Shown: positions 1 to 64,000 of the stretch, piece after piece
Layout: the number at the start of each line of letters is the position of its first letter
Position numbering within the stretch: the stretch's first letter is position 1
From: a virus
DNA length: 64,000 nt
Virus record (IMG/VR): IMGVR_UViG_3300027741_000024
Location: 32,001-96,000 of that record
Reading direction: 5' to 3' (one strand)
The notes under the pieces: model-generated
Seen by the model: the letters and a program-made list of their open reading frames with translations, nothing else
What the model was told of the DNA's origin: nothing
The model's database searches: none
Program-made: the position numbers and the translations under genes

Positions 1-2
1 CA

Positions 3-1241
3 TTTTTACAAGCAAACACGCCAAGTTATACTGCTAACTCTGCGGCATCATACGCAAACTCGGCATTTGCTTCCGCAAACTCGGCTTCAATTTATGCTAA
101 CGGTGCTTTTACTACTGCTAACGTTGCAAACAGTAATGCTATATCAGCAGGTAACTATGCAAATACTGCTTTTGCTGCTGCTAACTCTGCTGCAATTTAT
201 GCTAACGGTGCATTCTTACAAGCCAATGCAGCATTCTTACAAGCAAACACACCAAGTTATACTGCTAACTCCGCTGCAATTTATGCTAACGGCGCCTTTA
301 CTACTGCTAACGTTGCAAATAATAATTCTATATCAGCAGGTAATTACGCAAATGCCGCATTCTTACAAGCAAATGTTTCTGTTGGTGTAGATTTAACACA
401 GAATAATAGTATCATTGCTGCATTCTTACAAGCAAACACACCATCATATGTTGCTAACTCTGCTGCAATTTATGCCAATGGTGCATTCTCTGCCGCTAAC
501 GTTGCGAACAGTAATTCTGTATCAGCAGGCAATTATGCTAACTCTGGTTTTGCAGTTGCTAACTCTGCTTCAATTTATGCAAACGGTGCATTCTTACAAG
601 CAAATACTCCAGATTATGTTGCAAACTCTGCTGCGATATATGCTAACTTAGCATTTTCTGCTGCAAACGTTGCTGATAGTAAAGCAGTAGCGTCAGGCTC
701 TTATGCTAACTCAGCATTTTCTGCTGCAAACGTTGCTGATAGTAAAGCAGTAGCGTCAGGCTCTTATGCTAACTCAGCATTTTCTGCTGCAAACTCTGGA
801 TTTATTCGAGCAAATGCAACGAGTGATGTAGCAAACTCTGCAGCAATCTATGCCAATGGTGCTTTTGCTGCTGCTAATGATATAACAAATGTATTATACA
901 CTTACGATTTAGATGATGTATCTTATTTGACTGATGGTTTTACGAATGTATTTCCTTTGACATACAATACGGCAAACATTTCTGTGCCAAGCCCGTGGAA
1001 TTTGATGGTAACAATTTATGGCATAACTCAAGCAGCATATGCTAATAATTATGATACCGTTTGGCTGAGTTTAGTTCCAACAGCATCTAAAGGATATACC
1101 TTAGATGATAGTGGAAATATTAAATTTGCTGATTCAGTTCCTGCTGGTGCTGACGTAATGATTCGTTTAGTTCCAGGTATACCTAACGCAAATACTAAGA
1201 TATATCCTTTTAAACCCACTGATATTTTCATGGGTTACTAA
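3..1241 (+). CDS. 5'-truncated fibre/structural protein made of Ala/Asn-rich heptad repeats plus a C-terminal globular domain
   Basis: Frame 3 reads open from nt 3 (FLQANTPSYTANSAASYANSAF...) into the 927..1241 ORF; units such as ANSAAIY/ANGAFLQ; the track ORFs 67..390 and 415..651 are off-frame shadows. Confidence 0.8.
   Translation, partial: FLQANTPSYTANSAASYANSAFASANSASIYANGAFTTANVANSNAISAGNYANTAFAAANSAAIYANGAFLQANAAFLQANTPSYTANSAAIYANGAFTTANVANNNSISAGNYANAAFLQANVSVGVDLTQNNSIIAAFLQANTPSYVANSAAIYANGAFSAANVANSNSVSAGNYANSGFAVANSASIYANGAFLQANTPDYVANSAAIYANLAFSAANVADSKAVASGSYANSAFSAANVADSKAVASGSYANSAFSAANSGFIRANATSDVANSAAIYANGAFAAANDITNVLYTYDLDDVSYLTDGFTNVFPLTYNTANISVPSPWNLMVTIYGITQAAYANNYDTVWLSLVPTASKGYTLDDSGNIKFADSVPAGADVMIRLVPGIPNANTKIYPFKPTDIFMGY
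650..794 (+). repeat. Exact 63-bp tandem repeat (about 2.3 copies) encoding three heptads
   Basis: gcattttctgctgcaaac... starts at 651, 714 and 777. Confidence 0.9.
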
Positions 1242-1244
1242 ATA
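1237..1244 (+). promoter_or_regulatory. Putative T4-type late promoter variant ACTAAATA
   Basis: Near-match to TATAAATA upstream of a structural gene; same variant at 10568. Confidence 0.5.
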
Positions 1245-1290
1245 GTAGAGATTTTAAAAATTAACACTTTTTCAATATATTGGAGTTAAA

Positions 1291-4200
1291 ATGGCCAGAA
1301 AAGCAATATTAGACACCTATTATACGTTTACTCCGTCTAGTAGGACTATCGTCTTTAATCAAGCAATTCAACGTGAACGTTTCGTTCTTATTACGAACGT
1401 TACCTCAAATAGAGTTATTTACAATTTCTCAGATCCAAATCTGACATTTACTTCACACTCAATCTCAACAGATCCGACTAGTGGTCTAACGACAACTACG
1501 GTAGTATTGGCTTATAATACAACTACAATGACCAATACGAATAAATTGCAAGTTGTGATTGATGAATATGAAGAGAAGTTTAGTCCATCAGAAACGTATA
1601 CTGACCCAGTAAATAAATTTCGTGTCTCAATGCCGCAAGCATTGATCGATACAGACTTTGAATATGGTACTCAATCAACAAAATGGGAAACTATAGGTCT
1701 GTTGAACAACAAATCATATGCATATGCTAACTTAAATTCTACTACTTCTGGTCCATTGGTTGTAACTGACATTACTGCTGTTGTAAATTCGCCTACTATT
1801 ATTGTGGCTACCACTACACCTCCAGCAGTTAATACTCCGGTTATTATTACTGATACAAACTGGCCACCTGCTGAAGGTACATTTATGGTTGAGTCTGTGG
1901 TTACAGGTACAAGTTTTCGTTACTCTACTAAGCAACGTTATGCCAGTGTAACTAATACTAATCAATCAATTTTTATTCCAAATGCGACTCAAGTTGCCAA
2001 TGGTTCAATTTTTAATCGTGCAAATACACCAATTGCAAACGTCAATACACCAGGTGGTCTTGCAAATTGCTATATAACGACAGTTCAACCACATGGTTTA
2101 ACAATTGGTAATCAAGTTGTTCTTCAAGGGTTAGCAGCGGGTACATCTGGTGCACCTAACGGAACATTCACTATTACTCAAGTTGTTTCAAATACAGTTT
2201 TCCGTATTGATGCTAATAGTGCTCCAGTTGGTGGCGTAACTGCTTCTGGTCTTTCAGCAATGTATCCAATATCACGTGGTACAGTTTCACATCGTGCATA
2301 TGATGGTGGTGTTGAATTTGGCACATCAGCAGATTCACATAATAATCAACTGATTCGCCAAACACGCCGTTATTTCCGTTATCAATCTGGTAAAGGTGTT
2401 CAAGTATCAACAGGCACTTTGTTGAAACCTTCTATGCGTGTTGATAGTTTGACTAGTTCAGGTACTTTAGTTACAGTTAAAACTAAAGACGCTCATTTTA
2501 TTAGTCCAAACGTTGCTATGGTAATTACTGGTGCTAATGAAACTGGTTACAACGGTTCATATTCAGTAAATCAAGTGATTGATCCATTTACGTTTACATA
2601 CGTTTCAAGTACGACTCCCTCAAGTGCAACAGCAACTGGTACATATCGTGTGTCTGCAAATACTTGGTATGGTGCTTTAAATCGTATGGGTTTGTTTGAT
2701 GATCAAAATGGTATGTTCTTTGAATTTGATGGACAAACTTTATCTGCTGTTCGCCGTAATAGTGTTTTTCAATTAGCAGGTTTTGTTTCTGCAAATACTG
2801 GCAATAGTACAATTACTGGTGTAACAGTAAACGGCACCACAACAAACTTCTCAGGTCAATTAAATCCTGGAGATTATGTTGTTATTAAAGGTATGTCATA
2901 TCGTGTGGAAAATATTCGTTCTAATCAGGTTATGGAGGTTCAACCGAACTATCGTGGCGAAGCAAATACTTTACAAGCAGTTATCAGTAAAACAGTTGAG
3001 ACCCGTGTTCCACAATCTCAATGGAATATTGATCGTTGTGATGGTACAGGTCCTTCTGGATTTAATATAGATTTAACCAAAATGCAGATGTTTTATATGG
3101 ACTATTCTTGGTACGGTGCTGGTTTTGTCCGTTGGGGATTCCGTGGACCAGACGGTAACGTTATCTATTGCCACAAGATGATCAATAACAATGTAAACTA
3201 TGAAGCACATATGCGTTCAGGTAACTTACCTGGACGTTATGAGACAAATACATTCTCTAAGAAAACTAAACTGAATGCTACACTAAATCCAGCAGATGTT
3301 ACATTAAACGTTGCAGATGCATCAGCATTCCCAACAACTGGTACGGTTTGGGTGAATGGTCAAGGTCGGTCTGAGTACATTAACTATGATGGTATTACAG
3401 GTAATGCTACAAATGGTTATCTATTAAATGTAGCGCTTCGTGGTCAACCAGGTAATACAATTAACTGTATTATGAACACATCAAATGCAACATTGAATTT
3501 GGTTGCTGGACAAACAACTGTTGGTATTCAACCTGGTATGTACGTAGTGAATGCGAACGTTCCACAGGCTGCTGTAATTACAAACATCAATCCAGGTGTT
3601 TCAATTACACTGTCTCAAGCACCAACATATTCTGGCACAGGTACAGTAAATTTTATTCCTATGGGTAATGTAGCGCAGACATTTACATATTCTGCAACTG
3701 CACCTGTAGCAATTGATTTACATGCGCCTGGTTACGCACCACGTATTTCTCATTGGGGCACTTCGGTGATTATGGATGGTCGTTACGATGATGATAAATC
3801 TTTAGTGTTCACAACAGGTATGACAACTTCTGCGAACGTTGCTGCTGGTCAAACACTTGCATTGCAAAGTTTCCGTATCGCACCATCAGTAAGTAACGGT
3901 ATTTCTGGTGCATCTTTAGGTGTACGTGAAATTAAAAATACTATGCAAATGGTTTTGCGTACATTAGATATGTTATCTTCTGGTACATTCTTAGTACAAA
4001 TTGTTTTGAATGGCGCATCATCAAATGCAACACCTACTTGGACTTCTGTTGGTGGTTCAAGTCTTGTTCAATATATTAACCATACTGTATCGACTGCCGG
4101 TGCGGCTGCCGGTACAAGCGTGGCAGGAGGCGAAGTTATTTTTGCTGGCTTTACTAATGCTTCTGGTGGTACAAACTTCTCAACAACCACGTATGACTTA

Positions 4201-4368
4201 CCTTTGGTTCGTGACCTTGGTAATAGTATTCTTGGTGGTGGTACTTCTGCACCAAATCTGAGTTTCTATCCAGATGGTCCTGATATTGTAACAATTACTG
4301 CTCGTAACATTGGTACAGCGTCAGCGAATATCTTTACACGTTTATCTTGGACAGAAGCACAAGCATAA
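1291..4368 (+). CDS. Large beta-rich virion structural protein (baseplate/fibre-associated)
   Basis: 1025 aa, Thr/Ser/Asn/Gly-rich with repeated beta modules; GGAG RBS; lies upstream of the neck genes. Confidence 0.6.
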   Translation: MARKAILDTYYTFTPSSRTIVFNQAIQRERFVLITNVTSNRVIYNFSDPNLTFTSHSISTDPTSGLTTTTVVLAYNTTTMTNTNKLQVVIDEYEEKFSPSETYTDPVNKFRVSMPQALIDTDFEYGTQSTKWETIGLLNNKSYAYANLNSTTSGPLVVTDITAVVNSPTIIVATTTPPAVNTPVIITDTNWPPAEGTFMVESVVTGTSFRYSTKQRYASVTNTNQSIFIPNATQVANGSIFNRANTPIANVNTPGGLANCYITTVQPHGLTIGNQVVLQGLAAGTSGAPNGTFTITQVVSNTVFRIDANSAPVGGVTASGLSAMYPISRGTVSHRAYDGGVEFGTSADSHNNQLIRQTRRYFRYQSGKGVQVSTGTLLKPSMRVDSLTSSGTLVTVKTKDAHFISPNVAMVITGANETGYNGSYSVNQVIDPFTFTYVSSTTPSSATATGTYRVSANTWYGALNRMGLFDDQNGMFFEFDGQTLSAVRRNSVFQLAGFVSANTGNSTITGVTVNGTTTNFSGQLNPGDYVVIKGMSYRVENIRSNQVMEVQPNYRGEANTLQAVISKTVETRVPQSQWNIDRCDGTGPSGFNIDLTKMQMFYMDYSWYGAGFVRWGFRGPDGNVIYCHKMINNNVNYEAHMRSGNLPGRYETNTFSKKTKLNATLNPADVTLNVADASAFPTTGTVWVNGQGRSEYINYDGITGNATNGYLLNVALRGQPGNTINCIMNTSNATLNLVAGQTTVGIQPGMYVVNANVPQAAVITNINPGVSITLSQAPTYSGTGTVNFIPMGNVAQTFTYSATAPVAIDLHAPGYAPRISHWGTSVIMDGRYDDDKSLVFTTGMTTSANVAAGQTLALQSFRIAPSVSNGISGASLGVREIKNTMQMVLRTLDMLSSGTFLVQIVLNGASSNATPTWTSVGGSSLVQYINHTVSTAGAAAGTSVAGGEVIFAGFTNASGGTNFSTTTYDLPLVRDLGNSILGGGTSAPNLSFYPDGPDIVTITARNIGTASANIFTRLSWTEAQA

Positions 4369-5238
4369 ATGCAAACAGTCGTTACTTTACCGATACTGCA
4401 AACCGTTAGTGATACTACAACTCACTATCTCGGTTTGCAGCCGAACATTAGTGGAACTACAACGGCAGAATTCGTTAATCGGAATCTGTCGTTCGATCCT
4501 TCTTCTAATACATTGACGCTTGGTGTAAATCTTGATTTATTACCTAATGCTATTCAAAGTTCGGCATTAGCAGATCAGGCAGTCACAACATCAAAGATTG
4601 TTGCTGGTGCAATCAAAGGCAATTTAATTCCCATTGGTGCTATCACAGGCAATTTAATTCCAATTGGTGCTATTCGTGGTAATAATATTGTTGCTGCTCA
4701 AATTACAAGCAATCATATTGTTGCTGGTGCAATCACAGGTAACTTAATTCCTGCTGGTGCTGTAACTACAAATCATATTGTTGCTGGTGCCGTCACATCA
4801 AACTTGTTGTCTCCTAATCTTGCATTTTCAATTACTACATTGTTTGAAACTGCAAATGTATTTTCTACAGCAATTGGTGGCACTACAAATATTGATATTT
4901 TAAATAATACAGTATACTTTTTCTCATCAAATACTACTGCAAATGTAACTTTTAATGTTAGAGGAAACTCTTCTACTAGTTTAGACAGTGCCTTAAATAC
5001 TGGAAGTTCTATATCTTTGGCCATATTATTGAAACAAGGTTTAAATAATTATAAAGCAAATCTTAATATTGACGGCACATTAATTAGTCCTTATTGGATA
5101 GGTAACACTTATCCAGTTTATTCGGTTGGTTTTCAAGAGTCTATTGATACATATACTTTTAATATAATAAAAACGGGAAGTAGTTCATACACTGTTTTGG
5201 CAGCAAATTCCAAATTTAGTGCATCATACATGTATTAA
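4369..5238 (+). CDS. Fibre-like structural protein with 10-aa repeats
   Basis: Repeats AITGNLIPIG/AVTTNHIVAG; position before gp13. Confidence 0.55.
   Translation: MQTVVTLPILQTVSDTTTHYLGLQPNISGTTTAEFVNRNLSFDPSSNTLTLGVNLDLLPNAIQSSALADQAVTTSKIVAGAIKGNLIPIGAITGNLIPIGAIRGNNIVAAQITSNHIVAGAITGNLIPAGAVTTNHIVAGAVTSNLLSPNLAFSITTLFETANVFSTAIGGTTNIDILNNTVYFFSSNTTANVTFNVRGNSSTSLDSALNTGSSISLAILLKQGLNNYKANLNIDGTLISPYWIGNTYPVYSVGFQESIDTYTFNIIKTGSSSYTVLAANSKFSASYMY
4549..4818 (+). repeat. Degenerate 30-nt coding tandem repeat (about 8-9 units)
   Basis: gcaatcaaaggcaatttaattcccattggt / gctatcacaggcaatttaattccaattggt and related units. Confidence 0.8.
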
Positions 5239-5240
5239 TT

Positions 5241-6194
5241 ATGGCACACCCAAAAACAAGAACACAATTTAAAGAATACTGCCTACGTAAATTAGGTTTT
5301 CCAGTAATTGAAATCAACGTTGATGATGATCAAGTAGATGATCGAATTGATGAAGCACTTTCTTTCTGGGGTGATTATCATTATGATGGTACTGAAAAAT
5401 TGTTTATGAAACACTGCATCACTGCTGCGGATATTAATAGGCAGTGGATATATTGTCCTGATGCTGTGCAATTTGTTACTGGTGTTATGCCATTTGATTT
5501 ATCTAACGCATCAATCAATATGTTTGATTTGCGCTATCAGTTACGTCTGCATGATCTCTATGATTTCACATCGGTGTCGTATGTATCATATGAAATTACC
5601 ATGCAACATTTACGTACATTGAATTTGTTGTTCTCTGGTACTCCACAGTTTCGGTTTAATAGACACCAAAATAAAGTATTCTTAGACATTGATTGGACAA
5701 GAGATGTTCAACCAGGTAACTATGTTATCATTGAATGCTATCGTACATTAGAACCAGAAACAATTACACTGACAGGTACTTTATCATGTGCTCCAGGTTC
5801 TAATACCGTTACTGGTATAGGTACCAAGTTTGATCAAGAACTTGTTGATTTTGATTTTATTACGATTGGCACTGAACAGAAACAAGTAAAAAAAATTTCA
5901 AGTCCTACCTCTTTAGAATTTGTTGGTAATACAGCACAAACTTATACGAATATAACCGCAACAATTGAAGGTGTTGCCGATGTATGGAACGATAGGTTTT
6001 TAAAAAAATATGCAACTGCATTGATCAAACGTCAGTGGGGTGCTAACCTCAAAAAGTTTGCTGGTATACAAATGCCAGGTGGTGTTACATTAAACGGTCA
6101 AGTAATTTACGATGAAGCAGTACAAGAGATTGACAAAATGGAAGACGAAATGTATCAAATGGGTTCGTTGCCATCAGAAATTCTGACGGGATAA
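5241..6194 (+). CDS. gp13: Neck protein gp13
   Basis: YCLRKLGFPVIEINVDDDQVDDRIDEAL, QWGANLKKF..MPGGVTLNG; synteny. Confidence 0.92.
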   Translation: MAHPKTRTQFKEYCLRKLGFPVIEINVDDDQVDDRIDEALSFWGDYHYDGTEKLFMKHCITAADINRQWIYCPDAVQFVTGVMPFDLSNASINMFDLRYQLRLHDLYDFTSVSYVSYEITMQHLRTLNLLFSGTPQFRFNRHQNKVFLDIDWTRDVQPGNYVIIECYRTLEPETITLTGTLSCAPGSNTVTGIGTKFDQELVDFDFITIGTEQKQVKKISSPTSLEFVGNTAQTYTNITATIEGVADVWNDRFLKKYATALIKRQWGANLKKFAGIQMPGGVTLNGQVIYDEAVQEIDKMEDEMYQMGSLPSEILTG

Positions 6195-6197
6195 AAT

Positions 6198-7088
6198 GTG
6201 GCAACTAATTTTTACTTCAATAATTATCCTGCAAATCAGATAACTTCCGAGCAACTGCTCGTTGAAGATTTAGTTATTGAAGCACTGAAAATCTACGGCA
6301 TGGATGTGTATTACATGCCACGTACCACACGTGATCAAGTAGATTACCTATTCGGTGAAGATACTCTTAAACAATATCTAACTGCTCATCCGATTGAAAT
6401 GTACCTAGAAAATGTTACAGGTATGGATGGTGAGCAAGATTTTATTTCCAAATTTGGTCTTGAGATTCGTGATGAAGCAACATTCTTGGTATCACGCCTT
6501 CGATTCCGATACACAGTAAATGGATATACTCGTCCACGTGAAGGTGATTTGGTATTCATTCCAATGCTAAACAACTTCTTCGAGATTACTTTTGTTGAAC
6601 ATGAAGATCAACAGACTATGTTCTATACATTAGGTCGTGGTCGTGGTGGTAATGTATATGTTTATGCATTGAAGATGAAACAATACGTATTCTCAAATGA
6701 GATTATTGAAACTGGCATCAAGATGATTGATGAACAAATTGTCGATTACTATCCAAAAACAAGACTGTATTTTGCGGCTGGTGGTTCAGGCAATTTTATT
6801 AATCAAGAAATAGTATATCAAGGTGCCAATTTAACATCGGCAACTGCACAAGCACTTGTCCATGCTCATGTTGATAATCAATTTGTAGAAGTATATCGTG
6901 TTCAAGGTAATTTTACAACAAATACTTTATATGGTAATACAAGTGGTGCAAACTGGACTATCAATGTAATTTCTGATGCGGCTACGATGAACAATGCATT
7001 TGAAGATATTTTCGACAACGCTCGTATTGAAGCAAGTTCAGATGGCATAATTGACTTCACTGAACATAACCCATTTGGCGAAGCATAA
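6198..7088 (+). CDS. gp14: Neck protein gp14
   Basis: EQLLVEDLVIEALKIYG, SKFGLEIRD, RPREGDL, C-terminal DFTEHNPFGE. Confidence 0.92.
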   Translation: MATNFYFNNYPANQITSEQLLVEDLVIEALKIYGMDVYYMPRTTRDQVDYLFGEDTLKQYLTAHPIEMYLENVTGMDGEQDFISKFGLEIRDEATFLVSRLRFRYTVNGYTRPREGDLVFIPMLNNFFEITFVEHEDQQTMFYTLGRGRGGNVYVYALKMKQYVFSNEIIETGIKMIDEQIVDYYPKTRLYFAAGGSGNFINQEIVYQGANLTSATAQALVHAHVDNQFVEVYRVQGNFTTNTLYGNTSGANWTINVISDAATMNNAFEDIFDNARIEASSDGIIDFTEHNPFGEA

Positions 7089-8089
7089 TGTTAGGTAATT
7101 CTCAGTTCTATCATCGAACCATTCGTAAAATGGTGGTTGTATTTGGTACACTCTTTAATGATTTAGAGATTGTACGATACACACAAGCGGGAGTACCAAA
7201 AGAAAAATGGAAAGTACCGCTAACATATTCACCAAAAGAACGTTTTCTAACGGCGATTACATCTGATCCTAATCTGATCAAGTCTATTGCTACTGTTGTT
7301 CCACGTATGTCATTTAATCTTGACAGTTTGGAATATGATGTTAATCGCAAACAAGTTTCAACACTTCGTAACTTTGCTAAAAAAGATAACACTTCTGTAA
7401 GCACACAGTTTGTTCCTATACCATATAACTTTCAGTTTTCGTTATCGATCTATGTACGTAATACTGAAGATGGTACACAGATATTAGAACAGATTCTACC
7501 TTTCTTTACACCAGACTTCAATGTCACTGTAGACTTTATTCCAGAAATGGATCAAAAATATAATGTACCTATTATACTTGATTCAGTAGCATCAACTGTG
7601 GAATATGAGGGTGCAGAAAATGAAGGTTCTACACGATTGATTCTTTGGGATTTAACTTTTACTGCTAAAGGTTACATATGGCCACCAGTTAAATCTAGTA
7701 AGTACATCAAGACTGCTAATACAAATTCGTTTATTGATCTGACATCTAAAGAAATACAAAAAGTTTATGTTGATTATGCAAATGGTAGTGGTGTATTTGC
7801 TCAAGGTGAAACACTTCGTGCAAACAACTCAGATTTGTTTGGCTCAGTAGATTATTTTAGTAATACATCTTCAGGTATATTAATAGTAACTGGCGCCAAT
7901 AAATTTATCAAAGTCGGTGATAAACTTACAGGTGATTATACGGGTGCATCATATAATGTGATTGTAACTGACGTTAATTCATTAAATGTTGTACAGATAA
8001 AAACTTCAACTAATCCAGGAACTGCTTTACTTGGAGATGAATTTGGATTCTTTGAAACTACAAAAGAATATCCTAATACTTTACCATGA
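7088..8089 (+). CDS. gp15: Tail sheath stabiliser/terminator gp15
   Basis: FYHRTIRKMVVVFGTLFND, PRMSF, QILEQILPFF. Confidence 0.92.
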   Translation: MLGNSQFYHRTIRKMVVVFGTLFNDLEIVRYTQAGVPKEKWKVPLTYSPKERFLTAITSDPNLIKSIATVVPRMSFNLDSLEYDVNRKQVSTLRNFAKKDNTSVSTQFVPIPYNFQFSLSIYVRNTEDGTQILEQILPFFTPDFNVTVDFIPEMDQKYNVPIILDSVASTVEYEGAENEGSTRLILWDLTFTAKGYIWPPVKSSKYIKTANTNSFIDLTSKEIQKVYVDYANGSGVFAQGETLRANNSDLFGSVDYFSNTSSGILIVTGANKFIKVGDKLTGDYTGASYNVIVTDVNSLNVVQIKTSTNPGTALLGDEFGFFETTKEYPNTLP

Positions 8090-8496
8090 AAAAAATAAAT
8101 GCAAATCTCTCAGAGATTTTTGATGTTGAACCAATTAAAGAAGAACCTAAAGTCGAAACTTTACCTGCTGTGGTAGAGTATGCTGATCCAGTAAATGCTG
8201 ATGCAGACTTTGCACGAAAAAATATTCGTGAACTGGTGACTCAAGGCAATCAAGCAGTAAACGAATTGATGCTCATAGCAAGAGATGGTCAACACCCACG
8301 TGCGTTTGAAGTGCTATCTGGTCTAATGAAAAACTTGGCTGATATGAATAAAGACTTGCTTGAAATACAAAAACGTAAAAAAGATTTAGTACCAAAAGCG
8401 GAAGCACAAAATAATTTAAACATAGATAAAGCAGTGTTTGTTGGTTCTACCGCAGAATTGGTAAAGATGCTTAAAACTCAAAAACAGGAAACATAA
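8086..8496 (+). CDS. gp16: Terminase small subunit gp16
   Basis: HPRAFEV, NIDKAVFVGSTAEL; synteny. Confidence 0.88.
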   Translation: MKKINANLSEIFDVEPIKEEPKVETLPAVVEYADPVNADADFARKNIRELVTQGNQAVNELMLIARDGQHPRAFEVLSGLMKNLADMNKDLLEIQKRKKDLVPKAEAQNNLNIDKAVFVGSTAELVKMLKTQKQET

Positions 8497-8930
8497 TGGA
8501 AAAACTTATTTCTCAACTTAAAACAATTTTAGGTACAAACTTTGCTTTGTATCTCAAATCGCATGGTTATCATTGGAACATTGAGGGTTCCAACTTTCCA
8601 CAATATCATGAATTTTTAAATGATTTTTATAATTCTGTATGGTTACAGACAGATGATATTGCAGAAAAACTTCGTTCATTAAATTCGTATGCACCAGGTT
8701 CACTTGCACGTATGTTAGAATTAGCAGACATTCAAGAAGCAACTAGTATACCTGATGCGATGGCAATGATGCGTGAACTATATGCAGACAATGAACGTTA
8801 TATTGTTCATCTTCGTGCTGGTATTATTGCTGCCGATGCTGCAGGTGAACCTGCTGTTGGTAACTTTTTACAAGACTTGTTAGGCGCACACCAGAAAAAA
8901 GGATGGATGTTGAGAAGCATCATTAAATAA
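8496..8930 (+). CDS. dps: Dps/ferritin-like DNA-protection protein
   Basis: H.YHWNIEG..F...HEFL, DDIAEKLR ferroxidase-site residues, C-terminal W-M-L-R. Confidence 0.88.
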   Translation: MEKLISQLKTILGTNFALYLKSHGYHWNIEGSNFPQYHEFLNDFYNSVWLQTDDIAEKLRSLNSYAPGSLARMLELADIQEATSIPDAMAMMRELYADNERYIVHLRAGIIAADAAGEPAVGNFLQDLLGAHQKKGWMLRSIIK

Positions 8931-8932
8931 AA

Positions 8933-10564
8933 ATGGATGACGGATACCTTGGTAATGCTAGACTTAAAAAAACAGGCACTGAACTATCCTATACTGAAGA
9001 ACAAGTATTAGAAATCGCAAAGTGTGCAGATGATCCTGTATACTTTATCAAAAAATACGTCAAGATTGTCAATGTTGACCGTGGTCTTATTCCATTTGAC
9101 ATGTGGGATTTTCAAGAGGACATGGTACGTACCTTTCACGAAAATCGTTTTACTATTGCAAAGATGCCACGACAGGTTGGTAAGACAACTACGACAGTTG
9201 GTTACATGTTATGGGCAGCAATCTTCAACGAAGAATACACTATTGGTATTCTTGCCAACAAAGGTCAGTTAGCCCGTGATATTCTAGGTCGTATTCAAAA
9301 GGCATATGAATATCTCCCTGCTTGGTTGCAACAAGGTATTATGACATGGAACAAAGGTTCTTTAGAATTAGAAAATGGTTCCAAAATATTTGCTTATGCA
9401 ACATCAGCAGGTGGTGTTCGAGGTGGTACTTATAATTTAATTTTTCTTGATGAGTTTGCGTTCGTTCCACACAACATGGCAGTTGAATTCTTCACATCAA
9501 CATATCCTGTTATCTCTTCTGGTCAAACCTCCAAAGTAATTATCGTTTCAACTCCTAATGGATTGAATTTGTTTTATAAGATGTGGACAGATGCAATTGA
9601 AAAACGTTCCACATATAAAACAGTTGAAGTTCACTGGTCGCAAGTACCTGGTCGTGATGCTCAGTGGAAAGAAGAAACAATACGAAACACTTCCGAAGAA
9701 CAATTTCGACAAGAGTTTGAGACAGAGTTTATTGGTTCATCGGCAACTCTTATTTCTGGTGCAAAACTTAGATCATTAGCATTTCATGAACCAATTAAAA
9801 TAGAAGAAAATTTTTACATTTATGAAGAACCTATACCTGGTCATCTATACATTGCTACGGTAGACTGTTCAGAGGGTGTAAATTTAGACTATTCCACCAT
9901 TAATGTACTTGATGCTACACAAGCACCATACAAACAGGTAGCAAGATACCGTAATAATAAATTACCACTATTGTTTTTTCCAACAGTCATTTACTCAGTT
10001 GCAAAACGATACAATGAAGCATTCGTATTAGTAGAAACTAATAATGTTGGTCAACAAGTGGTAGATATTCTTCATTATGACTTAGAGTATGAAAATATTT
10101 ACAAGACTGAACAACATCACATTAAAGGTCAGTCTATCTCTTCAGGATTTAAAAGGTCAACATCGTTTGGTATTAAAACAACCAAATCAGTCAAGAAGAT
10201 TGGTTGTGCCAACTTAAAGACTTTGGTGGAGAATGACAAGTTGATTATCAATGACTTTGATACCATTAATGAGATGAATACATTTGTTCGAGTCAGAGAT
10301 TCATATGCGGCAGAAGAAGGCAGCAATGATGACATTGTTATGGGATTGGTTTTGTTTTCTTGGTTGACTGCACAGTCATTCTTCAAAGACTCTACCAATA
10401 TTGATATTCGTAAGATGATGTTAGATGAACAAAATATGTTAATTGATGAGACCATGACACCTTTTGGATTCATAGAAAATGGTCTCCAAGAAGAAGTTGT
10501 AGATGATGGTGATGACCGTTGGCACTTTGCGGAAAAACGTGGGTATCCAATCTCAAGTTTCTAA
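8933..10564 (+). CDS. gp17: Terminase large subunit gp17
   Basis: PRQVGKTT Walker A, FLDEFAF Walker B, STPNG, nuclease DDIVM. Confidence 0.97.
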   Translation: MDDGYLGNARLKKTGTELSYTEEQVLEIAKCADDPVYFIKKYVKIVNVDRGLIPFDMWDFQEDMVRTFHENRFTIAKMPRQVGKTTTTVGYMLWAAIFNEEYTIGILANKGQLARDILGRIQKAYEYLPAWLQQGIMTWNKGSLELENGSKIFAYATSAGGVRGGTYNLIFLDEFAFVPHNMAVEFFTSTYPVISSGQTSKVIIVSTPNGLNLFYKMWTDAIEKRSTYKTVEVHWSQVPGRDAQWKEETIRNTSEEQFRQEFETEFIGSSATLISGAKLRSLAFHEPIKIEENFYIYEEPIPGHLYIATVDCSEGVNLDYSTINVLDATQAPYKQVARYRNNKLPLLFFPTVIYSVAKRYNEAFVLVETNNVGQQVVDILHYDLEYENIYKTEQHHIKGQSISSGFKRSTSFGIKTTKSVKKIGCANLKTLVENDKLIINDFDTINEMNTFVRVRDSYAAEEGSNDDIVMGLVLFSWLTAQSFFKDSTNIDIRKMMLDEQNMLIDETMTPFGFIENGLQEEVVDDGDDRWHFAEKRGYPISSF

Positions 10565-10567
10565 AAA

Positions 10568-10575
10568 ACTAAATA
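10568..10575 (+). promoter_or_regulatory. Putative late promoter ACTAAATA before gp18
   Basis: TATAAATA-like, in the intergenic gap before the AAGGAG RBS. Confidence 0.55.
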
Positions 10576-10619
10576 GACTATCAAAGACAATTGACCCAAA
10601 CAATTAAAGGAGAAATCCA

Positions 10620-12317
10620 ATGGCATTTCAATTATCACCTGGAGTAAATGTATCAGAAATTGATCTGACTACAGTTATTCCTTCAGTTGCAACTTCTACA
10701 GGAGCATTTGTAGGACCTTTTGCTTGGGGACCATGCAGTGAAGTTACTACCATTTCTGACGAAACTCGTTTAGTCAGTACCTTTGGTAAACCGAATAACG
10801 ATAATTATGAATATTGGTTCTCAGCAGCAAACTTTCTGGCATACGGAAACAATTTAAAAGTAGTTCGTGCAATCAATACCGCAACATCTGGAAATAGTAC
10901 AGCAAGCGGTAATCCTGTTCAAATCAAAAATAAAGATGAGTGGACAGCAAATCAACAAGGTAATGCGGACGGCACAAATAACGGATGGGCAGCACGTTAT
11001 CCTGGTGCAATTGGCAATACACTTAAAATTTCTGTAGCAGATGGCGGTTCATATGCTGGATGGGCATACGCTTCTCAATTTACCGCAACTCCAAATACAT
11101 CTACTTATGTTGCCAGCAAAGGCAATTCAAATGCTAATGATGAAATGCATATTGTAGTTGTGGATGAAGAAGGTTTATTTTCAGGCACCGCAGGCACAGT
11201 TTTAGAAAAATATGCATTTGTTTCAAAAGCATCCGATGCAAAAGATGATTCTGGCAATTCAAGTTACTATAAAAATGTTATTGCTCAACAATCACAATAT
11301 ATTCACTGGTTGGCACATCCTGCTACTGCAAACTTAGGTTCAGGCACTGCATGGGGTTCAACAGCAAATGGATCTGCATTTAAAACAACAACAGCAAATA
11401 TCACATTCTCATTCTCTGGCGGTACTGATGGTAACATTAGTTCATCCCAGATTACTTCTGGTTGGGATTCATTTAAAAATGCTGAAGCAGTTGATGTGTC
11501 GTTGTTAGTAACTGGTACAGGTAACTCAACAGTTGCAACATATGTTATCAGCAACATTGCAGAAAGTCGTAAAGATTGCGTAGCATTTATTTCGCCAACT
11601 AAGGCAAATGTTGTCAACAATCCAGGTAACGAAGCAACATCGGTAGTTGCTTTCCGTAATGCTTTGACATCATCTTCTTATGCTGTAATTGATTCTGGTT
11701 ACAAATACCAGTATGACAAATATGCAGACCTCTATCGCTGGGTACCACTGAATGGTGACATTGCTGGTCTCTGTGTTCGTACAGATACCGAACGTGATCC
11801 TTGGTTCTCACCAGGTGGTATGAACCGTGGTGTAATTAAAAACGTAGTTAAACTTGCATGGAATCCAACTAAGACTGAGCGTGATACATTATACGTTACA
11901 GGTATTAACCCAGTTGTTTCATTCCCAGGTGAAGGTACAGTTTTGTTTGGTGATAAAACAATGTTGGCCAAACCAAGTGCATTTGATCGTATCAATGTTC
12001 GCCGTTTGTTTATTGTACTTGAGAAAGCAATTAGTCGTGCAGCACGTTTCTCATTATTTGAATTCAATGACCAGTTTACACGTGCTCAGTTTGTAGCAAT
12101 CGTAGAACCATTCTTGCGTGATGTACAAGGTCGCCGTGGTATCACTGACTTCCGTGTTGTTTGTGATGATACAAATAATACTGGACAAGTTATTGATTCA
12201 AATCAGTTTATTGGTGACATTTATATCAAACCAGCCCGATCAATCAACTTCATTCAGTTGAACTTTGTTGCCGTTCGTACAGGCGTACAGTTCAATGAAG
12301 TTGTAGGATCGTTCTAA
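10620..12317 (+). CDS. gp18: Tail sheath protein gp18
   Basis: MAFQLSPGVNVSEIDLT, FDRINVRRLF, IKPARSINFIQLNFVA. Confidence 0.97.
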   Translation: MAFQLSPGVNVSEIDLTTVIPSVATSTGAFVGPFAWGPCSEVTTISDETRLVSTFGKPNNDNYEYWFSAANFLAYGNNLKVVRAINTATSGNSTASGNPVQIKNKDEWTANQQGNADGTNNGWAARYPGAIGNTLKISVADGGSYAGWAYASQFTATPNTSTYVASKGNSNANDEMHIVVVDEEGLFSGTAGTVLEKYAFVSKASDAKDDSGNSSYYKNVIAQQSQYIHWLAHPATANLGSGTAWGSTANGSAFKTTTANITFSFSGGTDGNISSSQITSGWDSFKNAEAVDVSLLVTGTGNSTVATYVISNIAESRKDCVAFISPTKANVVNNPGNEATSVVAFRNALTSSSYAVIDSGYKYQYDKYADLYRWVPLNGDIAGLCVRTDTERDPWFSPGGMNRGVIKNVVKLAWNPTKTERDTLYVTGINPVVSFPGEGTVLFGDKTMLAKPSAFDRINVRRLFIVLEKAISRAARFSLFEFNDQFTRAQFVAIVEPFLRDVQGRRGITDFRVVCDDTNNTGQVIDSNQFIGDIYIKPARSINFIQLNFVAVRTGVQFNEVVGSF

Positions 12318-12341
12318 ATAGAGAGAAACAGGAGAAAATAA

Positions 12342-12887
12342 ATGGCATTTAATGTAAATCAGTTCCGTTCACAATTAACAGGTGACGGTGCCCGCCCAAA
12401 TCTATTTGAGGTAAGTTTGCCGTTTCCTGCGTTCTCATTGCCAGGAAACGCACAAACAAAAACAACGTTCATGTGTAAGACAGCACAACTTCCAGGTTCA
12501 ACTCTGGGTGTTGCGCCTGTACAATACTTTGGTCGTGAGTTAAAGTTTGTGGGAAATCGTACATTTGCTGACTGGACAATTACAGTTATCAATGATGAGG
12601 ACTTTGTGGTACGCAATGCATTTGAACGTTGGATGGCTGGCATTAATAGTCATAATCTAAACGTTCGTAATCCAGTTGCTGGTACACCACTTGGTTACAC
12701 TGTTGATGGTGAAGTTACTCAGTTTGGCAAAGCAGGCAACACTCTTAAAAAGTATAAATTTATAGGATTGTTTCCAACAGATGTAACTCCAATTGACGTT
12801 GATTGGGGTTCAAATGATGCGATTGAAGAGTTCTCTGTTACTTTGACCTACCAGTGGTGGGACTCAGTAGCAAGCGGCGTGATCTAA
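12342..12887 (+). CDS. gp19: Tail tube protein gp19
   Basis: GARPNLFEV, GNRTFADWTITVINDEDF, IEEFSVTL. Confidence 0.96.
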   Translation: MAFNVNQFRSQLTGDGARPNLFEVSLPFPAFSLPGNAQTKTTFMCKTAQLPGSTLGVAPVQYFGRELKFVGNRTFADWTITVINDEDFVVRNAFERWMAGINSHNLNVRNPVAGTPLGYTVDGEVTQFGKAGNTLKKYKFIGLFPTDVTPIDVDWGSNDAIEEFSVTLTYQWWDSVASGVI

Positions 12888-12888
12888 G

Positions 12889-12911
12889 AGTAGGGGATTT
12901 TCCCTACTTTT
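12889..12911 (+). terminator. Rho-independent terminator after gp19
   Basis: agtagggg-attt-tccctact followed by T run. Confidence 0.7.
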
Positions 12912-12931
12912 ATCTATAGGATGAAAGATTA

Positions 12932-14602
12932 ATGGCAATAAAATTATTCGGCTTTACATTAGGCTCAAAGGATGTTGTTCAGGTAGAAAAACCTGAGCAG
13001 TCATCCTTTGCGTTGCCTACTGCGGCTATTGATGACGGTGCAGTTACCGTTACACAGAATGCCTATTATGGTACGTATGTCGATTTAGAAGGTTCGGTGC
13101 GTAATGAGATTGAACTCATTACACGTTATCGTGAGATGTCTAATCATCCAGAATTAGATATGGCAATTGATGAGATTGTCAACGAAGCAATCTCTCATGA
13201 TGAAGCAGGTAAAGTTTGTGATATCGTAATGGATAATCTCAATCAACCTGAATCAATCAAAAAGAAAATCAACGAAGAGTTTCAAAACGTCTTAAAGATG
13301 TTGAACTTTTCTAATCTTGCGGATGACTTATTCAAACGTTGGTACATTGATGGAAGATTGTTCTATCATGTTGTTGTCAACGATAAAAATCCAAAAGAAG
13401 GTATACAAGAACTAAGATATATTGATCCACGTAAGATTCGTAAAGTTCGTGAGATCAAAAAAGATCGTGATCCTAAAACAGGCGCACAGATTATTGCATC
13501 TACCGCAGAGTATTATGTCTTTAATGATAAAGGTCAGACTACTCAAACATTTACATCAAATGTAGGTCAAGGCGTTCGTATTGCACCAGATTCAATTATT
13601 AATGTGAACTCTGGTTTGATGGATGCAAAGAATACATTTGTTATTTCATATCTACATAAAGCAATCAAGCCACTCAATCAACTTAGAATGATTGAAGATG
13701 CGATTGTTATCTACCGTATTAGTCGTGCTCCCGAACGCCGTATATTCTACATTGACGTTGGTAACTTGCCACGTGGTAAAGCAGAACAGTATCTTCGTGA
13801 TGTTATGGTCAAGTATCGTAACAAGATGGTGTATGATGCTAACACTGGTGAACTTCGTGATGAACGTAAGCACATGTCGATGCTTGAAGATTTCTGGTTA
13901 CCACGCCGTGAAGGTGGTAAAGGTACAGAGATTACTACATTACCAGCGGGTCAAAACTTAGGTGAATTGGAAGATGTTAAATACTTTCAGAAGAAATTAC
14001 TACAGTGTTTGAATGTACCTTATTCACGCCTTGAAGATACTGGAGGTGGTTTTGCAGGCATGGGTCGTTCACAAGAAGTTACCCGTGATGAATTAAAGTT
14101 TGCTAAGTTTGTTTCTAGACTTCGTAATAAGTTTACACAGTTATTTGATCATGCTTTGCGTATTCAGTTGGTACTTAAAGGTATCTGTACATTGGAAGAG
14201 TATGAAGAATTCAAAGAAGATATCTACTATGACTTCCAAAAAGATAATAACTTTACTGAGATGCGAGCCTCAGAATTGTTACAGAATCGTTTACAGATGT
14301 TGCAAATGGTTGATCCATATATTGGTAGATACTTTTCTAATCATTACATTAAGAACAAAATTTTGATGATGACAGATGAAGAGATTGAGAAGATGGATGA
14401 ACAAATTGCAGAAGAAAAAGATTCATTACCAGATGATATGCAAGGTTCTATAATGAATGCGCCTCAAGATGGTGCCGATGCTAATGAGTATCCACCAGAA
14501 GATAATACCGCAGAAAATACAGATCAAGAAGAGTCTTTAACACCTGGTCTAGATGATGAGGTAAACAAGTCTGTAACAAACATAAATAGTAAACGTAAAT
14601 AG
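12932..14602 (+). CDS. gp20: Portal protein gp20
   Basis: YRISRAPERRIFYIDVGNLP, EDFWLPRREGGKGTEITTLP. Confidence 0.97.
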   Translation: MAIKLFGFTLGSKDVVQVEKPEQSSFALPTAAIDDGAVTVTQNAYYGTYVDLEGSVRNEIELITRYREMSNHPELDMAIDEIVNEAISHDEAGKVCDIVMDNLNQPESIKKKINEEFQNVLKMLNFSNLADDLFKRWYIDGRLFYHVVVNDKNPKEGIQELRYIDPRKIRKVREIKKDRDPKTGAQIIASTAEYYVFNDKGQTTQTFTSNVGQGVRIAPDSIINVNSGLMDAKNTFVISYLHKAIKPLNQLRMIEDAIVIYRISRAPERRIFYIDVGNLPRGKAEQYLRDVMVKYRNKMVYDANTGELRDERKHMSMLEDFWLPRREGGKGTEITTLPAGQNLGELEDVKYFQKKLLQCLNVPYSRLEDTGGGFAGMGRSQEVTRDELKFAKFVSRLRNKFTQLFDHALRIQLVLKGICTLEEYEEFKEDIYYDFQKDNNFTEMRASELLQNRLQMLQMVDPYIGRYFSNHYIKNKILMMTDEEIEKMDEQIAEEKDSLPDDMQGSIMNAPQDGADANEYPPEDNTAENTDQEESLTPGLDDEVNKSVTNINSKRK

Positions 14603-14610
14603 GAGTTGTG

Positions 14611-14820
14611 ATGGATATTCAAGACATAATTAATAATATTGCAGCAGGCGAAAATCTTGACGCTAAAGAAGGTTTAGAAAATGTATTATCCACGAAAGCG
14701 TTCGATGCGCTCCAAAATCGCAAACAAGAAATCGCTTCTGCTCTTTATGCTGGGCAAGAGGAAACGCCTGAAGATGATGCCGAATCCGAAGAAGAAAACG
14801 AAGAAATAGAACAAGAATGA
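14611..14820 (+). CDS. gp67: Prohead core protein, gp67-like
   Basis: Small, acidic C-terminus; directly follows gp20; CATAAATA at 14581 and AGGAG RBS. Confidence 0.6.
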   Translation: MDIQDIINNIAAGENLDAKEGLENVLSTKAFDALQNRKQEIASALYAGQEETPEDDAESEEENEEIEQE

Positions 14821-15494
14821 AATCGTTACTAGATTTTAAACTTATTACGGAAGAAGAGAAGAAAGACTATTCAAAGTTTGATGCTCTTGTTCGTGCAGGT
14901 TTAGCAAACAAAGCACAAGTGCAACGTATCCACAAGATACTGGATAAGATGGGTGAAGATAAACCTAATTTTAGTCCTGCTGATCGTGCCATAATGCAGA
15001 ACTTGTTTAACCGTATGGTAGATTTAATTTCTAATAATAAACAAATTTATGGTCGTGTAAAGCAAGCGGTACGTGAAGAGTTGGATGAGTCAACAAGTTC
15101 ACCACTGGTACCAGTACCGCCAATTATTCTGGTAATCAAACGTAAAGCGGTAAGATTATATCCAGATGGTACACGTATTGCATTGTACTACAGTGATAAG
15201 ATGAATAGGTATTTTAGTGTGCCGTTTGGATCACCAATGGCAGATATTTCTGGTATACAGGCAGAAAATTTTATTGATGAACTAAGAGCAACTGTTAAAT
15301 TAACTGAAGAGACTACATTAGAATTGCAAGATGGTAGTCAAATAGAACTTGATACTTTGATGGTTAATCGTATAGTTTATGCTTACGATGGTTTAGAAGA
15401 AGAGAACAAAGAAAAGTTTATAGACTTACTAACAAGTTCCGAAGAAAGTTTTGACAAGACATATGAGTTTTGTAGATCACATTATCAAGTCTAA
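14817..15494 (+). CDS. Hypothetical prohead/internal head protein
   Basis: Head operon; N-terminus MKSLLDFKLITEE resembles a capsid-targeting sequence. Confidence 0.5.
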   Translation: MKSLLDFKLITEEEKKDYSKFDALVRAGLANKAQVQRIHKILDKMGEDKPNFSPADRAIMQNLFNRMVDLISNNKQIYGRVKQAVREELDESTSSPLVPVPPIILVIKRKAVRLYPDGTRIALYYSDKMNRYFSVPFGSPMADISGIQAENFIDELRATVKLTEETTLELQDGSQIELDTLMVNRIVYAYDGLEEENKEKFIDLLTSSEESFDKTYEFCRSHYQV

Positions 15495-15915
15495 ACTAGA
15501 TGAAGCTCGTCAGGCCATCTTTGCACGTTTAGATGAACTTGTTGCTCAAAAGTTAGAAGAAGCAAAACCATTTGTTGTTGAAACAATTTTTGAGGAAGTT
15601 GAGTGGGAAGGTTTGGATGAGGCAGTAAAACGTAATCCAAATATTATGAAGATGGGTAGAGTTACTAAAATTCGTAGGCGCATTCGCCGTAACACCAAAG
15701 GTAGAATTATAGTACAAAGAAATGTTCGTAAGTCGGGTATTAAAGGTTATAAATTGTCAGGTAATACAGTACGTAAAATACCTGCAACAGTAAGAATAGC
15801 AAAAGCACGAAAGTTAAAACGTTCGTGGAAAACAACAAGAAGAGCAAAACTTAGACGCACATTGATGAAAAGAAAGATGTCGATGCGCCGAAGATCATCT
15901 ATAGGACTAAAGTAA
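15463..15915 (+). CDS. gp68: Prohead core protein, gp68-like, with Arg/Lys-rich C-terminus
   Basis: Between gp67 and gp21; very basic tail (RRKMSMRRR-like); start chosen at ATG 15463. Confidence 0.55.
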   Translation: MSFVDHIIKSKLDEARQAIFARLDELVAQKLEEAKPFVVETIFEEVEWEGLDEAVKRNPNIMKMGRVTKIRRRIRRNTKGRIIVQRNVRKSGIKGYKLSGNTVRKIPATVRIAKARKLKRSWKTTRRAKLRRTLMKRKMSMRRRSSIGLK

Positions 15916-15916
15916 A

Positions 15917-16282
15917 ATGGGAATTGAATATAACAATACGTTAAGAGGATCATCAGTGATTAGGATTAATGATCCTGGCACTTATTATATTAATCTTACT
16001 GATTTAAGAGCAAACACAACTACTGAAAACGTAACTTCGTTTGATATCAAACGTATATTTTGGTCAACAAACGGTAACATTCTTATTACCAGAAACAGTA
16101 TTCCACTTCTGAGTTTACATAACTCAAGTGAATTCCGTTTTGATGATTTGGGATATTCATTAGCAAACAATAATACATCAAGTGTAACTATTACAATTAA
16201 TAGTGGAGGCACTGTTATTATGGAAACTTCAAAAGTTGCTTCTTATAACGTTGATCCATATACAGGGTATTCAATTCCATGA
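15917..16282 (+). CDS. Hypothetical protein (head operon)
   Basis: 121-aa ORF overlapping the gp21 start (ATGA). Confidence 0.55.
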   Translation: MGIEYNNTLRGSSVIRINDPGTYYINLTDLRANTTTENVTSFDIKRIFWSTNGNILITRNSIPLLSLHNSSEFRFDDLGYSLANNNTSSVTITINSGGTVIMETSKVASYNVDPYTGYSIP

Positions 16283-16929
16283 AACTAATTAAAGAACAAA
16301 TTGAGGACGTAAAGTACCTTACAGAAACCACAGAGAGTGGTAAAAAAAACATGTATATCGAAGGTCGTTTTTTGGTTGGCGATGAAGTCAATCGAAATAA
16401 CCGCATGTATGAAATGAAAACATTACGAAATGAAGTTGCTCGTTATACCAAAGAATACATCAATACTAATCGTGCTCTTGGTGAACTAGGGCATCCAGAT
16501 ACTCCATCGTTAAATCTAGAACGTGTGTCACATAAGATTGTAAGTCTAGTAGAAGATGGAAATACTTTCAGAGGTAAAGCACTTGTATTAGATACACCTT
16601 ATGGCCAGATTGTCAAGAATTTTATTGATTGTGATGTTAATCTTGGTGTATCCAGTCGTGCTATGGGTTCTGTAGTTATGACAAAAGAAGGTTATAATCT
16701 GGTACAAGATGATCTGCGTCTTGCTACAGCTGCAGACATTGTTGCTGATCCATCTGCACCCGGTGCTTTCGTTCAAGGTATTATGGAAAACAAAGAATGG
16801 TTGTTTGTCGAGGGGCGATTTGTTGAAGTAGACTTTGACAATGCTAAAAGACAGATTCGTGCAGCACCTTCCCGTCAGATAGAGGAAGTTGCTCTGAAAC
16901 TATTTGAAAATTACCTATCTAAACTTTAA
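16279..16929 (+). CDS. gp21: Prohead protease gp21
   Basis: ALGELGHP, LGVSSRAMGS, DIVADPSAPGAFV. Confidence 0.96.
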   Translation: MKLIKEQIEDVKYLTETTESGKKNMYIEGRFLVGDEVNRNNRMYEMKTLRNEVARYTKEYINTNRALGELGHPDTPSLNLERVSHKIVSLVEDGNTFRGKALVLDTPYGQIVKNFIDCDVNLGVSSRAMGSVVMTKEGYNLVQDDLRLATAADIVADPSAPGAFVQGIMENKEWLFVEGRFVEVDFDNAKRQIRAAPSRQIEEVALKLFENYLSKL

Positions 16930-16933
16930 AATT

Positions 16934-16941
16934 TATAAATA
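16934..16941 (+). promoter_or_regulatory. T4-type late promoter TATAAATA before gp22
   Basis: Exact consensus; gp55 is encoded in the window. Confidence 0.8.
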
Positions 16942-16963
16942 AGAAATCATAAGGAGATATCCA

Positions 16964-18214
16964 ATGGCAACAAACAAACTCATGGAAGCAGCAGCCGAAA
17001 TTCTTGCAGGTAGCAAGAGTTCTGCTCCTGCTATGCCAATGCAAAAACTTCCAGGTGCTACTATTGTAGACATGGGCGGTCCTACACCTCAAGATTCTAA
17101 ACCTGAAGGCGATTCAAATAAAATTGATGCAACCAAAGGTGCTAAATCTGCAACTGCTCCTACAACTAAACCTTCTGCTGCATCGTCAGACACTCAAAAC
17201 CGTGTTGGTAAAAACACTATGCGTGAAAATGAAGAGTATGATGAAGATCAACTTGATGAAGTTTCTTTAGATACTGCTGCAAAAGTTTACAAAAAACGTG
17301 CAGACAATGCATATGATGGTCAGAGTAATAAAGATGTAAACAAACAAGTATCAAGCAGAGAAATTATTGGTAAAAGGTTTGGTCTTGCAGGTAAACAAAT
17401 GGCCAAAGGAATTGAGAAAAAATACAGCAATTATTCAGAAAGCACAGATCAGGAAGAGTATTCAATGATTGACGAAATGCGGGCACAGATGCACGATGAT
17501 ATTCAAGCACTGTTTGCTGATGACCAAACTATTTCGGAAGATTTTAAATCTAAAGCCGCAACAATTTTTGAAGCACGTGTCTTTGACCGTGTTGCACAGA
17601 TTCAAGAAGAAATGGAATCCGAGTATGCTGGTATGCTTGAAGAAACCGTTGAACAAATCAAATCCGATCTAACAGAGAAGGTTGATGATTACCTAAACTA
17701 CGTAGTAGAACAGTGGATGCAAGAGAATCAAATCGCTATTGAAAGTGGTCTGCGTTCTGAAATCACAGAAGATTTTATTGCTGGTCTCCGTAATCTGTTT
17801 GCAGAAAACTATATCAATGTTCCAGAAGATAAAGTTGACCTAGTTGAAGAGTTAGCCGCTAAAGTGGAAGAACTTGAAACTAAACTCAATGAAGAAATTG
17901 AAACAAACATTGAATATAAAAAAGCTTTGACTGAAGCTATTAAAGAACAATTGACAGTAGAAGTATGTGAAGGTTTGACCGCAACTCAAGTTGCAAAAAT
18001 CAAAACACTTGCAGAAAGTGTAGACTTTTCCACAGAAGAAGAGTTTGTAGAGAAACTTGAAACCTTGCGTGAAAACTATTTTCCATCTGGTATCCAGAAA
18101 GCGAAAGTATCACATCTTCAAGAGCAATTTGAAGAGACTGAAGAGAAAAAATTGGTAAGTGCTGATCCATTTATTTCCGCAGTTTCACAAGCAATTTCAA
18201 AAACAAAAATTTAA
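16964..18214 (+). CDS. gp22: Prohead scaffold gp22
   Basis: FKSKAATIFEA, VDDYLNYVVEQWM, LRENYF; acidic coiled coil. Confidence 0.93.
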   Translation: MATNKLMEAAAEILAGSKSSAPAMPMQKLPGATIVDMGGPTPQDSKPEGDSNKIDATKGAKSATAPTTKPSAASSDTQNRVGKNTMRENEEYDEDQLDEVSLDTAAKVYKKRADNAYDGQSNKDVNKQVSSREIIGKRFGLAGKQMAKGIEKKYSNYSESTDQEEYSMIDEMRAQMHDDIQALFADDQTISEDFKSKAATIFEARVFDRVAQIQEEMESEYAGMLEETVEQIKSDLTEKVDDYLNYVVEQWMQENQIAIESGLRSEITEDFIAGLRNLFAENYINVPEDKVDLVEELAAKVEELETKLNEEIETNIEYKKALTEAIKEQLTVEVCEGLTATQVAKIKTLAESVDFSTEEEFVEKLETLRENYFPSGIQKAKVSHLQEQFEETEEKKLVSADPFISAVSQAISKTKI

Positions 18215-18235
18215 AAAATAAACAAGGAGATACAC

Positions 18236-19573
18236 ATGTATTTGTCTGAAGAAAGCCAACAAAAATGGGCATCGGTACTGGATCATCCAGACCTTCCCGC
18301 AATTAAAGATCCATATCGCCGTGCTGTTACCTCTGTTATTCTGGAAAACCAGTTGACAGAAATGCGTAAAGAAGCTGGCATTCTGAACGAAGGTCCTCCA
18401 GCTAACTTTTCTGGTACAGGCGGTTTCGGTGGCGGTGCTGCTGCAGCTGGTCCAGTTGCCGGTTTTGATCCAATCCTTATTAGCTTGGTTCGCCGTTCAT
18501 TGCCTAACTTGATCGCTTATGACGTTTGCGGCGTTCAGCCAATGACTGGTCCTACAGGTCTGATTTTTGCAATGCGTACTAAGTACGACACACAAGGTGG
18601 TACTGAAGCATTCTATAACGAAGCTAACACAAACTTCTCAGGCGCTAACGGTGCTATTGCAACTGGTTCTATGACCATTTCTGCTAACGCCACTGACGTT
18701 CTGTTGGGTAACGCATCGCCAGGTAACGCAATGACAACTGGTTCTGCTGAAGCCTTGGGTGACGGTGCTGCTGGTAACACATTCCAACAAATGGCATTCT
18801 CAATTGAGAAAGTCACTGTAACTGCTAAGACACGTGCTCTGAAAGCAGAATACTCAATGGAATTGGCACAAGACTTGAAAGCAGTTCATGGTCTTGACGC
18901 TGAAACTGAATTAGCAAACATTTTGTCTGCTGAGATTCTTGCTGAGATTAACCGTGAAGTTATTCGCACAATTTACTACGTTTCGAAGCGTGGCGCACAA
19001 GCAGGTACAACTACTAAAGGTGTGTTCAACCTGGATACAGATTCGAACGGTCGTTGGATGGTTGAAAAGATTAAAGGTCTGGCATTCCAGATTGAGCGTG
19101 AAGCCAATCAAATCGCCAAGACAACCCGTCGTGGTAAAGGTAATGTAATGATCTGCTCGTCAGACGTTGCATCTGCCTTAGCAATGGCTGGTATTCTTGA
19201 CTATCAATCAGCATTAGCTGGTCAAGTTAATCTGACAGTTGATGACACTGGCAATACATTTGCTGGTACAATCTTCGGTCGTATCAAAGTTTACATTGAT
19301 CCATATTCGCAGACTGGTTCAACCTCTGAGTTCGCAGTTGTGGGCTACAAAGGTACCAATGCATATGACGCAGGTATTTTCTACTGCCCATACGTTCCTC
19401 TGCAAATGGTTCGTGCAGTTGATACTGGTACTTTCCAACCTAAGATCGGTTTCAAGACTCGTTACGGCATGGTTGCAAACCCATTTGCCGAAGGTACAAG
19501 TCAAGGTCTAGGCGCAATGAACGTTGGTCTAAACAACTACTATCGTTCATTCGGTATTCAAAACTTGATGTAA
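18236..19573 (+). CDS. gp23: Major capsid protein gp23
   Basis: GVQPMTGPTGLIFAMR, RALKAEYSMELAQDLKAVHGLDAE, FQPKIGFKTRYG. Confidence 0.98.
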   Translation: MYLSEESQQKWASVLDHPDLPAIKDPYRRAVTSVILENQLTEMRKEAGILNEGPPANFSGTGGFGGGAAAAGPVAGFDPILISLVRRSLPNLIAYDVCGVQPMTGPTGLIFAMRTKYDTQGGTEAFYNEANTNFSGANGAIATGSMTISANATDVLLGNASPGNAMTTGSAEALGDGAAGNTFQQMAFSIEKVTVTAKTRALKAEYSMELAQDLKAVHGLDAETELANILSAEILAEINREVIRTIYYVSKRGAQAGTTTKGVFNLDTDSNGRWMVEKIKGLAFQIEREANQIAKTTRRGKGNVMICSSDVASALAMAGILDYQSALAGQVNLTVDDTGNTFAGTIFGRIKVYIDPYSQTGSTSEFAVVGYKGTNAYDAGIFYCPYVPLQMVRAVDTGTFQPKIGFKTRYGMVANPFAEGTSQGLGAMNVGLNNYYRSFGIQNLM

Positions 19574-19600
19574 TCAAACCACCACTAAGAGTGGGTTTAG

Positions 19601-19628
19601 AGAGAGTCCTTCGGGACTCTCTTTTTTT
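19601..19628 (+). terminator. Rho-independent terminator with C(UUCG)G tetraloop after gp23
   Basis: agagagtcc-ttcg-ggactctct-tttttt. Confidence 0.92.
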
Positions 19629-19632
19629 CGTT

Positions 19633-19640
19633 TATAAATA
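19633..19640 (+). promoter_or_regulatory. Late promoter TATAAATA before gp3
   Basis: Exact consensus 5 nt upstream of the ATG. Confidence 0.75.
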
Positions 19641-19645
19641 CACGT

Positions 19646-20185
19646 ATGACAGCACTCAATAGAAATCCATCCAATCCAAACATGCTCCAACCGAATAAGT
19701 TCACACTGAACTTATCAAGAGCACCCAACCTTCAATACTTTTGCCAAACTGTAACATTACCAGGTCTTTCTACATCTGAAATACCTATCAATAATCCATT
19801 TGTTGAATTGTATGCACCAGGTGAAAAAGCAATCTATGATACGTTGAATGTTACTTTTCTAGTTGATCAAGAGATGACTGGCTGGTTAGAGATACACGAT
19901 TGGCTCCGTGCTATGACATTTCCCACATCATTTGAAGAGTATACTAGATTAGGTCAATTAAATAAATTCACCACTACAGCTGATTCTAAAACACCTCAAT
20001 ATGCCGATGGTTCGGTAACTATTCTTTCTGCTGCAAACAAACCTTATTTTAAAATTAACTTTATCAATATGTTTCCTATTGCTCTAGGTGGATTCATGAT
20101 GTCTGCTACTGATACACCAGAGACTATTATTACTTCTGATGCCACATTCAGATTTACCTATTTTAATATTGAAAAATTGATTTAG
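19646..20185 (+). CDS. gp3: Tail completion protein gp3
   Basis: FCQTVTLPG, FLVDQEM..W.EIHDW, ATFRFTYF; follows gp23. Confidence 0.85.
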   Translation: MTALNRNPSNPNMLQPNKFTLNLSRAPNLQYFCQTVTLPGLSTSEIPINNPFVELYAPGEKAIYDTLNVTFLVDQEMTGWLEIHDWLRAMTFPTSFEEYTRLGQLNKFTTTADSKTPQYADGSVTILSAANKPYFKINFINMFPIALGGFMMSATDTPETIITSDATFRFTYFNIEKLI

Positions 20186-20197
20186 ATGTGATATACT
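20169..20197 (+). promoter_or_regulatory. sigma70-type promoter for uvsY
   Basis: TTGAAA-17 nt-TATACT with an extended -10 TG. Confidence 0.65.
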
Positions 20198-20216
20198 CCT
20201 AAAGAGGAGATAAACC

Positions 20217-20651
20217 ATGAGCAAACTTGATGATGTATTGAAGATGTGGACAGACGATTCTAACATAGATCGTACTGAACCAGGTAAAGCACTAATAGAT
20301 ATTCCCAAACTTCACAGTAAGTATCTCAACATTCTATCACAACATAGATTGATGGTGAAAGATGCTGAGTTCAAATATAACCGAATGAAGAAACTCAAAT
20401 GGGAATATTACACAGGTAAATTAGATGATGATGACTTGAAGAAGTATGGTTGGGAACCATTTCCATTCACACTCAAATCCGACATCACTACATACTTGGA
20501 TGCAGATGAGGATATTAATAAGTATCTGGCAAATAAAATGCTGAATGAAGAAGTTGTTGAAGTATGTAATGCTATATTAAAAGAACTTAACTCTAGAACG
20601 TTTCAACTTAGATCGTTCATTGATTGGGAAAAATTTATACAAGGTATATAA
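20217..20651 (+). CDS. uvsY: Recombination mediator UvsY
   Basis: IPKLHSKYL, EYYTGK, YLDADED, RTFQLRSFIDW. Confidence 0.9.
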   Translation: MSKLDDVLKMWTDDSNIDRTEPGKALIDIPKLHSKYLNILSQHRLMVKDAEFKYNRMKKLKWEYYTGKLDDDDLKKYGWEPFPFTLKSDITTYLDADEDINKYLANKMLNEEVVEVCNAILKELNSRTFQLRSFIDWEKFIQGI

Positions 20652-21079
20652 TGAGAATTGATCCAAGTAAAGACTTAATGCAACATCATAGCAAAAAATA
20701 TCCAATGGAGGTAGGTGCTCCAGTCTTTGCACCTGTTGCCGTCAAAGAAGAAAAAGATAAAAGTTTAAATGTAGCAAAACTACATGCCAAACAAGAGTAT
20801 GAACGTATTATGGAACAAGTTGATGTTCTACGCAAACAAGCAGAATCGTTGATGCGTAGATTAGATGTTACTCATATTGTTCATGAGTCTGATTGTAGTT
20901 TTAATCCAGGATTTAATCAAATATATTTTATTTACTTCAGTACAATACGCAATAAAAATGTAGTGATGTGTATGCATCCAGACCAATGGTGTATAGGTGG
21001 TATACCAGAACATCTAAACTTTATTGTTGCCATTCGTAAGAAAGGTGATAGCACTTGGGAAGAAGTTTTAGATGAATGA
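20651..21079 (+). CDS. DUF2452-like hypothetical protein
   Basis: YPMEVGAPVF, F.P.....YY.Y, terminal D.TWE; start at the TAATG overlap 20651. Confidence 0.55.
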   Translation: MRIDPSKDLMQHHSKKYPMEVGAPVFAPVAVKEEKDKSLNVAKLHAKQEYERIMEQVDVLRKQAESLMRRLDVTHIVHESDCSFNPGFNQIYFIYFSTIRNKNVVMCMHPDQWCIGGIPEHLNFIVAIRKKGDSTWEEVLDE

Positions 21080-22553
21080 TTTAGTTCTCTATAAACAGAA
21101 TGAAGCCTTTATTCGTTTTGCATGTGAGAAAAGTCTTGCTCAAGAATTAGCAGACTACTTTACATTCTATGTTCCTGGTTATCAATTTATGCCAGCATAC
21201 AAAAACAGATTGTGGGATGGTAAAATAAGACTTGCAGACCTACGTACAAATACCGTGTATCATGGTCTTGTACCGTATATACAGAAGTTTTGCAAAGAGA
21301 GAGACTATAAACTAGAGATTGATACTACGGTGAGTATTACTGAGAACTTTTCTGTCACTGAGGCTAAGGAATTTATAGATCAACTTCAATTGGACACCAG
21401 CATTATAACAGAAGGTGTAAGAGAACATCAAGTAAAAGCATTCATTACTGCCGTAAGAAATAGAAGAATGCTTTTACTATCACCAACAGGTTCAGGTAAG
21501 TCTTTAATACAATACCTTATATTAAGGTACTTGCAGTCTAAGGAATACAAAAAAGGTTTATTGATTGTTCCTACTACATCATTGGTAGAACAAATGTATT
21601 CCGATTTTAAAACATATGGATACGATTCAGAAAATAATTGTCACCGTCAATACTCAGGTAAAGACAAAGTAACAGATAAGTTTTTAACAATTACCACGTG
21701 GCAATCAATCTATAAGAACCCACCAGAATACTTTGAACAGTTTGATTTTGTTTTAGGTGATGAAGCACATCAGTTTAAAGCGAAGTCATTAACAACTATC
21801 ATGACTGGTTTGACTAAGGCAAAATATAGAATTGGTTGTACAGGTACAGTAGACGGTACACAAACACATAAGTTGGTATTAGAAGGTTTGTTTGGTCCAT
21901 TATATCAATCTACTACCACTGCCGAACTGATTGAGAATAAACAGTTAGCAGATTTTAAAATCAAATGTTTAGTATTAAAATATCCAGAAGAAGTATGTAA
22001 ACTATCACGTGGTTGGGACTATCAAAGTGAGATAAACTACATAGTTGGTAGTAATGCACGAAATGAATTTATCCGAAACTTGGTACTATCATTAGAAGGT
22101 AACTCACTTGTATTATTTAATTTGGTAGAAAAACATGGAAAGATATTACACAAACTTATTAAAGAAAAAGCTGGTGATCGCCATGTTTTCTTTGTGTATG
22201 GTGGAACAGACGTTGAAGTCCGTGAACAAGTTCGTGAGATTACAGAAAAACAAAATGATGCAATCATTGTTGCCTCTTACGGCACTTTTAGTACCGGCAT
22301 TAATATACGGCATTTGCATAATGTCGTATTTGCTTCTCCAAGCAAATCAAGAGTAAGAAATTTACAGTCAATAGGTCGTGGTCTTAGAATAGGTGAGAAT
22401 AAAACTGAAGCAGTTCTGTATGATATAGCAGACGATTTTCGTATAGGCAAACATGTTAATTTTACCTTGCTTCATCTACAGGAACGTGTTAAGATATACG
22501 ATGAAGAAAAGTTCAAATATAAGTTTTACACTATAGAGGTCAAGAATGCATAA
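21072..22553 (+). CDS. uvsW: DNA helicase UvsW
   Basis: WDGKIRL, SPTGSGKS, DEAH, LQSIGRGLR. Confidence 0.96.
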   Translation: MNDLVLYKQNEAFIRFACEKSLAQELADYFTFYVPGYQFMPAYKNRLWDGKIRLADLRTNTVYHGLVPYIQKFCKERDYKLEIDTTVSITENFSVTEAKEFIDQLQLDTSIITEGVREHQVKAFITAVRNRRMLLLSPTGSGKSLIQYLILRYLQSKEYKKGLLIVPTTSLVEQMYSDFKTYGYDSENNCHRQYSGKDKVTDKFLTITTWQSIYKNPPEYFEQFDFVLGDEAHQFKAKSLTTIMTGLTKAKYRIGCTGTVDGTQTHKLVLEGLFGPLYQSTTTAELIENKQLADFKIKCLVLKYPEEVCKLSRGWDYQSEINYIVGSNARNEFIRNLVLSLEGNSLVLFNLVEKHGKILHKLIKEKAGDRHVFFVYGGTDVEVREQVREITEKQNDAIIVASYGTFSTGINIRHLHNVVFASPSKSRVRNLQSIGRGLRIGENKTEAVLYDIADDFRIGKHVNFTLLHLQERVKIYDEEKFKYKFYTIEVKNA

Positions 22554-22965
22554 CGTAAAAATTATAAGAATGCAAACTGGCGAAGATATTATGGCATCTA
22601 TGATAGGTGAAGAACAAGAAGAAACAGTTCTTCTGGAAGACCCAATGAGATTGATCTATCGCCGTATGCCTACAGGGCAAACTGTAATGATGATGATGCC
22701 GTGGTTACCAGTAGAATTAATTAAAGATAATAATGCTTTAATATATAATTCGGACATCATTACTATTATTGATCCAAAAGAATCTATGATAGAATATTAT
22801 GAAAATCTTGTAATCAAAACCATGCTTGAGATGGAAAAGTCTGAAGATATGATTGCAGGACTTTTGAAAGATCAATCAGGTGAAGGTGAAGGTGATGTTG
22901 AAGAATATAGTATGGAAGATTTAATTCAATTTGTAGAAGAAGTGAAGAACAGGACACTACACTAA
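22546..22965 (+). CDS. Conserved T4-like hypothetical protein (Sm-like fold)
   Basis: VKIIRMQTGEDIMA..PW; usual position after uvsW. Confidence 0.55.
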   Translation: MHNVKIIRMQTGEDIMASMIGEEQEETVLLEDPMRLIYRRMPTGQTVMMMMPWLPVELIKDNNALIYNSDIITIIDPKESMIEYYENLVIKTMLEMEKSEDMIAGLLKDQSGEGEGDVEEYSMEDLIQFVEEVKNRTLH

Positions 22966-22983
22966 TTTGAGGACTATTTTGTC

Positions 22984-23775
22984 ATGAATTTATTTTTGTA
23001 TCAAGCATATTATGATGTTGAACAGATGAAACATTTGGATCCAATTTGTGTTCCATATGATAATCTTGCAAATCTTAATCCAACACTTCGTGAGTATCCT
23101 TTTATAAAAAATTTGTACGAGAAACATTCCAAAAATCAAGACGATTATTGGGGTTTGTTGTCGTGGAGATGGTACGATAAAACTAAACTTGAAATGAAAG
23201 AGTTTAGAGATTGGATATTAGACAATCCTGGTTATGATGTATATCACCTTGACCCATTTTTAGATGTGTCTGCCACTCACTTAAATTTATGGACTCAAGG
23301 TGACATATGGGTTCCTGGTATGATTGATTTCTGTGATAGATTATTTCCAAGACTAGGCATAGATGCTAATGTAAGAAATTTTGTTTATCACCCACAAGAT
23401 TTTGCTACATGCAATTATCATGTAGGTAATAATAAATTTTGGAAGAGTTTTATTGCGTTTGTCGATGAATGTTTAAACATCATTGAAACGGATACCGAAA
23501 TGAAGTATTATATGTATGATAAAAAAATACCTTATAACGGCGCAATGTTACCTGGTTTTATCTTTGTTATAGAAAGATTGTTTTCTATACACACAATGTT
23601 TAATCGAAACATAAAAATTAAGAAGTACCCAATTGAATCTCCTAACTATGAGCGATTATTTGGTAGTTCCCATAAATTTTATGTTGACTTATATAATCAA
23701 AAAATGATAGAATATGAAAAGCATTTAAAAATTGAAATTGGAGATAGTGATGTTAAGAGATTTAAATTGGGATGA
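22984..23775 (+). CDS. Hypothetical glycosyltransferase-like protein
   Basis: WGLLSWR, CNY.VG...FW, F.IERLFS patterns; adjacent to sugar enzymes. Confidence 0.4.
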   Translation: MNLFLYQAYYDVEQMKHLDPICVPYDNLANLNPTLREYPFIKNLYEKHSKNQDDYWGLLSWRWYDKTKLEMKEFRDWILDNPGYDVYHLDPFLDVSATHLNLWTQGDIWVPGMIDFCDRLFPRLGIDANVRNFVYHPQDFATCNYHVGNNKFWKSFIAFVDECLNIIETDTEMKYYMYDKKIPYNGAMLPGFIFVIERLFSIHTMFNRNIKIKKYPIESPNYERLFGSSHKFYVDLYNQKMIEYEKHLKIEIGDSDVKRFKLG

Positions 23776-24541
23776 GATTGTAGATAGATTTACATCGTCC
23801 GAGCCATTCAATCATGTTGTAATCGACAACTTCTTTATTCCAGAAGTAGCCGATAAAATTTCTGAAGAGTTTCCAGATTTTAATGATGGTGAATTGAATG
23901 ATCATAATAGTCCATTAGAAATTAAAAAAACTATGAATCGTTGGGATAAATTTCCAGCGACAACCTATCGAGCATTTTCTCTTTTTGGTAGAGAAAGTTT
24001 CTTACAGAACATGAGATATTTGGTGAACAGAGAAGATTTAGTTTTTGATTCTGGCCTTAATGGTGGCGGATGGCACATGCATGGGCGTGGTGGTAACAAT
24101 AACATCCACCTTGACTATAATGTGCATCCTAAATTAAATCTACAAAGAAAACTTAATATAATTGTTTACATGACTCAAGATTGGCAGCCATCATGGAATG
24201 GTGGTCTTGAATTCTGGTCACATGATGATAAGACAAAACAACCCAAAGAACTTGTAAAAGTTATTGAAAATAAATTTAATCGTGCTATAATATTTGATAC
24301 TACTCAGAATTCTTGGCATGGCCTTCCGAATACTATACTTTGCCCAGAAGGTATCTATCGCAAATCTATCGCTGCTTATTTTCTTTGTGCTGCTCCTGCA
24401 ATAACAGAAGATCGTGGTCGTGCGTTATTTGCTCCAAGAGAAGAACAAAAAAATGATAAGTTGATTACGGAACTTATTCAAAAACGAGCATCGGTAACAC
24501 AGTCTGCTTCCGTATATAATACAAAATATTCTCAAAAATAA
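23750..24541 (+). CDS. 2OG-Fe(II) oxygenase
   Basis: PFNHVVIDNFF, H-L-D...GG.LE.W...SWHG...RKS. Confidence 0.88.
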   Translation: MLRDLNWDEIVDRFTSSEPFNHVVIDNFFIPEVADKISEEFPDFNDGELNDHNSPLEIKKTMNRWDKFPATTYRAFSLFGRESFLQNMRYLVNREDLVFDSGLNGGGWHMHGRGGNNNIHLDYNVHPKLNLQRKLNIIVYMTQDWQPSWNGGLEFWSHDDKTKQPKELVKVIENKFNRAIIFDTTQNSWHGLPNTILCPEGIYRKSIAAYFLCAAPAITEDRGRALFAPREEQKNDKLITELIQKRASVTQSASVYNTKYSQK

Positions 24542-24555
24542 TTGAAAGGTATATA

Positions 24556-25605
24556 ATGTCTAAACGTGTTCTTATTACAGGTGGTGCTGGTTTTATCGGA
24601 CATCACATTATTGATTTGTTTTTGAAAAAAACAGACTGGACAATTGTGTCGTTGGATAGGTTAGATTATTCTGGTAATCTAAATCGTTTAAATGATGTTG
24701 TGGGTAAATACCCACCAGAAGTTCGTAAAAGAGTTAAAATTGTATGGCACGATTTGAAATCTGAAATACAAGACTTAACACAAAATCTTATTGGTGATGT
24801 AGATATTATTTTACATCTTGCCGCATCTTCACATGTTGATCGTTCTATTACATATCCTATGGAATTCTTAATGGATAACACTGTGGGTACAGTGAACGTT
24901 CTTAACTTTGCCCGTAAATTAAAAAATCTTGAACGTCTAATTTATTTCTCAACAGATGAGATTTTTGGTATTGCTCCAAATGATGTGGCGTATTCAGAAC
25001 GTGATCGTTATAATTCAACAAACCCATACTCTGCATCTAAAGCAGCGGCTGAAGAATTCTGTGTAGCATATGAAAATACTTATAAACTTCCTATTTTCAT
25101 TACACATACAATGAACGTATTTGGTGAGCGTCAACACCCAGAAAAGTTTATTCCAATGAGCATTCGTAAAGTTCGTGATGGTCAAACTATTTACATTCAT
25201 TCAGACCCATCAAAGACTGTTCCTGGTTCACGGTTTTACATTCATGCTAAAGACGTTGCAGAAGCAATGTATTTCTTATTACATCTAAATGAAGATCAGA
25301 AAAAAATAATTTATACACCAGACTATGGTGGTGCTAAGTGTCCCAAGTTCAATGTTGTTGGTAAAGAAGAAACTGATAATCTTAGACTTGTTACAGCAAT
25401 TGCGACGGCGCAGAATAAAGAATTGAAATATGAAATGGTAGACTTCCATACATCACGTCCTGGACACGACCTTCGTTATGCTTTATCTGGAGACTTCATG
25501 CGTCAGTTGGGATGGGAACCGAAATATTCATTCGATGACCGTATTAAAGAAGTTGTTGAGTGGTCAATCGCTAATCCAGAATGGATTGAACTGAGTGGAG
25601 AATAA
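24556..25605 (+). CDS. rmlB: dTDP-glucose 4,6-dehydratase-like (extended SDR)
   Basis: TGGAGFIG, HLAASSHVDRSI, STDE, YSASK, RPGHDLRY. Confidence 0.88.
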   Translation: MSKRVLITGGAGFIGHHIIDLFLKKTDWTIVSLDRLDYSGNLNRLNDVVGKYPPEVRKRVKIVWHDLKSEIQDLTQNLIGDVDIILHLAASSHVDRSITYPMEFLMDNTVGTVNVLNFARKLKNLERLIYFSTDEIFGIAPNDVAYSERDRYNSTNPYSASKAAAEEFCVAYENTYKLPIFITHTMNVFGERQHPEKFIPMSIRKVRDGQTIYIHSDPSKTVPGSRFYIHAKDVAEAMYFLLHLNEDQKKIIYTPDYGGAKCPKFNVVGKEETDNLRLVTAIATAQNKELKYEMVDFHTSRPGHDLRYALSGDFMRQLGWEPKYSFDDRIKEVVEWSIANPEWIELSGE

Positions 25606-25606
25606 T

Positions 25607-26815
25607 ATGAATGACCAAATGAAACCTGTCAATCAGTGTATAGCCTGTGGTTCGAGTAATTTAAAATTCACTCTTAACTTGGGTGAACAACCATTAGCAA
25701 ATTCTTTTAAGCCGACTAATGAAGTGCAGGATGAATATCCTTTGGCAATTAATCGATGTGAGGATTGCGACCATTTACAATTAACTCATATAGTTAATCC
25801 AGAACTCATCTATAAGAATTATGCTTACGTGAGTGGTACAACTAAAACTTATGTAGAATATATGTCATGGTTTGCTGATTGGACCAGAGAATATACAAAT
25901 TGTTGGCAAGGAGATGTTCTTGATATTGGCTGTAATGATGGAACACAGTTGGATGCATTTGCAAACTTGGGGTTGAATACATTTGGTGTTGATCCTGCCG
26001 AGAATCTATTTGAAACAAGTTCTAAAAAAGGCCATAATGTTGTTTGTGGATTTTGGGATGAGAAAAGTGTTACAGAATTGAAAGACACTAAATTTGATAT
26101 TGTAGTCTCACAAAACGCATTTGCACATATTCCCGATCCACATAAATATTTACAACTCCTTCATCCTCTAATGAAAGAAGGAGGATTATTCTTTATTCAA
26201 ACCAGTCAAGCGGATATGGTATTGAACGGTGAGTTTGATACCATATATCATGAACACATTAGTTTTTATAATATTCAATCAATGAAAAGATTGGCTGAAC
26301 GTTCTGGTTGGAACTTAGTGGATGTTATCAAAACACCTATTCATGGTACCAGTTATGTATTCGTGTTGAGTCCATATCGCAAACGTCCAGAAAACATTGT
26401 TAATCTAGTTGCAATGGAATCAAAACTACAGAGTTCGGCAACATATGATAAGTGGGCTGATGGTGTAACAAAAATTAAAGATGAATTTATAACTGTATGT
26501 GATGAATTTAAATCAAAAGGTTATAAACTAGTTGGCTATGGTGCTGCCGCTAAAGGTATGACTTTATTGAACTATGTGAAAGTAGAATTGGATTTTATTA
26601 TTGACGATAATCCACTGAAACAAAATCAATATACGCCTGGTTTAAATATTCCAATTACTCCTATTTCTAAACTTGATGAAATACAAGAACCAATTTGTTT
26701 TGTTCCATTGGCTTGGAATTTCTTCAATGAGATTGTAAAAAGAATTAAAGACCGTAGAGTTGATAGTCGAGATAGGTACATTACATATTTTCCAAAAGTT
26801 GAGGCTAAAGAATAA
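25607..26815 (+). CDS. NDP-hexose C-methyltransferase (Zn-binding, SAM and C-terminal domains)
   Basis: CxxC..CxxC, DIGCNDG, FDTIYHEH, IHGTS, GYGAAAKG, DDNPLKQ. Confidence 0.88.
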   Translation: MNDQMKPVNQCIACGSSNLKFTLNLGEQPLANSFKPTNEVQDEYPLAINRCEDCDHLQLTHIVNPELIYKNYAYVSGTTKTYVEYMSWFADWTREYTNCWQGDVLDIGCNDGTQLDAFANLGLNTFGVDPAENLFETSSKKGHNVVCGFWDEKSVTELKDTKFDIVVSQNAFAHIPDPHKYLQLLHPLMKEGGLFFIQTSQADMVLNGEFDTIYHEHISFYNIQSMKRLAERSGWNLVDVIKTPIHGTSYVFVLSPYRKRPENIVNLVAMESKLQSSATYDKWADGVTKIKDEFITVCDEFKSKGYKLVGYGAAAKGMTLLNYVKVELDFIIDDNPLKQNQYTPGLNIPITPISKLDEIQEPICFVPLAWNFFNEIVKRIKDRRVDSRDRYITYFPKVEAKE

Positions 26816-26816
26816 A

Positions 26817-27356
26817 ATGGCAACCAATAACCACTACGTTAATAATGCCGATTTTCTTGCTGCGTTAATTAAATATAAAAGTGATTGTGTAGAAGCAGAG
26901 AAGAATGATAAACCTGAACCAAAAGTACCAAATTATATTGGTGAATGTTTTCTAAAAATTGCTGAACATCTATCCCGCAAACCAAACTTTATCTCATATA
27001 CTTATCGTGATGAGATGATTTCTGATGGTGTAGAGAATTGCATCATGTATTTTCGTAATTTTGATCCAGACAAATCAAAGAACCCATTTGCATACTTTAC
27101 TCAGATAATTTACTACGCTTTCCTTCGTAGAATTATGAAAGAAAAGAAACAATTATATGTAAAGTATAAAGCTACTCAACAGTTTGGGTTACTTGATGAA
27201 GGTGAGATGTTTGAAGATGAAAATGGTAACATGAAACAGTTTGAACTGTATGACAATATTTCCGAATTCATCTTTAATTTTGAAGAGAATAAGAAAAAGA
27301 AAAAGGCAAAGAAGTCGGAAGGGCTTGAATCTTTCTTACAAGATGATGTAGAATAG
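26817..27356 (+). CDS. gp55: Late-transcription sigma factor gp55
   Basis: HYVNNADFL, YTYRDEMISDG, NPFAYFTQIIYYAFLRRI; ATG at 26817. Confidence 0.95.
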   Translation: MATNNHYVNNADFLAALIKYKSDCVEAEKNDKPEPKVPNYIGECFLKIAEHLSRKPNFISYTYRDEMISDGVENCIMYFRNFDPDKSKNPFAYFTQIIYYAFLRRIMKEKKQLYVKYKATQQFGLLDEGEMFEDENGNMKQFELYDNISEFIFNFEENKKKKKAKKSEGLESFLQDDVE

Positions 27357-27379
27357 TAATTTTTGAGATTAATATTATT

Positions 27380-27907
27380 ATGAAATTAGAATTTTGTGCA
27401 GTTTGTGGAATTACTACAGACCTTCAACAGCATCATATTGAACCTGTAATACTTACAGGTATTAGTAGGAAAAAAATAAAGAGGTATGATGGTAATAAGC
27501 CATTAAAAGAATGTGACTCGATGGAAGTTTTTGCTTTTCTATTCGATCAAGGAATAATTTCTGATGATGGTGAATTAACCGTCTGCTCTTTTCACCATAA
27601 TATACTTCATGGTATTGTCAAGTTTCAAAAAGCAAAATTAGGAACTTTAATTAAAGAAGGCCAATTACGAGCAAAGGAGAATGGTGTTACGATAGGACGA
27701 CCTACTAAACTTAATTTTGATATTTATGAGAGAATTGAAACTATGAGAGATGACGGTATGGGTATCAAAGCCATTGCAAGAAAATTACGAATTGGTGTTG
27801 GAACTGTTTATTCTGCAATTGATAAAATAGAAAAAGGTATTATTCAAGATTTACAAAGAAAAAAATTAATAGAAGAAAACCCAGCAACATTTGTTGATTT
27901 AATTTAA
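27380..27907 (+). CDS. Putative HNH endonuclease fused to a resolvase-type HTH
   Basis: CAVCG..LQQHHIEP...LTVCSFHHNILH; IKEG..RAK..G...GRP...IARKLRIGVGTVY. Confidence 0.6.
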   Translation: MKLEFCAVCGITTDLQQHHIEPVILTGISRKKIKRYDGNKPLKECDSMEVFAFLFDQGIISDDGELTVCSFHHNILHGIVKFQKAKLGTLIKEGQLRAKENGVTIGRPTKLNFDIYERIETMRDDGMGIKAIARKLRIGVGTVYSAIDKIEKGIIQDLQRKKLIEENPATFVDLI

Positions 27908-27908
27908 T

Positions 27909-28979
27909 ATGAAAATATGCATACTTGGCGATACTCATTTCGGAATGAGAGGTGACTCTTTAGATTTCCATAAATACGTGGAGAAGTTCTATACGAACGT
28001 ATTTTTCCCTTATCTAAAGGATCACAATGTTACTACCGTTGTACAACTTGGTGATCTTTTCGACCGTAGGAAGTTTATTAACTTCAACTCACTGTATCTG
28101 TGCCGTAAATATTTCTTCGAGAAATTACAAGAATATGGTATACAGTTCATTACACTGTTGGGAAACCATGATGTCGCATTCAAAAACACCTTACAGGTTA
28201 ACTCATCACAATTACTTCTAAACGAGTATGATAACGTTACTGTATGTGATTCTTTTACTACATTTAACTTTGACGGGATTGATGTTGATATCATACCTTG
28301 GATATGTGATGATAATGAAGTTGAAATCCTTGACAAGATAAAACAAAGTAAATCAGAAATCTGTTTTGGTCATTTTGAAATTGATGGATTTAAAATGGAT
28401 GCAGTAAATGTGCATGAAGGTGGACTTAAAAAAGATAAACTATCAAAATACGATATCGTTTTAAGTGGACATTTTCATCACAAGTCAAATGATGGTCACA
28501 TCTTCTACGTTGGTACACCAAATGAAATGACTTGGATTGATTATAATGATCCAAGAGGATTTCATATCTTTGATACTGACACACGTGAAATGGAATTTAT
28601 CAAGAATCCATATCGCATGTTCTTCAAAATAAATTATGATGATTCATTAGAAAACATGGCACAACAATACCGAACATTTGACTACTCTGTGTATGAAGGT
28701 GCATATGTCAAAGTTGTGGTAGTAAACAAAAATAATCCATTTATATTTGATATGGTAATTGATAATCTATACAAAGTAGGTGCTGCTGACATTTCCATCG
28801 TTGAAGATTTTACTGATTTGACTATTGATTCTGACCAAGACTTGATTAACCAAGCGGAAGATACGATGACAATTCTTTCCAAATACATTGATAACTTGAC
28901 ATTGAATGTAGAAAGTGATAAACTTAAAGGTCTTATGCGTGAACTTTATGTTGAAGCACTTAATACCGAAACTGAATGA
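27909..28979 (+). CDS. gp47: Recombination endonuclease subunit gp47 (Mre11-like)
   Basis: GDTHFG, GDLFDRRK, GNHD, SGHFH. Confidence 0.95.
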   Translation: MKICILGDTHFGMRGDSLDFHKYVEKFYTNVFFPYLKDHNVTTVVQLGDLFDRRKFINFNSLYLCRKYFFEKLQEYGIQFITLLGNHDVAFKNTLQVNSSQLLLNEYDNVTVCDSFTTFNFDGIDVDIIPWICDDNEVEILDKIKQSKSEICFGHFEIDGFKMDAVNVHEGGLKKDKLSKYDIVLSGHFHHKSNDGHIFYVGTPNEMTWIDYNDPRGFHIFDTDTREMEFIKNPYRMFFKINYDDSLENMAQQYRTFDYSVYEGAYVKVVVVNKNNPFIFDMVIDNLYKVGAADISIVEDFTDLTIDSDQDLINQAEDTMTILSKYIDNLTLNVESDKLKGLMRELYVEALNTETE

Positions 28980-30682
28980 TACTATTTAAAACTTTGCGTT
29001 GGAAGAATCTTCTTTCAACTGGTAACTACTTTTCCGAAATACAACTGAATGCCAATACTAATAGTTTGATTATTGGTAAAAATGGTTCTGGTAAATCAAC
29101 CATGTTGGATGCGTTATGCTTTGCTCTATTTGGCAAACCATTTCGTAATGTAAACAAACCTAATCTACTGAACTCAATCAATGGTAAAGATTGTGTAGTT
29201 GAGGTTGAGTTTAGTGTAGGTAATAAACAGTATAAGATAGTTCGTGGTATCAAACCAAATATCTTTGAAATATACCAAGATGGTATTCTAGTCAATCAAG
29301 ATGCTGCATCAAGAGACTATCAAGAATACTTAGAACGATTTATTATCAAACTAAACTATAAATCATTCACTCAGATTGTTATTCTTGGTTCGGCATCATT
29401 TGTGCCATTCATGCAGTTATCGGCATCAGATCGTCGTTCTATTATTGAGGACTTGTTAGACATTCAAATTTTTTCTACTATGAATAGTTTGGTAAAAGAA
29501 AGAATGAGCATCAACAAAGAGAACACTACACTCAAGAAAAGTGAAATAGAATTAATCAAACAACGGTATCAGTTGAAGAAAGAGTATCAAGATAAACTTA
29601 ATGAAGATAAAGACGCAAAGGTAAAAGAATATGAGAGTGAGATACAAAGTTGCAGAGAAACCATACGCACCTTACATAGAGACATTGACGATCTGGAGCG
29701 ACAGAAAGAAGTATATACCGAAGTCTGCAAGAAAATTCCTGAAAATGAAAAAAAGATTACTGCGCTTAAAAAAATTGAATCTAAAATTGAAAGCAAGATA
29801 TCCGAAGTGGGAACAGATAGAAGCTTCTATGAACACAATGCTGATTGCCCAACGTGTAGGCAGGCCATTACCATGGAGTTTAAGCAAGGGCACTTGGGCG
29901 AACTATTATCAAAAGAACAGGAACTTACCACAGGTCTAACAGAACTTCAAACAAAGATATCAGAACATGAAACTTTGTTGGCAACTCTACGCTCAGAAGA
30001 ACAAAAATTACACACTGTAAGAATTGAACTTGCAACAAAACAAACTGGCAAAACAGGACTAGAATCAGTAATTGCAAAACTTGAAAAGCAAATTGCAGAC
30101 TTAAACACCATTCAAGAAGATGCTGATACAAATGAATTGGTGATATTAAAAGAACAGATAACAACAACAGAAAATGATCTAAGAAATTTGATTGAAGAGA
30201 AATCTTATTATGATACTGCGGCATCTTTGCTTCGAGATTCAGGTATCAAGACTAAGATCATCAAGCAATACTTACCAATCATAAACAAGTTAGTCAATAA
30301 GTATCTTGCATCATTAGACTTCTTTGTCAACTTCAACCTTGATGAGTCGTTTAAAGAAACAATTAAGTCTAGACACCGTGATGACTTTAGTTACCATAAC
30401 TTCTCTGAAGGTGAGAAACAACGTATTGATATGGCATTGATGTTGACATGGCGTGCAGTTGCCAAGCTAAAGAACTCATCCAGTACCAATCTGTTAATAC
30501 TTGATGAAGTGTTTGATTCGTCTTTAGATACTACAGGTACAGAAGAATTGATGAAGATACTACATGGTCTTGAAGATGTAAACCTATTTGTTATTAGTCA
30601 CAAGGGTGATATACTTCAAGACAAATTTGCAAATACAATTCGGTTTGATAAGGTAAAGAATTTTTCAAGGATAGTAAAATGA
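28976..30682 (+). CDS. gp46: Recombination ATPase gp46 (Rad50-like)
   Basis: GKNGSGKST, CPTC hook, FSEGEK, LILDEVFD. Confidence 0.96.
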   Translation: MILFKTLRWKNLLSTGNYFSEIQLNANTNSLIIGKNGSGKSTMLDALCFALFGKPFRNVNKPNLLNSINGKDCVVEVEFSVGNKQYKIVRGIKPNIFEIYQDGILVNQDAASRDYQEYLERFIIKLNYKSFTQIVILGSASFVPFMQLSASDRRSIIEDLLDIQIFSTMNSLVKERMSINKENTTLKKSEIELIKQRYQLKKEYQDKLNEDKDAKVKEYESEIQSCRETIRTLHRDIDDLERQKEVYTEVCKKIPENEKKITALKKIESKIESKISEVGTDRSFYEHNADCPTCRQAITMEFKQGHLGELLSKEQELTTGLTELQTKISEHETLLATLRSEEQKLHTVRIELATKQTGKTGLESVIAKLEKQIADLNTIQEDADTNELVILKEQITTTENDLRNLIEEKSYYDTAASLLRDSGIKTKIIKQYLPIINKLVNKYLASLDFFVNFNLDESFKETIKSRHRDDFSYHNFSEGEKQRIDMALMLTWRAVAKLKNSSSTNLLILDEVFDSSLDTTGTEELMKILHGLEDVNLFVISHKGDILQDKFANTIRFDKVKNFSRIVK

Positions 30683-30846
30683 GTGAATATCAAAGTGGAA
30701 ATAGAATTGCTAAAATTTATCCAAGAACACTTGGTGGATATAGAGTATGGATGTATGATATATTTACTGAGTTTCAAGATGAAAAATATTTTGATAATAA
30801 ATTAGAAGCAGAAACATCTGCAAAAGGATGGTGTAATTATGAGTGA
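30679..30846 (+). CDS. Small hypothetical protein (55 aa), missing from the ORF track
   Basis: MSEYQSGNRIAKIY...AKGWCNYE*; overlaps the gp46 stop and the def start. Confidence 0.55.
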   Translation: MSEYQSGNRIAKIYPRTLGGYRVWMYDIFTEFQDEKYFDNKLEAETSAKGWCNYE

Positions 30847-31423
30847 GATATTAACGATTGATACCGCAGCAGGCATACAAACAACCGAAAAGATCGATCC
30901 ATTACCACTGTTTGGTGAAGATTATCCAATGTTACTTACTGTAATGCCAGAATATAAAGGTGGATTTCCCAGTCCAAGTATGGTAATGTTGGCAAAGAGA
31001 ATGAAGATGACCATGAAATTATATGGTGGTATTGGACTATCTGCCAATCAATGTGGGGTATCAGAAAGAATGTTTGTTATTGGTACGGACGAATTTCAAA
31101 TGGTTTGTATAAACCCAAAAGTAATAAAGAAATCCGAAACTGCCGTTAAGAACAAGGAAGGTTGTCTTTCTTATCCGGGTTTATTTTTAAGTATTGACAG
31201 ACCAGACTGGATTGATGTAGAATATACAGATGAGTTTGGTAATACTAAAGAAAGTAGACTTGAAGGTGTAAGTGCTCAATGTTTCCTACACGAACTAGAT
31301 CACTTAAACGGTATCAAGTTTGTTACTTATGTCAAACCAATTGCGTTACAGATGGCAAGAAAAAAACAAAAGAAAACCGTAAAAACAATTGTGAGAAAAG
31401 CAAAAAATGGCCAAAATAGATGA
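30839..31423 (+). CDS. def: Peptide deformylase
   Basis: GIGLSANQCG, EGCLS, HELDHL. Confidence 0.95.
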   Translation: MSEILTIDTAAGIQTTEKIDPLPLFGEDYPMLLTVMPEYKGGFPSPSMVMLAKRMKMTMKLYGGIGLSANQCGVSERMFVIGTDEFQMVCINPKVIKKSETAVKNKEGCLSYPGLFLSIDRPDWIDVEYTDEFGNTKESRLEGVSAQCFLHELDHLNGIKFVTYVKPIALQMARKKQKKTVKTIVRKAKNGQNR

Positions 31424-32738
31424 TGTAGAAGTACAATGGACAAAATTTTTAGAAGAAAATCCTTCCGATTCATTGCCTGTTGTTGATGAAAATGCCTTGC
31501 GTGAACGTATGATTAAAGAATTAACATATGTTTCTGCAATGGATGTTAAAGAATATACATTATACCAAAAATGGCATGAAATTCATACTAAATTTCCAAG
31601 CAAAACTATAAATACATTGTTCGATGGAGAAGAAACTTTCCTGGCCGACCCTGTACAGGCAAAATATATTGCTGAAGCTAAAAGTAATATTTGGATTCCT
31701 GAATCTGTAGATGATTACATGGACTTGGAACCAGTGCTTGAATATACGGACGATTCAAGTAAAGGTTCCAAAAAAGGTATCGATGGTTCAGTAGTATCAT
31801 ATAATATTGAACGAAACAAAGAGTTATCTATTCGTTGTAATGCCTTAAAAAGTTTTATTACAAATGGACGTAATAACAGTAACATTGGACGAAATCTTCA
31901 CTTCATAGTAAAAGACAATAAGACAAATAAATATCTTGGTGTAATTACAATTTCATCCGACTTTCTTGACTTGACGCCACGTGATAAATATATTGGTTGG
32001 GATAGAACACTAAAAACGCAAGGTGGTATGATTAACCACACAGGTATAGGTTCATCAATTGTACCAACACAACCACTAGGTTACAATTATGTTGGTGGTA
32101 AACTTCTATCTTTATTGTGTCTTTCAGATGAAGTTCAACGTTTATGGAAAGAACAATACGGCGACATTATGGTTGGCGTTACAACTACATCATTATATGG
32201 AAACACTAAGGTGGGTGGATTATCTCAATATGATGGGTTAGATTATTGGAATAAAATGGGATTCACCGCAGGTTCTGTATCATATGAACCTGAGAGGGAA
32301 ACAATTTATTTAATTCGTGATTGGTTAAAAACCAAACACACACGTAAATACTTTGAATGGTATATTGCAACGAAATCAACTGGTCAACCATACAAACGTG
32401 ACCACAAAAATCGTTCATTACAATTTGTTTATGCACAGATGAAAATTCCAAAAGAATTGATTCGTTCAGATCATGCTAGAGGTATTTACTTTAGTGAACT
32501 GTACACAAACACAAATGAATTTTTACGTGGAGAAATTAAAGAAGATAGGTTGGTCAAAAAATTTGATTCAAGTTATGAAAATCTTGTAAAGATTTGGAAA
32601 GAGAAACATGCACGTGGTCGTATCGGTTTTTTAAAGAAAAAAGATAAAGTATCCAAAGACATTTTGTTCCTTGATGATTTGATTTATATGAATTGGCAAG
32701 AAACGAAGGATAAGTACCTATCCCAGATCGGACGTTAA
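31407..32738 (+). CDS. DUF4338 (DruA-like) domain protein, copy 1
   Basis: QPLGYNYVGGKLL..LC, TTSLYG...SQYDG. Confidence 0.6.
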   Translation: MAKIDDVEVQWTKFLEENPSDSLPVVDENALRERMIKELTYVSAMDVKEYTLYQKWHEIHTKFPSKTINTLFDGEETFLADPVQAKYIAEAKSNIWIPESVDDYMDLEPVLEYTDDSSKGSKKGIDGSVVSYNIERNKELSIRCNALKSFITNGRNNSNIGRNLHFIVKDNKTNKYLGVITISSDFLDLTPRDKYIGWDRTLKTQGGMINHTGIGSSIVPTQPLGYNYVGGKLLSLLCLSDEVQRLWKEQYGDIMVGVTTTSLYGNTKVGGLSQYDGLDYWNKMGFTAGSVSYEPERETIYLIRDWLKTKHTRKYFEWYIATKSTGQPYKRDHKNRSLQFVYAQMKIPKELIRSDHARGIYFSELYTNTNEFLRGEIKEDRLVKKFDSSYENLVKIWKEKHARGRIGFLKKKDKVSKDILFLDDLIYMNWQETKDKYLSQIGR

Positions 32739-32752
32739 TAATCTGACAATAC

Positions 32753-32781
32753 TTGACAATCTCCTATTTTTATGCGATAAT
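32753..32781 (+). promoter_or_regulatory. sigma70-type early promoter
   Basis: TTGACA-17-GATAAT with extended TG. Confidence 0.7.
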
Positions 32782-32809
32782 CCGTATATTGATTGATTAG
32801 GAGAAGAAG

Positions 32810-32977
32810 ATGTCAAGTTTGCAACAGTTTGCAGAATTGCAAGAGTTAGAATACTACGCCGCAGTTTCCGATATCAAAAATGCAATAGAACGATTCGGTA
32901 TAGATATAATTGCCGAGGCATTAGAGGATATCGGGTTGACAGATATCCAAACCTCTGATATACTGGTTGTTCACTGA
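32810..32977 (+). CDS. Small acidic hypothetical protein (55 aa), missing from the ORF track
   Basis: AGGAG RBS; MSSLQQFAELQELEYY...DILVVH*. Confidence 0.6.
   Translation: MSSLQQFAELQELEYYAAVSDIKNAIERFGIDIIAEALEDIGLTDIQTSDILVVH
32936..32964 (+). promoter_or_regulatory. sigma70-type promoter for the vWA gene
   Basis: TTGACA-17-TATACT with TG. Confidence 0.75.
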
Positions 32978-32992
32978 TAACGGGATTGTCAA

Positions 32993-35281
32993 ATGAGTAA
33001 CATTCAAAATCAAAAGTCTGGTCTGGCCAAACTACTGGCGACCGAGAATCTAACAATACAACATCAAAAAATTCCTACCGCAGCATTTGATCCTAAAAAT
33101 CGTGTACTATACTGTCCTATCTGGGAAGATATGTCAGGCGACCTGTATGACCTATTGATGGGTCATGAAGTTGGTCACGCCTTAGATACTCCTTCTGATG
33201 GCTGGCATGATGCAGTACATTCTATGGGTAAGAACTATAAAGGGTTCTTAAACGTGGTTGAGGATGCACGAATTGAGAAGCGTCAGAAACGCCGGTATCC
33301 AGGTCTACGTTCATCATTCATCAAAGGTTATAATGAACTGATGAAGCGCAACTTTTTTGGTATTCAAGACCGTGACATTAATACAATGTCATTTATTGAC
33401 CGATTGAATATTTTCACCAAGTCTGGTTACACTCATGAAATTCAATTCACCAAAGATGAATTGGTGATGATTGAAAAAGTTAAAGAATGTGAAACATGGG
33501 ATGATGTTCTTCGTGTTACCGGTGAGATTTGGAACTATTCTAAAAAAGAACAGAAAGAAATTTTATTATCTGAAGAATACGATTATAGTTTTGAAAAGTC
33601 TGATCAAGGTGATGATTTTGAAACAGGTGACGGTGATGGTGATACCGAAACTGACGGTGAAGGTGATGATGAAGGTAAGTCCAAAGGCGACCTTGATGAA
33701 GATGGTGAAGAGGCTGAAGGTGAAGGCCAAGAACAAAATGATAATGACGGTGAATATGATGATGAAAATGATGAAATGTCCGATATCATCAACCGTAATA
33801 AAGAATCCACTGGCACTGATGAGCACTTTGAACCAACATGCGAAACTGATGATAACTTCCGTAAAAATGAATCATCATTAATTGCAGCTAAGGCACGTGA
33901 GTATGTGTATGTAAATATTCCTACACCTAATCTAGATCGTATCGTTACACCTGCCAAACGTGTTCAAGAATTGTTGACCGAAGCATTTGTTGGCCAATAT
34001 AGCACCGTATCGTATAGTAATATGGCAAATGAATTGTACACCGAGTTCCGTAAAAAGAATGAACGTTATATTTCTTTATTAGCAAAAGAATTTGAAATGC
34101 GTAAGGCGGCATCTAAGTTTGCAAAAGCAAAAGTGTCAGAGACTGGTGACATTGACGTAAATAAAATTTACAAGTACCAGATTGACGATAGTATTTTCAA
34201 AAAGATTATGCGTGTTCCTAAAGGCAAATCGCATGGCATGATGTTGTTGTTGGATAAGTCTGGTTCAATGGCAGGTAACCTTGCGGCATCATACGAACAG
34301 ATTCTTATCCTTGCAATGTTCTGCCGTAAAGTAAATATTCCTTTTACAGCATACGGTTTTGGCAATCACCGTGGTCTACGTGATATGGATTATCCAAATG
34401 AACGAAATAGTGACTTTGATGAAAAAGGTAACTATGTAAAAGGTGACAGTTCAGGTTGCTTTACTGAAAATGAGGGTGAAATTCATTGTTCAGAAGTTTA
34501 TCTTCGTGAAATGATTAATTCTAAAATGAGCAACGCAGAATTTTCAAAATCAGTAAAGAACATTCTTTGTTTGATGGACGGATGGGCACACCGCTACGGT
34601 GCACCAGGTAAGTTCCTTCGTCCACAGTGTGATGCATTATCAAACACACCATTGTCAGAAGCATTGATTGCTATGCAACCAATTATCAAAGAGTTTCGCC
34701 GTATTAATAACCTTGACATTGTGAATACTACAATTGTCCATGATGGTGATGCCGATTCTATAATCTGGGCTCATGCTTCTAATGGTGACAAAAAAACTTA
34801 TTTTTCAACTACCAGTCAAAACGTTTTTCTGGTAGATAAGAAAAATAAAGTGCAAGTGAATTTGAAAGTAAGTGATGATGATGTTCGTGAAGGTATATGT
34901 GAATGGCTTCAGAAAACAACCGGTACCAAGATTGTTGGTTTCTATTTGACACCAATCTCTAATGCTAAGGCAGCATTGAAACGCCGTTTGTTTAATGATG
35001 AGTTGGATGCGGTTCGTGGTGTGTATCATCAAACAATTGAAGTGATTACAAAACACGTAAAGAAATTGAAAAAAGAAAAGTACCTTGAATCAAAAAATGT
35101 AGGTTATGATTCTTTCTATATTCTACCTGCTGGTAATGATCTGTCAATTGATGATGAATCGTTTGAGGTATCAGGTAAGGCAACAACAACAAATCTTACC
35201 AAGGCATTTATGAAATTCAACAAAGCACGACAAATCAACCGAGTATTAGTTTCAAGATTTATAACACAGATAGCAGTTTGA
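32993..35281 (+). CDS. CobT-like protein: metallopeptidase-like N-terminus, acidic linker, vWA domain
   Basis: HEVGH, EDARIE, D/E/G-rich tract, DKSGSM MIDAS, TP, HDGD; partner of the downstream AAA+ protein. Confidence 0.8.
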   Translation: MSNIQNQKSGLAKLLATENLTIQHQKIPTAAFDPKNRVLYCPIWEDMSGDLYDLLMGHEVGHALDTPSDGWHDAVHSMGKNYKGFLNVVEDARIEKRQKRRYPGLRSSFIKGYNELMKRNFFGIQDRDINTMSFIDRLNIFTKSGYTHEIQFTKDELVMIEKVKECETWDDVLRVTGEIWNYSKKEQKEILLSEEYDYSFEKSDQGDDFETGDGDGDTETDGEGDDEGKSKGDLDEDGEEAEGEGQEQNDNDGEYDDENDEMSDIINRNKESTGTDEHFEPTCETDDNFRKNESSLIAAKAREYVYVNIPTPNLDRIVTPAKRVQELLTEAFVGQYSTVSYSNMANELYTEFRKKNERYISLLAKEFEMRKAASKFAKAKVSETGDIDVNKIYKYQIDDSIFKKIMRVPKGKSHGMMLLLDKSGSMAGNLAASYEQILILAMFCRKVNIPFTAYGFGNHRGLRDMDYPNERNSDFDEKGNYVKGDSSGCFTENEGEIHCSEVYLREMINSKMSNAEFSKSVKNILCLMDGWAHRYGAPGKFLRPQCDALSNTPLSEALIAMQPIIKEFRRINNLDIVNTTIVHDGDADSIIWAHASNGDKKTYFSTTSQNVFLVDKKNKVQVNLKVSDDDVREGICEWLQKTTGTKIVGFYLTPISNAKAALKRRLFNDELDAVRGVYHQTIEVITKHVKKLKKEKYLESKNVGYDSFYILPAGNDLSIDDESFEVSGKATTTNLTKAFMKFNKARQINRVLVSRFITQIAV

Positions 35282-35295
35282 TAACAAACCACCAC

Positions 35296-35324
35296 TTGAC
35301 AAAGTGGTGGTTATTCTTTATAAT
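35296..35324 (+). promoter_or_regulatory. sigma70 promoter whose -35 lies inside a perfect hairpin
   Basis: TTGACA-17-TATAAT; aaccaccactt-gaca-aagtggtggtt. Confidence 0.85.
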
Positions 35325-35356
35325 GGTAGTTCCTATTGTGAGATGGAGTTTATATT

Positions 35357-36538
35357 ATGACAAGTCGTTCTGATAAGCGTCAAGCATTTCTTGATGCATT
35401 AATTGCAACTGGCAAAGATGTTGTCAGTTTAACAGATATTAAAACAATTGCAAGTGATGCGGGTCTTGCAATACCCTACTGGTTCACCAATGATGAACAA
35501 AACAAGGTTAAACGTGGTCTATACCGTGTACCGGTGCAGTCTCCAACGCCTGTTCCAGCAGCAATCAATATGGTTGCTCAAGTAATACCAATGGCAGCAC
35601 CCCAAGCGCCTTCTGGTAATCGTATTGCAAATGTGATAACAGACCTTGAGACTAAGGACTTGGTACCTTTCAAATATGACAACTATGTTCCTTTTGGTAA
35701 CTTTGAGGATGTGTTGTCAATTATACAATCAAAACAGTTCTTTCCCGTATTCATTACTGGTCCCTCCGGCAACGGTAAGACTATGAGTATTGAGCAGGCT
35801 TGTGCCAAGGCAAAACGTAAATTCGTTTGCGTATCAATGACACCTGATACCGATGAAGGCGACCTACTTGGTAACTATGTTCTGATTAACGGTCAGATGG
35901 AATGGCGTGATGGTCCCGTTACACTTGCTGCCCGTCAAGGTGCCGTATTGTGTATTGACGAAATTGATTACGGTTCTAACAACCTGTCCTGTTTGCAGCG
36001 TGTATTTGAAGGCAAACCATTCTTACTAAAGAAAAAGAATGAGTTAATTTCTCCTGCTGCCGGTTTTACTGTATTCGCTACTGCTAACACCAAAGGTAAA
36101 GGTTCAGAAGATGGTCGCTACATGTTCACCAACGTTTTGAATGAAGCGTTCCTTGAGCGTTTCCCAAATACGTTTGAACAGGAATGGGCACCAGTATCAG
36201 TTGAGAAAAAGATTGTTGCCAAAGAATTAGAATCTGTTGGTAAAGAAGATAAAGATTTTGCCGACAAACTGGTAACATGGGCAACCGTAATTCGTAGCAC
36301 CTTTGATGAAGGTGGTTGTGATGAGGTTATTTCAACCCGCCGTCTGGTACATATCGTAAAGACCTACGGTATTTTTGGTGACAAACTGAAAGCAATTCAG
36401 TTCTGCTTGAATCGTTTTGATACTGATACCAAGGTTACTTTCCTTGATCTGTATACCAAGATTGATTCTGGTGTGGATCCAACAGCACCTGTATCAGCAC
36501 CAGAAGTAACAGACCCATCAGTAGAAGTTCCATTTTAA
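35357..36538 (+). CDS. cobS: CobS-like MoxR AAA+ ATPase
   Basis: GPSGNGKT, IDEID, ATANTKGKG, NEAFLERF, STRRLV. Confidence 0.88.
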   Translation: MTSRSDKRQAFLDALIATGKDVVSLTDIKTIASDAGLAIPYWFTNDEQNKVKRGLYRVPVQSPTPVPAAINMVAQVIPMAAPQAPSGNRIANVITDLETKDLVPFKYDNYVPFGNFEDVLSIIQSKQFFPVFITGPSGNGKTMSIEQACAKAKRKFVCVSMTPDTDEGDLLGNYVLINGQMEWRDGPVTLAARQGAVLCIDEIDYGSNNLSCLQRVFEGKPFLLKKKNELISPAAGFTVFATANTKGKGSEDGRYMFTNVLNEAFLERFPNTFEQEWAPVSVEKKIVAKELESVGKEDKDFADKLVTWATVIRSTFDEGGCDEVISTRRLVHIVKTYGIFGDKLKAIQFCLNRFDTDTKVTFLDLYTKIDSGVDPTAPVSAPEVTDPSVEVPF

Positions 36539-36540
36539 AC

Positions 36541-36569
36541 TTGACAGAGGCTTAGACCTCTGTCATAAT
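36541..36569 (+). promoter_or_regulatory. sigma70 promoter overlapped by an inverted repeat
   Basis: TTGACA-17-CATAAT with TG; tgacagagg-cttaga-cctctgtca. Confidence 0.8.
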
Positions 36570-36630
36570 GTAATCTGTTCTTATGATATGAGAACAATTT
36601 TTAAAACCCTTGTTATATAAGGAAAATATT

Positions 36631-38001
36631 ATGAAAGTCAACAAAGTAACTCTTGGTATTGATCGCCAATATCCCTTGATAAGTGACAAAATTGCGGCCT
36701 TCCGCAACAAAACTGTCCTAGACAAATCTTTCAATCGTAGTGCTTGTTGGGACAAAAACCAAGAATCACGTTATATTACTTCATTGATTACTGGTCAAGC
36801 ACCATCTAAAATCATTGTTGCTAATATTGATGAATGCTTAAAACAAGCTCTTGAAGATACCCTTGACCATGAATATTTTAGCAATTTCTCTCAAATGGGA
36901 TATGACAAAATTGCTATTGATGGTAACAATCGTACACAAACAATTTTCAAATACCTGAATGGAGAAGTTGTCATTCAAAATGGACAATATGATTTACCAG
37001 ATTTACCTGTTGTAATTAATAACAACAATAACACATTCAAAACACATCCTAAGGCATTAAAAGATCACATTCGTAATAATGTAACTGTTACAATTTGTGA
37101 ATATGTTATTGCTACAAGAGAAGATTTATCTCGTTTGTTTATTAATATTAATGATGGTTACACACTAAACGATCAAGAAATTCGTAATGCAATTCTTGTT
37201 CCTTTTGCTGAATATGTCCGTCAAATGTCTGAGAAACATGCAAACGCATTCAAATATATTTTTCGTAATGGTAATTTTCGTTTGAAACGTGATGAACAAA
37301 TGGTCAACTTATCAGTATGCTCTACTTATGGTCCTGCTCATGGCATTTCCAAAAAAGACAAATTCGAGGCATATGAAGATAACTCCACCGTTTGGACACA
37401 TATTCTAAAAAAAGGTGGACAGAAAAATATTTCTGATGCACTTACGTTGATTGAAAAGTATGCTGACAAAGGATTCAAAGATACCTCAACTTTGACCAAC
37501 TTTTTTATGTTAATATGTCATATCAACAAAGAGAAAATTAAAATCTTAGATGAGAAAGCATTCTTCAAATGGTTTATGGCAACAGAAAACAAACGTGTTG
37601 CTAATGTTGACCGCAAAATTGTTACCTTGCAAAATGGTACTGAACTAAACTATAATGCAACAGGTTCTGCGGCTTCATCAATCTTTTTACCTGCTCGTTT
37701 TGAAATCATCTTAGAAGATTTTGCAAAGATTCCAAAAGGTATCGTTACTGATGTTGATCCTGAGAGATTGTTTACACCAGTGCAGAGATATCAAGCGTGG
37801 GTAAACCAAGGTGGTATTTGCCCACGTACAGGTAAAAGTATTTCGGAAGATGAAATCAATAACCACAATTTGTGGGCAGCTGATCACGTGATACCTTATT
37901 CAAAAGGTGGTAAAACTAACTTAGATAATTTAGAATTGGTTTGCCGCAAATACAACGAGTCTAAGGGCAATAGACCTGCAAAGAAATTAATTGCCGCATA
38001 A
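36631..38001 (+). CDS. DUF262 (ParB/GmrS-like) plus C-terminal HNH nuclease; GmrSD-like architecture
   Basis: FNR...W, IDGNNR, F.NIN.G..LN.QE.RNA; DHVIPYSKGGKT..DNL...C...N..KG; AAGGA RBS before ATG 36631. Confidence 0.72.
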   Translation: MKVNKVTLGIDRQYPLISDKIAAFRNKTVLDKSFNRSACWDKNQESRYITSLITGQAPSKIIVANIDECLKQALEDTLDHEYFSNFSQMGYDKIAIDGNNRTQTIFKYLNGEVVIQNGQYDLPDLPVVINNNNNTFKTHPKALKDHIRNNVTVTICEYVIATREDLSRLFININDGYTLNDQEIRNAILVPFAEYVRQMSEKHANAFKYIFRNGNFRLKRDEQMVNLSVCSTYGPAHGISKKDKFEAYEDNSTVWTHILKKGGQKNISDALTLIEKYADKGFKDTSTLTNFFMLICHINKEKIKILDEKAFFKWFMATENKRVANVDRKIVTLQNGTELNYNATGSAASSIFLPARFEIILEDFAKIPKGIVTDVDPERLFTPVQRYQAWVNQGGICPRTGKSISEDEINNHNLWAADHVIPYSKGGKTNLDNLELVCRKYNESKGNRPAKKLIAA

Positions 38002-38005
38002 ACAC

Positions 38006-38034
38006 TTGACACTTCTGCAAGGGAGTGTTATACT
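38006..38034 (+). promoter_or_regulatory. sigma70 promoter with internal hairpin
   Basis: TTGACA-17-TATACT with TG; tgacacttc...ggagtgtta. Confidence 0.8.
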
Positions 38035-38050
38035 TATATCTTATTATGAA

Positions 38051-38094
38051 ATTGCGGAGAAAGACTGCCTCTGTAATGTTTTTAAAATGCAGTC
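38051..38094 (+). promoter_or_regulatory. Predicted H-type RNA pseudoknot in a 5' UTR
   Basis: S1 attgcggag(38051-59)/ctctgtaat(38069-77); S2 gactgc(38063-68)/gcagtc(38089-94). Confidence 0.65.
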
Positions 38095-38114
38095 ATATTT
38101 TATGGAGTTTTTGA

Positions 38115-38390
38115 ATGAAGTCAGCTAAACAAAAAGTGCTTGCATACCTTTCTAAAGAAGATGGTTACAACACACTAACCCCGAACAAAATGCAATCGCT
38201 TTATGGCATTGCAAATCCATCTGCAACTATTAATGAGTTGCGTAATGATGGTCACGCTATCTACTTGAATAGTCGCATCAACAGCAACGGTGATAAAATT
38301 TCTTTCTATCGTTTAGGTGCACCAACTAAGCGTGTAGTTGCTGCAGGTATCGCAGCACTTCGTGCTCAAGGCGAACGAGCATTTGCCTAA
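38115..38390 (+). CDS. Small winged-helix nucleic-acid-binding protein
   Basis: KQKVLAYL...LT......YGIANPSATINELR..G..I....FYRLG. Confidence 0.6.
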   Translation: MKSAKQKVLAYLSKEDGYNTLTPNKMQSLYGIANPSATINELRNDGHAIYLNSRINSNGDKISFYRLGAPTKRVVAAGIAALRAQGERAFA

Positions 38391-38408
38391 AGTAGGTTGA
38401 AACTTAGT

Positions 38409-38449
38409 AGAGTGGAGACATATATACTTTGTGTCTCTACTCTTTTTTT
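38409..38449 (+). terminator. Rho-independent terminator
   Basis: 14-bp stem agagtggagacata/tgtgtctctactct followed by T run. Confidence 0.75.
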
Positions 38450-38460
38450 ATGGATAAATT

Positions 38461-39276
38461 ATGCAAATACAAGTAAATATTGAAGAATTGAGAAAGAACA
38501 AACTGTTCGTGGCAACACCGATGTATGGTGGTATGTCACATGGACTGTATGTGAAATCTTGTCTTGATCTACAAACCGTAATGATGCGTTACGGCATTGA
38601 AGTAAAATTCTCCTTCCTTTTTAACGAATCACTTATCACACGTGCCAGAAATTATTTGGTAGATGAGTTCCTTCGTACAGACTTCACACACATGTTGTTT
38701 ATCGATTCAGACATTCACTTTGATCCGAACGATATCGTAGCACTGATGGCACTTGATAAAGATGTTGTTGGTGGTCCTTACCCTAAGAAATCTATCAACT
38801 GGGGTAACATTGCAGAAACTGCACGTAAGAATCCAGACTTGAATCCCAAAGAACTTGAGAATCTAGTTGGTGAATATGTGTTTAACGTTGTTAAAGGTAC
38901 GCAACAGTTCCAAGTTTCAGAACCATTAGAAGTTATGGAAATTGGTACAGGTCATATGATGATCAAGCGTGAAGTTTTTGATAAGATGGCAATAGAATAT
39001 CCTACCATTCGTTACAAACCAGATCATGTTGGCCAAGCACACTTTGATGGCTCACGTTATATTCATGCTTACTTTGATACTGTAATTGACACCAAAGAGT
39101 CTATTGTTGGTGGTGGTTCAGAACGTTATCTATCAGAAGATTATATGTTCTGTCAAATGTGGCGTAAGATGGGTGGCCAAATCTTCTTGTGTCCTTGGAT
39201 GAAAACACAACACATTGGTACCTATGCATTCACTGGTAACATGCCAGCGGTTGCTCAGTATACTGGTAAGTTGTAA
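38461..39276 (+). CDS. GT-A fold glycosyltransferase-like protein
   Basis: ATPMYGG, ESLITRARN, FIDSD (DxD), GTG.M.I.R, LSEDYMFC. Confidence 0.7.
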   Translation: MQIQVNIEELRKNKLFVATPMYGGMSHGLYVKSCLDLQTVMMRYGIEVKFSFLFNESLITRARNYLVDEFLRTDFTHMLFIDSDIHFDPNDIVALMALDKDVVGGPYPKKSINWGNIAETARKNPDLNPKELENLVGEYVFNVVKGTQQFQVSEPLEVMEIGTGHMMIKREVFDKMAIEYPTIRYKPDHVGQAHFDGSRYIHAYFDTVIDTKESIVGGGSERYLSEDYMFCQMWRKMGGQIFLCPWMKTQHIGTYAFTGNMPAVAQYTGKL

Positions 39277-39617
39277 TGGATAAGGATGCTATCAAGGCAT
39301 CCCAAACAGCAACAACTGGTGGTCGTAAATTTGATGGTGGTAAAATTCGTTATGGTCTTTTACCACCATTAGCACTTAAAGCGACCGCAGATGTTCTGAC
39401 ATTCGGTGCTGAGAAATATGAACCAAACAATTGGAAACATGTTCCAGATTCACTTAACCGATACTTTGATGCAACACAACGACACATGTGGGCATACCAA
39501 GAAGGTGAAGCAATTGATCCTGAATCTGGTAAACATCATCTAGCACATGCAATTTGCTGCTTGATGTTTTTGTATGAACATGATATACTATATTCTGCAA
39601 GTGAAAAACAAACTTAA
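39276..39617 (+). CDS. DUF5664 / dATP-dGTP diphosphohydrolase N-terminal-like protein
   Basis: KFDGGKIRYGLLP, VLTFGAEKY..NNW, RH, DPESG.HHLAHA. Confidence 0.8.
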   Translation: MDKDAIKASQTATTGGRKFDGGKIRYGLLPPLALKATADVLTFGAEKYEPNNWKHVPDSLNRYFDATQRHMWAYQEGEAIDPESGKHHLAHAICCLMFLYEHDILYSASEKQT

Positions 39618-39631
39618 TTATGGAGTAACTG

Positions 39632-40312
39632 ATGAAATTATCAAACAACACATTGGGTGTATTGAAGAACTTCGCTTCAATCAACCAAGGTATGCTTTTC
39701 AAAAAAGGTAAGACTATTCGTACAGTCTCACCTCACAAAAATGTTATGGCAGAAGCAACAATCTCTGAAGAAATTCCAACAGAGTTTGGCGTCTATGACT
39801 TGAACAACTTTCTTTCTATTCTAACTCTTCACAAAGAAGAACCAACAATTGACTTTGAAGATAACAGTGTTCTTATCTCTGGTCTAAAAGGTCGTAGTAA
39901 AATCAAGTATCGCTTCTGTGCTGCGAATATGATTGTTACACCACCAGAAAAACCATTGGCAATGCCTGACCCAGAAATTTCTTTTGAACTTTCAGCAGAA
40001 GATTTTGATTGGATCATGAGAACTGCAAATGTATTATCATCACCTCAAATTGCTGTTGAGTCTGACGGAGAAAAGATATTCATTACAACATTTGATTCTA
40101 CAAATGATGCTGCACACACAGAATCATTAGAGATCAGTAAAGGTAATGGAAACAAATATCGTATGATATTTAAAACAGAAAATCTGAAATTAATTTCTGG
40201 TGGTTATATGGTTAAAATATCTTCCAAGAATGTTTCTCATTTTAAACATGCAACATCCGATGTTCAGTATTGGATTGCAAATGAAACTGGTTCAACTTTC
40301 ACAAAGGCTTAA
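39632..40312 (+). CDS. gp45: Sliding clamp gp45
   Basis: MKLS..TL.VLKNFASIN, FGVYDLNNFL, YWIA.E. Confidence 0.94.
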   Translation: MKLSNNTLGVLKNFASINQGMLFKKGKTIRTVSPHKNVMAEATISEEIPTEFGVYDLNNFLSILTLHKEEPTIDFEDNSVLISGLKGRSKIKYRFCAANMIVTPPEKPLAMPDPEISFELSAEDFDWIMRTANVLSSPQIAVESDGEKIFITTFDSTNDAAHTESLEISKGNGNKYRMIFKTENLKLISGGYMVKISSKNVSHFKHATSDVQYWIANETGSTFTKA

Positions 40313-40314
40313 TC

Positions 40315-40530
40315 ATGGCAATGAAAATGTTTACAAATGCATCACCATCTTTTGATGGTGAATCCATTGCTATCAATTCGGATATTGTGGCATCAGTATT
40401 TGAATTGATTCAACCCGATGCAGATGCTAAACTACAAATGCGTACAGTTATTTTTGGTGTCAATGGTACTGATTGGCACGTGAAAGAACCATACCTTGAA
40501 GTAGTTGCAACATTGAACCAAAAAGACTGA
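40315..40530 (+). CDS. Small hypothetical protein, possibly FlbD/SwrD-like
   Basis: G..I.IN.D.V..V.E...T.I...NG....VKE...EV pattern. Confidence 0.4.
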   Translation: MAMKMFTNASPSFDGESIAINSDIVASVFELIQPDADAKLQMRTVIFGVNGTDWHVKEPYLEVVATLNQKD

Positions 40531-40567
40531 TTGTTATTTTATATTATGATTTATGTGAAAGGTTTTC

Positions 40568-41500
40568 ATGGAACATCTTCTATGGACAGAACGTTACAGA
40601 CCTCAGACAGTGGAAGATTGTATTCTGCCAGAACGATTGAAAGTACCATTTCAGGAGTACGTCAATCAAAAGCAGATACCAAATCTTCTACTGACTGGTG
40701 GAGCGGGTGTAGGCAAGACCACGATAGCCAAGGCGATGTGCAACGAAATCGGTTGCGATTACATGGTGATCAATGGTTCTGATGAATCAGGTATTGATGT
40801 ATTCCGTAACAAGATAAAAAACTATGCATCATCAATGTCATTGGCTGGTGGCCGTAAGGTCATCATCATTGATGAAGCAGACTATCTAAATCCAAACTCA
40901 ACACAACCAGCACTTCGTAATGCGATTGAAGAGTTTGCAGGCAACTGTTCATTCATATTCACTTGTAACTTCAAAAACCGTATCATTGATCCACTACATT
41001 CACGATGTGCAGTGATTGATTTTGGTATGAAGAATGGTGAGAAACAAAAGATGGCAGGATCATTCTTTAAGCGTATTCAATCCATACTTGAATCTGAAAA
41101 AGTTGAATATGATGCGAAAGTAATTGCTGAACTTGTTAAGAAATATTTTCCAGATTTTCGTCGTGTCATTAATGAACTACAACGATACTCTCAACTTGGT
41201 AAGATTGATGTAGGTATTCTTGCACAGATTGGTGATATATCCATTACACAGATTGTAAAGTTTATGAAAGACAAAGACTTTACTGCTGTTCGTAAATGGG
41301 TTGCAACAACTGAAATTGATCCTGCAACTTTCTATCGTAAATTATATGATAGTCTATACGATATACTAAAACCTGCCAGTATTCCTGGTGTCGTTATAGT
41401 TCTTGCAGACTATCAATATAAACAGGCATTCGTTGCTGACCAAGAAATCAATTTGGTTGCTTGTTTGACCGAAATTATGGCAAATGGTGAATTTGTATGA
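40568..41500 (+). CDS. gp44: Clamp loader large subunit gp44
   Basis: LWTERYRP, GGAGVGKTT, IIDEAD, LHSRC. Confidence 0.96.
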   Translation: MEHLLWTERYRPQTVEDCILPERLKVPFQEYVNQKQIPNLLLTGGAGVGKTTIAKAMCNEIGCDYMVINGSDESGIDVFRNKIKNYASSMSLAGGRKVIIIDEADYLNPNSTQPALRNAIEEFAGNCSFIFTCNFKNRIIDPLHSRCAVIDFGMKNGEKQKMAGSFFKRIQSILESEKVEYDAKVIAELVKKYFPDFRRVINELQRYSQLGKIDVGILAQIGDISITQIVKFMKDKDFTAVRKWVATTEIDPATFYRKLYDSLYDILKPASIPGVVIVLADYQYKQAFVADQEINLVACLTEIMANGEFV

Positions 41501-42123
41501 TAAATCTTTTGCAATGTAGTTCGGAAAGAGTTCCAACCTTATTTGAATACGATCATGATTTTGTAACTCAATATTTAATAGACAATGTTAATTGGAATTT
41601 GGTATTTTCAGTTATGATTTCATTAAAAAGAAAATATAATACTGGAGCTGAAACATTTATTAAAGCGGATATTGTTGGTGAAGCAATCGAACAGGCTTCG
41701 AATAATAAATTGAAGTATGTTAATGAAGTTGGTTGCGATTTTTATATACCAGAGTTAGATGTCAAAGTAGAAATGAAATCTTCTAATTCAAATATATTTC
41801 CAGAAACAGGTAAAAGATTTACTACAACGATGAAGTTGAAAAATTTTCGTAGTTTAAAAGTAATAGATATTTCCAAAATAAAAAAAACATTTGACTATTT
41901 GTTGATGGTTGAACCTCTAAGATGTGGTATTGTTTCTTATGAAAAAATTGTACCATACTTTCAATTATATTCTGACGGTATAGGTACAGTAGTTGATGTA
42001 GATGACATACAATTTATAAAGGAAGTATACTCTGTGAAAACAACCGACATTCTTTTGTTTGATAGATATGAACAGATGAAAAAACAGATTATACAAGATG
42101 TAAAGGATAATTTGTATGAGTAA
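41497..42123 (+). CDS. Putative PD-(D/E)xK endonuclease inserted between gp44 and gp62
   Basis: E...GCDF.....VKVEMKS motif; AT-rich; interrupts a normally adjacent gene pair. Confidence 0.5.
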   Translation: MINLLQCSSERVPTLFEYDHDFVTQYLIDNVNWNLVFSVMISLKRKYNTGAETFIKADIVGEAIEQASNNKLKYVNEVGCDFYIPELDVKVEMKSSNSNIFPETGKRFTTTMKLKNFRSLKVIDISKIKKTFDYLLMVEPLRCGIVSYEKIVPYFQLYSDGIGTVVDVDDIQFIKEVYSVKTTDILLFDRYEQMKKQIIQDVKDNLYE

Positions 42124-42502
42124 TCCATTTGATTACGTCAACCAGATTCTTCAAGGTAAGAAACAACTAATTGTAGATGAAATAACCGAGAAAGATTATG
42201 TACCTTTCTTGGTCAACCGGTCTCTTTCCTACCAGAAGGATTGTGTTCTATTTGCAAACGAGATGAACCAACGTCACCATTTAGACAAAAAGATGCAGAA
42301 TGACTTTTTACTAAATACTGTAAGGTCTATGAAAAGACCATTTGCGAAGTGGGCAAAGTCGGAAAAAGATGATGATATAGCATGTGTCAAAATGGTCTAC
42401 GGACTCTCCGACAGCAAGGCACGTGATGCCCTGCGTCTACTAACCAAAGAGCAAATCCAACAACTAAAAAAAGAAACCTTAACAGGTGGGTTAGGAAAAT
42501 GA
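42116..42502 (+). CDS. gp62: Clamp loader small subunit gp62
   Basis: YVPFLVNRSLS, ANEMN, KRPFAKW, GG tail. Confidence 0.92.
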   Translation: MSNPFDYVNQILQGKKQLIVDEITEKDYVPFLVNRSLSYQKDCVLFANEMNQRHHLDKKMQNDFLLNTVRSMKRPFAKWAKSEKDDDIACVKMVYGLSDSKARDALRLLTKEQIQQLKKETLTGGLGK

Positions 42503-42503
42503 C

Positions 42504-42908
42504 ATGGTTGATATATCTAAATTTGTTGAGGTCACCTTAGTAGAACAGGATGACTTCCTGAAAGTTCGTGAGACACTAACGAGAATTGGTGTGTCCTCAC
42601 GAAAAGAAAAGGTATTGTATCAATCTTGCCACATATTGCATAAGCAAGGTAAGTATTACATTACACATTTCAAAGAACTGTTTGCATTAGATGGTAAGTT
42701 GTCTACGATTACTGAAAATGATATACAAAGACGCAACGCTATTGCCAATTTATTAGAAGAGTGGGGGTTGCTAAAGATTGTTGACTATGATATTATAGAA
42801 CATAATATGGCACCAATACATCAGATCAAGATCATTGCTTTCAAAGAGAAAGATGAGTGGGAACTGATCGCTAAATATAACATAGGTAAAAAGAAGTCTG
42901 ATTACTAA
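42504..42908 (+). CDS. regA: Translational repressor RegA
   Basis: DDFLKVRETLTRIG, LYQSCHILHKQGKYYI.HFKELFALDG. Confidence 0.96.
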   Translation: MVDISKFVEVTLVEQDDFLKVRETLTRIGVSSRKEKVLYQSCHILHKQGKYYITHFKELFALDGKLSTITENDIQRRNAIANLLEEWGLLKIVDYDIIEHNMAPIHQIKIIAFKEKDEWELIAKYNIGKKKSDY

Positions 42909-42922
42909 TATGGTGAATCATC

Positions 42923-43105
42923 ATGCACAAAGCGAAAAACAATTTGGTCAAACTTGTAAATAAGTATACCAAAGAAGAAGTATTTACTAGAGATTACGAT
43001 GATGTGATTAGAGAAGGCGCCAATGAATTCGTTCGGGTCTTTACTCAATCAAATCCTCAAAGAACTTATCTTGTCAATCGCACAGCATTTGAGATTGACA
43101 AGTAA
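42923..43105 (+). CDS. Small hypothetical protein
   Basis: 60-aa ORF between regA and hsp20. Confidence 0.5.
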   Translation: MHKAKNNLVKLVNKYTKEEVFTRDYDDVIREGANEFVRVFTQSNPQRTYLVNRTAFEIDK

Positions 43106-43107
43106 GT

Positions 43108-43161
43108 CGTGATGCCTTCGGGGTCACGTATTTTAACTTGCTTAATAAGGAGAAAACTATG
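43108..43161 (+). promoter_or_regulatory. Structured hsp20 5' UTR: UUCG hairpin plus ROSE-like SD-sequestering hairpin
   Basis: cgtgatgcc-ttcg-gggtcacg; cttgctt-aat-aaggag with bulged G. Confidence 0.6.
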
Positions 43162-43635
43162 ACTATTACTGGTCGATTTGGTCCAACTATTTTACATCAA
43201 ACATTGGGCTTTGAAAACTTCATTCGTGATGTAGAAGCAATTCTAAATGACACTAAACCCGTAAGTAATTTTCCACCACATAATATCATCAAAGCAGATG
43301 AGAATAAGTATGTGGTAGAACTTGCAGTTGCAGGTTTTGCAAAAGATGAAATTGATATTCAAGTACAAGAAGGTAACTTGACTATCAGAGGTGAGAAGAA
43401 AGAAGGTACACCAGATATTCAATATCTACATCGTGGTATTGGTAATCGTTCTTTCACTAAAGTAATCACAATCGCAGACACCATTGAAGTGAAAGGTGCT
43501 GAATTCAAAGATGGTATTCTACGTATTGGACTTGAGAACATCATTCCAGAACACAAGAAACCACGCAAGATTGAAATTGGTAATGATTTAAAAGAGTTTA
43601 AGCCACAACTTCTCCAAGAAAAAGAAGCGGCATAA
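43159..43635 (+). CDS. hsp20: Small heat-shock protein Hsp20 (IbpA-like)
   Basis: FPPHNI, ELAVAGF, YLHRGI..RSF, A.FKDGIL.I.L, PRKIEI; ATG 43159 after AAGGAG. Confidence 0.95.
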   Translation: MTITGRFGPTILHQTLGFENFIRDVEAILNDTKPVSNFPPHNIIKADENKYVVELAVAGFAKDEIDIQVQEGNLTIRGEKKEGTPDIQYLHRGIGNRSFTKVITIADTIEVKGAEFKDGILRIGLENIIPEHKKPRKIEIGNDLKEFKPQLLQEKEAA

Positions 43636-43637
43636 AC

Positions 43638-43662
43638 AGTGGGGCTTTATGCCCCACTTATT
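43638..43662 (+). terminator. Hairpin, probable terminator or stabiliser after hsp20
   Basis: agtggggc-tttat-gccccact; weak U tail. Confidence 0.55.
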
Positions 43663-43674
43663 GAAAGGTATATA

Positions 43675-44241
43675 ATGGATAGAAATATAGAATCATATCT
43701 AAAAGTTTATCAGGTACTATCTGAAGAAGATTGTATCAAGACAGTCAATGCTCTGGAAGAAAAAGAGAAAGAATTTCAAACGCATCAATTCTACAATGCA
43801 TCTAATAATACACATCATTCCTATGAACATGAACTTTCAGTAGCATATTCTCAAATTGAAACTAAAGATTTAATCATGAAAGAGATGTGGAATACTTTAA
43901 AAAAGTATTTGGCTGACTTAGATATGAAAGGTTGGTTTGTAAGTTGGAATGGATATTCTGAAGTACGTTTCAATCGTTATCGTACTGATACACAAATGAA
44001 ACTTCATTGCGATCATATTCATTCCATGTTTGATGGACAACGCAAAGGTATTCCAACACTCTCAATCTTAGGTTCTTTGAACAATGATTATGAAGGTGGC
44101 GAACTTGTATTTTGGGATGATACAACTGTTGAATTAAAAGCAGGTGAGATTATGATTTTTCCTTCTAATTTTTTATATCCACATGAGGTCAAACTGGTAA
44201 CAGAAGGTACCAGATACTCATATGTTTCTTGGGCATGGTAA
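43675..44241 (+). CDS. 2OG-Fe(II) oxygenase (prolyl-4-hydroxylase-like)
   Basis: HCD, LNNDYEGGEL, FPSNFLYPHEV..V..GTRYS. Confidence 0.9.
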   Translation: MDRNIESYLKVYQVLSEEDCIKTVNALEEKEKEFQTHQFYNASNNTHHSYEHELSVAYSQIETKDLIMKEMWNTLKKYLADLDMKGWFVSWNGYSEVRFNRYRTDTQMKLHCDHIHSMFDGQRKGIPTLSILGSLNNDYEGGELVFWDDTTVELKAGEIMIFPSNFLYPHEVKLVTEGTRYSYVSWAW

Positions 44242-44408
44242 TGAAACCTAATTCAAACTTTAAAATGACAAAACCATTAAAGGTCCTGTTGGCCAACATG
44301 GAACCTGAATACAAAAAAATCTATCGTGATGCTATGATATCAGCAATCATTGCACCAAAGGTTGATTTCAAAAAGAAGAAAAAAGAGAATGCGGCAGAAG
44401 AATCTTAA
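44241..44408 (+). CDS. Small basic hypothetical protein (55 aa), missing from the ORF track
   Basis: TAATG overlap; MKPNSNFKMTKPLK...KKKKKENAAEES*. Confidence 0.55.
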   Translation: MKPNSNFKMTKPLKVLLANMEPEYKKIYRDAMISAIIAPKVDFKKKKKENAAEES

Positions 44409-44473
44409 TTCTGAAATAATCGCCAGAGAAATTGTCCAAACGCCTTACGTGAAGTGAATACTTACTTTTAATT

Positions 44474-44983
44474 ATGAAAACTAAATTTATACAAGCACAC
44501 ATGAAAGCGGCAGAGGTTTATGCCGAGTTATCATCAGCAACTAGACTTCACGTAGGTTGCGTAGTGGTAAAAGACAATACCATCATTGGTATTGGATATA
44601 ACGGTATGCCATCAGGTTGGAACAATACTTGCGAAGTGGTGATATACGTTCTCAAAGAAGAATGTTATAAAACTGACTTGGAAATGAGAGAACTTGGTTA
44701 TACCGAAACTGTTCATGGTTGGGTAAAATATAAAACTAAACCGGAGGTACTTCATGCTGAAACAAATGCTTTAGCCAAGATTGCACGTTCTACCAATTCT
44801 TCCGAAGGCGCATCACTGTTCGTTACTCACGAACCTTGTTTAGATTGTGCTAAAATCATACATCAAGCAGGAATCAAAGAAGTGTATTACCGTAACGACT
44901 ATCCACGTGCCAACGGAGGTAAACAATTTCTAAAAAACTGCGGTATAGATGTATATAAACTTGACAAAGAATCAGAGTCTTGA
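44474..44983 (+). CDS. cd: dCMP deaminase
   Basis: GYNG, HAETNA, PCLDC. Confidence 0.92.
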   Translation: MKTKFIQAHMKAAEVYAELSSATRLHVGCVVVKDNTIIGIGYNGMPSGWNNTCEVVIYVLKEECYKTDLEMRELGYTETVHGWVKYKTKPEVLHAETNALAKIARSTNSSEGASLFVTHEPCLDCAKIIHQAGIKEVYYRNDYPRANGGKQFLKNCGIDVYKLDKESES

Positions 44984-44989
44984 TATACT
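44961..44989 (+). promoter_or_regulatory. sigma70-type promoter upstream of the gp43 operon
   Basis: TTGACA-17-TATACT with TG. Confidence 0.75.
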
Positions 44990-45018
44990 GTTTATAGTCT
45001 CAATTTTATGGAGTTAAT

Positions 45019-45249
45019 ATGAGTGTCACAACAAGAGTAGCAAAACAAATCGCAGAAACAAATCCAAAATATCCTAGAGCATATAAGTATGATGTTGTCT
45101 ATCGTGAGTTTGACAACATGGTTGAGTTGATCGGTCTTGTTGACGATCCTACATATGACATCACTGACTTCCGTGGTCGTGAGATGTTGTTTCCTAAAAA
45201 ATGGGTGACACTTGATGTCCTTGAAACTTCTATGAGGGTAGCAGCATGA
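45019..45249 (+). CDS. Hypothetical protein
   Basis: GGAG RBS; coupled to the next ORF. Confidence 0.55.
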   Translation: MSVTTRVAKQIAETNPKYPRAYKYDVVYREFDNMVELIGLVDDPTYDITDFRGREMLFPKKWVTLDVLETSMRVAA

Positions 45250-45554
45250 GTAATATCAAACTAATCACATTTAACACACAACAAACAATCATCGCAGAAA
45301 TTATTGAAGAAGATGATCTTGATTTGTTAGTAAAGAATCCAGTTCAAGTAATTGCTGTTCCACCACGCAATGCTAGTGATCAAGGTGGTGTTGGATTTGC
45401 ACCATATCTTGCTTACACTGAAGAGTTTGATAAAGGAATTCACATCAAACATGACAATGTGTTTTGTGTCACAACTCCAGTCAGTGATCTGCTAGAACAA
45501 TATCGTAAAATGTTTAGTCGTATTGAAATTGCACCTGCTGGTCTAAAACTATGA
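45246..45554 (+). CDS. Hypothetical Sm-like protein preceding gp43
   Basis: IKLI......IIAE...KNP...GFAPY...P...L.EQY..MF. Confidence 0.55.
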   Translation: MSNIKLITFNTQQTIIAEIIEEDDLDLLVKNPVQVIAVPPRNASDQGGVGFAPYLAYTEEFDKGIHIKHDNVFCVTTPVSDLLEQYRKMFSRIEIAPAGLKL

Positions 45555-45566
45555 TACAATAATTAA

Positions 45567-48098
45567 ATGTCAAAATATTACACCAATGTTGCCGTACATG
45601 GCAATCACATATTGTTTCGTGGTGTAAACAACGGTCGGAGAGTTAAAGGCAAAGTGCCATACTCTCCGACTTTGTTTTTACAGTCTAACAAATCCACCGA
45701 ATGGCGTTCATTGTTTAATGAACCATTGGAGGCTATGAAATTTGAAACCATCAGAGAGGCAAGAGACTTTGTTAAACGTTATGAAGAAGTTTCAAACTTT
45801 AAAATCTATGGTAATACAAGGTATGAATACGCATTCATTGCTGACAACCATAGAGGTATCATTGATTGGGATATTTCTGATCTATCAGTTACAATAATTG
45901 ATATTGAAGTTGGTTCAGATAATGGTTTTCCTGATCCATATAAAGCAAATGAACCAATCACTGCCATTGCGATTCACCAATTGAATGGTGGCACTACAGT
46001 CTATGGTTGTGGTGAGTATAAAGTTCAAGGTGAAGAAATCTATATTAAATGTAAAGATGAAATTGATCTATGTAAAAAGTTTCTTACTGATTGGTCTGAT
46101 AATTGTCCTGACGTTGTAACTGGTTGGAATACAAAGTTCTTCGATATACCTTATATTGTTAATCGTTTGACACGTGTACTTGGTGAAGATAGTGTTAAGA
46201 AACTATCGCCTTGGGGTGTGTATTCTGAACGTAAAACAGTTTTCAAAGGCAGAGAACAAACTGTTTATGATATTGTCGGTGTTGCTGCACTTGATTACAT
46301 GGAACTATACCAATGGTATGCACCAGGCGGTAAGTCACAAGAATCATATCGGCTGGATAATATTGCACAAGTAGAACTTGGTGAAGGTAAGATTGCATAT
46401 GATGACTATGACAACCTGCACCAACTTTATAAACAGAACTATCAGTTGTTTATTGAGTATAACATTAAAGATGTACATTTGATTCTGAAGATGGAAGATA
46501 AGTTGAAGTTGATTGAATTGGCTTTGACTCTTGCATATGATACCAAGTGTAACTATGATGATGTATTTGCACAAACAAGAATGTGGGATGCACTGATCTA
46601 TTCCTATCTACTTAATAAAAAGATAATTGTACCGCCACGCCGTATCAGTAAGAAATCTGAAGCCTTTGAGGGTGCATATGTTAAAGACCCGCAAGTAGGT
46701 TTACATAATTGGGTTGCATCATTCGATTTGAACTCTTTGTATCCGCATTTGATGATTCAATACAATATTTCACCAGAAACGTTGGTTGATATAGACGATT
46801 ACACCGATGAAATGAGAGAAGTAATTTCTAACGGTGTTTCAGTTGATGACTTGTTAATGAAACAGGTAGATACTTCCGGGCTTACTAATGTTACATTGAC
46901 ACCTAATGGTCAATTTTTCCGTACTGATGAACAAGGTTTTCTTCCTACGATGATGGAAGAAATGTATGAAGATCGTAAGAAGTTTAAGAAGTTGATGTTG
47001 AAGTCTCAACAAGACTATGAAGATGAAAGTGATCCAAAGAAAAAATATGAAATAGAGAAATTGATTGCACGATATAATAATCTTCAGTTAGCAAAGAAAG
47101 TTTCATTGAACTCTGCTTATGGTGCGATGGGTTCACAGTATTTCCGATTCTATGATTTGAGACAGGCACTTGCAGTTACCTCTGCTGGTCAGTTGTCTAT
47201 TCGTTGGATTGAAAACAAACTAAACGAATATCTAAACAAACTACTGAAAACTGAAAAAGATTATGTTATCGCCTCTGATACAGATTCAATTTATCTCAAT
47301 CTTGGTCCTTTGGTTAATAGTGTCTACAAAAAAGGAAAAGAAACTTCAGCAATTATCTCCTTCATGGATAAGGTCTGTGAAGATAAAATTCAACCGTTTA
47401 TTGATGAGAGTTATAAAGAACTTTCTGACTATGTACATGCGTATGACCAAAAAATGATTATGAAACGTGAAGGTCTTTCAGATAAAGGTATCTGGACTGC
47501 CAAGAAACGTTACATTCTCAACGTGTACAATAATGAAGGTGTTCAGTATAATGAACCTCACCTTAAAGTTATGGGTCTTGAGATGATCAAATCATCTACA
47601 CCTGCACCTGTTCGTGAGAAAATGCGCCAACTGATTAAGTTGTTGATGATTGCTGAAGAATCAGATATTCAAGAGTTTATTGCCAACTTTAAAGAAGAGT
47701 TTAAAACTTTACCTGTAGAAGAAGTTTCTTTTCCACGTGGTCTTAATGGTCTGAAAGAATATTCAGATTCAAAAACATTATATAAAAAAGGCACACCTAT
47801 TCATGTTAAAGGTGCAATTCTATATAATCATTTTCTAAATGAAAAGAAACTGACTACAAAGTATCAGTTGATTCGTGAAGGTGAAAAATTAAAATTCACG
47901 TATCTCAAATCACCTAATCCATTTAAAGATACAGTAGTTTCTTTTCCAACACGATTACCAAAAGAGTTTGGTCTGCAAGAATATATTGATTACGATACTC
48001 AGTTTGATAAAACCTTTTTAGAACCCGTTAAAGTTATTCTTGATTGTGTTGGTTGGCGAGCTGAGAAACAATCTACATTGGAGAGTTTTTTTGGATGA
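45567..48098 (+). CDS. gp43: Family B DNA polymerase gp43
   Basis: DIEV exonuclease motif, FDLNSLYP, K..LNSAYG, DTDS, KKRY. Confidence 0.98.
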   Translation: MSKYYTNVAVHGNHILFRGVNNGRRVKGKVPYSPTLFLQSNKSTEWRSLFNEPLEAMKFETIREARDFVKRYEEVSNFKIYGNTRYEYAFIADNHRGIIDWDISDLSVTIIDIEVGSDNGFPDPYKANEPITAIAIHQLNGGTTVYGCGEYKVQGEEIYIKCKDEIDLCKKFLTDWSDNCPDVVTGWNTKFFDIPYIVNRLTRVLGEDSVKKLSPWGVYSERKTVFKGREQTVYDIVGVAALDYMELYQWYAPGGKSQESYRLDNIAQVELGEGKIAYDDYDNLHQLYKQNYQLFIEYNIKDVHLILKMEDKLKLIELALTLAYDTKCNYDDVFAQTRMWDALIYSYLLNKKIIVPPRRISKKSEAFEGAYVKDPQVGLHNWVASFDLNSLYPHLMIQYNISPETLVDIDDYTDEMREVISNGVSVDDLLMKQVDTSGLTNVTLTPNGQFFRTDEQGFLPTMMEEMYEDRKKFKKLMLKSQQDYEDESDPKKKYEIEKLIARYNNLQLAKKVSLNSAYGAMGSQYFRFYDLRQALAVTSAGQLSIRWIENKLNEYLNKLLKTEKDYVIASDTDSIYLNLGPLVNSVYKKGKETSAIISFMDKVCEDKIQPFIDESYKELSDYVHAYDQKMIMKREGLSDKGIWTAKKRYILNVYNNEGVQYNEPHLKVMGLEMIKSSTPAPVREKMRQLIKLLMIAEESDIQEFIANFKEEFKTLPVEEVSFPRGLNGLKEYSDSKTLYKKGTPIHVKGAILYNHFLNEKKLTTKYQLIREGEKLKFTYLKSPNPFKDTVVSFPTRLPKEFGLQEYIDYDTQFDKTFLEPVKVILDCVGWRAEKQSTLESFFG

Positions 48099-48640
48099 AA
48101 AATATTCGTATAATTAAAACTGGCATTAACGTTTCAAAGATAAAGAAACAATTAGAAGAACATGCGTCTGATTGGAATTATCAGAAAGAACTGCAACATG
48201 CCACGGTACTTGATCCAGATGTTTATCTAAGCCAAAGTGGTGTGTTGCAATTAGTAATTGGCACGATTGATAAACCTGGTGATTATGTATTTGATTCTGA
48301 AGGTTGTATGGAAGCACCAGCATATTACCGACATACTGAAGCTGTTTCATTTATGAAACGACATTTCAAAGATTTTAAACGGTGTGGATTTCTTTCTATA
48401 CCTGTAGGTGGTGAAGTTGGCAAACATATTGATTTTGGCACTTATTACCTTAATAAAGACAGATATCACTTGTCAATACAAGGTCGTTACGTGTATACTG
48501 TAGGAGATGAAAGTTTAGTTGTTGAGCCAGGTACATTATTTTGGTTTAATAATAAATTGGAACACTCTGCCAAAAACATAGGAGACAATGTACGCATCAC
48601 GTTAGTATTTGATGTGCCACATAATAAACGCAATCCATGA
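48095..48640 (+). CDS. Asp/Asn beta-hydroxylase-like 2OG-Fe(II) oxygenase
   Basis: HID.G.YY...RYH, WFNNK..H.A.N....RI..VFD. Confidence 0.8.
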   Translation: MKNIRIIKTGINVSKIKKQLEEHASDWNYQKELQHATVLDPDVYLSQSGVLQLVIGTIDKPGDYVFDSEGCMEAPAYYRHTEAVSFMKRHFKDFKRCGFLSIPVGGEVGKHIDFGTYYLNKDRYHLSIQGRYVYTVGDESLVVEPGTLFWFNNKLEHSAKNIGDNVRITLVFDVPHNKRNP

Positions 48641-49545
48641 TACATGCTATATTACCATTTCTGACTGCAATTGCTTTATCTACTATCGCAGCATACTATT
48701 CAGTAATAGGTCTTGCACAGATATTTCCAGGTTCATATTGGCCGATTATTATTATGGGTTCGGTACTTGAAGCAGCAAAATTGGTAACAGTATCTTGGCT
48801 ACATACTCATTGGAAAGATACATTCTCCGCATTAAAAGTATATTTTCTAATTGCTGTTATACTACTCATGGCAATTACATCGATGGGTATTTTTGGTTAT
48901 TTGTCAAAAGCACATATCGAACATTCTACTGGTATCACACCACTGATTGAAAAGGAAATGATTTATGAGGAGAAGATTAAAACCCTCAAAGAGAGCATCG
49001 AGACTAATCGCAAAAATGTCTTACAGTTGGATGCGGCGGTTGACCAAGTCATGGCACGCTCAACGGACGAAAGGGGTGCAGAGAGGTCGAATCAAATCCG
49101 CAAAGCCCAACAGAAAGAGCGCACACGAATCTCTGATGAGATTGCTAGGTCGCAGACCGAAGTACAGAAAATTACGGAAGAAAAGTCTCCTATATCATTG
49201 GAAATTAAAAAGGCTGAATCAGACTTGGGGCCTATAAAATATGTTGCTGAAGTAGTTTACGGCACACAAGATCGTGATTTGATTGATAGAGCAGTTAGAT
49301 TAGTGATCTTTGTTATTATTGTAGTATTTGATCCACTTGCAGTATTGTTACTAATTGCCTCTAATCAAACGTATCGTAGATTGAAAGATAAACCTGAAAT
49401 AGAAATCAAAAAGGTAGTGAAGAAGAAAAAGATTGACAAGAAGGATGGTCCTAGTTTAGAATCCTTCTTTGTAGATGATAAACATCAAGTAATACCGAAA
49501 GATAAAATTGCTGATATGAATGGAGAAATGAATGAGCGTTCTTGA
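48637..49545 (+). CDS. Membrane protein with coiled-coil periplasmic region
   Basis: Three N-terminal hydrophobic segments, coiled coil, GPIKY, VFDPLAVLLL. Confidence 0.65.
   Translation: MIHAILPFLTAIALSTIAAYYSVIGLAQIFPGSYWPIIIMGSVLEAAKLVTVSWLHTHWKDTFSALKVYFLIAVILLMAITSMGIFGYLSKAHIEHSTGITPLIEKEMIYEEKIKTLKESIETNRKNVLQLDAAVDQVMARSTDERGAERSNQIRKAQQKERTRISDEIARSQTEVQKITEEKSPISLEIKKAESDLGPIKYVAEVVYGTQDRDLIDRAVRLVIFVIIVVFDPLAVLLLIASNQTYRRLKDKPEIEIKKVVKKKKIDKKDGPSLESFFVDDKHQVIPKDKIADMNGEMNERS
49522..49545 (+). repeat. 24-bp direct repeat, copy 1 (RBS plus start)
   Basis: ggagaaatgaatgagcgttcttga, identical at 50565-50588. Confidence 0.9.
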
Positions 49546-50395
49546 ACAGAAGGAAAAATATGAAAGAGTTGATTTTCTATCCACATATGGAATAATTCCA
49601 TATTCAATATGGGAAACCGAAAACGCTAAATTTTCAAATTCTATATTGAAAGAATTGAAAGAACGAAATGGAGAATCAACTAGAGAAAACACATTGAAAA
49701 GTTTTGGCGGTGCAGGAAAAAAAACAGCATATACTTCAACTACAAGTTATTTCAATCCTAATCTTTGTAAGATAATATATTCGTCATATTGTCCACCAAA
49801 AGGTAAAATATTTGATCCGTTTTCTTCTGTAGTTCGTCCATATATGGCAAAAAGTTTAAGATATAACTATGTCGGCTGTGAAATTCGTGAGAGTGAAGCA
49901 GAAAAAATTCAAAAAATATTAGATAATTCTTTTATTTTTGGTGAAGAATGTAGTGTCAATGTTCATAATATAGATTGTAGAAAATTTCAAACAGATGAAA
50001 AGTTTGATTTGATTTTTACCTGTCCTCCATATTGGACATTAGAAACCTATTCACAAGAAGAAGGAGATATTAGTAATATTTCCGACTATAAAATGTTTCT
50101 ATCAGAAATGGAAAATGTTTATAGAAAATGTCTCTCTTTAATGCATGAAAACTCATATTGTTGTTTTGTTGTTGCAGATTTTAGAGATTACACTGAAGGT
50201 AGAAAACTTGTAAACAGGCTTGTTCCATTTGTGTCGGATATGATAAGATGTGGAGAAGATGCTGGTCTTGTTTTATACGATAAAGTTATACTAAAAAAAC
50301 CTATAGGAACAGCACCATCAAGATTAAAGTTGTGGAATAATAGAAAAACTGTTAGAATACATGAAGAACTTTTAGTTTTTAGGAGAGAAATGTGA
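49532..50395 (+). CDS. N6A/N4C DNA methyltransferase-like protein
   Basis: IFDPFS (degenerate motif I), GCEIR, FTCPPYW (motif IV), HE.LLVF. Confidence 0.75.
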   Translation: MSVLEQKEKYERVDFLSTYGIIPYSIWETENAKFSNSILKELKERNGESTRENTLKSFGGAGKKTAYTSTTSYFNPNLCKIIYSSYCPPKGKIFDPFSSVVRPYMAKSLRYNYVGCEIRESEAEKIQKILDNSFIFGEECSVNVHNIDCRKFQTDEKFDLIFTCPPYWTLETYSQEEGDISNISDYKMFLSEMENVYRKCLSLMHENSYCCFVVADFRDYTEGRKLVNRLVPFVSDMIRCGEDAGLVLYDKVILKKPIGTAPSRLKLWNNRKTVRIHEELLVFRREM

Positions 50396-50574
50396 TTACA
50401 AATTATGAGAAGTCTGTGTCAATTTATGAAACGGGAGGTCAATATGCTGTTTATAAAGCAGTGGAAAAAGGACACCTATACGCAGATTCATGGCAAAAGT
50501 GTTTGCCGTGTGAAGATAAAACACCACATGAAGTAAATATATGTTTGGTTTGCGGAACACAACAGGAGAAATGA
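50392..50574 (+). CDS. Small zinc-finger-like protein
   Basis: CLPC...CLVC. Confidence 0.5.
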   Translation: MITNYEKSVSIYETGGQYAVYKAVEKGHLYADSWQKCLPCEDKTPHEVNICLVCGTQQEK

Positions 50575-50588
50575 ATGAGCGTTCTTGA
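50565..50588 (+). repeat. 24-bp direct repeat, copy 2 (uvsX RBS plus start)
   Basis: Identical to 49522-49545. Confidence 0.9.
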
Positions 50589-51636
50589 TAAGTTGAAAAA
50601 GAGTTCAACGATTAAAGAGACTTCCATACTTGCGAAGTCTCAATTCTTTACTGAGAAAGATATGATTCAAACTGATGTGCCTATTGTAAACGTGGCACTA
50701 TCAGGCAATCTAGATGGTGGTCTGACACCAGGTCTGACTATGTTTGCAGGTCCATCAAAACACTTTAAGACGGCATTTGCTTTGTTGATGGCATCTGCTT
50801 ATATGAAGAAGTATCCGGATGCGGTAGTTCTATTTTATGATTCTGAGTTTGGCACACCACAGAAATACTTTGAAACATTTAATATTGACACTGACCGTGT
50901 TCTACACACACCGATCACTGACGTTGAACAATTGAAACATGATATCATGGTGCAGTTACAACAGATTGAAAAAGGTAATAAAGTTATTATTATTCTTGAT
51001 TCAATTGGTAATCTAGCATCAAAGAAAGAAGTTGATGATGCAACAGAAGGTAAGACTGTTGCAGATATGAGTCGTGCAAAGCAAATGAAGTCGTTGTTCC
51101 GTATGGTCACACCACACTTGACTATCAAAGATATTCCAATGATTGTGGTAAATCACACATACAAAGAGATTGGTTTGTATCCTAAAGACATCGTTGGTGG
51201 TGGCACAGGTTCTTACTACTCAGCAGATACAATTTGGATTCTTGGTCGTCAGCAAGAAAAAACCGGCACCGAAATCACAGGATATAACTTCATCATCAAC
51301 GTTGAGAAATCACGTTTTGTTCGTGAGAAGTCTAAGATACCTGTAACAGTTTCATTTGATGGGGGCATCAATAAGTATTCTGGTCTACTTGATATTGCAC
51401 TTGAAGGTAACTTTGTACAAAAACCATCTAATGGTTGGTATGCAAAGGTCAACCAAGATACAGGTGAGATTGGTGACAAGAAACGATTAGATGATACACA
51501 GAATGCTGAATTCTGGAATGATATTCTTGCTAATGAGAAATTTAAAGAATATGTAAGGAAGAGATATGAGATCACGTATAGTAGCATTCTTGGACAAGAT
51601 ACAGTTTTGGAAAAAGAAGATGTCTCAGAAGTATGA
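50575..51636 (+). CDS. uvsX: RecA-like recombinase UvsX
   Basis: AGPSKHFKT, YDSEFG, DSIGNLASKKE, NHTY. Confidence 0.96.
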   Translation: MSVLDKLKKSSTIKETSILAKSQFFTEKDMIQTDVPIVNVALSGNLDGGLTPGLTMFAGPSKHFKTAFALLMASAYMKKYPDAVVLFYDSEFGTPQKYFETFNIDTDRVLHTPITDVEQLKHDIMVQLQQIEKGNKVIIILDSIGNLASKKEVDDATEGKTVADMSRAKQMKSLFRMVTPHLTIKDIPMIVVNHTYKEIGLYPKDIVGGGTGSYYSADTIWILGRQQEKTGTEITGYNFIINVEKSRFVREKSKIPVTVSFDGGINKYSGLLDIALEGNFVQKPSNGWYAKVNQDTGEIGDKKRLDDTQNAEFWNDILANEKFKEYVRKRYEITYSSILGQDTVLEKEDVSEV

Positions 51637-51937
51637 AGTAGATATTGATTATCAGTTTATACCATCTGATGATGAACAGATAACAGGCATCGGCATACTA
51701 AAAGGAAAGTATGCCGGTGTTCTGTATCACTATGGTAAAGCAAAGGTAATAGAAGAAGGTGAGTTTGCCAGACTCTACTTTGATTATACCATTGAACATA
51801 CACCCACTTTCAGCGTTCATGACTTGACAATTGATCAGGAATTTCATACAATGATAGGTGACATCTTAACAGAAATCTTAATGAAACAAACCAATGAAAC
51901 GACTAGAGACGACGATATTAAAGAATTTGATATTTAA
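51620..51937 (+). CDS. gp40-like head assembly chaperone / hypothetical
   Basis: Sits between uvsX and gp41, as T4 gene 40 does; start chosen at ATG 51620. Confidence 0.45.
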   Translation: MSQKYEVDIDYQFIPSDDEQITGIGILKGKYAGVLYHYGKAKVIEEGEFARLYFDYTIEHTPTFSVHDLTIDQEFHTMIGDILTEILMKQTNETTRDDDIKEFDI

Positions 51938-53300
51938 TGAGGACTATGCTCGTAAGATTTTACCTTTCATAAAATCGGAATACTTTACCGACAATACCGA
52001 GAAAATACTTTTTGAAGAAGTCAATGAGTATATTAATCACTACAAGAATCTTCCAACCTATGAATCTTTGGTAATTAATTTTACAGAATCTAAAAAACTG
52101 ACCGAACAACAAGTTCGTGATTCAGTTGAAATGCTTCGTGAAATTAATGCAGAGAAAGAAGAGAAATCGGATAACGCATGGTTAATTGATAACACTGAAA
52201 AGTTCTGTCAAGATAAAGCAATCTATAATGCTATCATGAAGTCTGTACAAATTCTTGATAACAAATCCGAAAATGATAGTAAAGGTTCTATACCAAAGTT
52301 ATTGAGTGATGCACTTGGTGTATCATTTGATTCATCCGTTGGTCACGATTATGTTGAAGATGCGGATAATCGGTTTGACTTTTATCATAAACACGAAACA
52401 AAGATTCCATTTGACCTAGACATCTTCAACAAGATTACCAAAGGTGGTTTGCCACAGAAAACGTTGAACATTGCTTTGGCCGGCACAGGCGTTGGTAAAT
52501 CTTTGTTCATGTGTCACGTTGCAGGTTCTTGTTTGTCTCAAGGTCTAAACGTATTGTACATCACGATGGAAATGGCTGAAGAACGAATCGCTGAACGTAT
52601 CGATGCCAATTTATTGAACATCGATATTGCAGACTTGAATTCTATCAGCAAACAAGATTATGACCGTAAGTTTTCTGCATTGAAAGTAAAGACACAAGGC
52701 AAGTTAATCATCAAAGAATATCCAACTGCTGCAGCATCTGCACTGCACTTCCGTTCTTTGTTAAATGAATTGCAACTAAAAAAGAGTTTCAAACCTGATA
52801 TCATTTTTATTGATTATCTTAACATTTGTGCAAGTGCTAGAATCAAGGCTGGTGCGAATGTCAATAGTTATTCTTATATTAAGGCTATTGCGGAAGAACT
52901 CAGGGGTCTTGCGGTTGAGTTTTCGGTACCCATAGTATCTGCCACACAGACAACACGTTCCGGCTTCACCTCCAGTGATCCAGGTCTTGAGGATACTAGT
53001 GAATCCTTTGGTCTACCTGCAACTGCTGACTTTATGTTCGCTTTGATAAGTACCGAAGAGTTGCAACAATTGAATCAAATTATGGTCAAACAATTAAAGA
53101 ACCGATATAATGACCCGAATACATTCAAACGATTCATGGTGGGTATTGACAGATCAAAGATGAAACTGTATGATGTTGAACAGTCAGCACAAGAAGATTT
53201 GATTGATGCTGGTCAAGTTGATGATAAACCATTGAATTCGTTTGGTGATCGTGAAAGACTTAGTGGTATGAAAAATAAGTTTGGAGGATTTAAAGTATGA
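51894..53300 (+). CDS. gp41: Replicative helicase gp41
   Basis: AGTGVGKSL, IFIDYLNI, SATQTTRSG, TSESFGLP, KQLKNRY. Confidence 0.97.
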   Translation: MKRLETTILKNLIFNEDYARKILPFIKSEYFTDNTEKILFEEVNEYINHYKNLPTYESLVINFTESKKLTEQQVRDSVEMLREINAEKEEKSDNAWLIDNTEKFCQDKAIYNAIMKSVQILDNKSENDSKGSIPKLLSDALGVSFDSSVGHDYVEDADNRFDFYHKHETKIPFDLDIFNKITKGGLPQKTLNIALAGTGVGKSLFMCHVAGSCLSQGLNVLYITMEMAEERIAERIDANLLNIDIADLNSISKQDYDRKFSALKVKTQGKLIIKEYPTAAASALHFRSLLNELQLKKSFKPDIIFIDYLNICASARIKAGANVNSYSYIKAIAEELRGLAVEFSVPIVSATQTTRSGFTSSDPGLEDTSESFGLPATADFMFALISTEELQQLNQIMVKQLKNRYNDPNTFKRFMVGIDRSKMKLYDVEQSAQEDLIDAGQVDDKPLNSFGDRERLSGMKNKFGGFKV

Positions 53301-53860
53301 GTTACGTGAAATATTATGATAATGTTTTGCCTAAGACATTTTGTGATTCTGTTATAAAGAAGTTTGAGAATCATCCAAAACAACACAGAGAAACCTTTTT
53401 AGAAGGGCATCGTTCATTCACCGAATTAAATTTGAATGAGAACATTGTAAGTTGGAAATCTGAAATAGACTATCTAGTAAGCACGATGCAAACCTATATG
53501 GATGTGTATAAGAAGGATGTCGGTGTTGATTTGATGGCATGGCCAGAAAACTTTGGATTTGAACAATTAAGGATGAAACGATATCTACCAAACGATCAAG
53601 ATGAGTTTAAGTTTCATGTAGATGTACAAGACTATGCCTCAGCACGTAGATTTTTGGTATTTTTTTGGTATCTGAATGATGTGGAAGAAGGTGGACAGAC
53701 AGCATTTCAACTCAACAGAAATCAACCGGTTAAAGTTAAAGTACAACCTAGAACAGGTCGCTTGCTAATGTTTCCACCATTGTGGACACACCCACATGTG
53801 GCATTCAAACCAGTAGATGTACCAAAGTATATTGTTGGTGGTTACTTACATTACGTTTAA
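53297..53860 (+). CDS. 2OG-Fe(II) oxygenase
   Basis: HVD, YLNDVEEGGQT, FPP.WTHPH, KYI. Confidence 0.9.
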   Translation: MSYVKYYDNVLPKTFCDSVIKKFENHPKQHRETFLEGHRSFTELNLNENIVSWKSEIDYLVSTMQTYMDVYKKDVGVDLMAWPENFGFEQLRMKRYLPNDQDEFKFHVDVQDYASARRFLVFFWYLNDVEEGGQTAFQLNRNQPVKVKVQPRTGRLLMFPPLWTHPHVAFKPVDVPKYIVGGYLHYV

Positions 53861-53865
53861 AAATT

Positions 53866-54981
53866 ATGAATCTAACTAGAGATCAAGCAGTATATTGTGC
53901 TAACATCTATTCAAAATACTTTGATAAATTTCAGAGAATTGATGATTATATTCGTGATCAAAAACTAAATTCTTTATCTGAAAGACCTCCTACTTTGTTT
54001 GGTATGGGACCAGAAGAAGATTTATTTTCAGACTTTGATATACACCCACAAGATATGGAGTTTGAACTTGTAGAACTACCACAAAATAATTGGGACATTT
54101 ATTTGAACATGATTTCTTCACATTCAAATATGACTAGTATTCCTGGTAGATGTTTTCGTTTGGCAGTACAAGAAAAGAATACAAAGAAGTGGGTTGGTTT
54201 CATTCGTTTGGGTTCTCCTGTTATTAACATGAAACCAAGAAATGAAATGTTGGGTGGTGTATTTTCTCAAACACCCGAATCTGCAAAGTCATTTAATCAC
54301 ACATCGATTATGGGTTTTGTGATTGTACCTTCACAACCCTTTGGTTTTAATTACCTTGGTGGTAAACTACTTGCTGCAATCTGTTGTTCACATTGGGTCA
54401 AAGAAAAGTTAGATGCAAAGTATGACATGAATACCTGTTTGTTTGAAACGACAAGTCTTTATGGCAGTTCAAAGTCATCATCACAATATGATGGCATGAA
54501 ACCATATTTAAGATTCAAAGGTTTGACTGACAGCAATTTCTTACCAATGATGCACGGTAAACCTTATGATGATTTAAAGAACTATGTTGAGAATGCGATT
54601 GGTGAATTCGTACCTGCTGATGCATCATCACGTAAACTGAAAGTCTCAAACGCAATCATTTCAATGACTAAAGTGGCATTGAAAGGTTCACCAGAAGGTG
54701 AGAAGTTTGCACAGACTGTGGAGAATGCCTTGTCATTGACAGAAAAGAAACGATACTATGCCTCAAATTATGGTTACAGTAACTTTACAGATGTGGTCAT
54801 GGGTAAAACGGACAAATTGATTCCAGACAAGGAGAACTATGATAAGTTTCATCTGGAGACGATCATAGACTGGTGGAAGAAGAAATCAACGACCAGATAT
54901 GATACACTCAAGTCTGAGAATAGGCTACGCTCCGAGATAGAAGTATGGACAGGCGAAAAAGAACTTGACATTATCAGGTAA
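53866..54981 (+). CDS. DUF4338 (DruA-like) domain protein, copy 2
   Basis: QPFGFNYLGGKLLAAIC, ETTSLYG....SQYDG; ATG at 53866. Confidence 0.6.
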   Translation: MNLTRDQAVYCANIYSKYFDKFQRIDDYIRDQKLNSLSERPPTLFGMGPEEDLFSDFDIHPQDMEFELVELPQNNWDIYLNMISSHSNMTSIPGRCFRLAVQEKNTKKWVGFIRLGSPVINMKPRNEMLGGVFSQTPESAKSFNHTSIMGFVIVPSQPFGFNYLGGKLLAAICCSHWVKEKLDAKYDMNTCLFETTSLYGSSKSSSQYDGMKPYLRFKGLTDSNFLPMMHGKPYDDLKNYVENAIGEFVPADASSRKLKVSNAIISMTKVALKGSPEGEKFAQTVENALSLTEKKRYYASNYGYSNFTDVVMGKTDKLIPDKENYDKFHLETIIDWWKKKSTTRYDTLKSENRLRSEIEVWTGEKELDIIR

Positions 54982-54998
54982 TCCTGTTAGTATAAATA
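54965..54998 (+). promoter_or_regulatory. Late promoter TATAAATA (54991-98) overlapped by a possible sigma70 promoter
   Basis: TTGACA-17-TAGTAT with TG, overlapping an exact TATAAATA. Confidence 0.7.
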
Positions 54999-55023
54999 CT
55001 TCATCAATCATATGGAGTATTAA

Positions 55024-56145
55024 ATGGCAAAATCTTATTCAGCTGCAGAATTAACAAAGATGCAAGAACTCGGTTCTGCGTGGGTTTTTCGTAGAGTATT
55101 GAATGATAATCAAATATACAACACTCCAGACGATATTGTAAAAGATAAAAAGTATAGTGAGTTGGTGAAAATTTATCCAGCAATAAATGCTGAATGGTTG
55201 AAAGCATTTCATGCCCAACAAAAAACTATGTTTAAAGAATTCGCATCATCTAAGTTTACAGAGTTCACAAGAGATGGTGGATTTATGGATTACATTACAG
55301 AACTTGTTCGCACAAAATTTAAAATTTCTAAAAAAGATTCTTGGGATCCCGCTGATATTTGGTGTGTTCAGAATGAACAAAAAGTTATTGCGGATATTAA
55401 AAAGATAATTGAAGATGGTAAAGCATCCAGTCTTTTAGAGTTAAATGCTCTTATGAGAACAATGTATAAAGAAAGAAGGCTTGTTGGTGTTTCTCTAAAA
55501 TTAATTTCTGGTAAAGAAGCAAAGTATGAAGAAGTTAATATAAATGAGGCTGATTTTCCTGATAAGAAAAATTATAATTTCAACATATCATCAATGAAGT
55601 GCCCTTTAAATTTAAAAAATGGAACACAATTTGCAACGCAAGATACTAGAATTATTGTGGAAGGTGATGGCGTAAAATATGATTTTCAAATTAAAGCAAA
55701 TAGCACATCTGGTTATAATAACTTAAAATTTGAACCAACTTCATCAGCAGGTACTAAAGCGAGATTAGGTAAAACACCACTTGACTTGTTAGCAAAACTA
55801 CTGAAAGATTATAAACTGCCATTTAAAAATAGTCATAAAGAATATCCAATGACTGGCGCAGAGTTCAATGATAAAACTTCTTTACAATATGCCAAGAATG
55901 TATACAATTCAATTGTTGCGGCAAAAGTTGATACTGGTGTGAAAAATGAAGAAGAGTTTATTGCAAATATGCAAAAAGTATTTACACTTGAACCACATAC
56001 AGCGAATTCTAAATTAATGCAGTTAAACTTTTTATACAATATTTGTGAAATGGAAAAAGAAGAAAGAGATAATCTATTAACTGATATGTGCTTTCTTGCT
56101 CAGAAAAAAGGCCGCCAATTTGGTCCATTTGGAAAATTATACTAA
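55024..56145 (+). CDS. Hypothetical protein, possible PD-(D/E)xK-fold nuclease
   Basis: KDSWDPADIW ... VGVSLK motif. Confidence 0.4.
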   Translation: MAKSYSAAELTKMQELGSAWVFRRVLNDNQIYNTPDDIVKDKKYSELVKIYPAINAEWLKAFHAQQKTMFKEFASSKFTEFTRDGGFMDYITELVRTKFKISKKDSWDPADIWCVQNEQKVIADIKKIIEDGKASSLLELNALMRTMYKERRLVGVSLKLISGKEAKYEEVNINEADFPDKKNYNFNISSMKCPLNLKNGTQFATQDTRIIVEGDGVKYDFQIKANSTSGYNNLKFEPTSSAGTKARLGKTPLDLLAKLLKDYKLPFKNSHKEYPMTGAEFNDKTSLQYAKNVYNSIVAAKVDTGVKNEEEFIANMQKVFTLEPHTANSKLMQLNFLYNICEMEKEERDNLLTDMCFLAQKKGRQFGPFGKLY

Positions 56146-56146
56146 A

Positions 56147-57376
56147 ATGAAATTCAGAGAATATTTAACCGAAGCAAAAAAAGAAGGTAAGAACGTTCAC
56201 CTAGAACATCTTGAAGATAATGTATTGAACAATGGTGTGTCTGGTGCAAGAGAAGCAATCAACTTTCTGCGTTCACTTCGCAATATGTTAGCAGGTCATT
56301 CCGATGTTAAAGTAAACGTGACAACAAAATGGGATGGTGCACCTGCAATATTTTGTGGCATTAATCCAGAAAACGGTAAGTTCTTTGTTGGTACAAAATC
56401 TGTGTTCAACAAGAATGCCAAACTAAACTATACTGACGCAGACATTGATGAGAATCATCCATCAGAAGGACTGAATGATAAACTGAAGATTGCACTTGCA
56501 TACTTACCAAAGTTAGGTATCAAGGGTATTCTGCAAGGTGATATGATGTTCACCAAAGATGATTTAAAACACGAAACGATTGATGGTGAAGAGTATTTAA
56601 TATTTCAACCGAATACAATTGTGTATGCAGTACCAGCAAATACTAAACTGGCTAAGATGATGCAAGCCGCACAACTTGGTGTGGTATTTCATACATCATA
56701 TGTTGGTAAAAATATTGAGAACATGAAAGCATCATTCAATATCGATATTGGTCATTTACAAACAACTAAAGATGTTTGGTTCCGTGATGCATCATTCACT
56801 GACGCATCTGGTTCTGCCACATTCACAGAAAAAGAAACTGCTGACCTCACATCAATTCTTTCACAAGCAGGAAGATTGTTCACTACAATACCTGCACTCA
56901 TACTTAATAAGATTGCATCATCCGAAACTTATCTGATGCAAATTAAAACGTACAACAATACCAAAGTGCGTGAGGGTCAAGAGATTCGTGATACTAGGGC
57001 ACATGTAACCGGTTTGATGAAGTGGGTAGAAGATAAACTGAACAAAGAAATCTCTGCTGCAAAGAAAGCAGATACGAAAGAGAAACGCATCAAAGAGAAA
57101 ACAGAAGTCATGCGATTCTATCGTACCAATGCTGCACAACTAAAAAACATATTTGATTTGATGAATATGATCATTGAGGCAAAACTTATGATCATTCGTA
57201 AGTTGGAAACTATTCGTTCAATCGGCACATTTGTTCGTACTGATGATGGATTCAGAATCACAGCACCAGAAGGATTTGTAGCAGTAGATAAACTAAAAGG
57301 TAATGCATTGAAATTAGTTGATCGTTTAGAGTTCAGTCATCAGAATTTTAGTGCTGCTAAAAATTGGAGTAAATGA
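56147..57376 (+). CDS. DUF6267-like protein with ligase/nucleotidyltransferase motifs and a capsid-targeting N-terminus
   Basis: MKFREYLTEA; KNVHLEHLED; TKWDGAPA; QGD; PEGFVA; KLVDR. Confidence 0.6.
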   Translation: MKFREYLTEAKKEGKNVHLEHLEDNVLNNGVSGAREAINFLRSLRNMLAGHSDVKVNVTTKWDGAPAIFCGINPENGKFFVGTKSVFNKNAKLNYTDADIDENHPSEGLNDKLKIALAYLPKLGIKGILQGDMMFTKDDLKHETIDGEEYLIFQPNTIVYAVPANTKLAKMMQAAQLGVVFHTSYVGKNIENMKASFNIDIGHLQTTKDVWFRDASFTDASGSATFTEKETADLTSILSQAGRLFTTIPALILNKIASSETYLMQIKTYNNTKVREGQEIRDTRAHVTGLMKWVEDKLNKEISAAKKADTKEKRIKEKTEVMRFYRTNAAQLKNIFDLMNMIIEAKLMIIRKLETIRSIGTFVRTDDGFRITAPEGFVAVDKLKGNALKLVDRLEFSHQNFSAAKNWSK

Positions 57377-57648
57377 TGGAATACGATATCAATAAGATTA
57401 TGGCAGAATATGGAGATAAAGATTTTGGTTTCTCCACAGTTGACGAAGTTGAATATGAAGCAGTTATTGCAGAAAAAAATGATACAGTCCAAGAATACAA
57501 AGATCGTTTAACTGAAGTAGAAAAAATTATCATGCCATTTTTGACCAATTTGCTCAAGTCAAAAGATCAACCATACATTCATTGGCCTAATCGTGGTCCA
57601 ATCATTGAGAAACAAATACAGAAGATATTGACGTTGACGAGGAATTAG
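57373..57648 (+). CDS. Hypothetical protein
   Basis: DFGFS, I.PFL.NL, YIHWPNR. Confidence 0.55.
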   Translation: MMEYDINKIMAEYGDKDFGFSTVDEVEYEAVIAEKNDTVQEYKDRLTEVEKIIMPFLTNLLKSKDQPYIHWPNRGPIIEKQIQKILTLTRN

Positions 57649-57806
57649 TGAAATCGTTCAAAGAATATATTAAAGATTTAAAAGGTACACAAGAGTTTGT
57701 ATCTAAGGCTGGTGCTGGTGAATGGGGTAGACCAGAAACGGTACAAAAATATGTAAAAGACACACCAGGACAAACTATAGAACTATATAAGAAATACACT
57801 AATTAA
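57648..57806 (+). CDS. Small putative internal head protein (52 aa), missing from the ORF track
   Basis: GTG start after GAGG; MKSFKEYI...GAGEWG...DTPGQ. Confidence 0.55.
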   Translation: MKSFKEYIKDLKGTQEFVSKAGAGEWGRPETVQKYVKDTPGQTIELYKKYTN

Positions 57807-57825
57807 TTTTTTACGTGAGGATATT

Positions 57826-58668
57826 ATGAAAGATTTGATCATTGGCTGCGCCACGAATTATAATTGGTCCAAATTAAAGTATTGGGTCAACTCTATCAAT
57901 CAATCAGGCTTTGAAGGTGATAAATGCCTGATTCTTATGAATTGTGATAAAGAAACCGTAGATAAGATTTCTGATGCGGGTTTTGCTATCATAGCATTCA
58001 ATCAAGATTCAAATGGTAATCTAACATACAACTCTAACATGATGGTGCATGTTGAGAGGTTCTTCCACATCTACAATGTTCTAAAAAATAATCTATATCG
58101 ATATGTAATTACCACTGATGTTAAAGATGTGATATTTCAAAAGAACCCATCTGAATGGTTAGAAAATAATTTATCAAAAGATGAAGATTTAGTATTTTCA
58201 TCTGAGAGTATGAAATATAAAGATGAGCCGTGGGGTAATCAAAATCTTATGGAAACATTTGGATCACAAATATATGAAGAGTTTAAGAATAATACTATCT
58301 TCAATGTAGGTGTTCTTGCTGGTCGTGGTTACGCCATGAAAGATTTGATGATGAATATCTTTACATCATGCGTTGGTCGTCCAATCAAAATTTGTGATCA
58401 GTCAACATTCAATTTCTTGATTTCACAACATCCATATCTAAAAACTTCCATGTATACCAAATCAGAAGATGGTTGGGCATGTCAGTTGGGCACAACTGCC
58501 GATCCAAGTAAGATAGATGAATTCCGTCCATTCTTACTTGAACCATCACCGAAATTAGATGGTGATAAGGTTGTAACTTCAGAAGGAATAGAGTATACTA
58601 TAGTACATCAATATGATCGTGTCCCAGAGTGGAAGAAAGTAATCGAGGAGAAATATAATGGTTTATGA
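57826..58668 (+). CDS. GT-A glycosyltransferase-like protein
   Basis: TTDVKDVIFQ.NP, FNVGV.AG, DQ..FN, HQYDR. Confidence 0.65.
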   Translation: MKDLIIGCATNYNWSKLKYWVNSINQSGFEGDKCLILMNCDKETVDKISDAGFAIIAFNQDSNGNLTYNSNMMVHVERFFHIYNVLKNNLYRYVITTDVKDVIFQKNPSEWLENNLSKDEDLVFSSESMKYKDEPWGNQNLMETFGSQIYEEFKNNTIFNVGVLAGRGYAMKDLMMNIFTSCVGRPIKICDQSTFNFLISQHPYLKTSMYTKSEDGWACQLGTTADPSKIDEFRPFLLEPSPKLDGDKVVTSEGIEYTIVHQYDRVPEWKKVIEEKYNGL

Positions 58669-59380
58669 AAAAATGTATATTAATAGTGATAATGAAACAT
58701 CACCTCAATCTAATCTAAAAGAAATATTCTGGAATTTGGACAAAGGTTGTACTAAATGGTCGGGTTACTTTGATGTGTATGAGAGACATCTGAGTAAATT
58801 CGTTGGTAAATCACCACGAATTTTGGAAATTGGTGTTCTTGGTGGTGGATCAATTGAGATGTGGTTAAAATACTTTGGTGAAGGCACAGAAGTTGTTGGT
58901 GTTGACATTAACGAAGAATGTAAAAATTATGTGTATGATGGTAAAGTAGAAATTGTAATGGGTGATCAAGGTGATCCACAATTTTGGGATCAATACCTAT
59001 CAGACAAAAAAGGATTTGATATCGTCATTGATGATGGTTCGCATGTGATGCAACATCAAATTACTACACTCAATAGTGTATTTCCACATGTAAGACCTGG
59101 TGGTGTTTATATTTGTGAAGATACACATACAAGTTACTGGCCACAACCATGGGGTGGTTCATTCCGTGGCGCTGGCACGTTCTTGGAACATGCCAAACGC
59201 ACGACAGACATTTTAAATCAACAACACTTTCAGGGTGAACCAATAATGCCTGAAGTTTTATCAAAATATTCAGGTCTATACTCTGTAGCATTCTATAATA
59301 GTATGGTTGTATATGAAAGAGAATCATTAAAAACATTTGGTATTGTAGATAACAAAGCAAATGTAGGACGTGATCTATGA
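58658..59380 (+). CDS. Class I SAM O-methyltransferase (MycE/TylE-like sugar methyltransferase)
   Basis: LEIGV.GGGS..MW..YF, GDQ, IVIDDGSH, YICEDTHTSYW. Confidence 0.8.
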   Translation: MVYEKMYINSDNETSPQSNLKEIFWNLDKGCTKWSGYFDVYERHLSKFVGKSPRILEIGVLGGGSIEMWLKYFGEGTEVVGVDINEECKNYVYDGKVEIVMGDQGDPQFWDQYLSDKKGFDIVIDDGSHVMQHQITTLNSVFPHVRPGGVYICEDTHTSYWPQPWGGSFRGAGTFLEHAKRTTDILNQQHFQGEPIMPEVLSKYSGLYSVAFYNSMVVYERESLKTFGIVDNKANVGRDL

Positions 59381-60093
59381 AGATAGCATTATGTTTATCT
59401 GGTCAAGCACGAAGTGTGGAAGCAGGATATGAATTTCATAAGAAAAATATTATAGAAGGTAATGATGTAACTGTATTCTTTCACACATGGACACAAGATG
59501 ATATGAGTTTCTATCGGAAGATTATAGACTTGTATAATCCTGAATTATCGGTTGCTGAAGATCCGCTTGATGAAGATTTGTCAAAATACACAAGAACTCC
59601 ACCACCATCACCAAACTGGAAAGTAAAGGATGGTAGAATGTCAACATTTGCTCAACTGTATGCTATTCAAGGTTGCAATCAGTTGAAATCTGAATATGAA
59701 CTTGAAAACAATATGACATTTGATTGGGTGATTCGGTCACGATTTGATTTTGCCATCAACGCTAAGATACCGTTTGATGAATTGGATAACAGCAAACTGT
59801 ACATTCCAAATTGCCGTATGGTACCAACCAAAGATTTTGGTAATGATCAGTTCGCATTCTCATCATCTAAGAATATGGATAACTATGCAGAATGTTATAA
59901 TCATATTGACAAATTCTATGATTCTGGTGTACAATATATGTGTGAAGATTTTATGAGTGCTAACTGGAAGAAATACGGTATGGTTGGTGAGAATCTGGTA
60001 TACTGTGATGTCAACCATCCATTTCCACCAGGTGAGTATAACGGAACACCACATTCTTTAATCAGGGAAGATTTTAAAAAATGGTTAACTTAG
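59377..60093 (+). CDS. Glycosyltransferase-like hypothetical protein
   Basis: IALCLSGQ.R, F.HTW, D.VIRSRFD, NDQFA. Confidence 0.5.
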   Translation: MKIALCLSGQARSVEAGYEFHKKNIIEGNDVTVFFHTWTQDDMSFYRKIIDLYNPELSVAEDPLDEDLSKYTRTPPPSPNWKVKDGRMSTFAQLYAIQGCNQLKSEYELENNMTFDWVIRSRFDFAINAKIPFDELDNSKLYIPNCRMVPTKDFGNDQFAFSSSKNMDNYAECYNHIDKFYDSGVQYMCEDFMSANWKKYGMVGENLVYCDVNHPFPPGEYNGTPHSLIREDFKKWLT

Positions 60094-60818
60094 TTATCTG
60101 TATGGCGGGTTATAATACCCGTTTTCATGATGTTGGTTTTGATATTCCAAAGTATCTGTTGCCTTGGAATAACACAACAATCATTCACGATATCTTAAAT
60201 AATTTTGGTGAAACGTACCAAACAATTCTTGTTGCAAACAAGCGTGATGTTTATTTCAAAGATCAATTACTAGAAACCATCAAACCATTTGGATTAGATG
60301 AGAAGAACATTCTATACATTGGTGATACTAAAGGTCAAGCACATACTGCTGCCATAGGTATTGATCAACTGTATGATGACAACATACCAACATTCATTCA
60401 TAATGCAGATACAATTGTTACAGGTCGATCTTTAAATCTGATTGCTGATTCGATGAATAATCTGTATGATGCTTATATTGATGTGTTTGTTGGCAACTCA
60501 CCAAAGTATTCATATGTTCGGGCATTTGAAGAAACTGTACTGGAAATTGTAGAGAAGAAACAAATCTCACCATATGCTTCATCAGGACTATATGGATTTT
60601 TGACGGGTAATATGTACATGAGTTTTTTTAATTCACTTTGGGCGAAACAATATGAAGAAAAGAGTGAACTGTATGTAGCAGATGTGATTCAAAGTATGAT
60701 TGCTGGAGGTAAACAAGTATTCATGAATGGTCTTGGAAATAACCAAGAAACGATTGTACTTGGCAGTCCACAAGAATATGGTATTGAGATAGCAAGACAA
60801 ACATTAGGTGCAAGATGA
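60081..60818 (+). CDS. Sugar/cyclitol-phosphate nucleotidyltransferase-like protein
   Basis: ICMAG..TRF.....PKYL, T.GQAHT, NAD, EK..IS..AS.GLYGF, ELYV. Confidence 0.75.
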   Translation: MVNLVICMAGYNTRFHDVGFDIPKYLLPWNNTTIIHDILNNFGETYQTILVANKRDVYFKDQLLETIKPFGLDEKNILYIGDTKGQAHTAAIGIDQLYDDNIPTFIHNADTIVTGRSLNLIADSMNNLYDAYIDVFVGNSPKYSYVRAFEETVLEIVEKKQISPYASSGLYGFLTGNMYMSFFNSLWAKQYEEKSELYVADVIQSMIAGGKQVFMNGLGNNQETIVLGSPQEYGIEIARQTLGAR

Positions 60819-61783
60819 TATCCGCAGTAAAGAAACTTAAAGGTGGTTCCCTTAGTTCCACATACTATATTAAATCTTGTGAACAAGAATGTATCAGTAA
60901 AGAAATTGTTCGTGATCAAAATCGTGAATATGGTTTCGTTCGTTGGTATTCACAACTAAAGAAATTGCAACGATATAATACATTGTATCCTAATCTATTT
61001 CCACAAGTTATTAATGTTGGTGTTGATCACAATAAAGCATTCTTCAAAATAGAATATATGAAAGGTTTTCGTGACATTAAAAATATTCTGACTAACGACA
61101 CTCTGACTGATGAACAAATCTTTCGTATGAGTCAAGCGGTGTGGAAAGGTCTGAATCAACTTCATTCAGTCACACATGATCCAATACCGGGAGCAGGTAA
61201 TTTATATTTTGAAGAAGAAGTACAACAAAAGATAACCGATGCACTTGTTGTGCCAGAGTTTGCTGAGTTTTATTCTTATGGAACATATGAGTATCATGAT
61301 ACAATTGTTCAAGGTATAGGTGCTTCAATAAACGACTTAGAAAATTTCTTTTCCGAGTTAAAGTTGGTACAAGAGGAAAACATTCATGGTAATCCTACAC
61401 TAGAAAACATTTTATATTCATTTGAGGAAGATCGTGTGGTATTTATTGATGTATATGAAGAAAGTATGATTGATACTAGGTTTTTGGACTATGCACAAGT
61501 TTTACAATGCTCACGCAGTAATTATGGTTACATAAATGATAATCAGGTAGATATAGATGGTGTTTCTGTAACTCATAGGTTGCAGATACCAAAGAATTTT
61601 GAAACCTTTAACTATCATTTTGAGTCAGGAATTACCGAAAAAAGAACTAAAGAGATTGTGAACATTTTTGAGGCAACTCAGTTCATTCGTATGCTTCCAT
61701 TCAAAGTTCTGGCAGGTGATATAGATAAAGCAAAGTTCTTTTATATTCAGGCGTGTTATTTGTTAAGTAAGGTATTTAAATGA
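60815..61783 (+). CDS. APH/choline-kinase-fold phosphotransferase
   Basis: LKGGSLS, K, IEY, IHGNPTLENIL, FID, D.AQ..Q. Confidence 0.65.
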   Translation: MISAVKKLKGGSLSSTYYIKSCEQECISKEIVRDQNREYGFVRWYSQLKKLQRYNTLYPNLFPQVINVGVDHNKAFFKIEYMKGFRDIKNILTNDTLTDEQIFRMSQAVWKGLNQLHSVTHDPIPGAGNLYFEEEVQQKITDALVVPEFAEFYSYGTYEYHDTIVQGIGASINDLENFFSELKLVQEENIHGNPTLENILYSFEEDRVVFIDVYEESMIDTRFLDYAQVLQCSRSNYGYINDNQVDIDGVSVTHRLQIPKNFETFNYHFESGITEKRTKEIVNIFEATQFIRMLPFKVLAGDIDKAKFFYIQACYLLSKVFK

Positions 61784-62919
61784 ATGATTTTATGATGGAT
61801 TACGACAAGTTCAAACGGACTTGGACAGTCAAAACAGAATTACCAGTAGAGTTCAAACTAACATACTCTGCTGATATTTTCAATCCTTTGAACCATGACT
61901 TGGTATCGTATAAGACTAACGATAGAGTGATGATTGTTATTGATCAGAATGTTCATAAGTTTTACACTGTAGAATTAATGAACTATTTCAATTCCCATAA
62001 TGTTAAATATTCTATGTTGGTTATTGATACTGACGAAGAAAGCAAGACATGGGAAGATGCAGACTATATTTTACAATTTTTTGAAGATGAAGGAGTGTTA
62101 CGCCGTGAACCGATTATCGCCATTGGTGGTGGTGTCTTGCTTGACATTGTTGGGTTTGCTTGCAGCATATATCGCCGTGGAATCCCTTACATCAAAGTCC
62201 CAACTACTTTACTGGCCATTGTTGATGCTTCCGTAGGGTCGAAGGTAGCAGTTAATCATTTTGAAAGACGCAATCGTCTTGGTGCATACTATCCACCAAT
62301 TGCCACATTGATCGACAAGAAGTTCATTAAGACACAAAGTGAACGTGAAATCGTTAATGGTATTGCTGAGATATTCAAGTTAGCAGTTATCAAATCACCA
62401 GAACTATTCACACTACTTGAAGAGAATGCTGAACTGTTGATTGAAGAGAAGTTTCAGCACGGCGCAGTACCAGTTCGTGTCATCAATCTTGCTATCACAG
62501 ATATGATTGCTGAACTTGGTCCTAATCTATGGGAAAGAAAACTAGATCGATGTGTAGACTTTGGTCACACATTCAGTCCTGTGATTGAGATGACAAATAT
62601 ACCAGAATTATTGCATGGGGAAGCAGTAGCACTTGATTGCTTGTATAGTTCATGTATTGCTTGTCTGCGTGGTTACATAGGTCAGAGTGTTCTCAACAGA
62701 ATATTCAATCTAGCAAAACGATTAAAACTAAAAACATTTCATGAAGGTTTCACAAACATGGAATTACTTCAGAAAAGTTTATCGGACGCAACTAAACATC
62801 GTAATGGTAATCAGTATGCACCGTTGCCAATATATGTGGGTAATTATAAAATTGTGAATGATATTACAAAATCGGAAATGGAATACGCTATCGCACTTTT
62901 TAGGACTTATCATGATTAA
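61780..62919 (+). CDS. Sedoheptulose-7-phosphate cyclase, 2-epi-5-epi-valiolone synthase (EEVS) type
   Basis: GGGVLLDIVG, YRRGIPY..VPTTL..VDASVG.K, MIAELGPNLWE..L.R.VDFGHTFSP, LLHGEAV, KHRNG. Confidence 0.88.
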   Translation: MNDFMMDYDKFKRTWTVKTELPVEFKLTYSADIFNPLNHDLVSYKTNDRVMIVIDQNVHKFYTVELMNYFNSHNVKYSMLVIDTDEESKTWEDADYILQFFEDEGVLRREPIIAIGGGVLLDIVGFACSIYRRGIPYIKVPTTLLAIVDASVGSKVAVNHFERRNRLGAYYPPIATLIDKKFIKTQSEREIVNGIAEIFKLAVIKSPELFTLLEENAELLIEEKFQHGAVPVRVINLAITDMIAELGPNLWERKLDRCVDFGHTFSPVIEMTNIPELLHGEAVALDCLYSSCIACLRGYIGQSVLNRIFNLAKRLKLKTFHEGFTNMELLQKSLSDATKHRNGNQYAPLPIYVGNYKIVNDITKSEMEYAIALFRTYHD

Positions 62920-63589
62920 GAAAAATGCTGTGGTGACAGGTTGCAGTTATGGTTTGGGTGCAGAGATTTGTCGTAAATTAATTGACGATGGTTATCATGT
63001 CTATGGTCTATCACGCAGTAAACCACCAGAAAGTTTCTTGAAATTTCCAGAAGATTTTACATGGGTTGAATGTGATATTTCAAGTTACGATGACGTTAGA
63101 TTGGCATTCAAATATATGAACCAATATACCGATATCCTAGTCAATAATGCTGGTGTATTTACTGGTGGAAAGTTTGCAGCACAAAATCATGAAGCAATTG
63201 ATAAAGTTATTGATGTTAATGTCAAAGGTGCGATGTATGTTACCAACGAAGCATTGAAGTGGATGCCATCAGGATCACGCATATTCTTTATTAATTCAGT
63301 TTCTGGTTTGTATGAGATAGAGTATGAAGCAATCTATGGTGCATCTAAACATGCACTCACTGCATTTGCGGGTGTGTTAGGTAAAGAATTGCAAAGTCGT
63401 GGCATCTATGTAACTAGTATTCATCCTGGCAGTATTGAGACTCCGATGCAACGAAATAATCCGAACAATGCACCAGATAAGTTTTTGAAACCAGAAGAGA
63501 TTGCTAATCTGATTTCATTTATTTGTAAGACCGAAAATGTAGAATATAAAACAATCAAACTATTTCCAAGGACAGAATGGCACCAATGA
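62912..63589 (+). CDS. Short-chain dehydrogenase/reductase
   Basis: TGCSYGLG, CDI, NNAG, S, YGASK, PG.I.T; ATG at 62912. Confidence 0.9.
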   Translation: MIKKNAVVTGCSYGLGAEICRKLIDDGYHVYGLSRSKPPESFLKFPEDFTWVECDISSYDDVRLAFKYMNQYTDILVNNAGVFTGGKFAAQNHEAIDKVIDVNVKGAMYVTNEALKWMPSGSRIFFINSVSGLYEIEYEAIYGASKHALTAFAGVLGKELQSRGIYVTSIHPGSIETPMQRNNPNNAPDKFLKPEEIANLISFICKTENVEYKTIKLFPRTEWHQ

Positions 63590-64000
63590 AAGATAAAACA
63601 TTATTCATCGTAACATCAGCTTTGAATGCTGATATGGGTGTGGTTAGTCGCACCGACAGGTTTGATCAGACTATGAAAGGTCTGATATCAATTCGTAAGT
63701 ATGTACCTGATGCCATTATTCTTTTAACAGATGGATCGCCTCATGAAATTGAAAAAGCAAAATTAAAAGCAATTTCACACTTTGCTAATTTTGCTGCCGA
63801 TTTTTCTGGCGATGAACAAATAACTGAGTTGGCTATTAATCATCGTAAAAGTGAAGCAGAAAATCTTTTGATGTTGAAAACTTTAATGCTTTTACAACAA
63901 GATGAGGATATGAAAGAAGTTATGAATAATGTTGAACGTATATTCAAGTTATCAGCACGAACTGATCTGACTGATGAATTTAACGTTGAAGAACATATGC
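63586..64000 (+). CDS. 3'-truncated glycosyltransferase-like hypothetical protein
   Basis: MKDKTLFIVTSA...R..QT...L.SIR...PDA.I.L.D.S...IFKLSAR; ATGA overlap with the SDR; open to the window end. Confidence 0.5.
   Translation, partial: MKDKTLFIVTSALNADMGVVSRTDRFDQTMKGLISIRKYVPDAIILLTDGSPHEIEKAKLKAISHFANFAADFSGDEQITELAINHRKSEAENLLMLKTLMLLQQDEDMKEVMNNVERIFKLSARTDLTDEFNVEEHM

Follow-up and report, generated by a model that had tools for sequence, protein, structure and literature searches.

Accessory island of a marine T4-like phage with a candidate cassette for an activated C7-cyclitol

Layout and carrier of the island

The DNA analysed here (the window) is a 64,000-nt stretch of a 146-kb, 85%-complete record from an uncultured marine T4-like (Kyanoviridae-like) phage. 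Genes for terminase, sheath, portal, a gp23-like capsid protein and a T4-type DNA polymerase lie within it, confirming the phage origin proposed in an earlier reading made from the sequence alone. Eight tightly packed + strand genes occupy positions 57826–64284. As that sequence-only reading had described, they look coupled, and neighbouring genes overlap by 4–13 nt. The last gene extends 284 nt beyond the window, and its end was taken from the parent record (L002:7577-8284). The genes are as follows:

57826..58668, + strand: g1, probable GT-A-type transferase (weak assignment), 280 aa; phrog_1579
58658..59380, + strand: g2, class I SAM-dependent methyltransferase, accessory, 240 aa; Pfam Methyltransf_24, phrog_21658
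59377..60093, + strand: g3, DUF7796, GT-A-fold transferase by its model, virus-typical family, 238 aa; Pfam, AF2 model and Foldseek
60081..60818, + strand: g4, short sugar-1-phosphate-type nucleotidyltransferase, core, 245 aa; profile versus PDB
60815..61783, + strand: g5, small-molecule kinase-like protein of APH/choline-kinase fold with an HGN catalytic loop, core, 322 aa; AF2, Foldseek
61780..62919, + strand: g6, predicted EEVS-type sedoheptulose-7-phosphate cyclase, core, 379 aa; ValA 4P53 match
62909..63589, + strand: g7, classical SDR, probable ketoreductase, core, ~226 aa; adh_short
63577..64000 (full end 64284), + strand: g8, unassigned, possibly a transferase, 235 aa in full; Atlas lead

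The longest ORF of g7 spans 62858–63589 (243 aa); based on the Rossmann motif and related loci, its real start is near 62909 (MIKKNAVVTG).

Two core genes flank the island; in phages Melnitz and HTVC008M the same pair is separated by 0.4–1.2 kb. The eight genes are best explained as an accessory island of a marine T4-like phage. The cyclase gene was found in 41 IMG/VR loci, with gene order kept wherever the locus is long enough, and dN/dS values of 0.04–0.20 show that all eight genes are under purifying selection. We found no phage homologue in GenBank phages or PHROGs, no paper on the cassette and no literature report of such chemistry in a virus, in agreement with the earlier reading, which knew of no such phage pathway.

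The four-gene core and its bacterial counterpart

The solved structure nearest to g6 is ValA (4P53, E 4.5e-86), ahead of the DDGS 5TPR (2e-65) and of DHQS structures, which scored 1e-41 or weaker; the aroB equivalog model gave 214 bits, below its cut-off of 305. The motifs MIAELGPNLWE, VDFGHTFSP and KHR, on which the sequence-only reading had relied, are all present in g6 (P0001). W251, D260 and H340 fit the EEVS pattern, Asp260 and His340 being what we take to be the two sites that distinguish EEVS from DDGS, and Salmonella AroB has Arg and Asn at the positions of Trp251 and Asp260. Residues that bind NAD and putative metal ligands are kept, and dN/dS is 0.04–0.08. These comparisons support the earlier prediction that g6 is an EEVS-type cyclase and not a DHQS or DDGS.

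For g5, a confident AF2 model (pLDDT 90.7) bears out the kinase-fold label given earlier and confirms an APH/choline-kinase fold at the level of the model. Foldseek returned NahK, MTR kinase, FN3K and APH at ~1e-7, and VIA gave Z 18 to 3dxq and 3w0s, a search that places a choline/ethanolamine-kinase family protein among the neighbours. The anomeric 1-kinases NahK, MTR kinase and maltokinase, enzymes that feed nucleotidyltransferases or related activation steps, are also structural neighbours, which speaks for the route proposed below. The catalytic loop of g5 reads HGN instead of HGD, so that the general-base Asp is absent, as in pseudokinases. The motif HGNxTLEN is invariant save for one phage copy reading LGN. 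The route proposed below supposes that g5 is catalytically active despite this loop. A metagenomic kinase-cyclase fusion (P0123, locus L124), in which a nucleotidyltransferase lies directly upstream of the fused gene, shares 32% identity (E 3e-47) with g5 over its N-terminal half. In further EEVS relatives the fusion partner is a ROK kinase or an NTP_transferase domain.

The nucleotidyltransferase and SDR labels also held. The g4 profile matched the NDP-sugar pyrophosphorylase 4EVW best in the PDB (4e-24), then RmlA, GlmU and HddC, and this search returned no relatives of LicC, TarI or IspD type; the NCBIfam models rmlA_long and Arch_glmU matched at ~1e-10, under cut-off. In g7 we found the Pfam domain adh_short (2.6e-40) and the motifs TGxxxGxG, NNAG and YxxxK. 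An aldo/keto reductase stands in the place of the SDR in two bacterial loci (L045 and L056), which argues for plain ketoreduction.

Genes of the g4–g7 types are clustered, with little or no change of order, in bacteria belonging to eight phyla. The cyclase co-occurs strictly with the kinase-fold protein, the reductase and the nucleotidyltransferase, both in the 41 phage loci and in this bacterial module, a co-occurrence that the sequence-only reading had proposed to check; the kinase-like protein and nucleotidyltransferase are its invariant partners in module loci. Of 13 module loci outside phages, 10 have a g4 homologue adjoining the cyclase, with one additional weak match. In the cyclase tree, with AroB as outgroup of the whole clade and ValA itself not placed, exactly the module loci and the phage clade group together (32 rows, SH-aLRT 96). 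The phage clade (SH-aLRT 95) is nested in the module clade, and its sister is a gammaproteobacterial MAG (L044) at 85. The Nostoc DDGS forms a long branch within the EEVS-like radiation, so the product is not fixed by phylogeny alone; the EEVS product is the most likely prediction.

In a Balneolaceae locus (L049) the module belongs to an operon read from one strand, whose other genes encode an ABC exporter, a DegT aminotransferase, methyltransferases, a HAD-NTP-transferase and a homologue of DUF7796; in L044 and L045 GT2 and GT61 genes adjoin it. With its ABC exporter and several transferases, the bacterial setting resembles a surface-glycan locus.

The outer genes

The three glycosyltransferases named in the sequence-only reading fared differently. 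The one that stood is g3, which contains DUF7796 (Pfam, 6.8e-9); its AF2 model (pLDDT 77) gave Foldseek matches to GT6 GTA/GTB at 2e-7 and confirms a predicted GT-A fold, making it the sole outer gene with a fold so established. In BFVD it matched cyanophage and giant-virus proteins, one of them named glycosyltransferase. For g1 a GT-A-type assignment is weakly suggested by phrog_1579 glycosyltransferase (E 8e-6), by PLOD-GT and Nucleotid_trans matches in two of the 18 relatives scanned and by the Atlas lead PF03407; no match was found among PDB sequences. It carries a conserved motif, TTDVKDV, and is 60–91% identical across related phage loci (dN/dS 0.08–0.15). The claim was not borne out for g8, which had no match in Pfam, PHROG or the PDB and an Atlas lead of WavE and DUF7796 only. 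It is present in all related loci reaching far enough (identity 37–96%, dN/dS 0.07–0.14). No g1 or g8 homologues were found in the bacterial module loci and the g3 family is widespread in viruses without the module, and thus the transferases may serve ordinary sugars.

The methyltransferase label of g2 was confirmed (Methyltransf_24, 2.7e-7; phrog_21658, 6e-24; weak RMNT_CmcI match). It is the one dispensable gene of the eight: it was undetected in roughly one related locus in three (L003, L004, L022 and L029–L038, some of whose contigs end near the site) and has moved elsewhere in L026–L028, and the bacterial module lacks it. A methylated product as the rule, as envisaged earlier, is not upheld.

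Proposed route and competing readings

We consider it probable that the cassette makes an NDP-C7-cyclitol for transfer to an acceptor, the core g4–g7 supplying this unusual activated donor and g1, g3, g8 and the optional g2 using or decorating it. Host sedoheptulose 7-phosphate would be cyclised by g6 to a C7 ketocyclitol, most likely 2-epi-5-epi-valiolone, and the ring ketone reduced to an alcohol by g7. The APH-fold g5 would then phosphorylate the cyclitol and g4 couple the cyclitol phosphate to an NMP, yielding the NDP-cyclitol, from which GT-A-type proteins would hand cyclitol or cyclitol phosphate to the acceptor, most plausibly a glycan of the infected cell or of the virion. The order of steps, exact cyclitol, phosphorylated hydroxyl, nucleotide and acceptor are all inferred in this scheme, and no feature of the island points to the acceptors named in the sequence-only reading (virion proteins, the host surface or DNA). 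Besides the placement of the Nostoc DDGS and the chance that the transferases serve ordinary sugars, the HGN loop of g5 counts against the scheme. So does the lack of an epimerase or dehydratase in the cassette, which would leave the cyclitol saturated; known pseudoglycosyltransferases take GDP-valienol, an allylic donor, and a saturated NDP-carbasugar would serve ordinary glycosyl transfer poorly (PMC9200736 and general background).

The closest described chemistry is the GDP-valienol branch of acarbose and validamycin synthesis, with AcbC/ValA (EEVS), the ROK kinases AcbM/ValC, AcbO, AcbL, the SDR AcbN, the 1-kinase AcbU, AcbJ, the nucleotidyltransferase AcbR/ValB and the pseudoglycosyltransferase AcbS/VldE (PMC9200736). 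The phage cassette would share its sedoheptulose 7-phosphate start, EEVS-type cyclase, SDR-class ketoreductase, cyclitol kinase step and a nucleotidyltransferase giving an NDP-cyclitol. It does not look like a copy of that pathway, however, and the sequence-only interpretation of the island is, taken together, partly supported. The kinase is APH-fold with HGN and not ROK; epimerase, dehydratase and phosphatase are missing; the nucleotidyltransferase is short and RmlA/4EVW-like, whereas AcbR/ValB are GlgC-like; GT-A-type proteins replace the GT20 pseudoglycosyltransferase; the cyclase sits in its own subclade; and the cassette is carried by a lytic-type phage instead of an actinomycete. GDP-heptose LPS/capsule pathways (GmhA, HddA kinase, GmhB, HddC) share the precursor and the logic of modification, 1-phosphate formation, nucleotidylation and transfer by a glycosyltransferase; HddC is a g4 relative, and the bacterial module setting is likewise surface-glycan-like. 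Their kinase is GHMP, unlike g5, the phage route needs no phosphatase, and a cyclase in place of the isomerase implies a carbocyclic product. Glycan/LPS islands of marine T4-like cyanophages and chlorovirus capsid-glycan enzymes resemble the island in combining soluble GT-A-type proteins with an O-methyltransferase-like gene in a variable region, as in PBCV-1 A064R with its GT-A and methyltransferase domains, and DUF7796 is common to cyanophages and giant viruses. We know of no cyanophage glycan island or chlorovirus glycan system that makes its own carbocyclic donor.

A variant differing in transfer chemistry, modelled on CDP-glycerol, CDP-ribitol, CDP-choline and CDP-inositol, is that g5 phosphorylates, for example, the primary C7-OH and g4 forms an NDP-cyclitol from which cyclitol phosphate passes to a glycan as a phosphodiester. 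This would sidestep the difficulty that a saturated carbasugar poses as glycosyl donor, and an APH-fold kinase paired with a short NTP_transferase activating a phosphorylated alcohol, here a C7 cyclitol, is the LicA/LicC arrangement. The choline/ethanolamine-kinase neighbour of g5 points the same way, as do the ROK kinases fused to EEVS relatives, since the C7-cyclitol kinases AcbM, which phosphorylates the C7-OH, and ValC are ROK proteins too (PMC9200736). We think the variant unlikely, if worth keeping in view, since g4 is nearer to sugar-1-phosphate enzymes, none of the cassette's proteins was recognised as a phosphotransferase of LicD, TagF or Stealth type, and the g3 model is GT-A with GT6-like neighbours.

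About equally doubtful is a soluble product that leaves the infected cell, either a cyclitol glycoside or a pseudo-oligosaccharide, serving for example as glycosidase inhibitor, signal or osmolyte, with GT-A proteins glycosylating the cyclitol or the NDP-cyclitol condensing with a sugar. Every characterised EEVS pathway yields soluble metabolites, such as acarbose, validamycin, kirkamide, streptol glucoside and gadusol (PMC9200736, PMC12904256), and in divergent phage clades a 4,6-dehydratase and a DegT aminotransferase are added; enzymes of these two types build the amino-deoxyhexose that is joined to valienol in acarbose (PMC9200736). The phage cassette also contains no membrane protein or flippase. 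Against this reading, it encodes neither an exporter nor a self-resistance kinase nor a GT20 pseudoglycosyltransferase, and the bacterial module has its surface-glycan-like setting. The common interpretation of GT-rich islands in marine T4-like phages, moreover, is that they serve surface or virion glycans.

A gadusol-like UV screen or antioxidant, raised as an alternative in the sequence-only reading, is very improbable. An EEVS-type cyclase with the gadusol enzyme's residues at the EEVS/DDGS-separating sites, a SAM methyltransferase and an SDR do share one operon in a phage of sunlit ocean water. However, the methyltransferase is the dispensable gene, the obligatory g4 and g5 are not needed for gadusol synthesis, and the island lacks a fused methyltransferase-oxidoreductase like vertebrate MT-Ox (PMC4426668).

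We give as little weight to glycosylation of a modified phage DNA base with cyclitol or sugar: the cassette transferases are soluble and T4-type phages glycosylate hydroxymethyl-cytosine with their own transferases, but the 85%-complete record yielded no thymidylate-synthase/dCMP-hydroxymethylase family gene, and the module also occurs on bacterial chromosomes, adjoining glycan genes. Hardest to credit is that g6 is simply a 3-dehydroquinate synthase (aroB) which the phage carries as an auxiliary gene to help make aromatic amino acids: it has Pfam DHQ_synthase domains and JGI annotates many homologues as '3-dehydroquinate synthase', but the sub-cut-off aroB score, the far better match to ValA than to DHQS structures, the Trp251/Asp260 positions and the outgroup placement of AroB all argue otherwise.

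The insertion site and spread of the island

The parent IMG/VR virus record is 146,310 bp long with an estimated completeness of 85%. The window encodes a large terminase, tail sheath, portal, scaffold, gp23-type major head protein, helicase, SbcC-like nuclease and T4-type DNA polymerase. The nearest relatives of the capsid region (65–70% DNA identity) are Prochlorococcus and Synechococcus myoviruses, Pelagibacter phage Mosig and Methylophilales phage Melnitz. The 85%-complete record yielded no psbA, transaldolase or thymidylate-synthase-family genes, and the window no tRNA genes. Based on the structural and replication genes, the capsid-region relatives and the failure to find psbA, we take this uncultured virus to be a marine T4-like myovirus of the Kyanoviridae type. 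Its host is probably a heterotroph.

The island is bordered by two genes that are conserved in island-less Kyanoviridae (Melnitz; gp130 of Pelagibacter phage HTVC008M), where the distance between them is only 0.4–1.2 kb. Thus, the 6.5-kb cassette is an accessory insertion between core genes, and the downstream cytidylyltransferase is outside the cassette.

Features of the island and its flanks (L002 is a stretch of the parent record that runs on past the window)
Window 56096-57376: DUF6267 gene (phrog_455), flanking core gene upstream of the island
Window 57826-64284, + strand: island of eight genes in the order g1 to g8
Window 60815-61783, + strand: g5, kinase-like protein of 322 aa, no Pfam match, fold from a predicted model
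L002:8322-10436 (window-equivalent 64322-66436): downstream flank, 704-aa fusion of a cytidylyltransferase-like domain and a zeta-toxin/AAA_33 kinase

Further downstream are genes for three late-type proteins, one with DUF6321 at its end (L002:10433-14872, window-equivalent 66433-70872), a Laminin_G_3 structural-like protein (L002:16248-16997) and an endolysin (phrog_181; L002:17935-18549).

Neighbouring ORFs of the island, all on the + strand, overlap by 4–13 nt. The last gene, g8, crosses the window end at 64000, and its end was taken from the parent record. The longest ORF of g7 begins at 62858; the Rossmann motif and related loci place the start near 62909. Scans for sigma-70 promoters and terminators gave signals at or below chance. 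The T4 late-promoter-like octamer TATAAATA occurs at four + strand sites (window 16934, 19633, 31607 and 54991) where 6.5 are expected, which leaves its reading as a late promoter without statistical support. Genes start immediately downstream of at least three of them (16934, 19633 and 54991). A transcript into the island could start from the site at 54991, one of a set whose count is not above chance.

The gene order noticed in the sequence-only reading recurs in IMG/VR. A scan there yielded 41 loci with cyclases 65–96% identical to that of the island, and in those long enough both the order and the flanks are unchanged. More than 100 further homologues with 83–96% identity lie on metagenomic contigs, the longest of 189 kb. 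All eight genes are under purifying selection (dN/dS 0.04–0.20), the cyclase being the most constrained, and the methyltransferase gene g2 is missing or relocated in about a third of the 41 loci. The terminal gene g8 is a mosaic, sharing 96% identity with its counterpart in locus L003 and only 63% with that in L006, with adjacent genes 82–89% identical to both. This pattern suggests that g8 has been swapped between related phages.

A blastn search of GenBank phages with the whole cassette gave no match, and a protein search with the cyclase returned only aroB in bacterial-contaminated records, at no more than 33% identity. In PHROGs no family was found for the cyclase, the kinase-like protein or g8. 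Some copies of the cassette genes have been named automatically by public pipelines. Full-text literature searches (EEVS, valiolone or cyclitol with phage, virus or AMG) did not find a viral EEVS or cyclitol pathway, and phages and viruses go unmentioned in a 2026 cyclitol review. This is in agreement with the earlier remark, made without a search, that no phage pathway of this kind is known to have been described.

The cyclase

The product of g6 has the two-domain architecture of the DHQS-like proteins (Pfam DHQ_synthase 1.5e-35, DHQS_C 1.8e-19) with the GGGV motif of the Gly-rich NAD+ site, and all cyclase motifs cited in the sequence-only reading were found in it. Compared with solved structures of EEVS, DDGS and DHQS, three related types of sugar-phosphate cyclase, it matched the validamycin EEVS ValA (4P53) best at 4.5e-86, followed by the Anabaena DDGS (5TPR) at 2e-65 and DHQS at 1e-41 or weaker. 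In 17 diverse relatives neither the NAD-binding residues nor the putative metal ligands (E197, H263 and H279) vary; the three residues are presumed to be metal ligands from what is known of the DHQS family.

As Kean 2014 is cited in PMC4426668, EEVS and DDGS are told apart by two active-site positions. Our check of g6 covered these two sites and the metal ligands, out of a 14-site fingerprint. We took the two sites to be the Asp in VDFGH and the His in KHR. The corresponding residues of g6, D260 and H340, align with those of ValA, where the Anabaena DDGS (5TPR) and the DDGS of a Nostoc mys cluster have Ala and Thr. Together with ValA being the best PDB match, this bears out the earlier assignment of an EEVS-like signature rather than that of DHQS or DDGS.

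Two other identities for g6 were rejected. A DDGS would carry the A/T fingerprint (IAxGHTWSP) and not D/H, and the neighbouring genes include no ATP-grasp or D-Ala-ligase-like genes, unlike those of the Nostoc locus L127. Grouping with DHQS, which according to the sequence-only reading would count against an EEVS, was not seen: g6 scores 214 bits with the 3-dehydroquinate synthase (AroB) model TIGR01357, which has a cut-off of 305, Salmonella AroB carries Arg in place of W251 and Asn in place of D260, and the position in the tree also excludes aroB.

In a maximum likelihood tree the phage and module cyclases form a clade of their own, neighbouring the actinobacterial ROK-linked cyclases. The phages and all loci with an APH-fold kinase fall into one group (32 rows, SH-aLRT 96), in which the phages form a single clade (SH-aLRT 95) whose sister is the cyclase of a gammaproteobacterial MAG (85). 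As this subclade has no known assayed member, the tree contains no assayed enzyme and its DDGS branch is unstable, we infer the exact product of g6 from its active-site residues.

EEVS-like domains are also seen in large metagenomic fusion proteins (P0121, P0127, P0132 and P0146), namely a 2653-aa ROK-EEVS-Zn-ADH, ROK-EEVS proteins of ~730 aa, an AMP-binding-EEVS and an EEVS-NTP_transferase-hexapeptide protein.

Partner enzymes and the core module in bacteria

The predicted model of g5 (pLDDT 90.7) has a bilobal small-molecule kinase fold resembling APH and choline kinase. With VIA, 243–267 residues of the model aligned at 3.0–3.4 Å (Z 17–18) to 3dxq and 3w0s, which are a choline/ethanolamine-kinase family protein and APH(4)-Ia, with maltokinase, MTR kinase, NahK and fructosamine-3-kinase close behind. 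Foldseek gave ~1e-7 to NahK, MTR kinase, FN3K and APH. The catalytic loop reads HGNPTLEN (residues 191–198; H191, N193, N198), so that Asn replaces the general-base Asp of HGDxxxxN. This holds for every phage and bacterial copy examined, one phage copy having LGN for HGN. The Gly-rich loop, Lys29, Asn198 and Asp212, which are ATP/Mg-binding residues, are conserved. The JAK2 pseudokinase loop has the same HGN, which explains the weak PDB profile matches of g5. The lack of the catalytic Asp calls for caution regarding the phosphorylation step proposed below.

The nucleotidyltransferase g4 is a short NTP_transferase with an N-terminal MAGYNTRF motif of the G-x-G-x-R type and Lys24. Its profile matched 4EVW (4e-24) and then RmlA (1e-5), GlmU and the heptose enzyme HddC in the PDB, and it scores under every NCBIfam equivalog cut-off. 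The product of g7 belongs to the classical SDRs, its catalytic motif being intact, and that of g2 to the class I SAM methyltransferases.

Three further genes had been labeled as GT-A (g1) or glycosyltransferase-like (g3 and g8) from the sequence, and the labels fared differently. That of g3 (DUF7796) is backed by its model (pLDDT 77, pTM 0.81), which has a GT-A fold with GT6 enzymes as top matches (2e-7, TM about 0.5). Viral relatives, some of them named glycosyltransferase, match at TM values of up to 0.7, the family is spread through cyanophages and giant viruses, and four acidic residues (D116, D124, D153 and D157) are invariant. For g1 the signals are weak, namely phrog_1579 at 8e-6 and scattered Pfam glycosyltransferase signals. 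For g8 no glycosyltransferase family or fold match was found in Pfam, PHROG and PDB profile searches, and a large protein search returned only close "hypothetical" phage relatives. PDB profile searches with g1, g3 and g8 gave no match (for g1 and g8 even at E 10), and no relation of g3 to g8 or of g1 to g3 was seen by profile-profile comparison.

The nearest cellular cyclases are found in a gammaproteobacterial MAG (62% identity), a Magnetovibrionaceae MAG (54%) and a Prochlorococcus single-cell contig (44%). Also among the nearest are those of Balneolaceae, Myxococcota, Fibrobacterota, Desulfobulbaceae and Holophagaceae genomes. The co-occurrence of the cyclase with its partners, on which the sequence-only reading depended, extends to these genomes: in nearly all of the loci homologues of g4 and g5 lie next to the cyclase, in most together with one of g7, and the order is unchanged or almost so. 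In the Holophagaceae locus g5 is present, and g4 gives only a weak match. The position of the SDR is taken by an aldo/keto reductase (AKR) in the Magnetovibrionaceae and Prochlorococcus loci; this non-orthologous replacement speaks for a simple ketoreduction. One metagenomic relative has a g5-like domain fused to its cyclase and the nucleotidyltransferase immediately upstream; in other EEVS relatives the fusion partner is a ROK kinase, an NTP_transferase or a Zn-ADH.

In all, the four-enzyme route (g4–g7) is carried by bacteria from eight phyla in surface-glycan-like loci. Its distribution is patchy: the module was found in 2 of 61 relatives of the sister gammaproteobacterial MAG. The surroundings include an ABC exporter, a DegT aminotransferase, methyltransferases, a HAD-NTP-transferase and a DUF7796 homologue in Balneolaceae, and GT2 and GT61 genes in proteobacteria. 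Judged by gene content, these settings resemble surface-glycan loci.

The Prochlorococcus contig (L056, from Prochlorococcus sp. AG-424-E20; 10.3 kb, GC 0.29) has genes for the nucleotidyltransferase, the kinase-like protein, the cyclase and the AKR, followed by a TPR protein. This DNA is either a Prochlorococcus genomic island or phage DNA within the sorted cell. The gammaproteobacterial MAG is 2.2 Mb in size, and its locus has 34% GC. A 2204-aa ORF lies just upstream of the module there (L044:12-6626). A Pfam scan of its C-terminal 874 residues found no match, and the ORF could encode a large surface protein.

A proposed route to an activated C7-cyclitol

In the route we consider most likely, sedoheptulose 7-phosphate (SH7P) would be cyclised to a ketocyclitol, which would be reduced, phosphorylated and nucleotidylated to give an NDP-cyclitol. 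This would serve as the donor for the GT-A-type proteins. A further, tentative reading, possible rather than probable, is that phages and scattered bacteria make glycoconjugates with a carbocyclic C7 pseudo-sugar, using an NDP-cyclitol supplied by an EEVS-type cyclase, a ketoreductase, an APH-fold kinase lacking the Asp and a short nucleotidyltransferase.

Two variants of the proposed route are serious. As no epimerase or dehydratase is present, the cyclitol would stay saturated, and ordinary glycosyl transfer from it would be chemically hard. In one variant the cyclitol phosphate is transferred, as in CDP-alcohol systems. In the other variant the product is a soluble pseudo-oligosaccharide. 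The gadusol-like UV screen that the sequence-only reading had offered as an alternative is unlikely: the kinase-like protein and the nucleotidyltransferase are indispensable, but the methyltransferase is not, since many related loci lack it or have it elsewhere and the bacterial modules do without it; nor does the island contain an MT-Ox fusion. DNA modification is likewise unlikely, as the 85%-complete record gave no gene of the hydroxymethylase family.

The logic of the proposed NDP-cyclitol route mirrors that of the GDP-valienol branch of acarbose synthesis, which uses an EEVS, kinases, a reductase, a 1-kinase, a phosphatase, a nucleotidyltransferase and a pseudoglycosyltransferase (PMC9200736). 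It also shares both logic and the SH7P precursor with GDP-heptose synthesis. In both cases the enzyme families of the island are different and its route is much shorter. A GDP-valienol pathway of the acarbose/validamycin type was rejected, as none of the eight island products matched the ROK, VOC, Zn-ADH, HAD or GT20 families in Pfam and NCBIfam. Only the cyclase, the SDR class and the nucleotidyltransferase, which in the island is of another subtype than GlgC, are common to both.

The predicted EEVS-type entry reaction is encoded in an island that is abundant and conserved among uncultured ocean phages. There it is tied to a different and much shorter activation route, which is shared with surface-glycan-like loci of bacteria from eight phyla. 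EEVS-derived C7-cyclitols form the core of drugs and agrochemicals (acarbose, validamycin) as well as sunscreens (gadusol), and to our knowledge they are free cell metabolites in every case. If our tentative reading is true, they would be structural building blocks of glycans besides secondary metabolites, and the phage would place a glycosidase-proof linkage on the virion or the infected cell surface, for example blocking superinfection or resisting degradation. Should the product be an NDP-carbasugar, virus-encoded auxiliary metabolism would gain a new class and glycans a new kind of building block, and glycoengineering would have a source of activated pseudo-sugars in four genes.

Divergent phage clades add genes for an NDP-sugar 4,6-dehydratase, a DegT aminotransferase, a second extended SDR and a 2OG-Fe(II) oxygenase.

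Added genes in loci of divergent phage clades
L033: 2995-4023, 8852-10180, 10358-11173 and 11888-12667
L036: 6495-7622
L026: 12466-13278

Enzymes of the types added in these clades produce 4-amino-4,6-dideoxyhexoses, the kind of sugar that acarbose pairs with valienol (PMC9200736).
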